The notes under the pieces: model-generated
What the model was told of the DNA's origin: nothing
Seen by the model: the letters and a program-made list of their open reading frames with translations, nothing else
Database searches by the model: none
Source: a virus
Virus genome (UHGV): UHGV-0103875
Reading direction: 5' to 3' (one strand)
DNA: 17,896 bases
Translations under genes and position numbers: made by a program
In this document: in pieces, positions 1-17,896 of the stretch
How the letters are laid out: each line of letters starts with the position of its first letter
Position numbering within the stretch: position 1 is the stretch's first letter

Positions 1-298
1 CGCGCGTTGTTTCCGGTATATCGACTTTGATGTACGGGTTAATTTGTCTGGCGACAGTGGCAAGATCTTTATTCAGGAGGGCTTTGCATTCTGCTTCGGT
101 ATACGTTTTACCGAGCATGATGTCTTTTCCGGTGTGTCCGTGACATACAGTCCATACGCCAACGATATCTTTGTATGGTATGTAGCTGACACCTTCCAGG
201 CCATCGTCACCACTCGGACCAGTGATGAGCACAGACGCTATGGCAACAGCCCCACCACCAATAGCAGCAGCAACAGCCTTGCGTAATGATGGCGACAT
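1..298 (-). CDS. R: SAR endolysin (phage-21 R-type lysozyme), N-terminal part; gene continues beyond the window start
   Basis: Minus-strand translation from ATG at 298..296 reads [79 protein letters not shown]... with no stop down to position 2. Gly/Ala-rich N-terminal signal-anchor-release segment followed by a lysozyme catalytic region matches remembered phage 21 R. Start overlaps the S stop (TAATG). Confidence 0.85.
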
Positions 299-513
299 TA
301 TTCACCTCTCGCAGCCTTACGCTTGTCTTCTCTGATTTTGAAATACAGATTTGTCAGATAAGTGAGAAAACCCAACACAAGGCTTCCAAGCACTCCAATC
401 GCAGCCCACTGTGACGGACTGACCTGATCCAACCACTGCAAAAACCAGTATCCTGCACTACCAGCAGATGTTCCGTAGGCAATGCCAGTTGAGATTTTGT
501 CCATTGATTTCAT
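298..513 (-). CDS. S: Pinholin/antiholin S (phage-21 S21 type), dual-start motif: 71-aa form from 513, 68-aa form from 504
   Basis: ORF translates [71 protein letters not shown]. The M-K-S-M start gives two in-frame initiation codons as in S21 71/68. Two hydrophobic segments. GGAGG RBS upstream. Sits immediately 5' of the endolysin. Confidence 0.9.
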
Positions 514-561
514 AGCAACGCCTCCGCCAGTAACGGATTGCGTAGTTCTTATATTGGGAAG

Positions 562-625
562 GGAGAAAAAGAAGGCCGTAGCATAACTATCACTGATGAG
601 TTCAGGATAGCCAGTGGCTACGGCT
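562..625 (-). terminator. Candidate intrinsic terminator or structured element between the tRNA cluster and S (possible tR'-like)
   Basis: Minus strand reads GCCGTAGC-(34 nt containing nested CACTG...CAGTG)-GCTACGGC followed by CTTCTTTTTCTCCC. 8-bp outer stem plus pyrimidine/T-rich tail. No CCA, and too short and mis-proportioned to be a tRNA. Confidence 0.35.
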
Positions 626-631
626 CAGTTT

Positions 632-707
632 TGGTGCTGGTTAACGGACTTGACCCGCTACCAATTCGCTTACAAGGCGACCGCTCTACCATTGGAGCTA
701 AACCAGC
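632..707 (-). tRNA. tRNA, anticodon UGU (Thr-type by anticodon)
   Basis: Minus strand: GCTGGTT-TA-GCTC-CAATGGTA-GAGC-G-GTCGC-CTTGTAA-GCGAA-TTGGT-AGCGG-GTCAAGT-CCGTT-AACCAGC-A-CCA. Perfect 7-bp acceptor stem, D-arm with GG, anticodon loop CUUGUAA, encoded CCA. Atypical G at position 54 of the T-loop. Confidence 0.6.
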
Positions 708-712
708 ATGTT

Positions 713-787
713 TGGCGGGACAGCGTGGACTCGAACCACGATAAGAAGGTTAACAGCCTTCCGTAATGACCTTTATACGACTGACCC
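713..787 (-). tRNA. tRNA, anticodon GUU (Asn-type by anticodon)
   Basis: Minus strand: GGGTCAG-TC-GTAT-AAAGGTCA-TTAC-G-GAAGG-CTGTTAA-CCTTC-TTAT-CGTGG-TTCGAGT-CCACG-CTGTCCC-G-CCA. Canonical T-arm GGTTCGAGTCC, anticodon loop CUGUUAA as in E. coli tRNA-Asn, encoded CCA. One U:U mismatch at acceptor pair 4:69. Confidence 0.65.
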
Positions 788-790
788 AAA

Positions 791-835
791 TAAAAAAAAG
801 CCACCGTTGCAACTTAAGAGTCACTAACGGCAGCT
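791..835 (-). terminator. Candidate rho-independent terminator directly downstream of Q (possible tR'-like)
   Basis: Minus strand GCCGTT-(17-nt loop containing CTTAAG)-AACGGTGGC followed by a run of 8 T (plus strand AAAAAAAAG at 791-799). Lies between the Q stop (852) and the first tRNA. Confidence 0.4.
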
Positions 836-851
836 TACCTTCTAATTATGG

Positions 852-1370
852 CTAAATGGATAATTGCATGTCAAGGCTTTTAACAGCAACATGCTTAACT
901 TTCTCAACACGTTTACGCATTTTGAAAGCATTTTGCATTGGCTGGTACAAAACAAATAACGACGCTTTCAGGATGTCGTCAATTTCGTTTCTACAGGTTG
1001 CCAGTGAAGGTTTTCTCCATCCCTCGCCACCACGTCCACACATCTTGCGTGGCTTTGCAGTCGCGTGATAGTAGGATGCAATTGCTCGCTTAGATGAACC
1101 ATGAGCGTAGTAGCTGAGGAGGATGCCAAAGGCTTTCTTGTCAATGTACATGACGGAATCGACGACCTGAGAAATCAACATTCCATCATCATCATTACAC
1201 ATTGGCCTTGTCATAACTCTTCCCGGCTCTACGCTCTCCATGAACTTCGCTATTACGCTGCTCATGCGCTTTTCCAGACGACCTGAATAAACCCATGCGC
1301 CCCACAGTTCAAGCCAGCCATTCAGCCACTCGTGCTGCTCTTTGGTGAGGTTTAGTTCTCTTATGCTCAT
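852..1370 (-). CDS. Q: Late-gene antitermination protein Q (phage 21/82 Q family, not lambda Q)
   Basis: 172-aa ORF with motifs WLELWGAW and RPMCNDDDGMLI that match the remembered Q21-type pattern (WGAW ... RPxCxDDDxMxI). Located after ninH and before the lysis cassette. ATGA overlap with the ninH stop. Confidence 0.7.
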   Translation of the reverse strand: MSIRELNLTKEQHEWLNGWLELWGAWVYSGRLEKRMSSVIAKFMESVEPGRVMTRPMCNDDDGMLISQVVDSVMYIDKKAFGILLSYYAHGSSKRAIASYYHATAKPRKMCGRGGEGWRKPSLATCRNEIDDILKASLFVLYQPMQNAFKMRKRVEKVKHVAVKSLDMQLSI

Positions 1371-1555
1371 CGTCTTCCTCTCTTGCCCTGTTTGACCATC
1401 AGGACGCCGTTAACTATTACGTGACGCTCGCCTTTGCTGTCTCGGTTGTACTTGAGCACTGTTCCTCTTGCACAGGAAAGCATCCTCGCCACTTCGGTCT
1501 GATTGCCTCGTGTCTGGATAAGAAGCTCTGGTATCGTTTGAATTGTGGCGTTCAT
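1367..1555 (-). CDS. ninH: NinH-like protein
   Basis: 62 aa; TIPELLIQTRGNQTEVARMLSCARGTVLKYNRD resembles lambda NinH (…GNQTEVARRLKCSRGTVRKY…). ATGA-coupled to rusA upstream and Q downstream. Confidence 0.75.
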   Translation of the reverse strand: MNATIQTIPELLIQTRGNQTEVARMLSCARGTVLKYNRDSKGERHVIVNGVLMVKQGKRGRR

Positions 1556-1914
1556 ACGTTCTCCAGTTCGGTGATTTTTATTCCAAGCCTTCCGCCTGGT
1601 ACTTTCACACCACGAATTACGCGAATGTCATCGAATTGCTCGTCGTCTTCCGCAAATCCGGCGTGGATAAGGGAGTCGAGTAAACCTTTCAGGATGTTGT
1701 CGAGGTCGCGGCGGCGGGAGTCTGGAACGTCTGCGATGACTTTGATGCGGAGTCGTGATTTGGTGAAAATGTCTAACTTAAGTTGGCGGATGATTTGCTG
1801 AACGTCTTTTCGGTATTTCTGGCCTTTATCGCTTATGTAATATTGGCTTCCCCGTCTTCGCCAGTAGGTATTCACCGACAGCGGGTATGGAAGCACAAAC
1901 TGATATTCGTTCAT
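1552..1914 (-). CDS. rusA: RusA-family Holliday junction resolvase
   Basis: 120 aa; RRRDLDNILKGLLDSL and C-terminal GGRLGIKITE match the RusA catalytic-core pattern (RRRDLDN..K, GGRL). Typical nin-region position. Confidence 0.85.
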   Translation of the reverse strand: MNEYQFVLPYPLSVNTYWRRRGSQYYISDKGQKYRKDVQQIIRQLKLDIFTKSRLRIKVIADVPDSRRRDLDNILKGLLDSLIHAGFAEDDEQFDDIRVIRGVKVPGGRLGIKITELENV

Positions 1915-2201
1915 GACTTAATCTTCCCCTCCTTCAGCAGTATCGCCTGCGTCCTGATTACGCCTTCGAGGTGGTAAAGTCTGGCGTCTTTGTTGTCGAG
2001 ATTATGGGTGCGTCGGTCGATTTCATCGTGGCAGTCACTACAAGCCCATGCGCCGATCAGGTCGTCAGGTTTCATTCCCGTTCCGCAAATTCCAGCCATC
2101 CGGTAATGTGCCAGAACTGTAGTTTCAGGATTACCATTGCATACGCCGTAAATACGTACCTGGCATTCTCTGCCGCGTGCTTCTTTGCGTAGGTTAGCCA
2201 T
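1911..2201 (-). CDS. YbcO-like (DUF1364-type) Cys/His-rich nin-region protein, putative nuclease
   Basis: 96 aa with conserved Cys/His (CQVRIYGVCNG ... CSDCHDEIDRR) resembling the remembered DLP12 YbcO. ATGA overlap with rusA. Confidence 0.55.
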   Translation of the reverse strand: MANLRKEARGRECQVRIYGVCNGNPETTVLAHYRMAGICGTGMKPDDLIGAWACSDCHDEIDRRTHNLDNKDARLYHLEGVIRTQAILLKEGKIKS

Positions 2202-2923
2202 TAAGCAGCCTCCCCGGTTACTTTCAGCATCCCGTTATCGAGCAGCTTTCTGGTCAGCCACTGTTGACCACGCCCGGTGATTTTTGTGGTGAACGATATC
2301 TGTATTCCGTGATTTGTGTTGACCGCTGTTTCTTTCACTGTGAAATAGCCGCGATCCATATATTCCTGCATTGGCACATTGCGCCGGGAACCTGAAGCAA
2401 TTAGGATTTTGTGATCGCGCATCCACGCAAACAGCTTGTTCGGACCAATACCGACAACCTTTGCAAAGTTTCCAATCAAAATTCCGCTGGCCTCGCCAAC
2501 GCGATCGGCAAACTCAACTTTAGGTGCGGCAATTGCGAGCTGGTTTTCCAGTTGCATTTTCTGCTCAGCAAGATCAGCAGCAAGGCGCAACGCTTCCGGT
2601 AGCGTTTTGGGGATATTAACCGCAGCTTCTTCAAGCTCTCGCCAGCGGTCAACAAGGCGAGCGGTGAACTCTGGCGACAACTGGGCGACAACGACAATAC
2701 TGTCTCGCTTACCTTGTTCGCCCTCGAAGACGTAATGCTCGTACTGAACATTGAACCCTAAGTTATTGATTCTTTCGGAAACCTCAATTTGAGGAAGCCG
2801 GATAACACCATTTTTAGCCAGCGTTTCGATGGTACGTTTCACATTGTCATGACGCTTACCCACCAACTCAGCGATTTCAATGCTTGTCATTTTGATGGCA
2901 TTGCCATTTATTAACTCATTCAT
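2201..2923 (-). CDS. Rha-family regulator / KilAC-domain antirepressor-like protein (alternative start at 2890)
   Basis: 240 aa. N-terminus SIEIAELVGKRHDNVKRTIETL is Rha-like HTH; C-terminal half (…GNFAKVVGIGPNKLFAWMRDHKIL…) resembles the KilA-C/Ant domain. RBS GAGGAAGAAG precedes ATG at 2923. Overlaps the ninF stop. Confidence 0.65.
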   Translation of the reverse strand: MNELINGNAIKMTSIEIAELVGKRHDNVKRTIETLAKNGVIRLPQIEVSERINNLGFNVQYEHYVFEGEQGKRDSIVVVAQLSPEFTARLVDRWRELEEAAVNIPKTLPEALRLAADLAEQKMQLENQLAIAAPKVEFADRVGEASGILIGNFAKVVGIGPNKLFAWMRDHKILIASGSRRNVPMQEYMDRGYFTVKETAVNTNHGIQISFTTKITGRGQQWLTRKLLDNGMLKVTGEAA

Positions 2924-3092
2924 CGTCTTCTTCCTCGTACATTGAGCTATTCGGATCGCTCATCAGTTCTGTACAGCACGCTTCACATACATGAACTTCC
3001 AGCACATGCAGCTTCTGACCGCAGTTAGCGCACGTTAAAGCCCGCTCGACGCTTTCTTTCTGGTATTGGAGGGATTGGGATGGGATAAGCAT
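2916..3092 (-). CDS. ninF: NinF
   Basis: 58-aa product [58 protein letters not shown], near-identical to remembered lambda NinF. The ORF-track extension upstream is not needed. Confidence 0.85.
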   Translation of the reverse strand: MLIPSQSLQYQKESVERALTCANCGQKLHVLEVHVCEACCTELMSDPNSSMYEEEDDE

Positions 3093-3492
3093 GGCTTTCA
3101 CCATTAAAAAGTCGCTTGTAAGCATCAATGTCTCGTTTTGCTTCACCAAGCTTTCGTCTTAATTCCATGTTTTCTGATTCAAGCTTTTCCATGTCTTGCT
3201 GGTATCGATCGCGGTGTTCTTTCCATGCTTTTTGATACGCCTTCATGTATGTCATGTTGGCCTTTCTCTTTGCCTGACGAACTGCGTGGTGGTTTTTAAC
3301 AAACCAGTCAGGGTCGTTAAATGCTGCTCTGGCGCATGTATACCAATAATTTGTTGCCTCCCTGTTTAGCCAATAAATACTGATAAATGGCAACCGGATA
3401 GACACCATTTTTCGTTGTGACTCTTTCTCGCCAAACATGTGCCCTTTTTTGATGCTAAGGCCAAATCCAGGTTGAATTAAAAGCATTGTCAT
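3025..3492 (-). CDS. Hypothetical nin-region protein (155 aa), proline-rich C-terminus
   Basis: ATG at 3492..3490 overlaps the ninE stop (ATGA). Product [11 protein letters not shown]…[21 protein letters not shown]. Overlaps the ninF start by about 68 nt in another frame. No family recognised. Confidence 0.45.
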
Positions 3493-3665
3493 TTCCTCGC
3501 ACGATGTCTTAGCCACCGGATATCCCACAGGTGAGCCGTGTAGTTGAAGGTTTTTACGTCAGATTCTTTTGGGATTGGCTTGCGTTTATTTCTGGAGCGC
3601 TTCGTTGGAAGGTATTTGCAGTTTTCGCAGATGATGTCGGTGATACTTCGTCGCTGTCGTCTCAT
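3489..3665 (-). CDS. ninE: NinE
   Basis: [58 protein letters not shown] matches remembered lambda NinE. Start at internal ATG 3665, ATGA-coupled to the methyltransferase stop. Confidence 0.85.
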
Positions 3666-4189
3666 GCTGCCCTCCTGACGCCCTGCCCGATCGCCATCAA
3701 TGCCGCTTTGGATACGGTAGTAAACATCCGTCGAGGACTGATGAACGGTCGCCAAATCAGCAGCATGGAACCTTTGCTGTTTCCCTTCTTCTCCAGCCCT
3801 GTCGATGGTTCGATAAAATTAATCCGTCCATCAGTGATGATGCGAACTTCGTCAACACTCTCCAGAGCCTTGCTGAACCATCCGACTGACATATCCTCTG
3901 GCACAAGCATAACTACCGTCTGTCGCTGTTGTATGCACTGCTCAGCGGCTTTTTCCACCCACGGCCTGATATTGCTGTACGGTGGGTTATTCCAGATTGC
4001 ACCGTGGCTTATCCACTCAGAATTTAGCGCGTCGTCGGCCTCAGTTAACCAGTGAGCGCACAGAGCATTTTTGTCGCTCGCTGCCGAATCCAGCCAGAAT
4101 CCAAACTCAATATCCAGTGCATCAAAAAGCCAAAGCGGCGTTTGCCAGCAGTCCTTGTCGTGTGCTGGCGTATTTGATTTGATAGTCAT
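3662..4189 (-). CDS. Phage DNA N6-adenine methyltransferase (Dam-like, NPPY motif)
   Basis: 175 aa from ATG 4189. Contains the catalytic motif IWNNPPYS and N-terminal [16 protein letters not shown] typical of phage Dam-family MTases. ATGA-coupled to ninB upstream and ninE downstream. Confidence 0.75.
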
Positions 4190-4626
4190 GCAGCCCGATC
4201 TCCCCATCGCGCTTTCCATTCGAGAGCTAGTCGCGCTTCGTCTGACCACTTAACGCCACGCTCTGTACCGAATGCCTGTATAAGCTCTAATAGCTCCGCA
4301 AATTCGCTTACACGCATCCTGCTGGTTGACTGGCCTATTACCACAAAGCCATTCCCGGCAAGGTTAGGAACAACGTCCTGCTGCTTTAATGCTGCGGTAA
4401 ACACACACTTCCAGCTTTCTGCATCCAGCCAGCGACCATGCCATTCAACCTGACGAGAGACGTCACCAAGGCAAGCCCAAAGCTTTCGATTCTGGTCTAA
4501 GCTGCGGTTGCGTTCCTGAATGGTTACTACGATTGGTTTGGTTGGGTCTGGAAGAATTTGCTGTACTGCGTGAATAGCGTTTTGCTGATGTGCTGGAGAT
4601 CGAATTTCAAAGGTTAGTTTTTTCAT
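4186..4626 (-). CDS. ninB: NinB (Orf-family recombination mediator)
   Basis: From ATG 4626: MKKLTFEIRSPAHQQNAIHAVQQILPDPTKPIVVTIQERNRSLDQNRKLWACLGDVSRQVEWHGRW…, essentially lambda NinB. RBS GGGGGAGAGGG upstream. Confidence 0.9.
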   Translation of the reverse strand: MKKLTFEIRSPAHQQNAIHAVQQILPDPTKPIVVTIQERNRSLDQNRKLWACLGDVSRQVEWHGRWLDAESWKCVFTAALKQQDVVPNLAGNGFVVIGQSTSRMRVSEFAELLELIQAFGTERGVKWSDEARLALEWKARWGDRAA

Positions 4627-4641
4627 GACTTCCCTCTCCCC

Positions 4642-4673
4642 CAAATAAAAAGGCCTGCGATTACCAGCAGGCC
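4642..4673 (-). terminator. Rho-independent terminator between helicase and ninB (tR2-like position)
   Basis: Minus strand AGGCCTGC-TGGTAATC-GCAGGCCT followed by TTTTTATTTG. Perfect 8-bp GC-rich stem plus T-run. Confidence 0.6.
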
Positions 4674-4702
4674 TGTTATTAGCTCAGTGATGTAGATGGT
4701 CA

Positions 4703-7168
4703 TCAGAATCCTCCTTTCTTCTTGGATTGCGGTTCCTCGCGTTCACGGCGGCGCATTTCAGCAGACTGTTGGTCTGTGTCATAAATAGCGCCATTTGCCT
4801 GAATGCAATACACCGTGCCGGTATTGCCATGACGATTGAGACGAAGGATTAGTTCGGTTTCACCAGGTGGAACACTGTCATCAAAAGCACCTTCACGATG
4901 GATCCCCACCCAATAATCGCAATCCTGTTCAATCTGCCCTGTATCTCGTGAGTCACTTGGTAATGGGCGTTTATTGGTTCGGCTTTCCAGTGCGCGGTTA
5001 AGCTGTGTCAGAAGCACAACAACGCAATCAAGCTCTTTGGCAAGGTTCTTCAGTCCTTTGGTGATCATGCCGTAAGCAAGGTCGTTGCGATCGGCCTTTT
5101 CAGCGGTCATTAGTGTCAGGTAATCGACCAGAATCATGCCAACACATCCTTTTTCTCGCTTGATTCGACGGCTTTCGCTGACGATTTGAGCCAGAGATAA
5201 TCCCGGCGTGTCGTCGATGTAAAGCATGTCGATTTCACTCAAGCGATTGGCTGTTTCGATCGCCCTGTTGAAGTCACCATCGTAATCACCCTGATAGCCG
5301 TCATCAGCGTCATTTGTCGCCGGAAGGTAAAAAATATTCGGGTTAACACCAGACTTCTGCCCTACCAGTTTTTCCAGTATCTGGTCACCTGGCATTTCAA
5401 GGCTGAACATCAGAGCGGGCTTTTTCTCATGCACTGCGCAGTTGATTGCCATCTGGCTGTATAGCGTGGTGTTGTGGGTTAGAATGTATCCGTCAGTTGC
5501 ATACAAATGTCTCTCGTGGGATACCATGATGCAAATGCACTCTTCACGTCCAATATACTCAACCGACGTGATAACAGGCGCACTTGTTTTGATGCGTTTT
5601 GCAGTGAATTTTTGCTTCAGGCGTGGAGATTTTATGTGTGATAGAACCTCATCAGGCAACCTGATTGCGCAAATATGGGCATCCATACCTTTGCGCATTT
5701 CTCCCTTATAACTGAATTTCGGCTCCTGTTTGGTTGTCATACGACACACGCCACCAAGAGAATGCACCAGCCGCTTTACACCATCTGACAGGAACTTGCT
5801 TGCCGAGCTAAAGCGCAGGGCATTATTTCCTTCAACCCAACCATCGGTTTCAAGTAATCCGCATAGAACATCAATACGAGTTTGCTTATCAGCAGAAAAA
5901 ATAATATCCGGGATAATTTTAATCTCTGACATCCGGCCGTAGATACCAAGCCGTTGCATAACCCGCGTAAGAGATAATTTGCGGCTAAACTTGTGAGATA
6001 GGGAGTAATCGCAGCCAGAAACATGCCTGACTTCAATATCGTCACCCACTTCAGATCTTACTCGCTCAATGATGTATGGTTCCGTCATGCTGATTCGTGG
6101 CGTACCTGCAAGATTTCCATCGCCAAGTAACGCACCTAACAGCCATGGGCTAATCCCTAAATCAACAGGCAATCCGAAGTCACCGCTAATACCAGGAACA
6201 TGAATGCGGCTTTGATAGCGAACGCATTCCATCATGTCCCGTAGGCGGCAGGTGTCTACAACATCAACGCCACCGGTAATACGGTTACTATGAATTTCCC
6301 ACAAATGATCATCCGCGCAATCAACGGTTCTTCCGTCAGAGAACGTAACTCGGTAAATATCTCGCTCCCCTTGAGGAAAAACTCCAGACACGAATGATGG
6401 TTGTCCATCCACTGATGCTAGGGAATCTCCAACACATACGTCACGAAATGTTGTCCATGAACCATCAGCAAGCAAAATGCGTGAATTAAGCGGTTGCGCT
6501 TTCCCCATCTTAGGGCGAGCGCCAATGACGAACAGAGAGCCTTTCACCAGACCTTTCGGTGACAGCATCCTGTCCAGAGATGGGATCCCTGTGCTCATTC
6601 CTCGTTGTTCGCCTGACGGGTCAAATCGCTTCTCAAGGTCGCTAACCCAGTCTTCCATGACCTCACCAAATGAGCGAAGGCCGCGACGCGATCCGGTTTT
6701 TGCATGGTCTGTCAGTTGCGTGAAAATCGCCTGAATAGCTTCGTACTTCTGCGTCGCAGTCATTCCGTTGCGGGAATAGAGCAATTCCGTCGCTTCAGTC
6801 ATGCGGTTGATGGCGTAGCGTTCCATTGCGGTTTCGCGAACCTGCATTGCATAGGCAACGATGTTTGCGGCGCTTGCCGTGTTCTTTGCGATCTCAGCGA
6901 TATAAGCAAAACCGCCAACAGACGCCGTTAACGATTTACGCTCCAGTTCACCGAAAAGCGTCAGGCCATCTACTGGCTTTTGCTCCCGGTGCATTCTGGT
7001 TATTTCTTCGAAAAGGATTTTGTGTGGTCGGCTGTAAAATGAATCAGGCTTCAGCATCGCCAGAACTTTCTGGACGCGCTCACTGCTGTCATCATCCAGA
7101 AGCAATCCACCAATCACCGCCTGCTCTGCCTCGATGCTATGGGGCGGCGCATAAAAATTATCGGTCAT
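4703..7168 (-). CDS. DnaB-family replicative helicase (P22 gp12-like, replaces lambda P) interrupted by an intein; ORF track gives a GTG start at 7183, first ATG is at 7168
   Basis: N-terminus PPHSIEAEQAVIGGLLLDD…FYSRPHKILFEE…VGGFAYIAEIAKNTASAANI is colinear with remembered E. coli DnaB. Walker A GARPKMGK is split from TTLYSQMAINCAV…MFSLEMPG by 343 residues. C-terminal half has DnaB motifs (ILVDYLTLM, LTQLNRALESR, GQIEQDCDYW). Confidence 0.85.
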   Translation of the reverse strand: MTDNFYAPPHSIEAEQAVIGGLLLDDDSSERVQKVLAMLKPDSFYSRPHKILFEEITRMHREQKPVDGLTLFGELERKSLTASVGGFAYIAEIAKNTASAANIVAYAMQVRETAMERYAINRMTEATELLYSRNGMTATQKYEAIQAIFTQLTDHAKTGSRRGLRSFGEVMEDWVSDLEKRFDPSGEQRGMSTGIPSLDRMLSPKGLVKGSLFVIGARPKMGKAQPLNSRILLADGSWTTFRDVCVGDSLASVDGQPSFVSGVFPQGERDIYRVTFSDGRTVDCADDHLWEIHSNRITGGVDVVDTCRLRDMMECVRYQSRIHVPGISGDFGLPVDLGISPWLLGALLGDGNLAGTPRISMTEPYIIERVRSEVGDDIEVRHVSGCDYSLSHKFSRKLSLTRVMQRLGIYGRMSEIKIIPDIIFSADKQTRIDVLCGLLETDGWVEGNNALRFSSASKFLSDGVKRLVHSLGGVCRMTTKQEPKFSYKGEMRKGMDAHICAIRLPDEVLSHIKSPRLKQKFTAKRIKTSAPVITSVEYIGREECICIMVSHERHLYATDGYILTHNTTLYSQMAINCAVHEKKPALMFSLEMPGDQILEKLVGQKSGVNPNIFYLPATNDADDGYQGDYDGDFNRAIETANRLSEIDMLYIDDTPGLSLAQIVSESRRIKREKGCVGMILVDYLTLMTAEKADRNDLAYGMITKGLKNLAKELDCVVVLLTQLNRALESRTNKRPLPSDSRDTGQIEQDCDYWVGIHREGAFDDSVPPGETELILRLNRHGNTGTVYCIQANGAIYDTDQQSAEMRRREREEPQSKKKGGF
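5471..6499 (-). mobile_element. Intein (343 aa) with LAGLIDADG homing-endonuclease domain, inserted in the helicase P-loop; candidate class 3 (Ala1, W-C-T triad)
   Basis: Insert begins AQPLNSRILLADGSW immediately after GARPKMGK and ends …ATDGYILTHN followed by Thr (HN/T C-terminal splice junction). Two LAGLIDADG-type motifs inside (WLLGALLGDGNL and LCGLLETDGWV). Block B has …DDHLW, block F …CICIMV, block G GYILTHN, consistent with a Trp/Cys/Thr class 3 arrangement. Flanks rejoin to GARPKMGK-TT, restoring a canonical GKT P-loop. Confidence 0.75.
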
Positions 7169-8057
7169 CGTGTTCACCCTCACGAACTTTCAGGTAGGTA
7201 TTATCGTTAAGCAGGAAATCAAATCCCTTTTTGTGCCAGACGGTTCCGCGCTGATGGTTTTGGCGCTCTTCGAACATCCATCGGCAATTTTCGCCTACGT
7301 AGCTCAAATAATTTCTCCAGTCCTGCATCGTGAACCCATGCCCGTCAAGCTGGCGGGTTATCACTCCGGCTTTGCGCCAGAACGTTCGGATCTGGTTTTT
7401 ACGCTTGTCATTCAGTGCGCGGATTTTTGGCGCTTCAGGAAGGATTTCGTGGTAAGCATCGACAACATCCTGACAGCTAACGGAAGGTTTTTTCTTGTCA
7501 GACTTTTTGTCTGCTGCGGTACTCTCTAATACGTCAGTATTAGAGATAATATTATTATATTCTTTATCTGTGGTAATTTGCTGGTAATCTGCTGGTACAG
7601 TATTGCTTGCAGGCATTGGTATTGCTGGCTTTGAGGTGGTAATTTGCTGGTAATCTGCTGGTACAAAATTTGACTGATAATCGTCATATTTCTCTACCGA
7701 GAAAACTGAGAATTTACCGTGTGAAACCCAGTCAATCATGCCGAGTTTTTTGAACTTTCTAAGCAGGTACTGAACGCGATCTGGTTTGAGTCCTGTTTCA
7801 AACGCCAGAGAGTTTCTACCGCCAAGTAGCTTCCCTCTGCCTACCAGAATTTCTCCTGCGTCAGTCATTACATACTCAGGCGTATGCTTTGCTTTGAGGA
7901 TTAAGTGAACCCACAGATGCGCAGCTTCTGCGTCCTTGTAAAACGGCACATCCATAATTTTACGGTGCAGCAAGGCATACCCCTTACCGCTGCTTTGATG
8001 CGGTTGTTGTAGCCTTCTGGCCTCTCTGGCTTCGGCTAGATTAGATATGTTACTCAT
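7158..8057 (-). CDS. Replication initiator (lambda O / P22 gp18 functional analogue) containing the origin iterons
   Basis: 299 aa; position between cII and the helicase. Central peptide repeat [10 protein letters not shown] x2 is encoded by the DNA iterons. RBS AGGAGAAAGG before ATG 8057. Confidence 0.7.
7541..7667. repeat. Candidate replication origin: direct iterons (TGCTGGTAA/C-type, two copies of a ~30-bp unit GTGGTAATTTGCTGGTAATCTGCTGGTACA) with adjacent AT-rich tract
   Basis: Unit GGTAATTTGCTGGTAATCTGCTGGTACA occurs at ~7573-7600 and ~7638-7665; each holds two TGCTGGTA sub-repeats; a degenerate copy ATTGCTGGC at ~7621. AT-rich stretch AGAGATAATATTATTATATTCTTTATCTG at 7541-7569 lies on the downstream side in the O reading direction, as in lambda ori. 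Confidence 0.65.
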
Positions 8058-8230
8058 GACCTTTCTCCTTCTGCATCAGCTTCACTTTTTCCAACTCAGC
8101 CCGGAATCGACCAGGCTGCTTGAAGCTGGACAGGAAGCGATCACGTAGTATGTGTTTGTGAATTTTGTCCTGGTAAGGACTGAGTTGTTTTGTCATAATG
8201 ACTCCTGTGGATTGATCCAGTCTTTCTACA

Positions 8231-8509
8231 TCAGGCCTCGAAGAATTCGCCGTTCTTCGGGGCTTTTTCTTTTGTCAGCATTCTGGCTACTTGCTTAGCC
8301 AGTTCCGCCAACTCCTCGTCTTCAACACCCCATTCCAGCACAGCCAGAAGCATGGCCATCTTTGGGATAAAGCTGTCTTTCCATCGCGAAATTTGCGATT
8401 CATTAATCCCTAACGCGTCGGCAACCTTTCGCTGACCACGTACAGCAATTCGATTCAGGATGTTGCTTGTAATTGCATTCGCTTTCTTGCGAGTACTTGT
8501 AAGTTGCAT
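8231..8509 (-). CDS. cII: CII-like transcriptional activator (divergent from lambda CII); ORF-track N-terminal extension rejected
   Basis: From ATG 8509: [66 protein letters not shown]… shares SQISRWK and LLAVLEWGV with lambda CII. RBS AAGGAAATA upstream. Confidence 0.8.
8244..8282 (+). terminator. Plus-strand intrinsic terminator inside the cII 3' end; candidate terminator of an oop-like antisense RNA
   Basis: GCCTCGAAGAA-TTCGCCG-TTCTTCGGGGC followed by TTTTTCTTTT on the plus strand, antisense to the cII C-terminus, positionally equivalent to the lambda oop terminator. Confidence 0.5.
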
Positions 8510-8589
8510 ATGTAAGTATTTCCTTAGATAACAATTGATTGAATGTATGCAAATAAATGCATACACCATAGGTGTGGTTTAATTTGATG

Positions 8590-8620
8590 CCCTTTTTCAG
8601 GGCTGGAATGTGTAAGAGCG
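8590..8620 (-). promoter_or_regulatory. nutR (boxA CGCTCTTA, boxB GCCCTGAAAAAGGGC) for N antitermination
   Basis: Plus strand carries GCCCTTTTTCAGGGC (8590-8604) and TAAGAGCG (8613-8620), the reverse complements of lambda nutR boxB and boxA, between cro and cII. Confidence 0.85.
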
Positions 8621-8627
8621 TGGTTAT

Positions 8628-8837
<210 letters not shown>

Positions 8838-8854
8838 TTAGTACATGCAACCAT

Positions 8855-8918
8855 TATCACCGCCAGAGGTAAAATAGTCAACACGCACGGTGTTAGATAT
8901 TTATCCCTTGCGGTGATA
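8855..8918. promoter_or_regulatory. Lambda right operator OR1-OR2-OR3 with divergent promoters PR (toward cro) and PRM (toward cI)
   Basis: OR1 TATCACCGCCAGAGGTA (8855-8871), OR2 CAACACGCACGGTGTTA (8879-8895), OR3 TATCCCTTGCGGTGATA (8902-8918); 17-bp lambda operator half-site consensus TATCACCG. Confidence 0.9.
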
Positions 8919-8925
8919 GATTTAA

Positions 8926-9642
<717 letters not shown>

Positions 9643-9792
9643 TGGGCAAGGTGTTCTGGTCGGCGCATAGCTGGTGAAAAAATTATTTAATGCGGTGTAT
9701 TGGCTGATTGTAACCCCATGTAACATCTTGCCGTCACCATTTCGGTGGTTAGATTTTTAATAAAAAAAAACAAATGTATAGCAAGGTTTTTT

Positions 9793-10272
9793 ATGGATAA
9801 AATTAATTACCCACCCCTGTTTGAGCCAGGGTTCCATGACATGGATGAAGCTGGATTAAAATCGTATTGTGTCGATTGCTTTCCTTCATCATCCAGGCGA
9901 GGCATGCTATACTGTAATTTTATACAGCTACTCGAATCTATTCGAGAATTATCTGCTCAATATGGCTGTTTTACAGAAATATGGGTTGATGGTTCATACA
10001 CCACGTCTAAACCAGAGCCTGATGATATTGATATTTTGTTGGTATGTGACTATAGCAATATAAACTCAATACCTGTCATGCTTCGGGGCCGCGTCGATAA
10101 TTTGCTTGACCGAAACTACATCAAACAAAACTACAAAATTGATGTCCTACTACTCATGAAGAATTTAGATGACCCTAACTATGATTATGAGTACTGGCGT
10201 AGTTACTGGCGCGGTTGGTTTGGTTTTGATCGCAGTGAAAACCCGAAAGGGTTAGTGAGGATTTTTTTATGA
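9793..10272 (+). CDS. Hypothetical protein, gene A of the rex-slot cassette (~159 aa); possible minimal nucleotidyltransferase-fold protein
   Basis: First ATG at 9793 with AAGG six nt upstream; ORF track extends to GTG 9745. Contains WVDGSYTTSKPEPDDIDILLV, fitting the Pol-beta NTase pattern hG[GS]-x9-13-DhDh. Also CVDC…C. AT-rich compared with the flanking cI. Not RexA. Confidence 0.55.
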   Translation: MDKINYPPLFEPGFHDMDEAGLKSYCVDCFPSSSRRGMLYCNFIQLLESIRELSAQYGCFTEIWVDGSYTTSKPEPDDIDILLVCDYSNINSIPVMLRGRVDNLLDRNYIKQNYKIDVLLLMKNLDDPNYDYEYWRSYWRGWFGFDRSENPKGLVRIFL

Positions 10273-11201
10273 ATGATAAATCAATGTTTAAAAATTGCGA
10301 TAAACGCATTGATTTCATTCAAAAAGAAGTCGATGCAATGAAGCAAAACAAAACCAGGTCCTTTGCTGACATGCTTCTTTATCGCTCCATGGATTCTCAT
10401 CTGAGCGATTTGAAGGCCGAAAAATTAAAGCAAGATAGTCGGCACCCACTTATCGATTTTTTTGAGCTGCGGCTGAAAGGCTCTGAGGTTGACTTTGGCT
10501 CTATTCCTTTAGAGCTGCTTGGGGCTATTTCAACAAATCTTGCAGCGCTAATACAAAGAGCAACACACAAAATTGCCTCAGGCAAGGACTCAAAAAAAGT
10601 TCCCTACGACGTGAAAAGCTCCTTAAACCTCAGGCTGGCTGATTTATCCCCTGGGTCTACAAAATTGGGCGTCACCTTCTCTACAGGAATAGCAGAATTA
10701 GTAGAAACAGTACCCAGCAAGGCTGTAAAAGGCATATTCGATTTGTTGTTAAGCGATGACGACAACAACTTCATGAATCACGTCGCTGAAATTGGATACA
10801 ATTCCACTGTAAGCCTTAAGAGAATCGTAGAGGAATGCGATAAACACAACTTAACATTTGATGCAAGTTGGACCGGTCCATTTAGTAATGGCACCAAGGT
10901 GGCAACTATTGACTCCAATAAAATTAAGTACTTGGTGAGTAGACTTACATCAACCATTTCATCCCCTCCCATTACTGAAACGGTTACAGGCGAACTGGTC
11001 GTTCTATCCAAATATGGGAAGCTGGAGCTTGATGTTGGTGGTGAACATTTAAAGGCTTCCTATCCGATTGAAATGCTAGATTTAATACAAAAAAAACACA
11101 AGGTCGGACAGATTGTTTCTCTTTTAGTGGAGACTACTGAGATTCACAATGATCGCATAGGTCTGTACCGTAAAAACCATCTTGTTAAATCGGTTCTTTA
11201 A
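10269..11201 (+). CDS. Hypothetical protein, gene B of the rex-slot cassette (310 aa), no recognised domain
   Basis: ATG overlaps the gene A stop (ATGA). Soluble-looking, Lys/Ser/Leu-rich, AT-rich codons. No RexB-like transmembrane pattern and no HEPN Rx4-6H motif found by eye. Confidence 0.6.
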   Translation: MNDKSMFKNCDKRIDFIQKEVDAMKQNKTRSFADMLLYRSMDSHLSDLKAEKLKQDSRHPLIDFFELRLKGSEVDFGSIPLELLGAISTNLAALIQRATHKIASGKDSKKVPYDVKSSLNLRLADLSPGSTKLGVTFSTGIAELVETVPSKAVKGIFDLLLSDDDNNFMNHVAEIGYNSTVSLKRIVEECDKHNLTFDASWTGPFSNGTKVATIDSNKIKYLVSRLTSTISSPPITETVTGELVVLSKYGKLELDVGGEHLKASYPIEMLDLIQKKHKVGQIVSLLVETTEIHNDRIGLYRKNHLVKSVL

Positions 11202-11207
11202 TATCTC

Positions 11208-11234
11208 ACCCGGCCACCGCGCCGGGTTTTCTTT
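11208..11234 (+). terminator. Rho-independent terminator closing the cI-cassette transcript (tIMM-equivalent)
   Basis: ACCCGGC-CACCGC-GCCGGGT followed by TTTTCTTTG immediately after the gene B stop. Confidence 0.7.
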
Positions 11235-11395
11235 GCCTCACGATCTCCCCACCTAAAAAAACATAACTCATTGTATTTATTGAAAAATAAATAGATACAA
11301 CTCACTAAACATAGCAATTCAGATCTCTCACCTACCAAACAATGCCCCCCTGCAAAAAATAAATTCATATAAAAAACATACAGATAACCATCTGC

Positions 11396-11458
11396 GGTGA
11401 TAAATTATCTCTGGCGGTGTTGACATAAATACCACTGGCGGTGATACTGAGCACATCA
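11396..11458 (+). promoter_or_regulatory. Lambda left operator OL3-OL2-OL1 with PL promoter (-35 TTGACA 11430-11435, -10 GATACT 11453-11458) directed toward N
   Basis: OL3 AACCATCTGCGGTGATA (11396-11412), OL2 TATCTCTGGCGGTGTTG (11416-11432), OL1 TACCACTGGCGGTGATA (11440-11456); 17-bp spacing between -35 and -10. Confidence 0.9.
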
Positions 11459-11487
11459 GCAGGACGCACTGACCACCATGAAGGTGA

Positions 11488-11518
11488 CGCTCTTAAAAAT
11501 TAAGCCCTGAAGAAGGGC
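11488..11518 (+). promoter_or_regulatory. nutL (boxA CGCTCTTA, boxB GCCCTGAAGAAGGGC)
   Basis: Exact lambda nutL boxA at 11488-11495 and boxB hairpin at 11504-11518 in the PL leader. Confidence 0.9.
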
Positions 11519-11690
11519 AGCATTCAAAGCAGAAGGCTTTGGGGTGTGGTGAAGGGTTCATGGATGGGAATATGTCGCACGTAAAGCGGCGAGGCCTGCG
11601 GAACTATTGCCGAATTGAAGTCGGCCGAAGCAGGTCGAAATGGGTCTCCCACCTACCACACCACCAAAGCTAACTGACAGGAGAATCAAG

Positions 11691-12017
11691 ATGGATGCAC
11701 AAACACGCCGCCGCGAACGTCGCGCAGAGAAACAGGCTCAATGGAAAGCAGCAAATCCCCTGTTGGTTGGGGTAAGCGCAAAACCAGTTAACCGCCCTAT
11801 TCTCTCGCTGAATCGCAAACCGAAATCACGAGTAGAAAGCGCACTGAATCCGATAGACCTTACGGTGCTGGCTGAATACCACGAACAGATTGAAAGCAAC
11901 CTGCAACGTATTGAGCGCAAGAATCAGCGCACATGGTACAGCAAGCCACGCAGTGAAATGGGTGTGACTTGTGTTGGTCGCCAGAAAATGAAATTAGGCA
12001 GCAAACCACTTATTTGA
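11691..12017 (+). CDS. N: Antitermination protein N (lambda type); upstream ORF-track extension rejected
   Basis: From ATG 11691: MDAQTRRRERRAEKQAQWKAANPLLVGVSAKPVNRPILSLNRKPKSRVESALNPIDLTVLAEYHEQIESNLQRIERKNQRTWYSKP…, with the arginine-rich boxB-binding motif at the N-terminus. Confidence 0.95.
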   Translation: MDAQTRRRERRAEKQAQWKAANPLLVGVSAKPVNRPILSLNRKPKSRVESALNPIDLTVLAEYHEQIESNLQRIERKNQRTWYSKPRSEMGVTCVGRQKMKLGSKPLI

Positions 12018-12025
12018 GGTGAGAT

Positions 12026-12496
12026 ATGACAAAATCATGGAGTGTACCTTTTCCTGAATCAGAAACTGAACATGATGGAATGCCTGTTTTCTGGAGATTC
12101 CAGGCGACAGTTGAAGAAGATGGAATCAAAATATTCGCACTTCAATATATAGCTTTTCATCAGACAGAGCATTATGCATGGTTGGTTCCTGCGCATTGGA
12201 TTGTTAATTTTAAACCAGCACCAAATCAGTGGTTACAGGAATGGAAACAAAAGAGAAATAGATATGCAATTAAGAAAGTAGCAAAAAATGCAGAAAGATC
12301 TTTTGCATTCCCAACGAAGAAACTTGCCATTGAAAGTTTATTGCGCCGGAAGAAATACCATTTAATGAGAATCAAACAAGATTTGGCTGTTGCATCAACT
12401 CTTGTTGATGGGATGAAGAATATTGATACATCAACACCAGATATTGAATATAACTTTGGACACAACCAAGAAACAGAAAATTGGGTATTTTATTAG
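12026..12496 (+). CDS. Hypothetical protein (156 aa) directly downstream of N, in the lambda sieB/ral position
   Basis: Starts 8 nt after the N stop. AT-rich, Trp-rich (WSVPF, FWRF, WLVPAHWIVNF, WLQEWKQK); no recognised family. Confidence 0.6.
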   Translation: MTKSWSVPFPESETEHDGMPVFWRFQATVEEDGIKIFALQYIAFHQTEHYAWLVPAHWIVNFKPAPNQWLQEWKQKRNRYAIKKVAKNAERSFAFPTKKLAIESLLRRKKYHLMRIKQDLAVASTLVDGMKNIDTSTPDIEYNFGHNQETENWVFY

Positions 12497-12639
12497 TACA
12501 AATAAGCACTGTGTATTCATTCCAACGAGTGAATACACGGAGCAATGTCGCTCGTAACTAAACAGGAGCCGACTTGTTCTGATTATTGGAAATCTTCTTT
12601 GCCCTCCAGTGTGAGGGCAATTTTTTTAACGGGGGAAAT

Positions 12640-13608
12640 ATGAGTGAAGTAACAGATTTAGTTGTTATTGAAAAAGCAAATGCAATGACTGTATTTCAGT
12701 CTGCCGATCAGATTGAAGAAATCCTTCAAAAGGTTGAACGTGAAGTTATGTCCTTTGTGCCTGATATCACAACGGCAAAGGGAAGAAAGGAGATCGCTTC
12801 TCTGGCGTATAAAGTTGCGCAGACGAAAACATATCTCGATGGTCTTGGCAAAGACCTTGTTGCTGAACTGAAGGAAATTCCAAAGCTAATTGATGCTAAC
12901 CGCAAGACAGTGCGTGATCGCCTTGATGAGCTGAAAGCCAAGGCACGCCAGCCTCTTACTGATTATGAGGAAGAACAGGCGCGGATTAAAGCCGAAGAAG
13001 AAGCTAAGGCAGCAGCTGAAGCTCTCGCAAAGCAAATTGAGTCTGACCATGAAATAGCGATTTTGATGGATCGCGAATTTGACCGCCAAAGAGAAGAGGC
13101 AAGACTCAAAGCGGAGCAGGAAAAGCGAGAGCATGAAGAACGCTTAAAAAGAGAAGCTGAAGAGAAAGCCAGAGCTGAAGCCGAAGCAAAGGCAAAAGCC
13201 GAAATTGAAGCAGCAGCAAGGCGAGAAGCAGAAGCTAAGGCCGCAGCGGAACGTGCAGAGCGTGAACGCATTGAAGCCGAGCAACGAGCACAGCGCGAAG
13301 CAAAAGAGGCAGCAGAACGAGCTGAAAGAGAAAAGCAGGCAGCAATTGAAGCAGAACGCCGAAAAGCACAGGAGGAGGCAGAACGAATCCGGCGCGAGGC
13401 TGAAGCAAAAGAGCAAGCCAGAATAGCAGAAGAAAAAAGAATCAAGGACGAAGAAGAGCGTAGAGCAAAGGATAAAGCTCACCGGAGAGAAGTAAATAAC
13501 AAAATACTTGCTGACCTTATCAAGGTTGGCGCATCAGAAGATGTTGCTAAAAATATCATAATAGCCATCGCAAAAGGCGAAGTATTCGCAACAAAAATAA
13601 CCTACTAA
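12640..13608 (+). CDS. Highly charged coiled-coil protein (~322 aa) with long E/A/K/R-rich repeat region
   Basis: Start ATG 12640 preceded by GGGGGAA; the ORF-track N-terminal extension is rejected. Central ~180 aa are quasi-repeats of AEAKAKAEIEAAARREAEAKAAAERAERE… flanked by ordinary N- and C-terminal segments. Confidence 0.6.
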   Translation: MSEVTDLVVIEKANAMTVFQSADQIEEILQKVEREVMSFVPDITTAKGRKEIASLAYKVAQTKTYLDGLGKDLVAELKEIPKLIDANRKTVRDRLDELKAKARQPLTDYEEEQARIKAEEEAKAAAEALAKQIESDHEIAILMDREFDRQREEARLKAEQEKREHEERLKREAEEKARAEAEAKAKAEIEAAARREAEAKAAAERAERERIEAEQRAQREAKEAAERAEREKQAAIEAERRKAQEEAERIRREAEAKEQARIAEEKRIKDEEERRAKDKAHRREVNNKILADLIKVGASEDVAKNIIIAIAKGEVFATKITY

Positions 13609-13632
13609 TAAAACCAACATAAGGAACCACCC

Positions 13633-13803
13633 ATGATTTACGCAATCGCGGGAGGCGCTCGCATGGGTGCCTTCCAACTAAATGAATCTTTACTTGAACG
13701 AATCACCCGTAAATTACGTGACGGATGGAAACGCCTTATCGACATACTTAATCAGCCAGGAGTCCCAAAAAATGGATCAAGCACTTATGGCTATCCAGAC
13801 TAA
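13633..13803 (+). CDS. cIII: CIII (FtsH inhibitor, protects CII); below the ORF-track size cutoff
   Basis: Translates MIYAIAGGARMGAFQLNESLLERITRKLRDGWKRLIDILNQPGVPKNGSSTYGYPD; the C-terminal 40 residues are nearly identical to lambda CIII. RBS AAGGAA upstream. Confidence 0.85.
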   Translation: MIYAIAGGARMGAFQLNESLLERITRKLRDGWKRLIDILNQPGVPKNGSSTYGYPD

Positions 13804-13885
13804 ATTCACTATCGCCACTTTTATTGGCGATGAAAAGATGTTTCGTGAGGCCGTAGAAGCCTACAGAAAATGGAGGTCAAAATGA
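13772..13885 (+). CDS. kil: Kil-like small protein (host cell-division inhibitor family)
   Basis: Internal ATG of ORF 13682..13885 gives MDQALMAIQTKFTIATFIGDEKMFREAVEAYRKWRSK, resembling the remembered lambda Kil N-terminus. Overlaps the cIII 3' end in another frame. Confidence 0.55.
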   Translation: MDQALMAIQTKFTIATFIGDEKMFREAVEAYRKWRSK

Positions 13886-14070
13886 TTCCGGTAGAACTGG
13901 CGAAAACTCCAGAGTTAAGTCGATTAAAAAGAGAATATCACATTGCTGAGGCTCGTTACTGGCGTAAAGCGGGAGATAAATCAAAGAAACAACTTTGTTT
14001 ATGGCAGGCGCAAAGAGAGCGCATGAATGAGCGCGAATTTCTTTCCTCCCCATCCGAATTACCATTCTGA
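13882..14070 (+). CDS. Hypothetical small protein (62 aa)
   Basis: ATG 13882 with GGAGG five nt upstream and ATGA overlap with the kil-like stop. Basic, helical-looking (…RLKREYHIAEARYWRKAGDKSKK…). Confidence 0.45.
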   Translation: MIPVELAKTPELSRLKREYHIAEARYWRKAGDKSKKQLCLWQAQRERMNEREFLSSPSELPF

Positions 14071-14078
14071 GGTGAATT

Positions 14079-14759
14079 ATGGGAACTGCGACATTAATAC
14101 TCGGTGAATCTGGCACCGGAAAATCAACCAGCATGAGAAATATCAATCCAGAGGAAGCAATACTTATAAAACCAATAGGCAAGCCGCTTCCATTTAAATC
14201 AAAAGACTGGCTGGCATGGGATGCCAGAGCAAAAAAAGGAACCGTAGTTACCACTGACAAATGGGACGTAATAGTTGCCGTAATTAAGCGTGCTCACGAA
14301 TACGGGAAAAGAATCGTTATTGTTGATGACTTCCAGTATGTGATGAGCAATGAGTTTATGCGCCGCTCAGAAGAAAAGTCGTTTGATAAATTCACTGAGA
14401 TAGGCCGTCACGCATGGGAGGTCATTAAGGCTGCACAGGATGCGCCTGATGACCTGAGAGTCTATTTTCTTGCGCACACCGAAGAAACTCCTATGGGGCG
14501 TGTGAAAATGAAGACTATCGGCAAAATGCTGGACGAGAAAATCACTGTCGAAGGCATGTTTACTATAGTTCTTCGCACCCTTACCCGTGATGACCAGTTC
14601 TTTTTCACCACAAAAAACAACGGTGCAGACACTGTTAAATCCCCAATGGGAATGTTTGACTCCAATGAGATTGATAACGATCTCTCTTTCGTCGATACCA
14701 CTATTTGTGATTACTACGGCATCAATAATGATCATCAAATTAAGGAAAACGCCGCATGA
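14079..14759 (+). CDS. RecA-like P-loop ATPase, candidate Sak4-type single-strand annealing/recombination protein
   Basis: Walker A GESGTGKST at residues 9-17 and Walker B RIVIVDDF; ~226 aa, the size of core-only RecA-like phage Sak4 proteins. Occupies the position of lambda Red. Confidence 0.5.
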   Translation: MGTATLILGESGTGKSTSMRNINPEEAILIKPIGKPLPFKSKDWLAWDARAKKGTVVTTDKWDVIVAVIKRAHEYGKRIVIVDDFQYVMSNEFMRRSEEKSFDKFTEIGRHAWEVIKAAQDAPDDLRVYFLAHTEETPMGRVKMKTIGKMLDEKITVEGMFTIVLRTLTRDDQFFFTTKNNGADTVKSPMGMFDSNEIDNDLSFVDTTICDYYGINNDHQIKENAA

Positions 14760-15343
14760 GCAACGTGATTTTTACTTATAACGAAGAAGCAGCACTGACC
14801 GCAGGGCAAGGTGGTTTTATTAACGAAACTGGCGCTCATATCATTACCATTACTGAAGCAGAACTAAAGCAATCAGAAAAAGGAGCCAAATTTATTGAGT
14901 TTTCTGGCGAATCCGACGACGGACGTAAAATCCAATATCTTAGCGTCTGTGTTCAGAAAAATGACGGAACGGAAAACAAATTTGGCGCAAATGTCGTTCA
15001 CGCCATGATGGGGTGTGCCGGGATTGGACAATTAACGCAGCATATGGTTTCCGCCAGTAAATTTGTTGCTCCTGAGTTTCACGGAAAGAAAATCGGGTTA
15101 GTGCTACAGAAAGTATTAACCACAAACAAAAAGACTGGTGCAGACAGTTACCAGATGGAAATACGCATCCCGTTTATTGCACAAACAGGTCAAACACTTA
15201 AAGAAAAGGCGGAAGGCAAGCAACCAGAAACTATCGCCAACATGGTTGCCAGCCTCAAAGATAAAGACAATCGCTCTAAAAACGTAAGCCAGAATCATGC
15301 AGATGATTATGGTTACAGCCAGAACGATTACCCTCCTTTCTGA
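14756..15343 (+). CDS. Putative SSB-like partner protein (195 aa) with acidic C-terminal tail ending DYPPF
   Basis: ATGA-coupled to the ATPase. The C-terminus …HADDYGYSQNDYPPF resembles the SSB interaction tail (DDDIPF). Body is not recognisably a canonical OB-fold by eye. Confidence 0.35.
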   Translation: MSNVIFTYNEEAALTAGQGGFINETGAHIITITEAELKQSEKGAKFIEFSGESDDGRKIQYLSVCVQKNDGTENKFGANVVHAMMGCAGIGQLTQHMVSASKFVAPEFHGKKIGLVLQKVLTTNKKTGADSYQMEIRIPFIAQTGQTLKEKAEGKQPETIANMVASLKDKDNRSKNVSQNHADDYGYSQNDYPPF

Positions 15344-15366
15344 TTACTGAAAATAAGGCTCCCATT

Positions 15367-15663
15367 ATGCCAGCGCCTCTGTATGGTGCGGATGACGCTC
15401 GCCGCTGTTCCGGCAATTCCATATCGGAGGTGCTGGAAAATATCAAGAATAATCTCGACGCGTTTCTTGCTCTGCCACCAGAAACAAAAGAAGAACGGAA
15501 GTACCGACGCGATATACAACTCGCAGAAAAACAGGAAAAAGACAGAATAAACGAAACATCAATCCGACCATTCCGCAAATTCACATATACCCACTTCCCT
15601 GAATATATCGACCCGCGCCTGCGTAATTACCGCTCACGCTATGGCGCTATCAGTAATGACTGA
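15367..15663 (+). CDS. Hypothetical protein (98 aa)
   Basis: Complete ORF in the same orientation as the operon; no recognised motifs. Confidence 0.4.
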
Positions 15664-15673
15664 GGAATTTACC

Positions 15674-15841
15674 ATGAGAGGACTTGCATACAATCCCGGC
15701 ATTCTTCCGGCAGAAATGATTATTCACCAACGCGTAAAGCCAATGCCATCGAGAGAAGAATTGCTTAAGAGAAATAGTTTCGGTTCTGTTAATGACAACA
15801 AATATCTGAATGCGATGCGGCGCAAAGGAGGCAACCAGTGA
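15674..15841 (+). CDS. Hypothetical small protein (55 aa from ATG 15674)
   Basis: GAGGA RBS seven nt upstream of ATG 15674. C-terminus …RRKGGNQ is encoded by the conserved junction module shared with the next cassette boundary. Confidence 0.4.
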
Positions 15842-16563
15842 GCGAAATTAACTATAAAGAACTGCGCGAGGCGGCGAAACAGGCAACGCAAGATGAATGG
15901 GTAGCATATATTTTGCCGGGTCATAACGGCATTTATCCTGCGCGCACGTCTGAGGGTAGGCATTGCGGATACTTTATTGACTGGCCTAGCGTCTGTCAGG
16001 GGCGGGAGAGCATCAACATGAGCATCAGAACCTACGCAGTGAATTGCAATGACGCATGGCTAAACACCGAAGGTGATGACATCTCCGGCTCATACGTTAA
16101 GTACAAAGACCATCAGGAAGTGGTTGCCGCTCTTGAGGCCAAGTGCGCGGCGCTGGCGGCGGAGAATGAGCTGGCTCGTAAGGCAGTTCAGGCATTCTGC
16201 GATGTTGTTGGCGACAACACCGAGGTTATCGCTGAGGAGGTTGGGCGAGATGGCGTTCTGGTTATTTTGGGGGCCATGAAGGCAACAGGAAATATTTCAG
16301 CCACCGATGCTTTTCTGGCTGAAATTCGTGCGGAAGCACGCAACGAGGGGATTAACTATACCGCCAGCCGTCTTGCTGCTGCGTTCAATCACGGATTTAT
16401 CAATAAATCTTTGCGTGAAGTTTTCGACGTTACACGCATGATTTTGTCAGCGAAAGAAGAGTTGGCTAATGAACCGCATCCGATTGATGGCCTGTCCGGT
16501 GAATATGCGGAGAAATCCCTTGAAGAATGGGCGGAACAGATTCGCAAAGGAGGCAAGCAGTGA
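15838..16563 (+). CDS. Ead/Ea22-like protein (241 aa), GTG start
   Basis: GTG 15838 with AAGGAGG six nt upstream and GTGA overlap with the preceding stop. N-terminus [21 protein letters not shown] is the Ead/Ea22-type signature and is paralogous to the ORF at 16861. Confidence 0.6.
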
Positions 16564-16859
16564 GTGTATATCTTATTGATAAACGTCGACGTGGGCAACA
16601 AATACCACCTGTAGGAATTCCGAATCACACATGGTTTTGCGTACTTGATATCGATGGTATGGATGCGTTGGTTGACACTCGTCATTACTGCGATACCGCA
16701 ACAGCTACTCCGGCGAAAGCAAAGAAAATGGCTGCTCTGATAGAAAACTGGACTCCACCTGATGGTTGGTGCAATGGGAATGATCGAGATTGGCATGAAA
16801 AAATGAAGGGCTATATCTGCGATTTCTTACGTAAATGCAACGGATTCAGGGTGATGTGA
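16560..16859 (+). CDS. Hypothetical protein (99 aa), GTG start
   Basis: GTG 16560 with AAGGAGG upstream and GTGA overlap, an exact structural repeat of the 15838 junction. Cys/Trp/His-containing product (…WFCVLD…HYCDT…WCNGNDRDWHEKM…). Confidence 0.5.
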   Translation: MSVYLIDKRRRGQQIPPVGIPNHTWFCVLDIDGMDALVDTRHYCDTATATPAKAKKMAALIENWTPPDGWCNGNDRDWHEKMKGYICDFLRKCNGFRVM

Positions 16860-16860
16860 C

Positions 16861-17358
16861 ATGAACAAGATTGACTATCAGGCACTGCGTGAGGCGGCAG
16901 AGAAGGCAACGTGGGGAGACTGGGACTCATATAAACCACACCGTGGCGCACGTGGTTATGAGGTCCGACTAAGTAGTCAGGCCATTGCGCAACACGTTCT
17001 GAAAAACAACGCTGAATTTATTGCTGCCTTTAATCCAAAGATTGCTTTGGCACTACTGGATGAACGGGAAAGGAACCAGCAATACATCAAACGCCGCGAC
17101 CAAGAGAACGAGGATATTGCGCTAACGGTAGGGAAGCTGCGCGTTGAGCTTGAAGCAGAAAAACAGCGGGCAAAAGTTCTATTTATGGAAAATGCTCGGC
17201 TTAAGTCAGGCATAGCCGGTCTGATACACCTCGGTATTCGATATGCAGATGTTGAGGTCATGAAAATTGCTGGAGATGCCCAGCTTTCTACCCCATGCAC
17301 TGACAGCATCATAAATAGCATTACAGCAGGTATTTTCACCAAAGAGGGGGCAGCATGA
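16861..17358 (+). CDS. Ead/Ea22-like protein (165 aa)
   Basis: N-terminus MNKIDYQALREAAEKATWGDWD is paralogous to the 15838 ORF; coiled-coil middle (…LRVELEAEKQRAKVLFMENARLK…). Confidence 0.6.
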   Translation: MNKIDYQALREAAEKATWGDWDSYKPHRGARGYEVRLSSQAIAQHVLKNNAEFIAAFNPKIALALLDERERNQQYIKRRDQENEDIALTVGKLRVELEAEKQRAKVLFMENARLKSGIAGLIHLGIRYADVEVMKIAGDAQLSTPCTDSIINSITAGIFTKEGAA

Positions 17359-17543
17359 TGAGAACTATAGAAGTTCGCGCTGAGGACGTAATACCTGGTG
17401 ATGTGGTCATAACATCTAAAGGTCAACAATGTGCGGTTAAATCTTTCTGGATGGACGGTGACAAAGTGACTCTGTTCGGTACGGATGGTTCCGAAACGGA
17501 TTATGACTACGACGAATTGCTTGTTGTTGAGAGAGCTGCCTAA
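17355..17543 (+). CDS. Hypothetical small protein (62 aa)
   Basis: ATGA overlap with the upstream stop; complete ORF; acidic C-terminus. Confidence 0.4.
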   Translation: MMRTIEVRAEDVIPGDVVITSKGQQCAVKSFWMDGDKVTLFGTDGSETDYDYDELLVVERAA

Positions 17544-17896
17544 TGACCACCTTTACCAAAGAACAGTTAATCTCCCATGCACGCGAAAGCGTTAGTTATC
17601 TGGAAAACTTGAAAGGACGTGTTAGCAAAGAAGGTGCGGACTGCAAAGTTGTTCTTGAGATGGTTGAACGAGATCTAGAACTGGCACGAATTGCACTGGC
17701 ATCACTGGAAGCAGAGCTGATAGGTTTCCGTTGCAGGCGCAATGATAACCTTGGTGATTGGAGTTACGTATATCATCGAGAGCCAGATGATTTTGAGCGC
17801 AAACATTTAGTGATAGAGGGCATTTACGCCGCCCCTCCAGAGCCGGTAGTGCCGGAAGAAGCAACTCCGGAAAACGTAGAAATGCTCTCTGGCTAT
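17543..17896 (+). CDS. Hypothetical protein, 5' part; gene continues beyond the window end
   Basis: ATG 17543 overlaps the preceding TAA (TAATG). Open frame with no stop to the window end: MTTFTKEQLISHARESVSYLENLKGRVSKEGADCKVVLEMVERDLELARIALASLEAELIGFRCRRNDNLGDWSYVYHREPDDFERKHLVIEGIYAAPPEP…. Confidence 0.5.
   Translation, partial: MTTFTKEQLISHARESVSYLENLKGRVSKEGADCKVVLEMVERDLELARIALASLEAELIGFRCRRNDNLGDWSYVYHREPDDFERKHLVIEGIYAAPPEPVVPEEATPENVEMLSGY

Follow-up and report, generated by a model that had tools for sequence, protein, structure and literature searches.

[quoted passage not shown]

Results and Discussion

Organization of the late-gene locus

The window analysed here is the entire 17,896-nt (17.9-kb) stretch of virus genome UHGV-0103875. 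ARAGORN called exactly two tRNA genes in it, which together occupy precisely positions 632-787 of the minus strand; in transcript order these are tRNA-Asn, a 5-nt spacer and tRNA-Thr. Both ARAGORN and Rfam thereby bore out the preliminary description, in which two tandem genes with GUU and UGU anticodons, 5 nt apart, had been recognized. The features of the locus are listed below in order of transcription.

852..1370, minus strand: late antiterminator gene Q, 172 aa (Pfam Phage_antitermQ, 1.1e-25), of the type found in HK75, CUS-3 and ST64T
845..874, minus strand: late promoter pR' (TTGACA, 18-nt spacer, CATAAT), 11/12 agreement with the sigma-70 consensus, overlapping the end of Q
788..836, minus strand: late terminator tR', hairpin at 798-836 and U8AUUU tract at 788-797 (-20.2 kcal/mol, z = -4.2)
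713..787, minus strand: tRNA-Asn(GUU), 75 nt, CCA encoded (ARAGORN; Rfam, 55.3 bits)
708..712, minus strand: spacer AACAU, 5 nt, between the tRNAs (from the sequence)
632..707, minus strand: tRNA-Thr(UGU), 76 nt, CCA encoded (ARAGORN; Rfam, 54.7 bits)
563..624, minus strand: second terminator-like hairpin at 575-624 with a U-rich tail at 563-574 (-28 kcal/mol, z = -5.95), in the leader 5' of S
298..513, minus strand: S21-type class II holin with dual start Met1/Met4 (antiholin/pinholin), beginning MKSMDK (Pfam "Bacteriophage P21 holin S", 1.4e-35)
1..298, minus strand: 5' part of a SAR endolysin gene, running off the window (from the translation; a SAR endolysin occupies this place in phage 21 as well)

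The promoter is identical to the annotated pR' of HK75, and its hexamers share alignment columns with the annotated pR' of phage 21; from these sequences we infer that late transcription starts at about position 838. The U-tract of tR' abuts G1 of tRNA-Asn directly. Apart from one extra U in that tract, tR' matches both the Tr' of HK75 and the phage 21 terminator as annotated (Guo, Kainz and Roberts 1991; PMID 1704887). Terminators were assigned by folding and by homology to annotated terminators; a simple scan with a 3-8-nt-loop rule, which is unsuited to tR', returned nothing. The terminator had earlier been drawn as a 9-bp stem with a long loop, and was found to fold as a single bulged 17-bp hairpin. 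The second, strong hairpin lies within the 118-nt leader that separates the end of tRNA-Thr (632) from the start codon of S (513), so that S does not follow the tRNAs directly, as had been stated. This hairpin is kept in phage 21 and also in HK75, which has no tRNAs and whose homology to the window stops just past the 3' arm.

The anatomy of the locus, together with the phage 21 annotation, suggests that both tRNAs are carried on the late transcript and would become abundant only once Q allows read-through of tR'. Host processing would then release them, RNase P acting at the 5' ends and trimming of the 3' ends proceeding to the encoded CCA. In the paper on phage L, processing of tRNAs out of the late mRNA is described as not established, and a literature search for direct expression data on the pair in BTP1 and Sf6 found none.

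Two genuine tRNA genes with unusual features

Against Rfam model RF00005 the Asn and Thr genes scored 55.3 and 54.7 bits, well over the gathering score of 29 (E about 1e-9), and the predictor scoring that had been proposed as a check thus came out in favor of both. The two irregularities pointed out earlier, a U4:U69 mismatch in the acceptor stem of tRNA-Asn and G54 in tRNA-Thr, are present as described. In tRNA-Asn a U13:U22 apposition was found as well, in addition to G73 and an anticodon arm of GAAGG/CCUUC. In tRNA-Thr, besides G54 in the T-loop (GGGUCAAGUCC vs GGUUCAAGUCC), C14 replaces the near-universal A14, a G27.A43 mismatch shortens the anticodon stem, and the stem contains U28:A42 and C31:G39. 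The tertiary nucleotides U8, A14, G18-G19, U54-U55-C56 and A58 are all found in tRNA-Asn, while tRNA-Thr has C14 and G54 among them; C14 is a lineage-wide trait of this tRNA-Thr, position 14 varying between C, U and G. Bases relevant to aminoacylation are G34-U35-U36 and G73 in tRNA-Asn and G1:C72, C2:G71, G35 and U36 in tRNA-Thr, which we take to be the identity sets of the E. coli synthetases.

Compensatory changes on both sides of a stem were observed for 8/21 pairs in tRNA-Thr and 6/21 in tRNA-Asn; none of 500 shuffles reached values as high, and slid registers gave 3 at most. Both are genuine phage tRNA genes, and neither pseudo-tRNAs nor integration sites. Among the roles offered in the preliminary description, that of functional phage tRNAs was the right class, as indicated by the covariation in both genes and by the in vivo activity of the tRNA-Thr allele from phage 21 (Govande et al. 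2025).

The window tRNA-Asn is 100% identical to that of phage 21 (75/75) and is the allele that predominates, with 81 of about 120 IMG/VR loci among the matches listed. Positions 4 and 69 are an unpaired U4.U69 in 17/19 distinct Asn variants, while the neighboring pairs 5:68, 6:67 and 7:66 change in a compensatory manner; in an Atlantibacter copy the D, anticodon and T arms have all diverged and the acceptor stem is unchanged. Because the mismatch is kept while the adjoining pairs covary, U4:U69 is, on these alignments, a maintained trait of the lineage and not a sign of decay.

A widespread mosaic module

The phage 21 record (GenBank OL657228) annotates Q, pR', the Q-binding element, the transcription start, the terminator, tRNA-Asn, tRNA-Thr, S21-71/S21-68 and a SAR endolysin. 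The window resembles it in gene order, in the 5-nt spacer, in a near-identical leader and in the S21-type dual-start pinholin, and the stretch from the terminator to the start of S is about 97% identical. It differs from phage 21 in that Q and the promoter/Q-binding segment are of the HK75/CUS-3/ST64T type, with the joint just upstream of the terminator: phage 21 identity breaks down there, and Q21 and its Q-binding element were not found in the window. The stretch from the 3' end of Q through pR' to the terminator is identical to HK75, whose Q open reading frame has the same length (519 nt), and in HK446 the same two tRNAs stand behind a lambda-type Q. Since phage 21-like tRNAs are joined here to an HK75-like Q and promoter, the cassette is, by sequence comparison, a mosaic module.

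This module is very common in prophages of E. coli, Shigella and Salmonella. The cassette was detected in at least 120 IMG/VR viral contigs, the Thr gene matched 92 phage records, and the pair was present in 349 of 5,426 complete E. coli genomes. Where the spacer was compared in related loci (among the matches listed), AACAT occurred 47 times and AATAT 45 times. Both tRNA-Asn and tRNA-Thr are annotated in BTP1, SPN9CC, SfI, S135 and mEp506, and tRNA-Thr, the one gene searched for in these two, is annotated in Sf6 and Kapi1. The SfI paper reports one or both tRNAs in Sf6, ST64T, PS3 and phage 21, and the papers on phage L and epsilon34 do likewise for P22-like phages. The lack of toxin cargo between Q and S had been presented as unusual, with an implication of novelty; the arrangement, including that absence, is already known, the same cassette being annotated in phage 21, Sf6, SfI, BTP1 and others. 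The observation itself is correct, and the feature is a known, widespread module whose Thr function has recently been published. The main gain for the window is that its annotation is settled, as two bona fide tRNA genes in a known mosaic module; the only element specific to the window is a private U54G substitution.

The ileZ-argN-argO cluster of Stx phages occupies the same niche, downstream of Q/pR' and upstream of the lysis genes. Its anticodons read rare Ile and Arg codons, and the usual explanation for it is that it supplies codons of stx and the late genes. Neither Stx-type Ile/Arg anticodons nor an stx gene was found in the window, which has GUU and UGU instead, and no sequence relationship with the cluster was seen.

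Anticodon stems altered at the sites recognized by Toprim nucleases

P2 OLD is responsible for the classic exclusion of lambda by P2 lysogens (Govande et al. 2025; PMC12445682, NAR gkaf874). Cells die because OLD cuts host tRNA-ThrU(UGU) where paired CNG motifs occur in the anticodon stem, and they are rescued by phage tRNA-Thr(UGU) genes (PMC12445682). The tRNA-Thr of phage 21 resists OLD and protects cells, owing to C28U/G42A and a shortened anticodon stem; in the published rule for Thr, motif change and stem shortening are both required (PMC12445682). The HK446 Thr(UGU), which is the phage 21 allele, conferred strong counter-defence on several OLD-sensitive phages when supplied from a plasmid (bioRxiv 10.64898/2026.07.10.737580). 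The host targets of AriB, the effector of PARIS, are Lys(UUU), Thr(UGU) and, as a weaker substrate, Asn(GUU) (Belukhina et al. 2025; PMC12409363). For cleavage AriB needs U36-A-A-U39-C40|N41, and U16 contributes, as demonstrated on tRNA-Lys (PMC12409363). The Lys, Thr and Asn tRNA variants of T5 jointly neutralise PARIS (Burman 2024; Belukhina 2025).

The anticodon stems of the host and window tRNAs compare as follows.

Host thrU: 27:43 is A:U; 28-30/40-42 is CUG/CAG; position 39 is U
Window tRNA-Thr: 27:43 is G.A; 28-30/40-42 is UCG/CGA; position 39 is G
Host asnT: 27:43 is G.U; 28-30/40-42 is CGG/CCG; position 39 is U
Window tRNA-Asn: 27:43 is G:C; 28-30/40-42 is AAG/CUU; position 39 is C

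With tRNA-Thr21 read from the genome record of phage 21, the window tRNA-Thr was found to share with the OLD-resistant phage 21/HK446 allele the UGU anticodon, C28U/G42A, G27.A43 and C31:G39, positions 27-43 being identical throughout; the two differ by three substitutions, G54 among them, all outside the anticodon stem-loop. The G27.A43 mismatch is present in 21/23 distinct Thr variants. C31:G39, in place of the A31:U39 of the host, occurs in each of the six phage Thr(UGU) genes examined (those of the window, Mulock, P7, a P1-like plasmid, N4 and T5).

The determinants of AriB are likewise altered, to UAAG39-C-G41 in tRNA-Thr and UAAC39-C-U41 in tRNA-Asn, and position 16 is A in both (standard numbering). 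With the T5 set the window pair shares the UGU and GUU anticodons, the lost U39, the changed position 41 and A16. It is unlike that set in having no tRNA-Lys(UUU), in its 62-66% identity to the T5 tRNAs, and in belonging to a temperate phage with late, Q-dependent expression. No tRNA-Lys was found in the 17.9 kb of the window, outside which the rest of the phage genome lies, nor in any cassette locus among the matches listed; for B185 PARIS a resistant tRNA-Lys(UUU) is needed.

Two further arguments were considered and set aside. HK75, which is reported to be OLD-sensitive (bioRxiv 10.64898/2026.07.10.737580) and has the same Q, pR' and tR' as the window, appeared to be a counter-example, and was dropped as such when ARAGORN and alignment showed that the tRNAs are absent from it; an OLD-sensitive phage of this kind without the tRNAs is in keeping with a protective role of the cassette. 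Cassette variants with a tRNA-Gly(UCC) were considered as part of an anti-OLD kit; this proved unsupported, the CAG/CUG motifs being kept as in host glyT.

Probable nuclease-resistant replacement tRNAs

Our preferred reading, to which we assign a probability of about 0.7, is that this is a phage 21-type late-operon tRNA cassette with nuclease-resistant replacement tRNAs. P2 OLD and the PARIS effector AriB, both defence nucleases of the Toprim family, cut host tRNA-ThrU in the anticodon stem and thereby destroy it, and the phage tRNA-Thr(UGU) would serve as a resistant substitute for the single host tRNA that decodes ACA. U28:A42 in place of C28:G42, the G27.A43 mismatch, and C31:G39 in place of A31:U39 would erase the recognition motifs, so that late proteins could still be translated. 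Resistance and rescue by the window copy are presumed because its positions 27-43 are identical to those of the experimentally tested phage 21 allele. For the module at large, recent experiments show that its Thr member weakens the classic exclusion of lambdoid phages by P2 OLD. The tRNA-Asn(GUU) would most likely play the same role for the second, weaker target of these nucleases, and may in addition increase Asn-decoding capacity during late protein synthesis.

Several observations weigh against this reading. Protection may be limited by native timing, since OLD responds to early functions, the tRNAs appear late and depend on Q, and Q itself holds one ACA codon and five Asn codons. The private G54, the missing tRNA-Lys and the features of the Asn anticodon stem, each treated in its own paragraph, count against it as well. 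Supplied from a plasmid, Thr(UGU) neither rescued lambda nor fully relieved OLD toxicity, and HK446 evades OLD through a protein inhibitor, Oad2 (bioRxiv 10.64898/2026.07.10.737580). The roughly 2-fold enrichment of ACA described below implies that plain codon supply contributes too.

Codon supply, decay and integration as alternatives

Codon supply by itself, with late genes using ACA (and many AAC codons) beyond the host pool and with the sequence differences being neutral, seems an unlikely explanation. Codon counts were made on the curated gene set of the window and on late genes from 30 loci that carry the cassette. In the host ACA occurs at about 7 per 1000; the host values used are general background figures, and the following fold-changes over them are approximate.

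ACA: window, 2.1x; late genes, 1.7x
Asn (AAC, AAU): window, 0.9-1.4x; late genes, 1.0-1.1x
AGA: window, 6.1x; late genes, 3.1x
AGG: window, 4.2x; late genes, 2.9x
AAG: window, 2.6x; late genes, 2.5x

In absolute terms ACA stands at 15.0 per 1000 in the window, where it makes up 30% of the codons for Thr; late genes from the 30 loci have 11.9 per 1000. The same ACA bias is described in the SfI paper, and according to the phage L paper 24/25 Asn codons of the major capsid gene are AAC. The codon enrichment anticipated in the preliminary description was therefore found for ACA, and not for Asn, whose codons are used at host frequency; the SfI authors likewise saw no Asn bias. AGA, AGG and AAG are enriched above ACA, yet neither the window cassette nor 95 two-gene Asn+Thr cassettes among the matches listed include tRNAs for these codons, Arg(UCU) occurring only in a few Klebsiella-type variants (again among the matches listed). 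Furthermore, the differences from the host tRNAs cluster exactly at the positions needed by OLD and AriB, and extra host tRNA-ThrU fails to rescue OLD toxicity where phage copies succeed. Codon supply can thus contribute for ACA; it explains neither the tRNA-Asn nor the choice of the two anticodons. The more specific proposal that the tRNAs serve AT-rich moron genes was not supported. That cargo (9745-11201) matches PDC-M63, a candidate defence pair, and occupies the place of rexAB, immediately 3' of cI on the same strand; like rexAB of lambda, it would be expressed from the prophage and not with the late operon. The tRNAs follow directly on the late terminator and depend on Q.

Another scenario is that the window tRNA-Thr is an early pseudogene, U54G together with G45U having disabled a copy that is not under selection in the prophage state. 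We consider this rather unlikely, although somewhat less so than the codon-only account. The window copy is 73/76 identical to the phage 21 tRNA-Thr (96%), the differences being A26G, a common polymorphism, G45U, which is common to one other locus, and U54G. G54, at plus-strand position 654 of the window, is private, found in 1/102 copies among the loci compared, and a scan of the metagenome collection gave no match to it; no phage record exceeded 97.4% identity, and no E. coli genome exceeded 97% across the 301-nt block. The Rfam score falls from 61.5 bits for the phage 21/HK446 allele to 54.7, a loss of about 7 bits. U54 normally pairs with A58 and so shapes the T-loop of a tRNA; the folding prediction allows G54 to pair with U60 instead, which would give a smaller T-loop. 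These data point to a private point mutation that, on the folding model, probably weakens the T-loop to some degree, and the G54 copy could be impaired. On the other side, the score is still far over the threshold, all stems and the anticodon arm are intact, and so are the adjacent tRNA-Asn, Q, S and terminator. The phage 21 allele is active in vivo with C14, which means that this lineage tolerates the lack of a near-universal tertiary contact, and G54 is possibly a sequencing error. Decay, which had been suggested for the pair, may accordingly apply to the Thr copy with its private G54 and lost bits, and does not apply to tRNA-Asn, whose U4:U69 is conserved across the lineage.

It was also suggested that the genes are integration or processing signals, and nothing was found to point that way. 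In its fuller form this idea holds that the tRNAs replace a host tRNA gene broken by prophage integration, or that they serve as attachment or recombination sites; we judge it highly improbable and reject it on position. A 2026 preprint on OLD suggests such a role for the HK446 tRNA (bioRxiv 10.64898/2026.07.10.737580). The sole hint in our data is one chimeric IMG/VR locus (L122), in which the 3' part of the Thr gene matches host thrU and is followed by a glyT-like gene, indicating occasional recombination with host tRNA genes; it is a single case in about 120 loci among the matches listed. Located past a terminator within the late operon, the cassette is distant from the lambdoid int/att position, and a lysogen would be expected to express it poorly. 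The genes that related phages use for integration, and restore, are thrW or argU, not thrU or the asn genes.

The tRNA-Asn as a possible second evading tRNA

Returning to nuclease-resistant replacement, a more far-reaching version would make tRNA-Asn a second nuclease-evading tRNA. The pair would then form a minimal two-part counter to the OLD/PARIS Toprim tRNases that is delivered late only, with U4.U69 and the remodelled anticodon stem (no CNG, no U39) as evasion features. We put this forward tentatively, as somewhat more doubtful than not. The window Asn anticodon stem is not shortened, Klebsiella-type Asn variants retain paired CNG motifs, and the P7 Asn retains UAAUCA. The Asn tRNA was overlooked in the recent HK446 paper.

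Asn(GUU) and Thr(UGU) genes in the same order are also carried by the unrelated phages P1/P7 and N4, in a genomic context that differs from that of the window; by the ARAGORN coordinates the gap is 2 nt in P7 and in the P1-like plasmid. Their Thr genes are 82-84% identical to the window tRNA-Thr and likewise have C31:G39. Their Asn genes, with 59-64% identity and the acceptor stem GAUGGUG, fall in another lineage, without U4:U69, and the P7 Asn keeps U39. Since the Asn+Thr pairing thus recurs in P1/P7, N4 and the Klebsiella phage Mulock with a different Asn lineage, it suggests that the two anticodons are functionally linked.

Variation at the tRNA cassette position

The position held in the window by the tRNA-Asn(GUU)-tRNA-Thr(UGU) pair, between the late terminator tR' and the holin gene S, was found to be variable in composition. 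Among the matches listed from the IMG/VR loci (L009-L128), Asn stood alone in seven loci and together with Gly(UCC) in seven, while Klebsiella-type phages such as Mulock carried the cassette Asn-Phe(GAA)-Thr-Arg(UCU), in some cases with Gly. One further variant, in locus L122, consists of the following:

1279-1512 (L122 coordinates): variant cassette in the order Asn, chimeric Thr, glyT-like tRNA-Gly(UCC)

The first 25 nt of the L122 Thr gene are of the phage type and the rest is 100% identical to host thrU; the tRNA-Gly(UCC), which resembles host glyT, lies 3 nt beyond it. As the Thr gene is chimeric and is followed at this distance by a glyT-like gene, the sequence suggests that phage and host tRNA genes have recombined to give the L122 variant.

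In phage HK75 the late antiterminator gene Q, the late promoter pR' and the terminator are identical to those of the window, but both tRNAs are replaced. In their place (ca. 670-870 of locus L136) are approximately 190 nt of unrelated sequence whose end is a T-arm-like GCCGGTTCGATTCCGGC; immediately past this replacement the similarity to the window returns. When compared to the tmRNA model, the replacement sequence gave a weak match (20 bits), below threshold.

The second tRNA of phage ST64T (752-820 of locus L003) retains a Thr-type acceptor stem, but its variable region is shortened and its anticodon arm differs; it scored 42 bits with the Rfam tRNA model and was not called by ARAGORN. In the phage L paper the corresponding second tRNA is interpreted as Leu(UAA), and phage L is said there to share 99.9% identity with a published genome, taken here to be that of ST64T. 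For HK446, a 2026 preprint (bioRxiv 10.64898/2026.07.10.737580) states that one tRNA is encoded; both ARAGORN and Rfam identified an intact tRNA-Asn(GUU) at 1021-1095 of locus L135, adjoining Thr(UGU).

Other features of the window

Features outside the tRNA pair include the following:

563-624 (-): second terminator-like hairpin with a U-rich tail, between tRNA-Thr and S (fold -28 kcal/mol, z = -5.95)
4703-7183 (-): DnaB-family replicative helicase, 826 aa (Pfam DnaB and DnaB_C)
9745-10272 (+): AT-rich gene matching PDC-M63 part A (PADLOC, 2.4e-41; DUF6932)
10269-11201 (+): AT-rich gene matching PDC-M63 part B (PADLOC, 7.5e-45)
13633-15663 (+): early-left operon encoding CIII, a Sak4-like annealing protein, SSB and the anti-RecBCD protein Abc2 (PHROGs)

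The hairpin is conserved in HK75, which lacks the tRNAs, as well as in phage 21, and may be a second late terminator or a processing/stability element.

The early-left gene set indicates that the phage manipulates RecBCD. OLD, the P2 tRNase that cuts host tRNA-ThrU, is activated by disturbance of the RecBCD pathway.

Judging by their translations, the genes at 8628-8828 (-) and 8929-9642 (+) appear to be lambda's own Cro and cI; if so, the phage would be a lambda-immunity hybrid with a phage-21-type lysis and tRNA module. Immediately downstream of this lambda-type cI, in the rexAB position, lies the AT-rich pair (GC 0.38-0.41), which matches both the A and the B components of PDC-M63, a PADLOC candidate defence system.

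The helicase is split by an insert of ~330 aa with a match to LAGLIDADG-type homing endonucleases and intein-like ends (C... ...HN); this insert looks like an intein within a lambdoid phage helicase gene.

Follow-up and report, generated by a model that had tools for sequence, protein, structure and literature searches.

The helicase gene of a lambdoid prophage in the window (the whole 17,896-nt stretch of virus genome UHGV-0103875 analyzed here) is interrupted by a segment of 1029 nt that, judged by its sequence and its predicted fold, is a real intein. We consider it likely that this segment is bifunctional, comprising a HINT domain with a nested LAGLIDADG endonuclease, and that it undergoes class 3 splicing from its DnaB-family host protein and is mobile by homing. 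The features discussed below are as follows:

7158-8057, minus strand: replication initiator O-like gene (PHROG 345, replication initiation O-like, E = 5e-88)
4703-7168, minus strand: gene for the helicase precursor, of the phage DnaB family and HK620 P / Sf6 gp44 type (821 aa, start codon ATG at 7168; the coordinates include the stop)
6500-7168, minus strand: N-extein, 223 aa, with GARPKMGK, the first half of Walker A, at its C-terminal end (6500-6523)
5471-6499, minus strand: predicted intein, 343 aa, Ala1 to Asn343 (exactly missing in HK620-type alleles; PDB matches; AF2 and Foldseek)
6200-6499, minus strand: predicted HINT N-terminal lobe, residues ~1-100, blocks A and B, with His65 and Trp67 at 6299-6307
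5600-6199, minus strand: predicted LAGLIDADG homing endonuclease domain, residues ~101-300 (Pfam and fold matches)
6116-6142, minus strand: LAGLIDADG motif 1 (LLGALLGDG, residues 120-128, Asp127)
5918-5920, minus strand: conserved Lys194 of the endonuclease domain
5840-5866, minus strand: LAGLIDADG motif 2 (LCGLLETDG, residues 212-220, Asp219)
5471-5599, minus strand: predicted HINT C-terminal lobe, blocks F and G
5531-5539, minus strand: Cys321-Ile-Cys323 (block F)
5471-5479, minus strand: Thr341-His342-Asn343 (block G)
4703-5470, minus strand: C-extein, 255 aa plus stop, first residue Thr+1 (5468-5470, ACC)

Position and precision of the insertion

A mechanical ORF list gave the helicase gene as a GTG-started frame of 826 codons (4703-7183, minus strand), of which the intein makes up residues 229-571; HK620 P and the GenBank proteins begin at the ATG at 7168, and GenBank holds an identical 821-aa protein labeled “helicase DnaB.” The precursor contains the Pfam domains DnaB and DnaB_C and scored 554.6 bits against the NCBIfam model TIGR03600 phage_DnaB (cut-off 498.65), with a match in two parts, one on either side of the insert. 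The helicase start overlaps the 3′ end of the O-like gene by 11 nt, and the same O-P gene arrangement is found in HK620.

A preliminary description of this DNA, made from the sequence alone, had placed 343 extra residues exactly between GARPKMGK and TTLYSQ, splitting the Walker A motif between Lys and Thr, and had proposed comparison with intein-less alleles. That comparison confirmed the junction at base level. The intein-less genes HK620 P, Sf6 gp44, and VT2-Sakai P are 98-99% identical to both flanks at the nucleotide level and exactly 1029 nt shorter, and in 87 phage records the flanks were matched by megablast at 95-99% as two pieces totaling 1452 nt, with the insert present in none of the 87 at megablast level. 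The insert-free DNA is collinear with HK620 P (15 substitutions in 1452 nt, no indel) and encodes a 478-aa protein in which GARPKMGKTTLYSQ is restored at the junction, so that excision would re-create the GARPKMGKTT P-loop, as had been predicted; the corresponding intein-less site of HK620 P reads GCTCGCCCTAAGATGGGGAAA/ACGACGCTATACAGCCAGATG. The insert is in frame and stop-free, which a random insert of 1029 nt would be with a chance of ~7e-8, and its GC3 is 0.405 vs. 0.565 and 0.498 in the exteins. The intein is a minority allele of the helicase in E. coli, where it was found in 18 genomes and where the site is uninterrupted in 357 of 373.

Predicted fold and class 3 signature

The AF2 model of the intein (pLDDT 91.1, pTM 0.90) matched many inteins in Foldseek with probability 1.00, including TliVMA and PI-SceI at E ~1e-16, and its HINT part matched the mycobacterial inteins MchDnaB1 and Msm DnaBi1 with target TM-scores of 0.85-0.86; on this model the insert has the HINT fold. 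All phmmer matches in the PDB were to inteins, and blocks A/B and F/G aligned to those of PDB 6bs8, 6rix, and 6qaz, with H65, H342, N343, and T+1 present. The best natural PDB matches were the class 3 inteins Msm DnaBi1 (6bs8, 1.3e-6) and MchDnaB1 (6rix, 3.9e-6), and the next natural solved relative after these was the class 1 intein gp41-1. The top PDB sequence match, 6riz, is an engineered gp41-1 with grafted W and C and was set aside as not being the closest natural relative. Pfam splicing-domain models matched weakly (Hom_end_hint, 20.8 bits, below cut-off).

The two LAGLIDADG-like motifs of the preliminary description are present at residues 120-128 and 212-220, Pfam LAGLIDADG_3 scored above its cut-off (25.1 vs. 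22.5 bits), and this part of the predicted model matched PI-SceI, PI-PfuI, I-DmoI, and I-Tsp061I in Foldseek. The insert thus carries an apparently intact two-motif endonuclease domain with its acidic residues kept. The class 1 LAGLIDADG inteins PI-SceI, TliVMA, and PI-PfuI share this two-domain architecture and were the best whole-model fold matches (query TM 0.6-0.73), but they have Cys1, reside in other host proteins, and are 11-17% identical to the window intein in sequence.

Together, fold and borders leave almost no room for a segment of another kind, such as an accessory domain that remains part of the finished helicase, or an inserted IS element or ORF-bearing group I intron. We found nothing specific in favor of such a segment, and it is effectively refuted. 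A retained domain was rejected because ~95% of E. coli alleles lack the insert and have an intact P-loop, and Walker A would stay split in the mature protein; an IS or transposon insertion was ruled out by borders that showed neither terminal inverted repeats nor a target-site duplication. The insert also shares one stop-free reading frame with its host ORF, and it has the fold and the junction residues of an intein.

The class assignment rests on a phmmer alignment in which A1, H65, W67, C323, T341, H342, N343, and T+1 correspond to Msm A1, H65, W67, C118, T137, H138, N139, and S+1, with residue roles in Msm DnaBi1 and the class 3 comparison taken from the literature (PMC6195587, PMC2807308). 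The Ala start and the HN end followed by Thr, both noted at the outset, are seen in the ORF translation, and the motifs DDHLW, CICIMV, and THN lie at residues 63-67, 321-326, and 341-343. The proposed block B Trp of DDHLW is W67, and the proposed block F Cys is the second of two in CICIMV, Cys323, which aligns to the catalytic Msm Cys118 and leaves Cys321 as an extra. Thr of the WCT triplet was identified correctly as T341 but had been given the penultimate place, which is occupied by His342; it stands at position 5 of block G, two residues before the terminal Asn. At position 7 of block B the intein has Ala62, neither Thr nor Asp (Asp in Msm DnaBi1), and this position is dispensable in the prototype MP-Be intein. 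The signature residues of class 3 as given by Tori et al. (2010) are all there (Ala1, Trp B:12, Cys F:4, Thr G:5, and Thr+1), and this residue-for-residue agreement with experimentally characterized class 3 inteins that occupy this site in other DnaB proteins supports the earlier assignment of the window intein to class 3, a known intein class of which it appears to be a typical member. Class 3 chemistry, and splicing itself, are what we infer from these residues. Having the signature is necessary but does not guarantee splicing: the class 1 intein gp41-1, when given C1A and the WCT triplet, showed mostly cleavage and no splicing (PMC7664689).

The same residues are conserved among relatives of the intein, for which a search at E ≤ 1e-30 gave 2,794 cluster representatives. 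Among the best 150 of these, 140 have the full class 3 signature and 139 sit after GK. Residue 1 is Ala in 118 of these 150 and Cys or Ser in five; H65 and W67 are invariant (150/150); C323, T341, H342, and N343 are each found in 149; and 148 have Thr or Ser at +1. In the endonuclease domain, K194 and D219 are each kept in 148 of the same 150 and D127 in 118, with Asn in the other 30.

Splicing by another route, for example direct attack by Thr+1 as in class 2 KlbA-like inteins, or with a different first nucleophile, seems to us very improbable. Sequence cannot by itself tell mechanism, Ala1 is also a hallmark of the class 2 KlbA inteins, and the extra Cys321 lies two residues ahead of Cys323. 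Against this, class 2 is known solely in archaeal KlbA, which lacks the WCT triplet; all tested inteins combining Ala1 or Pro1 with WCT (MP-Be DnaB, Dra Snf2, MP-Catera gp206, and Msm DnaBi1) need Cys F:4; and within the best 150 of the 2,794 relatives Cys323 is almost universal whereas Cys321 occurs in 38. The Cys321-x-Cys323 pair of these 38 is also seen in the Stx-phage intein described below.

Relatives, selection, and mobility

Like Msm DnaBi1 and MchDnaB1 (PDB 6bs8, 6rix, 6riy), the window intein has a DnaB host, and it shares with them Ala1, His65, Trp67, the block F Cys, and Thr-His-Asn, and by sequence its insertion point is that of mycobacterial DnaB site b, at the same place in Walker A (GK/A...THN/S or T). 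A published primer sequence likewise has Msm DnaBi1 following GK and starting ALALD (PMC7664689). The mycobacterial pair, however, are mini-inteins of 139-145 aa without an endonuclease and reside in cellular dnaB, whereas the window intein is full-length with an apparently intact LAGLIDADG domain, and its host is a helicase of phage type in enterobacterial prophages; identity over the HINT region is ~27-29%, and Cys48, the redox partner in mycobacterial DnaBi1, is replaced by Ile48.

The closest phage relative is the P-gene intein of the Stx phages Min27 and phi24B, which is 46-48% identical in amino acids over all 343 residues (~58% in nucleotides) and has the same architecture, Ala1, DHLW, CxCIMV, and THN/T. 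We take the Min27 copy to be the “EP-Min27 Primase intein” of InBase. This intein also lies between the Walker A Lys and Thr (GVNGHGK/TE) in E. coli lambdoid prophages, but its host is a T7 gp4-like primase-helicase rather than a DnaB-family protein, and its flanking DNA is unrelated to that of the window (25/60 nt identical). The phi24B copy is mentioned in PMC3430580.

The class 3 prototype, MP-Be DnaB of mycobacteriophage Bethlehem, is likewise a phage helicase intein with an endonuclease (341 aa), and published work on it has demonstrated both splicing and a block F branched intermediate (PMC2807308). Like the window intein it has His65, Trp67, Thr+1, and the WCT triplet, and its first residue is non-nucleophilic, but that residue is Pro1 instead of Ala1, and the flanks are VSQDQ/.../TKNTF in place of a GK/T P-loop junction. 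This comparison was made by published features, the residue alignment having used the solved Msm and Mch DnaB inteins, and tblastn against bases 30000-52000 of AY500153 found no relative. In that record gp62 is a “DnaB-like helicase” of 273 aa, and gp52 seemingly holds an unrelated insert of intein size.

The intein is under purifying selection. Compared with a copy that is 81% identical in nucleotides (L015) and keeps every catalytic residue, dN/dS is 0.062 overall, 0.049 in the HINT part, and 0.072 in the endonuclease. It has also spread recently and horizontally into diverged helicase alleles. The intein copies at two loci, L011 and L013, are 99.7% identical to that of the window, against 65-67% for the exteins, and identity in the flanks ends 13 nt upstream and 9 nt downstream of the intein. 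Relative to E. coli strain 631, the window has 24 differences in the exteins and none in the intein (p ~2.6e-6, assuming that differences fall uniformly). Over its full length, the window was covered to no more than 56% in a megablast search of complete E. coli genomes. The 821-aa helicase belongs to a 449-member cluster from E. coli, Salmonella, and Shigella, sampled members of which have three to nine amino acid changes in the exteins and zero or one in the intein. Homing of the ordinary, homology-dependent kind does not readily account for this spread, given recipient alleles that are ~66% identical and share only ~20 nt of flanking sequence. A word-based pattern scan of GTDB species-representative genomes gave no confirmed relative of the intein; probably the word-based method misses it, or the representatives lack this prophage.

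Current annotation suggests a different picture. RefSeq/PGAP presents the helicase gene as a pair of partial pseudogenes that abut the insert exactly on either side, and therefore the prophage replication module could be read as defective; databases do not label the insert as an intein, and no annotated feature covers it in the 18 complete intein-carrying genomes. The element would then be an intein by descent that no longer splices, in a dead helicase gene of a decaying prophage, which we consider quite unlikely. There is precedent in the class 3-like intein Arth_1007, which lies in a prophage remnant, lacks Cys F:4, and does not splice (PMC3196547), and one truncated, fused remnant was found here (P0017). 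A dead gene is difficult to reconcile, though, with a frame that is intact over 821 codons throughout the 449-member cluster, with the scarcity of intein changes in its sampled members, with dN/dS near 0.06 in both domains, and with the recent spread into diverged alleles. All catalytic residues are kept, including the Cys F:4 that Arth_1007 is missing, and the contigs hosting the intein-containing helicase (38-56 kb) resemble full-size prophages.

Proposed splicing, homing, and significance

In the splicing pathway that we propose, the 821-aa precursor would be made with a split P-loop and would presumably be ATPase-dead. As Ala1 is unable to start a class 1 acyl shift, the thiol of block F Cys323 would attack the Lys(−1)-Ala1 peptide bond, aided by His65 and by packing of Trp67, to give a block F branched thioester. 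The N-extein would then move to the hydroxyl of Thr+1, forming a block G branched intermediate; this residue, the Walker A Thr, would double as splice nucleophile. Cyclization of Asn343 with the help of His342 would free the intein, and an O-to-N shift would yield the Lys-Thr bond, bringing back GARPKMGKT in a 478-aa helicase with the architecture of HK620 P. Replication of the prophage would, by this reasoning, depend on splicing of its helicase. When two phage genomes meet, the endonuclease (Asp127, Asp219, and Lys194) may cut an intein-less allele near GGGGAAA/ACGACG, its activity and target site being predicted from sequence, and repair of the cut allele would copy the intein in.

Splicing might in addition depend on conditions in the cell and thereby gate prophage replication at the post-translational level, an idea that we put forward as unlikely but conceivable. 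It resembles the situation in mycobacterial DnaBi1, for which a Cys48-Cys118 redox trap and zinc inhibition have been shown. In the window intein, Cys321-x-Cys323 might form a disulfide or bind zinc, making helicase maturation, and with it replication after induction, sensitive to oxidative or metal stress.

According to one published account, E. coli and Salmonella apparently have no inteins (PMC5050341), and the Stx-phage P-gene intein, which is uncharacterized, is the only enterobacterial-phage case that we found in the literature; our literature search found no paper on the window intein. The latter is a second and distinct one, and it lies in replication modules of the HK620/Sf6/VT2-Sakai type, which are very common in prophages of E. 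coli, Salmonella, and Shigella. It leaves knowledge of intein mechanisms unchanged. What it offers is a full-length intein, predicted to be of class 3 and to carry an active endonuclease, in a host that allows genetic tests of homing and splicing. If splicing were indeed conditional, E. coli and Salmonella would provide a native, genetically tractable system in which to study class 3 splicing and the homing of an intein between diverged helicase alleles.

Insertion into the P-loop of the helicase

The helicase gene of the window sits within a standard lambdoid early region, alongside genes for a Q-like antiterminator, RusA, an antirepressor, a DNA methyltransferase, NinB, an O-like initiator, a CII-like activator and a CI-like repressor.

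4703..7183, minus strand: helicase ORF, 826 codons if GTG is taken as the start
5471–6499, minus strand: intein, between GARPKMGK and TTLYSQ; first residue Ala, last residues His-Asn, followed by Thr

The ATG at 7168 is the start in GenBank proteins and in the HK620 P gene, giving 821 aa. The host protein is a phage DnaB-family replicative helicase: Pfam detected DnaB and DnaB_C in the ORF, and NCBIfam TIGR03600 (554.6 bits, over cut-off) matched in two stretches that leave out residues 229–571, i.e., exactly window 5471–6499. The preliminary description had placed the insert between GARPKMGK and TTLYSQ, precisely where these residues fall, and all the motifs that it quoted were found at their positions.

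When the gene was queried by megablast against 50,697 phage records, 87 matches (95–99% identical, including HK620, HK633, Sf6, VT2-Sakai, Stx2 phage 86 and HK75) all aligned in two pieces that together span 59% of the query (1452/2481 nt). The middle 1029 nt occurred in none of these 87 records, and at megablast level the intein was absent from the whole phage collection. Without 5471–6499 the gene remains collinear with HK620 P: 15 substitutions separate the two, there is no indel, and the junction at the base level reads GGGGAAA followed by AC(G/C)ACG. The segment is thus a discrete insertion; neither terminal inverted repeats nor a target duplication was found for it. Its GC3 is 0.405, vs. 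0.565 and 0.498 for the exteins, the sign of the AT skew flips across it, and the chance of a random 343-codon insert being stop-free is ∼7e-8. A non-intein domain or DNA element was excluded.

Elsewhere in the window, an ORF at 12640–13608 on the plus strand has a long, coiled-coil-like middle part rich in Glu, Ala, Lys and Arg; this ORF is the source of the extreme AT skew (up to 0.65) and of the GC skew at 12751–13750 of the profile. Annotations of related prophage regions in E. coli include the label “cell envelope biogenesis protein TolA,” which may belong to the counterpart of this ORF.

Intein fold and class 3 signature

Sequence and predicted fold both identify the insert as an intein with a LAGLIDADG endonuclease, as had been proposed. 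Its phmmer matches among PDB sequences were exclusively inteins: gp41-1 (engineered and native), the class 3 DnaBi1 of M. smegmatis (Msm DnaBi1; 6bs8, 1.3e-6), MchDnaB1 (6rix, 6riy), PI-SceI, Prp8 inteins and PI-PkoII. Pfam LAGLIDADG_3 passed its gathering score (25.1 vs. 22.5), and Hom_end_hint matched weakly. An AF2 model built from an alignment of 23 sequences (pLDDT 91.1, pTM 0.90) matched the TliVMA intein, PI-SceI and PI-PfuI as a whole in Foldseek searches of the PDB (E 1e-16 to 1e-11); the endonuclease domain matched I-DmoI, and the HINT domain MchDnaB1 and Msm DnaBi1 (target TM 0.85–0.86). Both LAGLIDADG motifs end in an acidic residue (Asp127, Asp219), and a conserved Lys194 is also present. 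Among the 150 closest relatives, position 127 is Asp in 118 and Asn in 30, and positions 219 and 194 are each kept in 148.

Class 3 inteins are defined by a non-nucleophilic residue 1, Trp B:12, Cys F:4, Thr G:5 and Thr/Ser at +1 (PMC2807308, PMC3196547). In a HMMER alignment whose numbering agrees with that published for Msm DnaBi1, reference residues Cys48, Asp62, His65, Trp67, Cys118, Thr137, His138 and Asn139 correspond to Ile48, Ala62, His65, Trp67, Cys323, Thr341, His342 and Asn343 of the window intein. The catalytic Cys is the second in CICIMV, and the Ala1 and W/C/T signature noted previously holds at the sequence level, with all class 3 sequence criteria present, Ala1 and Thr+1 included. 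Msm DnaBi1 lies at DnaB P-loop site b, preceded by GK and beginning ALALD; the window intein occupies the same K/T position, a “classic” P-loop site described in many ATPases (PMC5050341).

Grafting C1A plus WCT onto gp41-1 gave no productive splicing (PMC7664689), so the signature is necessary but not sufficient. Splicing through another, class 2-like route seems very improbable given the WCT context and the need for Cys F:4 in all tested Ala1/Pro1 WCT inteins, and we infer a class 3 mechanism.

An extra Cys lies two residues ahead of the catalytic one (Cys321-Ile-Cys323, window 5531–5539). This CxC pair, which could act as a redox or metal switch, is common to the intein of phage Min27 and many PhoH-type relatives and occurs in 38 of the 150 closest representatives.

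Family and annotation

When 1.84 billion cluster representatives were searched exhaustively with phmmer, 15,603 proteins matched at E ≤ 1e-3, of which 2,794 reached E ≤ 1e-30. Proteins of ∼760–850 aa with a match beginning near residue 200–235 are common among them, as expected for DnaB-type helicases with an intein at the same place; hosts of relatives with 30–50% identity include PhoH-like, UvrD-like and AAA proteins. All of the best 150 relatives have His65 and Trp67. The counts are 149 for each of Cys323, Thr341, His342 and Asn343, 148 for Thr/Ser at +1 and 139 for Lys at −1; at residue 1, 118 have Ala and just five have Cys or Ser. The complete class 3 signature is found in 140.

The closest phage relative (46–48% aa identity) is the primase-helicase P-gene intein of Stx phages (Min27, phi24B, Stx2a phages), mentioned but uncharacterized in PMC3430580. 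It shares Ala1, DHLW, THN/T and the split Walker A but has CLCIMV and GVNGHGK/TE. In Min27 (L003 388–3296), the annotation gives P a length of 860 aa and places after it a 111-aa “DNA primase” ORF that overlaps it; with 968 aa reported for the phi24B orthologue (PMC3430580), this points to a frameshift or a sequencing error close to the 3′ end of the gene in Min27. A search of bases 30000–52000 of Mycobacterium phage Bethlehem (L004) turned up no relative of the window intein, and the gp62 that is annotated as DnaB-like measures just 273 aa; the published MP-Be DnaB intein was therefore not located there. By eye, the 572-aa gp52 “phosphoesterase” (L004 7578–9296) has an apparent unrelated intein-size insert past HEGNHD/C.

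Class 3 inteins inserted at the P-loop of DnaB are a well-known kind, and the clade is large. For the HK620/Sf6/VT2-Sakai-type helicase, we found no description of an intein in the literature, and a 2016 survey considered inteins apparently absent from E. coli and Salmonella (PMC5050341). This copy carries no intein label, its GenBank name being “helicase DnaB.” RefSeq/PGAP renders the gene as two pseudogenes, “incomplete; partial in the middle of a contig,” exactly flanking the intein (L001 8233–9000 and 10030–10698 in E. coli NZ_CP040263.1), and RefSeq annotation places no feature over the intein in any of 18 intein-bearing complete E. coli genomes. This treatment is a systematic mis-annotation.

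Selection, spread and proposed cycle

The intein is present at 13 IMG/VR loci, 11 of which share the same helicase allele (exteins 97.5–99.2%, intein 99.7–100% identical). At L011 and L013 the helicase is just 65–67% identical to that of the window at the nucleotide level, with the intein at 99.7%; the N-extein is 96.5% identical to that of the intein-less Citrobacter phage Omnitron, and outside the intein, identity to the window breaks down after 13 nt on the upstream side and 9 nt on the downstream side. In L015, a third helicase allele contains an intein that shares 81% (nt) and 87% (aa) identity with that of the window, with all catalytic residues retained and a dN/dS of 0.062 (HINT 0.049, endonuclease 0.072). 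All 24 differences between the window and E. coli strain 631 fall in the exteins (p ∼ 2.6e-6, if uniform). Eleven other full-length (821-aa) members of a 449-member GenBank cluster, sampled from E. coli, Salmonella Alachua and Shigella boydii, differ from the reference by 0–1 changes in the intein and 3–9 in the exteins. The intein occurs in 18 of 5,426 complete E. coli genomes, and the site is uninterrupted in 357 of the 373 that have the helicase region. Taken together, these patterns point to a minority element that is functional and has recently been spreading. That the intein is dead and the helicase a pseudogene, as RefSeq has it, is unlikely in view of the conservation, dN/dS and recent spread.

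The Thr+1 codon is ACC in every intein-plus allele examined (window 5468–5470; L006, L011, L013 and L015 4030–4032), 66%-identical exteins included, and ACG in HK620, the one intein-less allele compared; ACC might mark minimal co-conversion or an altered target site. A chimeric 565-aa ORF (P0017, NCBI/Logan, contig of 235,726 nt) joins the helicase N-extein and intein residues 1–109 (99% identical) directly to a protein with a Phage_stabilise (PF11134) domain. The prophage is probably decaying and has lost, in one large internal deletion, the remainder of the intein together with the intervening late-region genes.

In the proposed cycle, the helicase precursor would be made with a split P-loop, Cys323 would attack the Lys-Ala1 bond, and the N-extein would be handed to Thr+1. 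Cyclization of Asn343 and an acyl shift would then restore GARPKMGKT and a 478-aa helicase, and the endonuclease of the freed intein would cut empty alleles, whose repair would copy the intein in. Given the position of the insert and the fact that this phage type has its own DnaB-family helicase, prophage replication would depend on splicing. The finding is chiefly valuable for correcting the annotation and for offering a native, tractable system in E. coli.

Follow-up and report, generated by a model that had tools for sequence, protein, structure and literature searches.

Sequence features of a probable replication origin within the O-like initiator gene of virus genome UHGV-0103875

Main finding

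The window analysed here is a stretch of 17,896 nt from virus genome UHGV-0103875. It has a gene on the minus strand (positions 7158–8057) for an O-like replication initiator of 299 aa, and within this gene are two blocks of short direct repeats, an AT-rich tract and a perfect palindrome. These three elements very probably form the replication origin of a lambdoid replicon of the HK022/HK620/VT2-Sakai type, which is situated inside its own initiator gene. An origin of this type is already known as a sequence-based prediction (1999–2004) and is annotated in GenBank. As the same 30-mers were annotated as iterons in public phage records more than 20 years ago, the finding is sound but not new. 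The refinements consist of a 2 x 3 arrangement of phased repeats, a fixed spacing of 66 bp, the freezing of synonymous sites, a covarying palindrome shared with lambda, and natural chimeras.

Repeat blocks

The sequence GTGGTAATTTGCTGGTAATCTGCTGGTACA is present twice on the plus strand, at positions 7570–7599 and 7636–7665. The two copies are 100% identical and are 66 bp apart from start to start, in agreement with a first-pass annotation of this DNA that had described a unit of about 30 bp occurring twice at a distance of about 65 bp. A repeat search shows this 30-nt sequence to be the longest exact direct repeat in the window; the longest repeats in 20 mononucleotide shuffles are 12–15 nt. 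When read in the direction of the O gene, the 30-mer consists of three 11-bp direct repeats, TGTACCAGCAG, ATTACCAGCAA and ATTACCAC. The total is six 11-bp units in two triplets, and the core of the unit is TACCAGCA. Block 1, the first in the O direction, is at 7636–7665 and block 2 at 7570–7599 (both minus strand); they are separated by a spacer of 36 bp (7600–7635, minus strand), which has a fixed length and a free sequence. The blocks correspond to nt 393–422 and 459–488 of the O gene, i.e., the six units are within nt 393–488.

The first-pass annotation had counted four iterons and a degenerate fifth and had taken the repeat unit as 9-mers. The repeats themselves are borne out, but the count was too low and the unit is an 11-bp direct repeat. 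The supposed fifth iteron, AAAGCCAGCAA, is located in the spacer, where it varies freely among relatives. Exact matches to the 11-mer KTACCAGCARA number four in the window, and all of them are in the region of the 30-mer repeat. When up to one mismatch is allowed there are eight matches where 1.15 are expected, and eight is reached in none of 200 shuffles. The repeats are real and far beyond chance. A scan of the 17,896-nt window with KTACCAGCARA did not find a second cluster of the motif. Inverted symmetry was looked for inside the repeat blocks and none was found, so that dyad iterons of 18–19 bp of the lambda type are not present in them.

Constraint at the DNA level

The DNA repeat is mirrored in the O-like protein, as had been proposed, with the same 10-aa peptide found twice in the 299-aa product. 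A length of 11 bp does not divide into whole codons, and the unit is therefore translated in three frames (VPA / YQQ / ITT). Divergence was compared among 10 relatives that share the TACCAGCA core and are diverged elsewhere. Third-codon-position divergence is lowest in repeat block 2 (0.01) and repeat block 1 (0.07), and rises to 0.32 in the spacer, 0.33 in the N-terminal domain and 0.44 in the C-terminal domain. In block 2, 27 of 30 sites are invariant among these relatives. The spacer has a mean divergence per site of 0.29, with 8 of 36 sites invariant. In a relative with a different core, L066, a G to A change is present in the core of all full copies and gives TACCAACA, which is a concerted change. 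This pattern of substitutions indicates that the constraint on the repeats is at the level of the DNA and not of the peptide. The 10-aa peptide repeat may be a by-product of DNA repeats placed in a disordered linker that is tolerant of sequence.

AT-rich tract and palindrome

An AT-rich tract (7547–7569, minus strand) follows block 2 in the reading direction of O. It is a presumed DNA unwinding element, given its low duplex stability and its presence at the same position in relatives and in lambda. The segment 7541–7569 is 86% A+T, and the 30-mer at 7538–7567, with 90% A+T, is tied for the most A+T-rich in the window. By nearest-neighbour energy the 40-mer at 7538–7577 is the least stable duplex in the whole window. 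These values uphold the earlier observation of an AT-rich tract on the downstream side. A similar AT-rich run is found at the equivalent position in all relatives compared and in lambda.

Just past the AT-rich tract is a perfect palindrome, TCTCTAATAC-TGAC-GTATTAGAGA (positions 7523–7546), which the first-pass annotation did not include. It has arms of 10 bp (7523–7532 and 7537–7546) and a loop of 4 nt. A palindrome with perfect arms of 9–10 bp and a 4-nt loop is present in 89 of 89 loci, and its arms have at least eight different sequences across them. Covariation was analyzed in an alignment of 11 types, and 500 shuffles and slid partners served as controls. In this alignment 97.3% of cells are paired; all 107 paired cells are Watson-Crick and there are no G-U pairs. 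Nine of the ten pairs have changed on both sides, with two-sided changes in 28 cells, and there are no pairs changed on one side only. The covariation value is 0.742, compared with 0.171 for the shuffles (none of the 500 reaches 0.742) and 0.05–0.16 for the slid partners. The sequence of the arms tracks neither the N-terminal nor the C-terminal type of the protein.

The strictly Watson-Crick nature of the compensation speaks for a DNA element and against an RNA hairpin. Since the arms follow neither terminus type, a structural role fits the palindrome better than a sequence-specific protein site. A scan with Rfam detected two tRNAs only, and no RNA family at the origin. A search of annotations and of the searchable literature did not find a description of the compensatory evolution of this palindrome or of its lambda counterpart.

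Conservation in related genes

O genes were taken for comparison from nine phages and from 80 viral contigs, and 55 distinct two-block genes were obtained. All 55 have the 2 x 3 units with 66 bp from block to block, followed by an AT-rich run and then by a palindrome. At least five core types are found across relatives, and the layout is kept at protein identities of 43–66%. The core is TACCAGCA in this window, HK022 and HK620, TACCAACA in L066, TGTCCAACG in Sf6, ST64T and ENT47670, TGTCCAGCC in Klebsiella phage Chronis, and TGCCAACA in KPC2phi6.1 and Eho59. A more distant homolog, from a Pseudomonas phage (27% protein identity), carries about five phased 11-bp ACCAGCA units in a single array, again followed by an AT-rich run.

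Between genes, the distance in repeat sequence is correlated with that in the N-terminus (Mantel r = 0.78), compared with r = 0.15 for the C-terminus. There are no gene pairs with a similar N-terminus but different repeats, and 221 with the same C-terminus and different repeats. The correlation between spacer and N-terminus, at r = 0.90, is above that of the repeats. The correlation of N-terminus and repeats was rejected as evidence of binding, as the unconstrained spacer correlates even better. It is confounded by physical linkage, and the analysis therefore relies on synonymous-site conservation and on chimeras.

One such chimera is Erwinia phage Eho59, which has an N-terminus, repeats, AT-rich tract and palindrome like those of KPC2phi6.1, joined to a C-terminus of the lambda O type. 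This C-terminus has 70% identity to residues 178–299 of lambda O (E = 6e-63), and the next gene encodes a lambda-P-like loader. The domain swap indicates that the origin-binding half of lambda O has a functional equivalent in the N-terminal half plus the repeats, and that the choice of partner, helicase or loader, is linked to the C-terminal half. The HK022/HK620-type replicon is common, with the full O gene in 227 of 5,426 complete E. coli genomes. About 170 of the 5,426 match nt 1–410 of the query only (window 7158–7567). This partial match comprises the C-terminal half, the palindrome and the AT-rich tract, and it stops at the border of the repeats.

The copy number of the 66-bp unit varies, with proteins of 277, 299, 321 and 343 aa. 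A single block is found in L049 and in a prophage on the chromosome of O111:H8 strain 2009C-3675; L047 and many proteins of 321 aa have three, and a protein of 343 aa has four. In the genes L047, P0001, P0002, P0015 and P0022 the repeated units are identical within a gene and different between genes, which points to independent and recent expansions of the unit. The one-, three- and four-block variants imply that two blocks are not strictly required, or that some of these prophages are defective.

Initiator protein

AlphaFold modeling of the O-like protein from the single sequence gave a mean pLDDT of 42.6 and was unusable. The model used was based on an alignment of 97 sequences, gathered by a search seeded with the distant Pseudomonas homolog. 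It displays an N-terminal domain (aa ~30–128, pLDDT ~90) with a predicted winged-helix fold, a linker, and a helical C-terminal domain (aa ~190–299) that is modeled with confidence. The linker (aa ~130–189) is predicted to be disordered, with pLDDT < 50, and is the part encoded by the repeats, the AT-rich tract and the palindrome.

A BLASTP comparison of the O-like protein with lambda O showed no similarity. The Pfam family Phage_rep_O (PF04492) does not match the O-like protein even at E <= 10, and it matches lambda O at 5.7e-36. Comparison by hhalign of a 37-sequence N-terminal alignment with lambda O gave E = 0.53, which is not significant. Lambda O does match the PHROG 345 profile of the O-like family with E = 5e-17, but this profile may contain chimeric members. 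A scan for relatives of lambda O with which to build a second profile returned only copies of ~100% identity, and hence no usable diversity. The family profile was also used to search PDB sequences, with no meaningful match. On these comparisons, the N-terminal domain is not securely homologous to lambda O.

Neighbouring genes

In the position of lambda P there is a gene for a DnaB-family replicative helicase (4703–7168, minus strand), the first 11 nt of which are shared with the 3' end of O. It matches Pfam DnaB and DnaB_C and NCBIfam phage_DnaB (1.5e-166), and these matches confirm that a DnaB-type helicase replaces P. The encoded protein is 99% identical to the P protein of VT2-Sakai on both sides of an intein insertion.

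The intein is 343 aa in length (5471–6499) and is a clean insertion in the Walker A motif, between GARPKMGK and TT. It shows Hint and LAGLIDADG signatures. None of 50,697 phage records contains the intein DNA. It occurs in 18 of the 5,426 E. coli genomes, which annotate the helicase gene as two separate domain proteins. Class 3 inteins have no N-terminal Cys, Ser or Thr nucleophile and have a WCT motif of Trp at B12, Cys at F4 and Thr at G5 (PMC3196547). Inspection by eye shows that the intein starts with Ala, that GRTVDCADDHLW puts His at B10 and Trp at B12, that LTHN followed by T gives Thr at G5, and that there is a Cys in EECICIMV, presumed to be block F. By these sequence motifs the helicase intein is a candidate for a class-3-like assignment.

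Upstream of O are a DUF2740 gene similar to orf48, then cII, cro and cI. The lambda immunity region (8507–9673) has 98.97% identity to lambda 37196–38362 (cI-oR-cro). It contains cro (8628–8828, minus strand; Pfam Cro) and cI (8929–9642, plus strand; Pfam Peptidase_S24 and HTH_3), with oR between the two genes. The first-pass annotation had proposed a non-lambda replicon paired with lambda immunity. The identity of the cI-oR-cro region supports the pairing, but the combination is not a new one, as the replicon is that of HK022, HK620 and VT2-Sakai. At the position of rexAB, downstream of cI, two ORFs correspond to the two components of the PADLOC candidate defence system PDC-M63. Genes for tRNA-Thr and tRNA-Asn are present at 632–787.

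Proposed mechanism

Binding of O to the repeats and firing of the origin are functions predicted from sequence. The winged-helix N-terminal domain of the O-like protein would bind the six helically phased 11-bp direct repeats with their TACCAGCA core. As the triplets are 66 bp apart, or about six helical turns, both would be on roughly the same face of the DNA. The resulting nucleoprotein complex would strain and then open the adjacent AT-rich tract (7547–7569). At the margin of the opened bubble, the palindrome (7523–7546) may form a hairpin or cruciform that serves as a structural element of the DNA. Recruitment of the phage's own DnaB-type helicase would fall to the C-terminal domain of O and would replace the route by way of lambda P and host DnaB.

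A more specific scheme may be put forward only tentatively. Single winged-helix domains would bind head to tail on the two phased triplets, in a geometry unlike that of lambda, and the hairpin or cruciform would mark the site of loading of the phage DnaB-type helicase without a loader of the P or DnaC type.

Alternative explanations

The DNA repeat could be no more than what a recent tandem duplication left behind in a flexible linker, with any selection on the peptide and with no function of the DNA itself. The 30-mer does encode an exact peptide repeat in a region predicted to be disordered, and the 66-bp unit does expand and contract in nature, as the proteins of 277–343 aa show. However, the 11-bp sub-repeat is out of frame with itself and encodes three different peptides. 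Synonymous sites in the blocks are nearly invariant, whereas third positions in the flanking domains have diverged by 33–44% and the spacer in the same linker is free to change. The 2 x 3 layout and the 66-bp spacing are kept across different cores at 43–66% protein identity, and a phased 11-bp array is present even in the Pseudomonas phage homolog. A recent duplication cannot explain repeats whose layout is kept across such diverged relatives, and this explanation is very improbable. In lambda, in-frame deletions of ori abolish replication, yet the protein still complements in trans (PMC6022878).

It is also unlikely, though slightly less so, that the repeats are sites for a role other than that of an origin and that the true origin is elsewhere. 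Such a role could be autoregulation by O or attenuation of helicase expression, control of copy number by pairing of arrays, or binding of a host protein. The array is on the pR transcript and upstream of the helicase gene, and plasmid iterons offer a precedent in that they serve both initiation and control. Against this, the least stable duplex and a palindrome of conserved structure are directly after the repeats, as in the experimentally defined ori-lambda, and the window has no second motif cluster that was detected. Moreover, Eho59 keeps the N-terminus, repeats, AT-rich tract and palindrome together and swaps the part that recruits the helicase. For the palindrome alone, there is very little chance that it works at the RNA level, as a hairpin of the O message with a role in processing, pausing or translation, and not as a DNA element of the origin. 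It is transcribed within the O message and its pairing is maintained by compensatory changes, as would be the case for an RNA stem, but a helix in which 107 of 107 paired cells are Watson-Crick, with no G-U pairs and no one-sided changes, is unusual for RNA and is what a DNA palindrome would show. In addition, lambda has an equivalent inverted repeat beside the AT-rich segment of its origin, and the arm sequence is independent of both protein termini. An origin made up of the repeats, the AT-rich tract and the palindrome is the preferred explanation.

Significance

The replicon drives the replication of medically important prophages that carry Shiga toxin, among them VT2-Sakai (Sp5), in which the dosage of the toxin gene is amplified by phage replication. 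The natural domain-swap chimeras point to which half of O reads the DNA and which recruits the helicase. With six defined sites, their phasing, an unwinding tract, a palindrome and chimeras at hand, a mini-replicon or footprinting experiment is easy to design.

Comparison with known systems

The O gene is 99.6–99.8% identical in DNA sequence to those of VT2-Sakai, Stx1 converting phage, Stx2 phage 86, CP-1639, mEp235 and many others. Over 299 aa, the protein has identities of 97.7% to HK022, 98.0% to HK620 and 98.7–99.7% to VT2-Sakai and CP-1639. The VT2-Sakai record (AP000422.1) has two misc_binding features, 'ori iteron 1' and 'ori iteron 2', which map exactly to block 1 (7636–7665) and block 2 (7570–7599). 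The HK620 record (NC_002730) has a two-piece rep_origin over O nt 393–488, the same span as both blocks, and in the Sf6 record the equivalent region is annotated as a putative rep_origin. The same two 30-mers occupy the same places in the gene in HK022, HK620, VT2-Sakai (Sp5), Stx2 phage 86, CP-1639 and mEp235; a single mismatch, in block 2, sets HK022 apart, and the origins are otherwise essentially the same as that of the window. The AT-rich tract, the palindrome and the downstream DnaB-type helicase of the HK022/HK620/VT2-Sakai group are also as in the window. In the window the module is beside lambda immunity, and its helicase gene has an intein that is absent from the phage records. The published biochemistry of O and origin in Stx phages concerns lambda-type O only (PMC7466680). 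In the searchable literature an experimental test of the HK022/HK620/VT2-Sakai-type origin was not found, and the statements present there are based on sequence.

Sf6, ST64T and phage L belong to the same family at ~65% identity, with TGTCCAACGGA repeats in gene 18 or 43. They have the 2 x 3 layout, 66-bp spacing, AT-rich tract and palindrome of the window, but their core is TGTCCAACG in place of TACCAGCA and the N-terminal domain has diverged. From the palindrome onward, the C-terminal half of the Sf6 protein is nearly identical to that of the window. A genome paper of 2020 took six imprecise 11-bp repeats (TGTCCAACGGA) in gene 18 of phage L to be the likely origin, and described four repeats of ~20 bp in P22 gene 18 (PMC8022706).

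Lambda has iterons, an AT-rich run and an inverted repeat with 12-bp arms and a 4-nt loop in the middle of the gene for its 299-aa O protein. Its four 18-bp iteron units are each an inverted repeat to which two O proteins bind, and an AT-rich region adjoins them (PMC6022878). The lambda iterons are at nt 349–433 of a 900-nt O gene, a gene position nearly equal to that of the repeats in the window (nt 393–488). The order of repeats, AT-rich tract and palindrome with a 4-nt loop supports the earlier proposal of an ori-lambda architecture with a different iteron sequence. Both origins are in the linker-coding middle of the gene for an initiator whose N-terminal domain binds DNA and whose C-terminal domain recruits the partner, these being predicted functions for the protein of the window. 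The window differs from lambda in that it has six 11-bp direct repeats in two triplets, whereas the lambda iterons are dyad-symmetric, so that the binding geometry of lambda cannot simply carry over. The partner is also different, i.e., the phage's own DnaB-type helicase in the window and P with host DnaB in lambda.

Iteron origins of plasmids have a winged-helix Rep protein, helix-phased direct repeats and an adjacent AT-rich unwinding element. Their iterons are typically 17–22 bp and are outside the rep gene. The window is similar to these plasmids in its phased direct repeats, its predicted winged-helix initiator and its AT-rich neighbour. It is unlike them in that its units are 11 bp and are inside the coding sequence of the initiator.

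Variation of the repeats in natural initiator genes

The 66-bp unit of the predicted origin, consisting of one block (a 30-nt repeat of three 11-bp units) and its spacer, differs in copy number among natural O genes, some of which are variants with one, three or four blocks. These variants come from viral loci L047 and L049, homologous O proteins P0001 and P0002-P0027, and match H122 of the E. coli genome search (NZ_CP077531.1). The one-block variant encodes 277 aa and includes an O111:H8 prophage, the three-block variant (321 aa) is present in many E. coli, E. albertii and Salmonella, and the four-block variant encodes 343 aa. In the variants examined, the 66-bp units are identical inside any one gene and different from gene to gene, a pattern that points to independent expansions.

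A natural chimeric initiator is found in Erwinia phage vB_EhrS_59 (locus L010, coordinates 686-1636). Its front part combines an N-terminal domain of the HK022 family with TGCCA(A/T)C repeats in a 2 x 3 arrangement, and also carries an AT tract and a palindrome. This part is fused to a C-terminus that displays 70% identity to lambda O 178-299. The gene that follows encodes a lambda-P-like helicase loader, replacing the DnaB-type helicase. In addition, approximately 170 complete E. coli genomes match O only over the C-terminal half up to the AT tract (window 7158-7567), and the match stops at the start of the repeats. This edge marks a recurrent mosaic junction at the predicted origin.

The locus of Pseudomonas phage Orisa01 (L173) encodes a distant homolog with 27% protein identity. 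Its array region, at positions 700-790, is a single array of about five phased 11-bp units that have ACCAGCA as their core, and an AT-rich run comes next; the palindrome and the second block are both absent from this locus. Where the final unit passes into the AT run, the sequence (AACCAC/AATAAAGAA) is similar to that of the window (TTACCAC/AGATAAAGAA).

Intein in the helicase gene

The helicase gene (4703-7168) contains an intein of 343 aa on the minus strand (positions 5471-6499), with Hint and LAGLIDADG Pfam matches. Within this DnaB-type helicase, the insertion point falls exactly in the Walker A motif, i.e., GARPKMGK/AQPLNS...GYILTHN/TT, and the helicase on either side shows 99% identity to the P protein of VT2-Sakai, which is intein-free. 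The first intein residue is Ala. As read by eye on the translation, His is at B10 and Trp at B12 in the stretch GRTVDCADDHLW, and Thr is at G5 at the intein end (LTHN); a Cys is present in the stretch EECICIMV. These residues fit a class 3-like signature by the criteria of PMC3196547, and the sequence may represent a class 3 intein.

The intein DNA (window 5470-6510) has zero megablast matches among 50,697 phage records. Of 5,426 complete E. coli genomes, 18 carry it at ≥99% identity, every time on the chromosome. In these genomes, the RefSeq annotation lists the interrupted helicase as two separate "domain-containing" proteins, and the intein therefore goes unrecognised there.

Other features of the window

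Two adjacent tRNA genes, tRNA-Thr (TGT) and tRNA-Asn (GTT), are located inside the prophage on the minus strand (positions 632-787). Between cII and O, a 33-nt stretch (positions 8189-8221) has 94% identity to lambda. The stretch falls at the location for which PMC3349717 describes 33 conserved base pairs, at the promoter and the 5' end of oop. Also between cII and O is a 48-aa ORF on the minus strand (positions 8050-8196) with a match to DUF2740 (8.9e-29). It shares 8 nt with the start of O, and its counterparts are orf48 of HK022 and hkaW of HK620.

Lambda homology in the window ends at position 9673 and picks up again at 11208. In lambda, the genes downstream of cI are rexA-rexB. In the window, the same position is occupied by two overlapping ORFs on the plus strand, at 9745-10272 (PADLOC M63A, 2.4e-41; also Pfam DUF6932) and 10269-11201 (PADLOC M63B, 7.5e-45). 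The pair thereby matches the two components of PDC-M63, a candidate defence system in PADLOC.

Follow-up and report, generated by a model that had tools for sequence, protein, structure and literature searches.

What does a lambdoid prophage carry between cI and PL when the rexAB genes are missing, and could that cargo serve the lysogen as RexAB does? The question is raised by UHGV virus genome UHGV-0103875, in which a 17,896-nt stretch (here called the window) contains a lambda immunity region with an AT-rich gene pair where rexA and rexB would be expected. The original prediction treated this pair as a candidate lysogen-expressed defense or abortive-infection system.

A two-gene cassette in place of rexAB

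The features of the region, in window coordinates, are as follows.

8853-8918, OR operators and PR, upstream of cI
8929-9642, + strand, lambda cI repressor gene (237-aa open reading frame [ORF]), included as context; heads the lysogenic PRM/PRE transcription unit
9643-9673, + strand, 31-nt linker directly 3' of the cI stop codon; final lambda-homologous bases
9674-9792, + strand, AT-rich cassette leader; Shine-Dalgarno AAGG at 9784-9787 and a weak terminator-like hairpin at 9730-9749
9793-10272, + strand, gene A, 159 aa from ATG; Pfam DUF6932, PADLOC PDC-M63A, acidic (pI 4.7)
10269-11201, + strand, gene B, 310 aa; PADLOC PDC-M63B, no Pfam family, basic (pI 8.3)
11208-11234, + strand, intrinsic terminator from a terminator scan; stem at 11208-11227, then a T run
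11387-11448, + strand, OL operators and PL promoter, the far border of the slot; operator repeats at 11387-11446
11420-11448, PL (TTGACA-17-GATACT)
11430-11446, OL1

Alignment to lambda placed cI within a block (8507 to 9673) of 99% identity that breaks off 31 nt past the cI stop codon. Homology restarts at 11208, the last base of the lambda rexB stop codon, and 11208 to 11992 aligns to lambda at 88%. Given this break and the position of the restart, lambda 35826 to 37195, comprising rexA and rexB, has been replaced by 1,534 bp of non-lambda DNA (9674 to 11207). The GC content of the replacement segment is 39.5%; that of cI is 45.2%, and that of the whole window is 46.1%. The terminator corresponds by position to the sequence just 3' of lambda rexB, its first base being the base at which lambda homology restarts, and it lies inside blocks common to phage mEpX1 (up to 11245) and strain CX12 (up to 11283). 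The order cI, cassette, terminator, and OL/PL is that of a cargo slot in the prophage repressor operon, and other cargos, RexAB among them, occupy this slot in sister lambda-immunity prophages. The same ~31- to 38-nt post-cI linker was found in HK544, VT1-Sakai, HK639, and phiSTEC801, all of which are free of the cassette; the linker at 9643 to 9673 is thus probably a recombination joint common to lambdoid phages with differing cargo.

These alignments bear out the layout that had been read from the sequence: the end of cI at 9642, the terminator, and OL/PL all lie where predicted; the cargo swap on the cI strand, ending at a shared terminator, is exact; and the cassette is indeed lower in GC than cI. 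Two coupled genes of ~159 and 310 aa had also been proposed, and both were recovered, with the gene A stop and gene B start overlapping as ATGA at 10269 to 10272.

The leader moves together with genes A and B in mEpX1 and CX12. A promoter scan returned no promoter at threshold in the leader, its predicted RNA fold was no better than that of shuffled sequences (z = -0.58, not significant), and no Rfam match to a structured RNA was obtained in the cassette. An operator-like GCGGTG at 9681 to 9697 was set aside as probably due to chance, since the leader also accompanies non-lambda repressors. A search for an internal promoter serving gene B yielded a single 9/12 match (10073 to 10101), which is within chance expectation.

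Membership in the candidate family PDC-M63

The original prediction had described the pair as undescribed and in no named family, and had proposed profile searches of both proteins. Those searches overturned the description. Gene A matched PADLOC PDC-M63A (PDLC04744; E = 1.8e-41) over residues 1 to 158 and profile positions 1 to 148 of 152, and gene B matched PDC-M63B (PDLC04749; E = 7.5e-45) over residues 23 to 304 and profile positions 20 to 300 of 309, with five further M63B models also matching gene B. With both profiles covered nearly in full and the genes adjacent on one strand, A then B, the pair is assigned by sequence profile to the PDC-M63 candidate family. PDC-M63 profiles also matched all tested relatives (40/40 for A and 68/68 for B). 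The enterobacterial prophage clade to which the pair belongs scores below the best matches (151 bits versus E = 2.9e-138), which indicates a divergent branch of PDC-M63. Apart from PDC-M63, the PADLOC scan of the pair gave PDC-M32A and a weak match to DrmC, and nothing else.

PDC-M63 belongs to a set of 145 "guilt-by-embedding" candidates, a prediction that came without phenotype or mechanism (Payne et al., bioRxiv 10.1101/2024.01.29.577857). The PADLOC call is based on the genomic setting in which the family was first found, embedded within BREX, DISARM, or type I restriction-modification (RM) loci. Further prior records of the pair were PHROGs 9194 and 6603, both families of unknown function, and identical genes in phage mEpX1 (mEpX1_042 and mEpX1_041). 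NCBIfam gave no match for the pair. Literature searches on DUF6932 and the protein accessions returned nothing, no publication naming the pair came up, and neither the DefensePredictor paper nor its supplements contained an entry for it.

Gene A, a minimal nucleotidyltransferase

Gene A is a minimal Pol-beta-type nucleotidyltransferase (NTase) with an intact GS/DxD/D signature, and it is predicted to be catalytically intact. Residues G67, S68, K73, D78, and D80 are invariant among 40 homologues, and D117 is conserved in at least 90% of them, so that the NTase motif proposed for this gene proved genuine. The proposed check for a Pol-beta NTase fold had the same outcome, as the nearest structural neighbors are MNT proteins from MNT-HEPN pairs (8xeh_E, 7ae2_B, 1no5_B, and 5yep_A). 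The protein consists of a single NTase domain, with no HEPN-like domain, and has additional N-terminal elements and a family-specific motif, RSYWRGWFGF. DUF6932 was its only Pfam match, and its sequence relatives of known structure were limited to sub-threshold Pol beta matches. Alternative starts are present at 9745 (GTG) and 9775 (ATG); homologues start at the M(D/E)K of 9793. The maximum 19-residue hydropathy of 1.25 indicates no transmembrane (TM) segment.

Gene B, a soluble partner with a predicted OB fold

Gene B encodes a soluble, basic protein. Its maximum 19-residue hydropathy is 1.38, in agreement with the absence of obvious TM segments noted originally, and a membrane effector was ruled out on this ground. 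In the structural model, a helical hairpin at the N terminus is followed by central alpha/beta domains and, at the C terminus (~residues 235 to 310), by an OB fold. That gene B has no recognizable domain, as had been stated, therefore does not hold for the modeled last ~75 residues, for which a fold search with the model gave RuvA domain I, SSB, and RPA as the closest folds. OB folds are usually nucleic acid binders. A G129-S130 loop in the central alpha/beta domains is invariant across the family, including Ser130, and is exposed and of low confidence in the model.

No toxin or enzymatic domain was recognizable in gene B. It has no sequence relatives of known structure, nothing in the PDB was significant apart from the OB fold, and Foldseek against the PDB returned no hit at E ≤ 0.001. 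A resemblance to class III cyclases or the Cas10 palm was not trusted (weak long alignments, probability ≤0.57, root mean square deviation of ~15 Å). Gene B diverges faster than gene A (26% versus 40% identity at long range).

The original prediction also held that gene B lacks a HEPN Rx4-6H motif. Taken literally this is incorrect, as R39-x4-H44 is present in the UHGV-0103875 allele; the substance of the claim stands, since only 14 of the 33 close homologues and 9 of the 68 distant ones keep R39, and the motif is therefore not a conserved HEPN motif. A single HEPN_AbiU2 match among the 68 relatives (E = 0.0052, sub-threshold) was regarded as noise, and gene B was rejected as a HEPN partner.

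Recurrence of the pair behind prophage repressors

New to this study is the regularity with which the pair is arranged across genomes. The loci were drawn from 59 IMG/VR viral contigs, seven species genomes, two distant metagenome contigs, two further contigs, mEpX1, CX12, and UHGV-0103875. Gene A was directly upstream of gene B in 72 of 72 loci with both genes extracted, the stop codon of A usually overlapping the start codon of B, and a profile search found the same arrangement in a further distant metagenome locus (L011). In most loci, the same-strand ORF just upstream of the pair is a prophage repressor; at least 17 distinct S24-type clusters and one HTH-only cluster occupy this position, and the UHGV-0103875 allele (≥98% identical) follows nine repressor types. 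The proposed survey of other prophages thus showed recurrence directly behind repressors of at least 17 types.

The upstream neighbor is not a repressor in a few loci: it is DinI-like in two (L004 and L043), and in L011 the pair follows an ImuB/DnaE2 cluster. In non-phage contexts, the neighbors of the pair are either a type I RM system together with YoeB/Phd or a large DUF4011 helicase. The position just 3' of the repressor is a cargo hotspot, in which one and the same cassette has been moved behind many types of immunity via short conserved joints, and it is useful for mining more lysogen-expressed systems.

Possible functions of the pair

We observed directly how the cassette is built, to which folds and family its proteins are assigned, that gene order is strictly A then B, and that the pair is anchored behind repressors. 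From these observations, we infer the defense role and every mechanistic step below. The cassette is most likely co-transcribed with cI in the lysogen, a reading favored by the leader, which has no promoter-like site in the scan, and by the shared downstream terminator; the weak hairpin at 9730 to 9749, which could limit read-through from cI, counts against it. An anti-phage role for the pair is a reasonable guess. That this mobile PDC-M63 cassette in the repressor operon is a lysogen-expressed exclusion or abortive-infection module with a toxin-antitoxin (TA)-like build is a proposition that we consider evenly balanced between right and wrong.

If the pair acts in this way, our leading guess follows the logic of MNT-HEPN (type VII) systems, by analogy with which the acidic upstream NTase A would restrain the basic effector B by nucleotidylylation. 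The invariant Ser130 of gene B, on its exposed loop, is a candidate acceptor. Infection might break the control exerted by A, and B, once released, could bind phage or host nucleic acid via its OB fold. In one variant, A would be the effector, adding nucleotides to RNA or DNA ends like MenT and AbiEii, with B as the sensor; in another, A would synthesize an oligonucleotide signal that is bound by the OB fold of B, as in Hailong.

PDC-M63 could also be a genuine immune system whose mechanism is of a new type, residing in the repressor operons of numerous temperate phages of enterobacteria, in which A controls an OB-fold effector either covalently via Ser130 or by an oligonucleotide and which acts mainly against superinfecting temperate or single-stranded DNA (ssDNA)-exposing phages; we consider this fuller proposal doubtful. 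Such a target range would explain the negative results with virulent phages on record. Deletion of PDC-M63AB from a prophage of Escherichia coli NILS69 revealed no protection against 10 virulent phages, and a low-copy clone of the NILS69 genes in K-12 gave no protection against 15 virulent phages. The NILS69 clone may have lacked PRM, and the NILS69 allele is possibly different from that of UHGV-0103875.

Those negative results, from the sole functional tests of a PDC-M63AB on record, would also be expected if the pair were a selfish addiction (TA) module or a neutral moron that stabilizes the prophage or immunity region, or merely hitchhikes there, without anti-phage activity. The pair has a TA-like look, in that its genes overlap and the upstream protein is small and acidic, the downstream one larger and basic; it adjoins the YoeB/Phd TA pair in one locus (L013); and the cassette moves among immunity regions at very high identity. 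However, the study that deleted and cloned PDC-M63AB did not report toxicity, and embedding in RM, BREX, or DISARM loci underlies the PADLOC call. Alleles diverged to 46 to 55% nevertheless keep the slot behind repressors, which argues for a selected function in the lysogen. On these grounds, we consider an addiction module or moron unlikely. TA-type and defense roles of the pair can coexist.

A role linked to DNA damage and the SOS response or to the phage life cycle, in which an ssDNA-binding OB protein and an NTase modulate prophage induction or work at DNA ends or gaps, would fit the similarity of the gene B OB fold to RuvA domain I, SSB, and RPA as well as SOS-linked neighbors such as the S24 (LexA-like) repressors, the DinI-like genes, and ImuB/DnaE2. 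We regard it as quite improbable, because S24 repressors are standard in lambdoid phages, DinI-like genes occur commonly as prophage morons, and the pair lies elsewhere in RM, TA, and helicase islands. Sister prophages also manage without the pair, with unrelated cargo in the slot, so it is accessory and lies outside the induction circuit. Least probable, and very much so, is a counter-defense cassette whose NTase or OB protein neutralizes host immunity, for instance through nucleotide signals or nucleic acid triggers that it sequesters or modifies. The genes are phage-borne, and known anti-defense genes include nucleotide-handling enzymes and nucleic acid binders, but such genes usually lie in early lytic PL/PR operons, whereas the pair is on the repressor strand upstream of a terminator and is also found in chromosomes, beside or within RM loci, with no phage present. 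The lysogen-expressed exclusion module remains our preferred reading. Should the pair prove inactive, it would serve as a warning about "guilt-by-association" defense calls.

Comparison with known systems

The pair resembles MNT-HEPN (MntA-HepT, type VII TA). Both have a minimal Pol-beta NTase that has a third acidic residue besides GS...DxD and is encoded upstream of an overlapping partner, and in both the NTase is acidic and the partner basic. In contrast, gene B has a predicted OB fold rather than HEPN, and gene A has the extra N-terminal elements and RSYWRGWFGF. AbiE/MenAT systems (DUF1814 NTases) are likewise two-gene systems with a Pol-beta-type NTase, and some members work in abortive infection. 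Gene A is half the size of those NTases and belongs to DUF6932 rather than DUF1814, the gene order is reversed, and a phage repressor lies upstream of gene A where an AbiEi/MenA-type antitoxin would be; the PADLOC scan gave no AbiE match.

Hailong also combines an NTase with a second protein in two genes. Its NTase makes an oligonucleotide to which the partner binds, and the gene B OB fold could likewise bind an oligonucleotide. The Hailong partner HalA has an ion-channel domain and the NTase protein HalB a HEPN-like domain (PMC13586616), whereas gene B is soluble with no TM segment and gene A has no HEPN-like domain. CBASS is defined by a CD-NTase of at least ~300 aa together with an effector gene, a combination that the pair does not have. 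BstA, a prophage-encoded abortive-infection protein whose gene sits next to the repressor, is like the putative defense pair an accessory gene of temperate phages expressed in lysogens, but it is a single protein without an NTase and showed no similarity to the pair in the PADLOC scan.

Lambda RexAB shares the slot, strand, flanking joints, and terminator with the cassette, and both are two-gene cargos 3' of cI. The original statement that the cargo is not RexA/RexB was upheld by profile comparison, in which homology was rejected (hhalign probabilities for the A and B profiles of 0.2% and 0.1% against lambda RexA and of 2.2% and 0.05% against RexB). RexB is a membrane ion channel, whereas gene B has no TM segment, and gene A is an NTase, whereas RexA is not. 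Because both cargos lie downstream of cI, the cassette is presumably lysogen-expressed, as is RexAB. If active, it would be a compact 1.5-kb two-protein exclusion system, pairing a minimal NTase with an OB-fold partner in an architecture unlike that of any characterized system, and, within the immunity region of lambda itself, a natural substitute for RexAB function that could be tested by a swap into lambda.

Structure of the rex slot

A mobile PDC-M63 cassette, pairing a minimal nucleotidyltransferase (gene A) with a soluble OB-fold partner (gene B), occupies the cargo slot of the repressor operon in the window, a mosaic lambdoid prophage oriented opposite to the lambda map. In alignment with lambda, homology ended at 9673, 31 nt past the cI stop codon, and returned at 88% identity at 11208, the last base of the lambda rexB stop codon. 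The foreign segment between these junctions (9674-11207; 1,534 bp) therefore replaces lambda 35826-37195, which holds rexA and rexB. Neither encoded protein resembles RexA or RexB, and GC content is lower than in cI (39.5% versus 45.2%), both as the original prediction had stated; each of its coordinates, for the cI end, the gene overlap, the terminator, and OL/PL, was also confirmed.

8507-9673: lambda-like block cII-cro-cI, 99% identical to lambda
8929-9642, + strand: lambda cI, within this block
9793-10272, + strand (cI strand): gene A, 159 aa
10269-11201, + strand (cI strand): gene B, 310 aa, coupled to gene A through an ATGA stop/start overlap
11208-11227: stem of an intrinsic terminator, directly after gene B
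11420-11448 and 11430-11446: PL and OL1, respectively, beyond the terminator

The 119-nt leader contained no promoter-like site above the scan threshold and a single weak terminator-like hairpin (9730-9749), and its predicted RNA fold was no better than that of shuffled sequence. Given the shared strand, the promoterless leader, and the common terminator, we infer co-transcription of the cassette with cI. Leader positions 9681-9697 resemble half a lambda operator (core GCGGTG; 76% identity to OL2 over 17 nt), probably by chance, since the same leader accompanies non-lambda repressors.

A catalogued candidate family

The pair had been proposed as undescribed, which was wrong: both proteins matched the PADLOC phage defence candidate PDC-M63 (gene A, E = 1.8e-41; gene B, E = 7.5e-45), as did all relatives of A and B tested, and the cassette is thus a member of a catalogued candidate family, not a new discovery. 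PDC-M63 (cassette CAS_00189) is one of 145 candidate systems, all predictions, proposed from their embedding in BREX, DISARM, or type I restriction-modification (RM) loci (Payne et al., bioRxiv 10.1101/2024.01.29.577857). Genes A and B also matched PHROGs 9194 and 6603, both families of unknown function. Phage mEpX1 encodes identical proteins (mEpX1_042 and mEpX1_041; 99.7% DNA identity), 18 of 5,426 complete E. coli genomes carry the cassette at ≥99% identity, and the exact proteins were found on at least 1,000 contigs. At 90% identity, the clusters of these proteins extend to Enterobacter, Citrobacter, Yersinia, and Kluyvera.

Gene A matched Pfam DUF6932 (E = 1.7e-24), and some of its 95 homologues carry a precomputed NTP_transf_2 match. 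Among 40 aligned homologues, G67, S68, K73, D78, and D80 were invariant and D117 nearly so, bearing out the nucleotidyltransferase signature suspected earlier (hG[GS]...DxD...D of the Pol-beta type); a C-terminal RSYWRGWFGF, specific to the family, was almost invariant. A PDB profile search matched the nucleotidyltransferase signature residues to the GS/DMD/D active site of DNA polymerase beta, below significance, and the closest structural neighbors were MNT antitoxins. The protein is acidic (pI 4.7).

Gene B, originally described as lacking a recognizable domain, indeed belongs to no Pfam or NCBIfam family, and none of 68 diverse relatives gave a consistent Pfam match; however, its structural model (pLDDT 79.7) consists of an N-terminal helical hairpin, central alpha/beta domains, and a C-terminal barrel of five strands and one helix with an OB fold. 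OB folds usually bind nucleic acid. An exhaustive profile search returned 268 cluster representatives; the 150 listed were nearly all ~300 to 330 aa long, a few fragments excepted. Ser130, within a G-S motif on a low-confidence loop of the model, was the sole invariant residue among relatives at 20 to 46% identity, while E/D63, R68, R122, and W201 were also highly conserved. Residues 62-146 are shared with the N terminus of PADLOC candidate protein PDC-M32A. The protein is basic (pI 8.3), and no membrane segment was found, as predicted. A HEPN motif had been reported absent; R39-x4-H44 does occur in the window's allele but is not conserved, so gene B is not a HEPN protein.

Distribution and mobility of the cassette

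Gene A lay directly upstream of gene B in all 72 loci yielding both genes (59 viral contigs from IMG/VR, genomes of 7 different species, 2 distant metagenomic contigs, 2 further contigs, mEpX1, the prophage of strain CX12, and the window), and the stop codon of A nearly always overlapped the start codon of B. Profile comparison identified the partner of A as a homologue of B (E = 1e-32 to 4e-44) in three distant metagenomic loci, one of which (L011) was missed by tblastn. The next same-strand gene upstream was a prophage repressor in most phage loci, spanning at least 17 S24-type clusters at a 70% identity threshold and one HTH-only cluster; Pfam-annotated examples include a Rac-like E. coli prophage and a P22-like Salmonella prophage. 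The window's own allele (≥98% identical) follows nine different repressor types. In the minority of loci without an upstream repressor, a DinI-like gene (L004, L043) or an ImuB/DnaE2 SOS mutasome cluster (L011) was observed, and a link to DNA-damage biology is possible from these neighbors.

The block common to mEpX1/CX12 and the window (9612/9616 to 11245/11283) starts within the repressor gene, ~30 nt before its 3' end, and ends just past the terminator, and the 31-nt post-cI linker is also present in phages without the cassette. These borders indicate that the cassette is exchanged by recombination at short conserved joints. Identities of A and B co-varied (r = 0.88), with B diverging faster (long-range identity, 26% versus 40% for A); some discordant pairs (80% and 56%, or 53% and 70%, for A and B, respectively) indicate allele shuffling between the two genes. 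At non-phage loci the neighbors of the pair were either a type I RM system together with YoeB/Phd or a large DUF4011 helicase.

The rex slot of E. coli prophages with lambda-type cI and cro (L018 to L021) held at least five alternative cargos: rexA-rexB (rexB sometimes annotated "ExbB"), a 311-aa P63C-domain protein, a hypothetical pair of 93 and 183 aa, a single 126-aa protein, and the DUF6932 pair. Lying between lambda-type cI and N, the slot is a hotspot for cargo genes and merits mining.

Other features of the window

635-787, - strand: two tandem tRNA genes, on the late-region side of the prophage
4703-7183, - strand: DnaB-like replicative helicase, 826 aa, with ~341 aa inserted at about 5474-6496
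12026-12496, + strand: 156-aa open reading frame (ORF) immediately following gene N, where GC content is the lowest in the window (~35 to 37%)
12586-13608, + strand: 340-aa ORF, largely E/A/K/R-rich

In the related CX12 prophage, tRNA-Thr and tRNA-Asn genes occupy the position corresponding to the tandem pair. The helicase owes its length to the insert in its Walker A loop (GARPKMGK/AQPLNS...ILTHN/TTLYS), which matched LAGLIDADG_3 and a PADLOC homing endonuclease and is absent from the otherwise 97 to 98% identical CX12 gene. The insert appears to be an intein carrying a homing endonuclease, and resembles class 3 DnaB inteins in starting with Ala and ending with HN, then Thr. The 156-aa ORF, without a Pfam or PADLOC match, is a further accessory gene in the early-left PL operon. 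The 340-aa ORF had no Pfam match, is probably coiled-coil in this E/A/K/R-rich part, and explains the extreme AT skew (up to 0.62) at 13000-13600; in the phage record vB_EcoP-683R2, the features within the part that matches the window include a "TolA protein".

Possible functions

The cassette may exclude phages, considering that its slot holds RexAB in lambda, that it persists behind many repressors, and that it occurs in RM and toxin-antitoxin neighborhoods. The one published experiment bearing on this role was negative: for the prophage-borne PDC-M63AB of E. coli NILS69, an allele that may differ from the window's, infectivity changed neither upon deletion (10 phages) nor when the pair was cloned at low copy number in K-12 (15 phages), and all phages were virulent. 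That clone depended on "native upstream sequence", and the corresponding sequence in the window has no recognizable promoter. The cassette merits experimental work, above all with temperate phages and with expression driven from PRM. We consider it unlikely that the cassette is purely an addiction module or a neutral moron, with a role in SOS or DNA metabolism more doubtful still, and counter-defense highly improbable.

We favor a scheme like that of type VII toxin-antitoxin systems, in which A would modify and restrain B, perhaps at Ser130, because A has MNT antitoxins as its structural neighbors, lies upstream of and overlaps B, and is acidic where B is basic, and because an exposed loop of B bears an invariant hydroxyl residue. 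The faster divergence of B would suit two other arrangements equally well: B could be the sensor and A the effector (as in MenT and AbiEii), or A could synthesize a signal that the OB fold of B binds (as in Hailong). The favored type VII-like scheme shares with MNT-HEPN systems an upstream MNT-like nucleotidyltransferase and differs from them in its partner, since B is not a HEPN protein.

Follow-up and report, generated by a model that had tools for sequence, protein, structure and literature searches.

The DNA analysed here, 17,896 nucleotides of virus genome UHGV-0103875 (the window), comes from a phage or prophage of the lambdoid group that has lambda immunity and whose early-left operon lies on the + strand (Table 1). 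The OL/PL region is identical to that of lambda, in which the equivalent PL hit is found at 3118-3090 of the lambda locus (L002). N follows, and directly behind it stands the open reading frame (ORF) with which this report is concerned. A preliminary description had drawn attention to it as an AT-rich ORF that starts 8 nt after the N stop and encodes a Trp-rich protein, and all three points were confirmed. The TGA stop codon of N occupies 12015-12017, leaving a gap of 8 nt (12018-12025) before the ATG of the ORF. GC content is 35.7% in the ORF (GC3 26.8%) as compared with 49.8% in N and 46.1% in the window, and the 18.6 kDa product, with a pI of 9.05, contains 7 Trp among its 156 residues (4.5%).

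Table 1. Features of the window in order of position, with their strand and distinguishing details.
Feature	Coordinates	Strand	Details
tRNA-Thr(TGT) and tRNA-Asn(GTT)	632-787	-	adjacent; rightward end of window
DnaB-type replicative helicase	4703-7183	-	826 aa; N-terminal domain 13-117, C-terminal domain 572-792
cI	8929-9642		left border of the rexA/rexB slot
rexA/rexB slot	9745-11201	+	two different genes between cI and PL; terminator 11208-11227
PL promoter	11420-11448	+	TTGACA-17-GATACT; 10/12 consensus match; identical to lambda PL
nutL	11488-11518	+	boxA CGCTCTTAA 11488-11496; boxB hairpin GCCCTGAAGAAGGGC 11504-11518; corresponds to annotated lambda Nutl
N antiterminator, lambda type	11691-12017	+	108 aa; PF11438 E 1.5e-26; phrog_271
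Junction DNA shared with 933W and HK97	11964-12025		same DNA in L005 2947-3008 (933W) and in L014 (HK97)
Shine-Dalgarno GAGGTGA of the ORF	12016-12022	+	strong; overlaps the N stop codon
ORF	12026-12496	+	ATG start; 156 codons, 156 aa
RNA hairpin	12509-12540	+	first element of the lambda-like right boundary; 14-bp stem, 4-nt loop, no U-tract
Intrinsic terminator	12599-12629	+	8-bp GC-rich stem, then T7
322-aa gene, next in operon	12640-13608	+	phrog_1376; 'TolA protein' in some records; no Pfam domain
Ead/Ea22-like gene, distal early-left	15838-16563	+	PF13935 E 1.4e-16
Ead/Ea22-like gene, distal early-left	16861-17358	+	PF13935 E 1.6e-31

The ORF had been listed as unknown. As regards function this holds, no member of its family having a described role, but the protein itself is not new. 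Its product matches phrog_1636 at full length (E 3.2e-111; residues 1-156 on positions 1-156 of the 156-position profile) and shares 98.1-99.4% identity, over residues 1-156, with the reference members in HK97, 933W and H-19B (tblastn). Annotated equivalents are HK97 Gp45 (NP_037731), 933W ST933Wp19 (NP_049479) and Min27 ORF20; the counterpart in H-19B is an ORF left unannotated in that record. Judged from these alignments, the ORF encodes the same protein as HK97 gp45 and 933W NP_049479, and it is already catalogued as a conserved hypothetical protein. The two have the same length and the same place after N and before a conserved terminator; they differ in that gp45 of HK97 and 933W sits behind an HK97/933W-type N across a 58-nt gap, whereas the ORF sits behind a lambda-type N across 8 nt.

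An identical protein sequence is present on 189 contigs, and the 90% cluster has 639 members whose names, where given, are all 'hypothetical' or 'prophage protein'. The gene occurs in 598 of 5426 complete Escherichia coli genomes (11%), with no more than four copies per genome, and in the Stx phages 933W and H-19B and in HK97 it has been 'hypothetical' ever since these phages were sequenced; literature searches found no functional study of HK97 gp45, the 933W gene, phrog_1636 or NP_049479. Full-length homologues with 55-85% identity were found in Cronobacter, Pectobacterium, Brenneria, Rosenbergiella and Symbiopectobacterium, and an alignment of 21 homologues (55-98% identity) contains 40 invariant columns. 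The dN/dS ratio is 0.07-0.14 against close copies and 0.16 against the Rosenbergiella copy; in the remaining distant pairs synonymous sites are saturated, with dN of 0.2-0.33. Because the ORF product matches phrog_1636 over its whole length, has homologues down to 55% identity and shows dN/dS of 0.07-0.16, we conclude that the ORF is a genuine gene under purifying selection and not a chance reading frame.

A search of plasmids gave 11 matching records, all of them at least 95% identical and all non-mobilizable, which are probably excised or mis-binned phage DNA. That the gene might be a conjugative leading-region anti-defence gene was considered and rejected, the plasmid matches being just these 11, non-mobilizable and near-identical.

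Homology to lambda spans window positions 11208-11992, where it ends at lambda 35062, and restarts at 12506 (lambda 34045); the ORF therefore replaces the sieB-orf28-ral segment of lambda. The proposal that it occupies the sieB/ral slot is well supported by this break in homology and by the cargo of phages with the same flanks, which is ral in HK544, Sf101 and Sf6, and an unrelated 83-aa ORF in mEp234 and VT2-Sakai. Despite near-identical flanks, the gene is absent from lambda, VT2-Sakai and mEp234. The right joint (12506-12626, 121 bp) is 99% identical to lambda 34045-33925 and contains both an inverted repeat and an intrinsic terminator; it recurs in 329 phage records, 78 of which carry the ORF. 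The left joint falls within N, at its 3' end. From window position 11964 onwards there is homology to 933W and H-19B, and the last ~54 nt of N are shared with the DNA found behind the differing N genes of 933W, H-19B and HK97.

In HK97 and 933W, the 58-nt 'intergenic' stretch that separates N from gp45 shows homology to the 3'-terminal coding sequence of a lambda-type N, of whose C-terminus it is a relic. The cassette was therefore apparently first joined to a lambda-type N, and other N alleles would have recombined in afterwards within the N 3' end.

The surroundings of the gene were surveyed in 80 IMG/VR loci that carry near-identical copies of the ORF. In 40 of the loci the gene stands 8 nt behind a lambda-type N, and in 20 it follows an HK97-type N after 58 nt; the others have a different N type upstream, or N together with one or two small extra ORFs. 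Downstream, the neighbour is ea10 (27 loci), cIII (12), the 322-aa gene (11), gp17 (10) or something else (the remainder). The left junction, TTATTTGAGGTGAGAT-ATG, is kept in all 80 loci behind at least five different upstream sequences, and neither ral nor sieB was found within 3 kb of the gene in any of them. Nor did a search of the rest of the window turn up any homologue of Ral, SieB, gp17, Ea10, Gam or Lar. In prophages of Pectobacterium and Brenneria the homologue is the last gene ahead of xis-int, on the early-left strand; indeed, all close homologues whose flanks were examined are on the early-left strand, either after N or immediately before xis-int.

In some E. coli prophages there is extra cargo between N and gp45 (L031 2023-2939; L084 2711-2938), consisting of a 75-aa ORF, to which L031 adds one of 230 aa, so that several cassettes can stand one after another in the slot.

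We conclude that the ORF is a mobile single-gene accessory cassette of the lambdoid PL operon, carried in a variable slot between N and cIII, and that the gene is dispensable and horizontally exchanged. It is accessory rather than essential because it is absent from phages with near-identical flanks and present in only about one in nine E. coli genomes.

The preliminary description had also remarked on a perfect 9-bp inverted repeat after the ORF. The repeat is present, with GTGTATTCA / TGAATACAC as its perfect core and arms at 12506-12522 / 12527-12543, but it belongs to the lambda-like boundary segment and not to the ORF cassette. The RNA hairpin at this place is 99% identical to lambda 34011-34042, folding of the 151-nt region around it gave z = -4.67 against shuffles, and no Rfam match was found in the region. 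The terminator beyond the hairpin is the first intrinsic terminator downstream of PL. Its equivalent in lambda (33952-33922) lies between ral and ea10, and a terminator is annotated at the equivalent place in HK97 and mEp234; we take it to correspond to the tL2 cluster of lambda.

These elements bear on when the gene is expressed. Upstream of the ORF on the + strand, a consensus scan, which weak promoters escape, picked out PL alone as promoter-like and gave no sigma-70-like site from there to the ORF. Nor did a scan for intrinsic terminators place one between PL and the ORF stop. Because the first predicted terminator lies only beyond the ORF, the gene is probably carried, together with N, on the N-independent immediate-early transcript, and the earlier statement that it is expressed once N has been made is probably wrong. 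In addition, the 8-nt gap and the overlapping ribosome-binding site leave no untranslated stretch on which Rho could load. The gene product is thus probably among the first proteins made on infection or induction. From the same scans, which cover consensus promoters and intrinsic terminators and would miss Rho-dependent termination, we infer that CI represses the ORF in the lysogen.

The leader of N has a mosaic makeup. PL, nutL and the N body are of lambda type, but a 133-nt stretch separating nutL from N (11537-11669, +) is 97% identical to the N leader of 933W and unlike that of lambda, which could change the control of N translation by RNase III or by N autoregulation.

Neither the ORF product nor the 57 members of its family had a significant match in Pfam, NCBIfam or PADLOC; the best match in PADLOC-DB v2, to Cas1_II, was not significant (E 0.01, 13 bits over 45 residues), and searches of PHROGs returned just families without assigned function. 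The product did not match PF11058 (Ral) even at E<=1, nor did it match PF14163 (SieB) or PF17420 (GP17, P22 gp17), although the controls lambda Ral (E 1.6e-48), lambda SieB (E 1e-29) and gp17 (E 3.6e-52) each matched their own Pfam family. The protein had been called unrelated to the other occupants of the slot, and in the case of Ral, SieB and gp17 these comparisons bear this out. It likewise has no relation in sequence to PF14354 (Lar). No match to a known housekeeping phage function, which according to the preliminary description would have refuted its interpretation, was found by homology. A relation to the 83-aa ORF of mEp234, to H-19B gp17 and to lambda Ea10 was tried by hhalign and rejected (probability <=1.6%, with gp17 at 1.6%).

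An exhaustive profile search gave 87 representatives at E<=0.001, mostly of 130-160 aa and covering residues ~19-140; from these, fragments of close copies and repeat or low-complexity artefacts were set aside. Two apparent fusion proteins (P0062, P0081) were rejected as artefacts of the latter kind. The family pattern reads YYR..EDG(L/I)...ET.C in its first part and K..K...RFAF.TK..A...L..RK..Q..HLKR in its second, followed by a C-terminal aromatic residue and then D/E. All 57 members of the family alignment (A2) match phrog_1636. Only G33, K87 and A101 are conserved in at least 90% of them, which points to a binder and away from an enzyme; the best-conserved polar positions on the strand and long helix of the model described below are K84, K87, R91, R107, K109, H112 and R115. 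Charge is distributed in three parts, with a pI of 5.1 for the N-terminal domain, 10.9 for residues 61-125 (17 K/R) and 4.1 for the tail. No transmembrane segment was found by hydropathy, the maximum 19-residue Kyte-Doolittle mean being 0.56 for the ORF product as compared with 1.73 for lambda SieB, and the protein is predicted to be soluble.

AlphaFold prediction from 21 close homologues reached a pLDDT of 66, and addition of 36 remote homologues (18-29% identity) raised this to 95, with a pTM of 0.82 (models ma8f4aa529437 and mb46247daf68f); the close family is therefore too shallow for structure prediction. In the model, three long antiparallel strands (residues 19-55) form a beta-sheet and are followed by two short helices (56-74), a basic strand (83-86) and a 33-residue helix (98-130); the N- and C-terminal segments are ordered, extended and non-regular. 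A sequence search of the PDB with two profiles gave nothing better than E 0.3, and no solved structure in the PDB to April 2026 was similar in fold to the pLDDT-95 model. The predicted fold is apparently new, that is, unrepresented among solved structures. Small Tudor/SH3-like adaptors such as PipX (3n5b_B), the C-terminal Tudor domains of UvrD/PcrA, and KOW domains are among the closest known systems. The remote-homology and structure searches recommended at the outset thus yielded phage proteins without an assigned role and no solved analogue.

In BFVD there were 13 matches at E<=0.001, all uncharacterised. They include proteins of Erwinia phiEa2809, Achromobacter phiAxp-3 and Delftia RG-2014, and of rhizobial, Tenacibaculum and Cellulophaga phages, so the family reaches beyond the enterobacterial lambdoid phages; phiEa2809 and phiAxp-3 we take to be virulent. 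Remote relatives also fall in phrog_13631, phrog_25384 and phrog_28215. Distant members are placed in runs of small early genes or in accessory clusters, in temperate and presumably virulent phages alike: one is two genes from a Lar homologue, with an MT-A70 methyltransferase gene ~5 kb away in the same locus, another is two genes from a DNA methyltransferase, and a third follows an AAA_24 recombination ATPase. A 127-aa member in an uncultured phage (L026 5899-6315) is inserted between the terminase genes, small and large, but is read from the other strand and has an intrinsic terminator directly after it, as a stand-alone unit of the moron type. These neighbourhoods fit an accessory, moron-like gene without defining its function.

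The reading that we favour, tentatively and at rather less than even confidence, is that the product acts as an immediate-early binder, either neutralising a barrier set by the host or commandeering one of its functions. It is suggested by the slot, the timing of expression, the dispensability of the gene, the lack of a catalytic signature and the occurrence of the family in phages of differing lifestyles. The cassette, lying between two conserved recombination joints (the N 3' end and the hairpin-plus-terminator segment) and bringing its own ribosome-binding site, would be silent in the lysogen and would be made with N in the first minutes of infection or induction. Its product, a soluble alpha/beta protein by prediction, would have an acidic beta-sheet domain, a strongly basic centre in which the strand is joined to the long helix, and a tail that is both acidic and aromatic. 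Acting as a stoichiometric binder, it might contact a host protein or nucleic-acid complex through the conserved basic face, with the outcome that a host barrier is neutralised or a host function captured, in the manner of its slot- and operon-mates Ral, Gam, Kil and CIII.

Several observations count against parts of this reading. The target and the counter-defence role are guesses from position and protein features. What points to anti-restriction or anti-defence, as first proposed for this ORF, is position; homology, fold and neighbourhood gave it no confirmation. Location in a hot-spot is itself weak evidence of counter-defence, and the operon also holds recombination, regulatory and other genes. 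A net basic protein is, moreover, unlike the acidic DNA mimics that are typical of anti-restriction, and the neighbourhood links to Lar and to methyltransferases amount to two anecdotes. As to early timing, the stand-alone unit of L026 fits a prophage-expressed function equally well, and Rho-dependent termination or a weak promoter beyond the reach of the scans could alter the picture.

A role within the phage's own programme is nearly as likely, and Ral-like and SieB-like roles are less so. The protein could possibly be a nucleic-acid-binding helper that tunes early transcription or antitermination, mRNA stability, recombination or replication, a reading to which we would give somewhat under a one-in-three chance. 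The basic segment at residues 61-125 and the K/R/H character of the best-conserved polar positions on the strand and long helix would suit such a helper, as would the translational adjacency of the gene to N in most E. coli copies and the presence of relatives among recombination genes (RecE, RecT, YqaJ, AAA_24, Erf). Nevertheless, the gene is dispensable and freely exchanged, operons that are the same in all else carrying ral or another gene in its place, and no known DNA- or RNA-binding domain or fold was detected in the searches. At least three unrelated N types serve as its partners, and in Pectobacterium and Brenneria it adjoins xis-int; the gene is therefore not tied to a given N, nut site or recombinase.

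It is unlikely that the protein is a functional analogue of Ral, which would protect an unmodified infecting genome either by relieving type I restriction or by boosting modification. The two genes share the slot between N and the hairpin-terminator segment, the operon and the early window, they are mutually exclusive in the loci examined, the ORF replacing ral with no co-occurrence in 80 loci, and early expression, as deduced above, would suit the guarding of incoming DNA. However, the 156-aa product shows no similarity in sequence to Ral (PF11058), which has 66 aa, or to Lar (PF14354). The same slot also holds sieB, gp17-type and other genes, so that a shared slot does not imply a shared function, and relatives occur in hosts and presumably virulent phages without evident link to EcoKI-type systems.

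Improbable, too, is a SieB-like factor, that is, an exclusion or defence protein expressed from the prophage to guard the lysogen. The ORF occupies the position and the genomic segment that sieB has in lambda (SieB of lambda and P22 belongs to PF14163), it is AT-rich as are many morons, and the opposite-strand unit of L026 with its own terminator has the classic moron layout. SieB is expressed from the prophage (PMC10883804), whereas the ORF appears built for co-translation with N, and the consensus scan found no promoter-like site of its own between PL and the ORF, so that, unless a weak promoter escaped it, repression by CI is to be expected. The hydrophobic membrane segment of SieB has no equivalent in the ORF product, which lacks a predicted transmembrane segment and is not homologous to SieB. 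There was no significant PADLOC match, and relatives occur in phages that are presumably virulent.

That the ORF is decaying or non-functional, without a phage role, is effectively refuted by the selection and conservation data, since the dN/dS values are low, homologues in several genera are conserved over their full length even at 55% identity, the remote family spans many phages, the coevolution signal sufficed for a pLDDT-95 model, and the truncated database copies (P0009, P0024, P0027) that together with the lack of a reported phenotype might suggest decay are labelled partial or come from short contigs.

A broader form of the host-target reading, which we consider doubtful, is that the gp45 family, together with phrog_13631, phrog_25384 and phrog_28215, makes up a new-fold class of immediate-early counter-defence or host-takeover proteins. 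Its members would bind a conserved host target via the basic face, and the class would span temperate lambdoid phages, including 933W and H-19B, and virulent phages of Proteobacteria and Bacteroidota. If a host defence is indeed neutralised or a host machine redirected, the gene would define a new counter-defence family and would bear on how Shiga-toxin prophages are induced; otherwise it is one more accessory gene in a known mosaic hot-spot. We regard the finding as a reasonable candidate for screening and not as a discovery.

The 322-aa gene that comes next in the operon is outside the ORF cassette. A Rosenbergiella prophage (L009/L017 978-1949) has a homologue of it with 46% identity, again near a gp45 homologue and downstream of it, a hint that their association is older.

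The rexA/rexB slot holds a 175-aa gene product with a DUF6932 domain that matches PADLOC PDC-M63A (E 2.4e-41), and a 310-aa product that matches PDC-M63B (E 7.5e-45). The pair is a candidate two-gene defence system and is probably co-transcribed with cI in the lysogen. In the DnaB-type helicase, ~450 residues separate the N- and C-terminal domains, and a weak LAGLIDADG_3 match at residues 439-485 falls in this insert, which suggests an intein or a homing-endonuclease insertion.

Follow-up and report, generated by a model that had tools for sequence, protein, structure and literature searches.

The window, which is the whole 17.9-kb stretch of viral DNA that was analyzed, contains two open reading frames on the plus strand at 14079-14759 (226 aa) and 14756-15343 (195 aa), which we named sak4 and ssb. 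The stop codon of sak4 overlaps the start codon of ssb by 4 nt (ATGA at 14756-14759), and a GAGGTG Shine-Dalgarno sequence is located 6 nt 5' of the sak4 ATG. The genes of this region are the following.

13633-13803, plus strand: cIII, a 56-aa ORF at the same position as HK620 cIII, upstream of the module
13772-13885, plus strand: kil, 37 aa, as HK620 kil (114 nt); the start at 13772 is probable
13882-14070, plus strand: hkaM homolog, a small protein, first gene of the Rec module, between kil and sak4
14079-14759, plus strand: sak4 (hkaL homolog), a RecA-core-only, putatively ATP-dependent single-strand annealing protein, its function assigned by near-identity to HK620 HkaL
14756-15343, plus strand: ssb (hkaK homolog, "SSB-2", NCBI DUF669), an OB-fold, putative ssDNA-binding protein with a disordered tail ending in NDYPPF
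15367-15663, plus strand: abc2, a predicted anti-RecBCD protein (RecBCD modifier), last gene of the module, which starts 24 nt past 15343

Minus-strand ORFs within 14079-15343 (e.g., 14367-14738, 123 aa) were taken as shadows of the coding strand.

An earlier reading, made from the sequence only, had placed cIII and a kil-like ORF upstream of a P-loop protein of about 226 aa, with the motifs GESGTGKST and IVIVDDF, that was coupled to a 195-aa protein ending in DYPPF. Our analysis confirmed this arrangement, with exact coordinates and the ATGA overlap. The kil product matched Pfam Lambda_Kil (E = 9.1e-21, residues 32-62 of the ORF at 13682-13885) and PHROG 2461 (E = 2.2e-41), and in related loci the gene 5' of kil bears Pfam Lambda_CIII. 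The module had been described as a pair of genes; both are present, but abc2 after ssb and the 62-aa hkaM homolog between kil and sak4 had been omitted. The ATG of the hkaM homolog overlaps the kil stop codon (ATGA), and its product is identical to HK620 HkaM in 61 of 62 residues (98%; PHROG 1723, E = 2e-33).

Phage HK620 (AF335538; PMC5928155) has the same order, hkaM-hkaL(sak4)-hkaK(ssb)-hkaJ(abc2), downstream of cIII-kil, and its sak4 (681 nt) and ssb (588 nt) genes are as long as those of the window and likewise overlap by 4 nt. The four genes hkaM-sak4-ssb-abc2 very probably make up a homologous-recombination (Rec) module of the HK620 type, belonging to a lambdoid phage or prophage. We are similarly confident that pL drives the transcription of this module, downstream of N, cIII, and kil, and that it occupies the position of gam-bet-exo in lambda. 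Gene order and translational coupling, like the identities, motifs, and folds given below, were observed in the window module itself.

The flanks of the module differ from those of HK620: in the window, cI and cro are of the lambda type, the set of ea genes is another one, and other genes lie between N and cIII. Two genes lie between N and cIII on the plus strand, at 12026-12496 (phrog_1636, 156 aa) and 12586-13608 (phrog_1376, 340 aa), and their products had no match in Pfam, NCBIfam, or PADLOC. The phrog_1376 protein has a long, highly charged, coiled-coil-like segment rich in Glu, Ala, Lys, and Arg, and is called "TolA protein" in some records.

Sak4 and its HK620 counterpart

An HMM search had been proposed as a check on the sequence-only reading. 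In PHROG, residues 1-220 of Sak4 aligned with positions 1-218 of the 219 in phrog_2872 ("Sak4-like ssDNA annealing protein", E = 4.9e-108), and SSB matched phrog_743 ("single strand DNA binding protein", E = 1.8e-66), values far too small for the observation to be fortuitous. Sak4 and HK620 HkaL share 222 of 226 residues (98.2%), and none of the four substitutions relative to HK620 (D43E, T207A, I209V, and D218V) falls on an invariant column. The Walker A motif GESGTGKST occupies residues 9-17 and the Walker B motif IVIVDDF residues 79-85; G9, S11, G12, G14, K15, D83, and D84 were invariant among 32 homologs.

The Pfam matches of Sak4 were weak and of a generic P-loop kind (AAA_24, E = 5.1e-07; AAA_22, 3.9e-06; ABC_tran, 0.022; Zot, 0.086), an NCBIfam search returned no match, and SSB had no Pfam match at all; therefore, the public names are "AAA family ATPase" and "DUF669/hypothetical". 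Such matches, together with the NCBI cluster name, would suit a generic P-loop or AAA ATPase acting in helicase loading, packaging, or transport, next to a 195-aa protein that modulates RecBCD as Abc1 does. The original annotation of HK620 in 2001 indeed labelled these genes erf and abc1 by their position (PMC5928155). That assignment was already refuted by the biochemistry of the HK620 proteins (PMC5928155), and we consider it almost certainly wrong. A defence-system reading of Sak4 and SSB was also rejected, as a PADLOC scan gave P-loop noise for Sak4 and no match for SSB.

Neither Sak4 nor SSB had a significant match in a sequence search of PDB chains, so the question of their folds required structure prediction. 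AlphaFold2 models of SSB and Sak4 were built on alignments of 31 and 32 homologs, and both were confident. The best structural match of the Sak4 model was a solved Sak4, followed by RecA, RAD51 paralogs, and RadB. The Sak4 of a staphylococcal phage (PDB 8rc5, in complex with SaPI2 Stl; PMC11846896) was 13% identical to that of the window in a structural alignment. The model has the RecA-core fold and lacks the additional DNA-binding domain that RecA/Rad51 carries at the N or C terminus. The 4-nt overlap with ssb also gives the window gene a family trait, the adjacent phage ssb. We conclude with high confidence that the 226-aa protein is a Sak4-type annealase, and from the 98%-identical HK620 protein it would be expected to carry out ATP-dependent ssDNA binding, annealing, and recombineering.

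The Sak4-SSB pair of HK620 was characterized biochemically and genetically (Hutinet et al., 2018; PMC5928155). Its proteins differ from those of the window by 4 and 1 residues, so the description of the module as "less characterised" is out of date, and the recombineering assays that had been suggested (each protein alone, both together, and with the SSB tail deleted) were already published for HK620 (PMC5928155). ssDNA binding and annealing of complementary strands by HK620 Sak4 need ATP, and the protein neither catalyzes strand exchange nor stimulates RecA (PMC5928155). Oligonucleotide recombineering rose over background 15-fold with sak4 alone and 210-fold with the whole HK620 module, and sak4 plus ssb sufficed for the full 210-fold level; ssb alone had no effect, and abc2 was without effect in this assay (PMC5928155). 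Removal of the last six residues of SSB (NDYPPF) caused a 10-fold loss of recombineering and abolished the binding of Sak4 to SSB-coated ssDNA (PMC5928155).

The SSB partner and its tail

Window SSB is identical to HK620 HkaK in 194 of 195 residues (99.5%), including the NDYPPF tail. The sole difference is E153, which is V in HK620; E is the consensus of the family. The protein ends in ...SQNDYPPF, and its tail (...DDYGYSQNDYPPF) is the same as that of HK620. The AlphaFold2 model showed an OB fold, with residues 177-195 disordered (pLDDT below 50).

NCBI names the 99%-identical SSB cluster "DUF669 domain-containing protein", and the DUF669 assignment of these proteins is also given in PMC5928155. 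The copy of Pfam-A that we used returned no family for SSB even at E <= 10, and NCBIfam likewise returned none; the absent DUF669 match probably reflects a difference between libraries or versions, or a filter effect, and is not biological. There was also no match to a Pfam SSB profile. The protein thus resembles an SSB in its OB fold and in its tail, yet it is not a member of the canonical SSB family at the sequence level. The PHROG assignments, the 98-99.5% identity to HK620, and the folds all confirm the core proposal of the sequence-only reading, namely that a Sak4-type annealase and a cognate SSB-like partner occupy the lambda Red slot.

The closest solved structural neighbour of the SSB model was PrgE of plasmid pCF10 (PDB 8s4s; PMC11137577), with 14% identity. 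PrgE was described as a filament on both ssDNA and dsDNA (PMC11137577), whereas HK620 SSB was reported to be tetrameric (PMC5928155). Because this closest neighbour is not a tetrameric SSB, and because the family also serves RecT-type annealases, HkaK-type proteins could form a distinct "annealase-loading" class of OB-fold proteins, with a DNA-binding mode unlike that of canonical SSB and interchangeable between unrelated recombinase folds. We regard this as improbable.

Among the 31 aligned SSB homologs, the terminal Phe was invariant in 30, with an acidic residue before it. The tails vary (NDYPPF, YGSDSF, DDDIDF, FEQF, and QDF), and the acidic residue and the terminal Phe are constant; the tail of E. 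coli SSB is DDDIPF (PMC5928155). In the Stx phage P13374 (1067-3588), recT-exo, accompanied by a gam-like gene, is followed directly by the gene for an SSB 87% identical to that of the window, and 62 phage records hold an SSB variant of 80-90% identity. The RecT-linked SSB of P13374 differs from the window SSB in its last six residues (YGSDSF versus NDYPPF). We rejected the idea that the tail tracks the recombinase partner, since the DDDIDF, QDF, and FEQF tails are still coupled to Sak4 homologs (53-82% identity). Since the family accompanies both Sak4 and RecT, a single type of SSB serves two annealase folds that are unrelated to each other.

The SSB might accordingly be a general-purpose component of such modules, serving any annealase present and perhaps also those host proteins that recognize the tails of SSBs. 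The P13374 arrangement, the 62 records, and the constant ends of the tails, which resemble that of E. coli SSB, are consistent with this. However, the stimulation of HK620 Sak4 is direct and depends on the tail, about 80% of sak4 genes adjoin an ssb (PMC5928155), and sak4 and ssb are translationally coupled both in the window and in relatives at 53-82% Sak4 identity. We consider a general-purpose role rather unlikely, and we treat the SSB as the cognate partner of Sak4.

RecBCD control and proposed mechanism

The last gene of the module encodes a protein whose residues 1-98 matched positions 1-97 of the 97 in Pfam PF11043 (Anti-RecBCD_p2; E = 2.8e-42, 143.2 bits against a cut-off of 25), and it also matched PHROG 656 (E = 2.2e-48). 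It is identical to HK620 Abc2/HkaJ in only 71 of 98 residues (72%). The four substitutions in Sak4 and the one in SSB lie outside conserved positions. Abc2 binds RecBCD via RecC and blocks Chi activation (PMC12315714). Among the 13 ORFs of the pL operon from N to the end of the window, no homologs of Gam, Bet/RecT, or Exo were found in Pfam, and a PHROG scan of 10 of these 13 gave no match to them. The claim that no Gam-like RecBCD inhibitor is encoded here thus holds with respect to homology, but the abc2 gene immediately downstream means that a RecBCD modifier is present. The window has no Chi sites (GCTGGTGG); with 0.43 expected, their absence carries no information.

Lambda Red (Gam-Bet-Exo) and the Arf-Erf-Abc1-Abc2 genes of P22 share with the window module the slot in the pL operon and the job, namely ssDNA annealing and control of RecBCD, and Abc2 (PF11043) is common to the window module and P22. 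Unlike in lambda and P22, the annealase of the window is a RecA-fold ATPase and not a Rad52-like Bet or Erf; it is predicted to be ATP dependent and to need a dedicated SSB, and there is neither an Exo nuclease nor a Gam homolog.

The mechanism that we propose is taken over from the HK620 proteins, which are 98-99.5% identical to those of the window. The phage SSB would coat ssDNA, and the NDYPPF tail of the DNA-bound SSB would recruit Sak4. Sak4, as a RecA-core-only ATPase, would then bind ssDNA in a reaction requiring ATP and anneal complementary strands. It would support oligonucleotide recombineering and low-level RecA-independent recombination, without strand exchange. Abc2 would bind the RecC subunit of host RecBCD and block Chi activation. 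No nuclease gene is part of the module; for this reason, Abc2 is thought to convert RecBCD into an end-resecting enzyme that supplies the ssDNA. Near-identity to the HK620 proteins is our basis for ascribing to the window proteins an ATP requirement, annealing activity, a function of the tail, and an effect of Abc2 on RecBCD.

The main role of Sak4-SSB inside the phage could instead be replication: the pair would drive the transition to rolling-circle or recombination-dependent replication and the formation of concatemers, with recombineering as a by-product. According to the account of Neamah et al. (2017) given in PMC5928155, Sak and Sak4 of staphylococcal phages are essential for growth, genome multimers are barely made without them, and ssb phenotypes are similar and weaker. 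Genes of lambdoid Rec modules have been implicated in the theta-to-sigma switch (PMC12315714), and the Sak4-SSB module is located in the early pL operon. This is, however, a question of biological purpose, and the same annealing biochemistry fits it. The window brings replication genes of its own, an O-like gene and one for a DnaB-type helicase, and in the literature consulted we found no evidence that HK620 growth requires Sak4. A primarily replicative role is a tentative possibility, and an annealing and recombination module remains our preferred reading.

The DnaB-family replicative helicase is a phage protein of 826 aa encoded at 4703-7183 on the minus strand. It matched TIGR03600 (E = 1.5e-166) in two stretches, at approximately residues 1-229 and 572-794, which are separated by an insert of about 340 aa. 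This insert had weak matches to intein-containing proteins, whereas P of HK620 (1437 nt) is an uninterrupted gene. The helicase looks like an intein-interrupted protein.

Genomic context and distribution

The other genes identified in the window included the following.

852-1370: Q antiterminator
2201-2923: Rha/KilAC antirepressor
3662-4249: Dam methyltransferase
15838-16563 and 16861-17358: two Ead/Ea22-like genes

The nin region encodes NinB (4186-4644, minus strand; Pfam E = 1.3e-54), which we take to be a recombination mediator of the lambda Orf family. It also encodes the Holliday-junction resolvase RusA (1552-1914, minus strand; E = 1.5e-15). NinB and RusA may provide further recombination functions outside the Rec module and act with Sak4 and SSB. 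Between the lambda-type cI (8929-9642) and N (11640-12017), at the position of rexA-rexB in lambda, there are two overlapping plus-strand genes (9745-10272 and 10269-11201). Their products matched both components of the PADLOC candidate system PDC-M63 (M63A, E = 2.4e-41; M63B, E = 7.5e-45) and had no NCBIfam match; this PDC-M63-like candidate pair is probably a prophage-carried defence moron.

When the window was compared in full with phages and complete E. coli genomes, no record reached a coverage of 80%, and the best covered 56%. The window is an ordinary lambdoid mosaic, in which the repressor and Cro are of the lambda type and the Rec module is of the HK620 type.

The module itself is widespread. 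The region 13600-15700 matched 343 phage records, of which 64 covered at least 80% of it. These 64 included HK629, JEP4, APC_JM3.2, and dozens of Stx1a/Stx2a-converting phages. In these phages, nucleotide identity to the window is 95-96% across 96-100% of this region, and Sak4 and SSB are 97.8-98.7% and 98.5-100% identical to those of the window. None of the phage records listed covered more than about 40% of the whole window, which is a different mosaic around the same module. The RefSeq annotation of HK629 already reads "Sak4-like ssDNA annealing protein" and "single strand DNA binding protein". All four genes were found, at a coverage of at least 80%, in 180 of 5,426 complete E. coli genomes, and the protein clusters that share 98-99% identity with those of the window contain 1,036 (Sak4) and 1,407 (SSB) member sequences. 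Relatives from Salmonella, Citrobacter-like, and metagenomic sources keep the sak4-ssb pair and its 4-nt overlap, even where Sak4 identity is as low as 53%.

The sak4-ssb module is thus already known: the pair was characterized in 2018, and HK620 Sak4, SSB-2, and Abc2 are among the Rec-module components of lambdoid phages catalogued in 2025 (PMC12315714). The proteins that bear the public labels "AAA family ATPase", "ATP-binding protein", "DUF669", and "hypothetical protein" can safely be renamed as a Sak4 annealase and its cognate SSB, and abc2 should be annotated as belonging with them to one module. The case illustrates the swapping of a whole recombination cassette at the Red locus of lambdoid phages.

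Follow-up and report, generated by a model that had tools for sequence, protein, structure and literature searches.

A 22-nt repeat at accessory gene boundaries of lambdoid prophages, a putative homology patch for the exchange of gene cassettes

The DNA analyzed here, referred to as the window, is a stretch of 17,896 nt from the virus genome UHGV-0103875 and corresponds to the early-left (pL) operon of a lambdoid prophage of the HK620/Sf6 type. The + strand of the window carries the genes for a cI-type repressor (8929-9642), the N antiterminator (11640-12017), a Sak4-like annealing ATPase (14079-14759), SSB (14756-15343) and the abc2 anti-RecBCD protein (15367-15663), and cro, cII and the replication genes are encoded on the strand opposite to cI, N and Sak4. 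The same gene order is found in HK620 (hkaL-hkaK-hkaJ-hkaI) and in Sf6 (genes 25-21). Past abc2 lies a DUF2737 gene, the conserved left anchor of a variable cassette region that comprises two Ead/Ea22-like genes, denoted below Ead-241 and Ead-165 after the lengths of their products, with a DUF7739 gene between them; additional small genes follow Ead-165. Of 5,426 complete E. coli genomes, 2,994 share some part of the 3.9 kb from 14000 to the end of the window, but just one covers at least 80% of it, which illustrates the mosaic nature of the region. The features relevant to the analysis are the following.

15674-15841, + strand: DUF2737 gene, 55 aa (Pfam PF10930, E=2.7e-29), homologous to HK620 hkaI and Sf6 gene 23
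15821-15842, + strand: linker copy 1 (J1), CGCAAAGGAGGCAACCAGTGAG, from the repeat search with shuffles
15838-16563, + strand: Ead/Ea22-like gene (Ead-241), 241 aa (PF13935, E=1.4e-16, 61.7 bits)
15839-15910, + strand: diverged Ead 5' block that abuts J1, 71% identical over 72 nt to 16862-16933
16543-16564, + strand: linker copy 2 (J2), CGCAAAGGAGGCAAGCAGTGAG, from the repeat search with shuffles
16560-16859, + strand: DUF7739 gene, 99 aa (PF24881, E=4.1e-19), a cassette of non-Ead type whose start codon is the GTG within J2
16861-17358, + strand: second Ead/Ea22-like gene (Ead-165), 165 aa (PF13935, E=1.6e-31, 110.2 bits)
16862-16892, + strand: TGAACAAGATTGACTATCAGGCACTGCGTGA, the 5' end of Ead-165, a boundary sequence of the bsq3 type that matches Sf6 bsq3 at 30 of 31 positions

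The two copies of the linker form a direct repeat, CGCAAAGGAGGCAA[C/G]CAGTGAG, with 21 of the 22 positions identical and a spacing of 722 nt. When up to 3 mismatches were allowed on either strand, these were the only 2 matches in the window, compared to 0 in 200 dinucleotide-preserving shuffles. Both copies have the same anatomy. J1 encodes the end of the DUF2737 ORF (...AMRRKGGNQ*) and includes the Shine-Dalgarno (SD) sequence AAGGAGG at 15825-15831 and the GTG codon of the 241-aa ORF at 15838-15840, which overlaps the TGA at 15839-15841; J2 encodes the end of the 241-aa Ead ORF (...EQIRKGGKQ*) and includes AAGGAGG at 16547-16553 and the GTG of the 99-aa DUF7739 ORF at 16560-16562, overlapping the TGA at 16561-16563. 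In each case, the spacer between the SD sequence and the GTG is 6 nt long, and the stop and the start overlap in GTGA. Because the Pfam models align from the second or third residue (position 1 of the Ead_Ea22 model corresponds to residue 2 of the 241-aa protein, and position 3 of the DUF7739 model to residue 3), both GTG starts are supported. Outside the 22 nt, no similarity between the two copies in the window was found, and the flanking codons differ. The original prediction, which described near-identical sequences at two gene boundaries, each supplying the last codons of the upstream gene, a strong SD sequence and a GTG overlapping the stop, is thus borne out by the ORF coordinates, with its positions corrected by 1-2 nt. 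It also placed two Ead/Ea22 paralogs behind the linkers. Both genes indeed belong to PF13935, with scores well above the gathering cut-off of 27 bits, but the second one follows the DUF7739 gene via a different junction, GTGATGTGACATGA.

This second Ead gene connects the locus to an element that already has a name. In the GenBank record of Sf6 (AF547987), a misc_feature “bsq3; boundary sequence”, TGAGCAAGATTGACTATCAGGCACTGCGTGA, is annotated at the 5' end of the Ead-like gene 21, and the 30 of 31 matches between this feature and positions 16862-16892 of the window indicate that the Ead N-terminal signature is this previously named boundary sequence. The 5' ends of the two Ead genes are 71% identical over 72 nt (15839-15910 and 16862-16933), and wherever an Ead gene follows the linker, TGAGC comprises both the last bases of the linker and the first bases of bsq3. 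J1 together with the abutting diverged Ead block forms a composite of the linker and a bsq3-like patch, and alignment (HSP) ends cluster at 15840-15890. Three configurations coexist in the window: the linker with a diverged Ead block at J1, the linker alone at J2, and the Ead block alone at 16862-16892.

Promoter prediction detected no promoter-like site on the + strand between 14000 and 17896, and no terminator-like sites were found at the linker junctions, so the genes that follow the linkers lack promoters of their own and belong to a single transcript. This also rules out a moron or a PeSL cassette with its own promoter or terminator. A structured RNA element was likewise rejected: an Rfam search of 14000-17896 yielded no match at E<=1, and the linker folds no better than shuffled sequences (z-scores of +1.69, -0.25 and -0.01), that is, into no stable structure.

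The linker is widespread. An exact scan of IMG/VR for AAAGGAGGCAASCAGTGA produced matches on at least 120 contigs. Two further sets of loci were collected without reference to the motif. Almost all of the 80 loci found via DUF2737 end in the linker, which is followed by at least 8 different genes; all 55 of those with sufficient downstream sequence contain one or two cores, always on the coding strand and never on its complement. Among the 80 loci found via DUF7739, the linker is located upstream in 70, behind at least 12 different gene tails, and is missing in 9. The genes downstream of the core include many Ead variants, DUF7739, DUF7446, methyltransferase-like and PAPS-reductase-domain genes, and several genes without an assigned family. 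The linker is also present at the junction of Sf6 genes 23 and 22 and between hkaH and hkaG of HK620. All loci were collected either with the motif or with near relatives of the genes that flank it (at least 91% identity), so that the counts describe one clade and are not phylogenetically independent. A scan of 596 Gb of species-level contigs with an 18-mer returned 58 matches compared to about 35 expected by chance, and only three Escherichia contigs among these appear genuine, so that the scan says little about the taxonomic range.

Sequence variation within the core is limited to a few variants (CGC/CGT, GGC/GGT, AAC/AAG/AAA/AGC, CAG/CGG/CAA and, occasionally, ATG in place of GTG). The least variable part, AAAGGAGG, is essentially fixed, and the spacer CAACCA and the GTGAG are conserved across the linker loci as well. 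Not every boundary in these genomes carries the linker. None was found at the hkaI/hkaH boundary of HK620, and lambda and P22 contain no linker within 4 mismatches, although the bsq3-like starts of ea22 and eaD are retained in these two phages and a relic tail is present in EaE of P22. Together with the 9 linker-free loci among the 80 found via DUF7739, these cases show that the linker is not required for mosaic joints.

Comparison of the flanks reveals extensive reassortment. Single-linkage clustering of 300-nt nucleotide flanks merged most of the Ead genes through internal islands, so short anchored segments were used instead, with upstream classes defined by the 20 residues preceding the shared tail and downstream classes by the downstream proteins. 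The 106 usable junctions among the IMG/VR matches listed comprise at least 18 upstream tail classes and at least 24 downstream classes, in at least 62 combinations. Linkage was then analyzed in 210 unique contexts against a permutation null, with positions numbered from the second A of AAAGGAGG. At polymorphic sites up to -4, 76-100% of the variation is explained by the upstream class, with values near the null for the downstream class; sites from +18 onwards behave in the opposite manner, with 63-98% explained by the downstream class, and the few variable sites of the core are intermediate. In 14,155 of the 21,945 pairs of contexts, the linker alone is shared, and both flanks are less than 50% identical. 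In 1,833 pairs, the left flanks are at least 95% identical and the right flanks unrelated; 77% of these begin to diverge at +17 to +19, immediately past the TGA, and a second cluster of breakpoints at +33 and at +44 to +55 corresponds to the end of the Ead 5' block. In the 962 pairs with the reverse pattern, divergence ends at -5 to -1 in 75%. The exchange points are confined to the core. When the window was aligned with 280 loci, HSP ends clustered at both linkers, at the other gene boundaries and at conserved islands within the Ead genes, and the homology to many Stx phages ends at 16564.

The most direct evidence is an exact presence/absence polymorphism. Segments 14001-15842 (95% identity) and 16543-16916 (97%) of the window map to adjacent segments of three loci (L118, L205 and L211), with an overlap of 22 nt. 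In these and two further loci (L067 and L120), the HSPs that cover 14001-15842, or as much of this segment as is present, and 16543-16916 overlap by exactly 22 nt, and the Ead-241 gene is absent. These phages join DUF2737 to DUF7739 through one linker, so the window contains one extra cassette of 722 bp bracketed by the repeat: the Ead-241 gene together with one copy of the linker is a unit that is present in some phages and absent in others. Conversely, another locus (L098) and the P1-like phage vB_EcoM-813R1 contain the block of Ead-241, DUF7739 and Ead at 99.4-99.5% identity, beginning at 15821/15824, behind a different gene of 78 aa, and this near-identity appears to reflect a recent transfer. 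A P1-like origin of the 78-80-aa upstream gene was considered and rejected because the gene pair occurs mostly in Stx-converting lambdoid phages, with the P1-like phage being the exception.

The interpretation given in the original prediction, a conserved linker that mediates the modular exchange of small accessory genes, is supported by these comparisons: the junction recurs in many other genomes, it is not explained by a tandem duplication that takes in flanking coding sequence, the flanking genes reassort freely, and mosaic joints are located at the linker edges. That the linker mediates the exchange, and does not simply mark it, goes a step beyond these observations and is here considered probable. 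The identical patch, the independent flanks, the breakpoints at its edges and the coexistence of one-copy and two-copy sites constitute the footprint expected of homology-guided exchange. Taken together, the 22-nt repeat is probably a portable translation-initiation junction that doubles as a short homology patch for the exchange of cassettes in the variable pL “ea” region of the lambdoid and P22-like prophages that Escherichia and Shigella carry.

A start codon that overlaps the stop of the gene before it and has AAGGAGG 6 nt upstream constitutes a strong arrangement for translation initiation and coupling. Under the favored reading, the linker would serve as the translation-initiation region of the downstream gene through its AAGGAGG, the 6-nt spacer and the GTG overlapping the upstream TGA, and given this arrangement, the promoterless cassettes are proposed to be translated by coupling within one long transcript. 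The recurrence of the same approximately 22 nt before many different genes suggests a short patch of identity for recombination; homologous or short-homology recombination at this patch would swap, insert or delete whole genes, with the stop, the SD sequence and the start always regenerated. Phage annealing proteins, for example the Sak4/SSB pair encoded 1-2 kb upstream of the linkers or Red-beta/Erf in relatives, are candidates for catalyzing such recombination, as is RecA. The Sak4/SSB pair has been studied in HK620 (PMC5928155), and phage annealing proteins are known to recombine short or diverged sequences (PMC3945230, PMC2327257), with annealing of such sequences described for Rad52-like phage recombinases and Sak4 (PMC3945230, PMC5928155). 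By itself, a 22-nt segment offers little length for homologous recombination to proceed efficiently. In front of an Ead gene, the Ead 5' block extends the similarity to about 55-75 nt, and linker and block together may be a more effective substrate than the linker alone.

The principal alternative is that the sequence is conserved solely as a very good initiation and coupling signal, whereas illegitimate joints arise anywhere and selection retains those at gene boundaries, the 22-mer being convergent or travelling with one of its neighbors. In the literature, random joining with subsequent selection is the chief competing explanation (PMC3029335, PMC3945230), and it would be compatible with the near-perfect SD sequence AAGGAGG at a 6-nt spacing, the minimal variability of AAAGGAGG and the existence of linker-free joints, such as hkaI/hkaH of HK620 and the 9 of 80 DUF7739 loci. 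However, CAACCA and GTGAG are conserved although SD function demands neither, which argues for identity by descent; furthermore, the core travels with neither neighbor, since linkage switches inside it and the 14,155 pairs share nothing else, and empty and filled sites with an overlap of exactly 22 nt are the signature of a homology-guided event. This alternative is accordingly considered unlikely, and the observed pattern was probably produced by recombination at the patch and not by random joining with later selection. Selection for a strong SD sequence and an overlapping stop and start adds to the conservation and is not fully separable from identity by descent.

A second alternative, much less probable, attributes the conservation to the protein level: a C-terminal peptide motif (...AAQLRKGGNQ) would play a role in Ead-family proteins, and the nucleotide repeat would be its by-product. 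Many of the upstream proteins do belong to one mosaic Ead-type family that shares conserved internal islands and the tail, and immediately before the core, the codons for F-A-A-Q-L-R, which follow the upstream gene, differ mostly in their third positions. Some of the similarity preceding the core is hence due to protein conservation in the Ead family and belongs neither to the linker nor to the exchanged patch. The core itself behaves differently. Among 217 unique contexts with GGAGGCAACCAGTGA (at most 1 mismatch), 171 upstream ORFs read ...KGGNQ*, but in about 43 (approximately 20%), the upstream gene enters in another frame, ...QEATSE..., with the stop 4-34 nt later, and the nucleotides are still conserved, so that the core is maintained as DNA or RNA rather than as a peptide motif. 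In addition, the N residue is subject to non-synonymous change (N, K, S), whereas the bases of the SD sequence are invariant, and the core is found also in unrelated proteins (DUF2737, the 80-aa protein) and in non-coding upstream sequence, with a few contexts lacking a long upstream ORF that reads the core in frame.

Still less credible is a repeat that is the target of a site-specific recombination system, akin to the cassette site of integrons. The resemblance, which consists in promoterless single-gene cassettes bounded by a repeated site, in one orientation and within an expressed array, is genuine, but unlike attC, the linker lies within coding sequence, always in one orientation, and forms no hairpin: neither inverted-repeat symmetry in the core nor an Rfam match was found, and folding does not exceed that of shuffled sequences. 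No dedicated recombinase associated with the linker and no IntI-like gene were found in the window, and the exchange appears to be homology-based. Finally, a repeat that arose by chance or by recent tandem duplication within this genome, as two direct copies 722 nt apart might suggest, is practically excluded by the shuffles, by the same core in hundreds of other contexts, by the exact indel and by a similarity that stops at 22 nt rather than extending into the flanking coding sequence, as the simple duplication envisaged in the original prediction would require, and that is all the 14,155 cross-phage pairs have in common.

The favored reading, a junction that also acts as a patch for exchange, is an instance of a known idea and not a new kind of system. 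In the modular theory of Susskind and Botstein (1978), the notion of “linkers” was introduced, and the boundary sequences of lambdoid phages described in HK620 by Clark et al. (2001, J Mol Biol 311:657) were proposed as foci of homologous recombination, as both are cited in later papers (PMC3029335, PMC2327257, PMC3945230). The linker resembles such boundary sequences in that it is short and conserved, lies where genes or modules of the early region meet, and is common to genomes with unrelated flanks: tens of base pairs are conserved next to dissimilar sequence, the early-region position is the same in Sf6 and HK620, and mosaic joints occur at the element with independent flanks on each side. 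It differs in that it also precedes many non-Ead genes. Clark et al. reportedly listed seven boundary sequences, and the Sf6 record AF547987 annotates bsq2-bsq4; no bsq annotation lies on the 22-nt linker in the Sf6 and HK620 records, though both contain it. Neither the peptide RKGGNQ nor the nucleotide string of the core was found in the literature searched, which comprised sources other than Clark et al. (2001).

Two other systems are partly similar. The mosaic Ea22/Ead proteins of the exo-xis region, likewise members of PF13935, consist of an N-terminal segment, a coiled coil and interchangeable C-terminal parts, and the respective papers address domain mosaicism and the pro-lysogenic function of these proteins rather than an intergenic linker (PMC10834534, PMC7093339); ea22 of lambda, which lacks the linker, ends with a different junction, ...IRIKGE*. 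The PeSL cassettes of T4-type phages also involve short regulatory sequences repeated between small accessory genes and proposed to mediate the shuffling of modules by homologous recombination (PMC2839356), but a PeSL consists of a promoter and a stem-loop located between genes, whereas the linker is a ribosome-binding site with an overlapping stop and start inside the coding sequence, without a promoter, stem-loop or terminator of its own.

A broader reading, which we regard as possible but tentative, is that the linker is a selected “plug-and-play” standard that belongs to a family of SD-containing stop/start junctions along with the ...IRIKGE* type and bsq3, and that the pL accessory region is a homology-based gene-cassette system, comparable to integrons but driven by phage annealing proteins. 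If this were the case, genes for host takeover and anti-defense would move as frame-safe units among lambdoid and P22-like phages, and even P1-like ones.

It has long been debated whether the mosaicism of phage genomes is due to short conserved sequences at which recombination takes place or to random joining and subsequent selection (PMC3945230, PMC3029335), and the linker represents an unusually clean and abundant case for the former. With a defined patch of 22 nt, hundreds of contexts, an exact pair of empty and filled sites and an adjacent Sak4/SSB pair, the question of mechanism becomes directly testable. The linker is also a convenient tag for delimiting and cataloguing the little-known accessory genes of Stx-converting and other E. 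coli prophages, among them methyltransferase-like, PAPS-reductase-like, DUF7446 and DUF7739 genes and many variants of Ead.

Some accessory cassettes of this region lie between copies of the linker, the 22-nt direct repeat that carries a ribosome-binding site and a GTG start overlapping the upstream stop codon. In related loci, a methyltransferase-like, non-Ead cassette (161 aa, MTGHAAILD...) starts at the linker and ends in ...MKEGNQ and a stop, with AAGGAGGGCAACCAGTGA forming a linker-like 3' end, and therefore some cassettes are linker-bounded on both sides. The 241-aa Ead/Ea22-like gene of the window, Ead-241, has the same arrangement, with a linker on each side.

Joints also occur elsewhere. 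In HK620, hkaI (DUF2737) lacks the linker (record positions 3986-4150 / 3507-3989), and its 3' end continues directly into an internal part of an Ead-family gene (...AEWEEMKQMSLIEMDG...), a joint that is away from any boundary sequence, that is, from the short conserved stretches found at gene boundaries of lambdoid phages. Within Ead-241, conserved islands at window 16120-16160 and 16280-16330, which correspond to a coiled-coil 11-residue segment and another 11-residue segment, coincide with the places where homology end-points cluster, and thus the Ead genes are internally mosaic as well.

The block formed by Ead-241, the DUF7739 gene and the second Ead gene is also carried, with 99.5% identity to window 15824-17163, by a P1-like Punavirus, Escherichia phage vB_EcoM-813R1 (99.6 kb; ON470617, 2282-4095). 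The 78-aa gene upstream of this block likewise ends in the linker, and most other occurrences of the upstream gene pair are in Stx-converting lambdoid phages. The pattern resembles a transfer between phage families.

Outside the linker-associated genes, the following features were recorded in the window:

4703-7183, - strand, DnaB-like replicative helicase (826 aa) with two DnaB_C stretches
9745-11201, + strand, two genes between cI (repressor) and N, for a DUF6932 protein (175 aa) and a protein of 310 aa
12586-13608, + strand, E/A/K/R-rich protein (340 aa, phrog_1376)

The helicase has a weak LAGLIDADG_3 match mid-protein and may contain an intein. The DUF6932 gene and its 310-aa neighbor, whose product matched no Pfam family, hold the slot filled by rexAB in lambda; both are candidates for accessory or defence functions expressed from the prophage. 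Several imperfect direct repeats of 21-37 nt lie inside the phrog_1376 gene.

A second linker type containing a ribosome-binding site, AAGGAGAGTGAnATG, is absent from the window and present in related loci, where the upstream proteins end in ...AGIRIKGE and a stop; examples are the hkaG/hkaF junction of HK620 and the 3' ends of lambda ea22 and P22 eaD. Altogether 111 unique contexts carry this type, which is combined with about 40 different partners on the upstream side and 33 on the downstream side, so more than one family of linkers is in use in the region.
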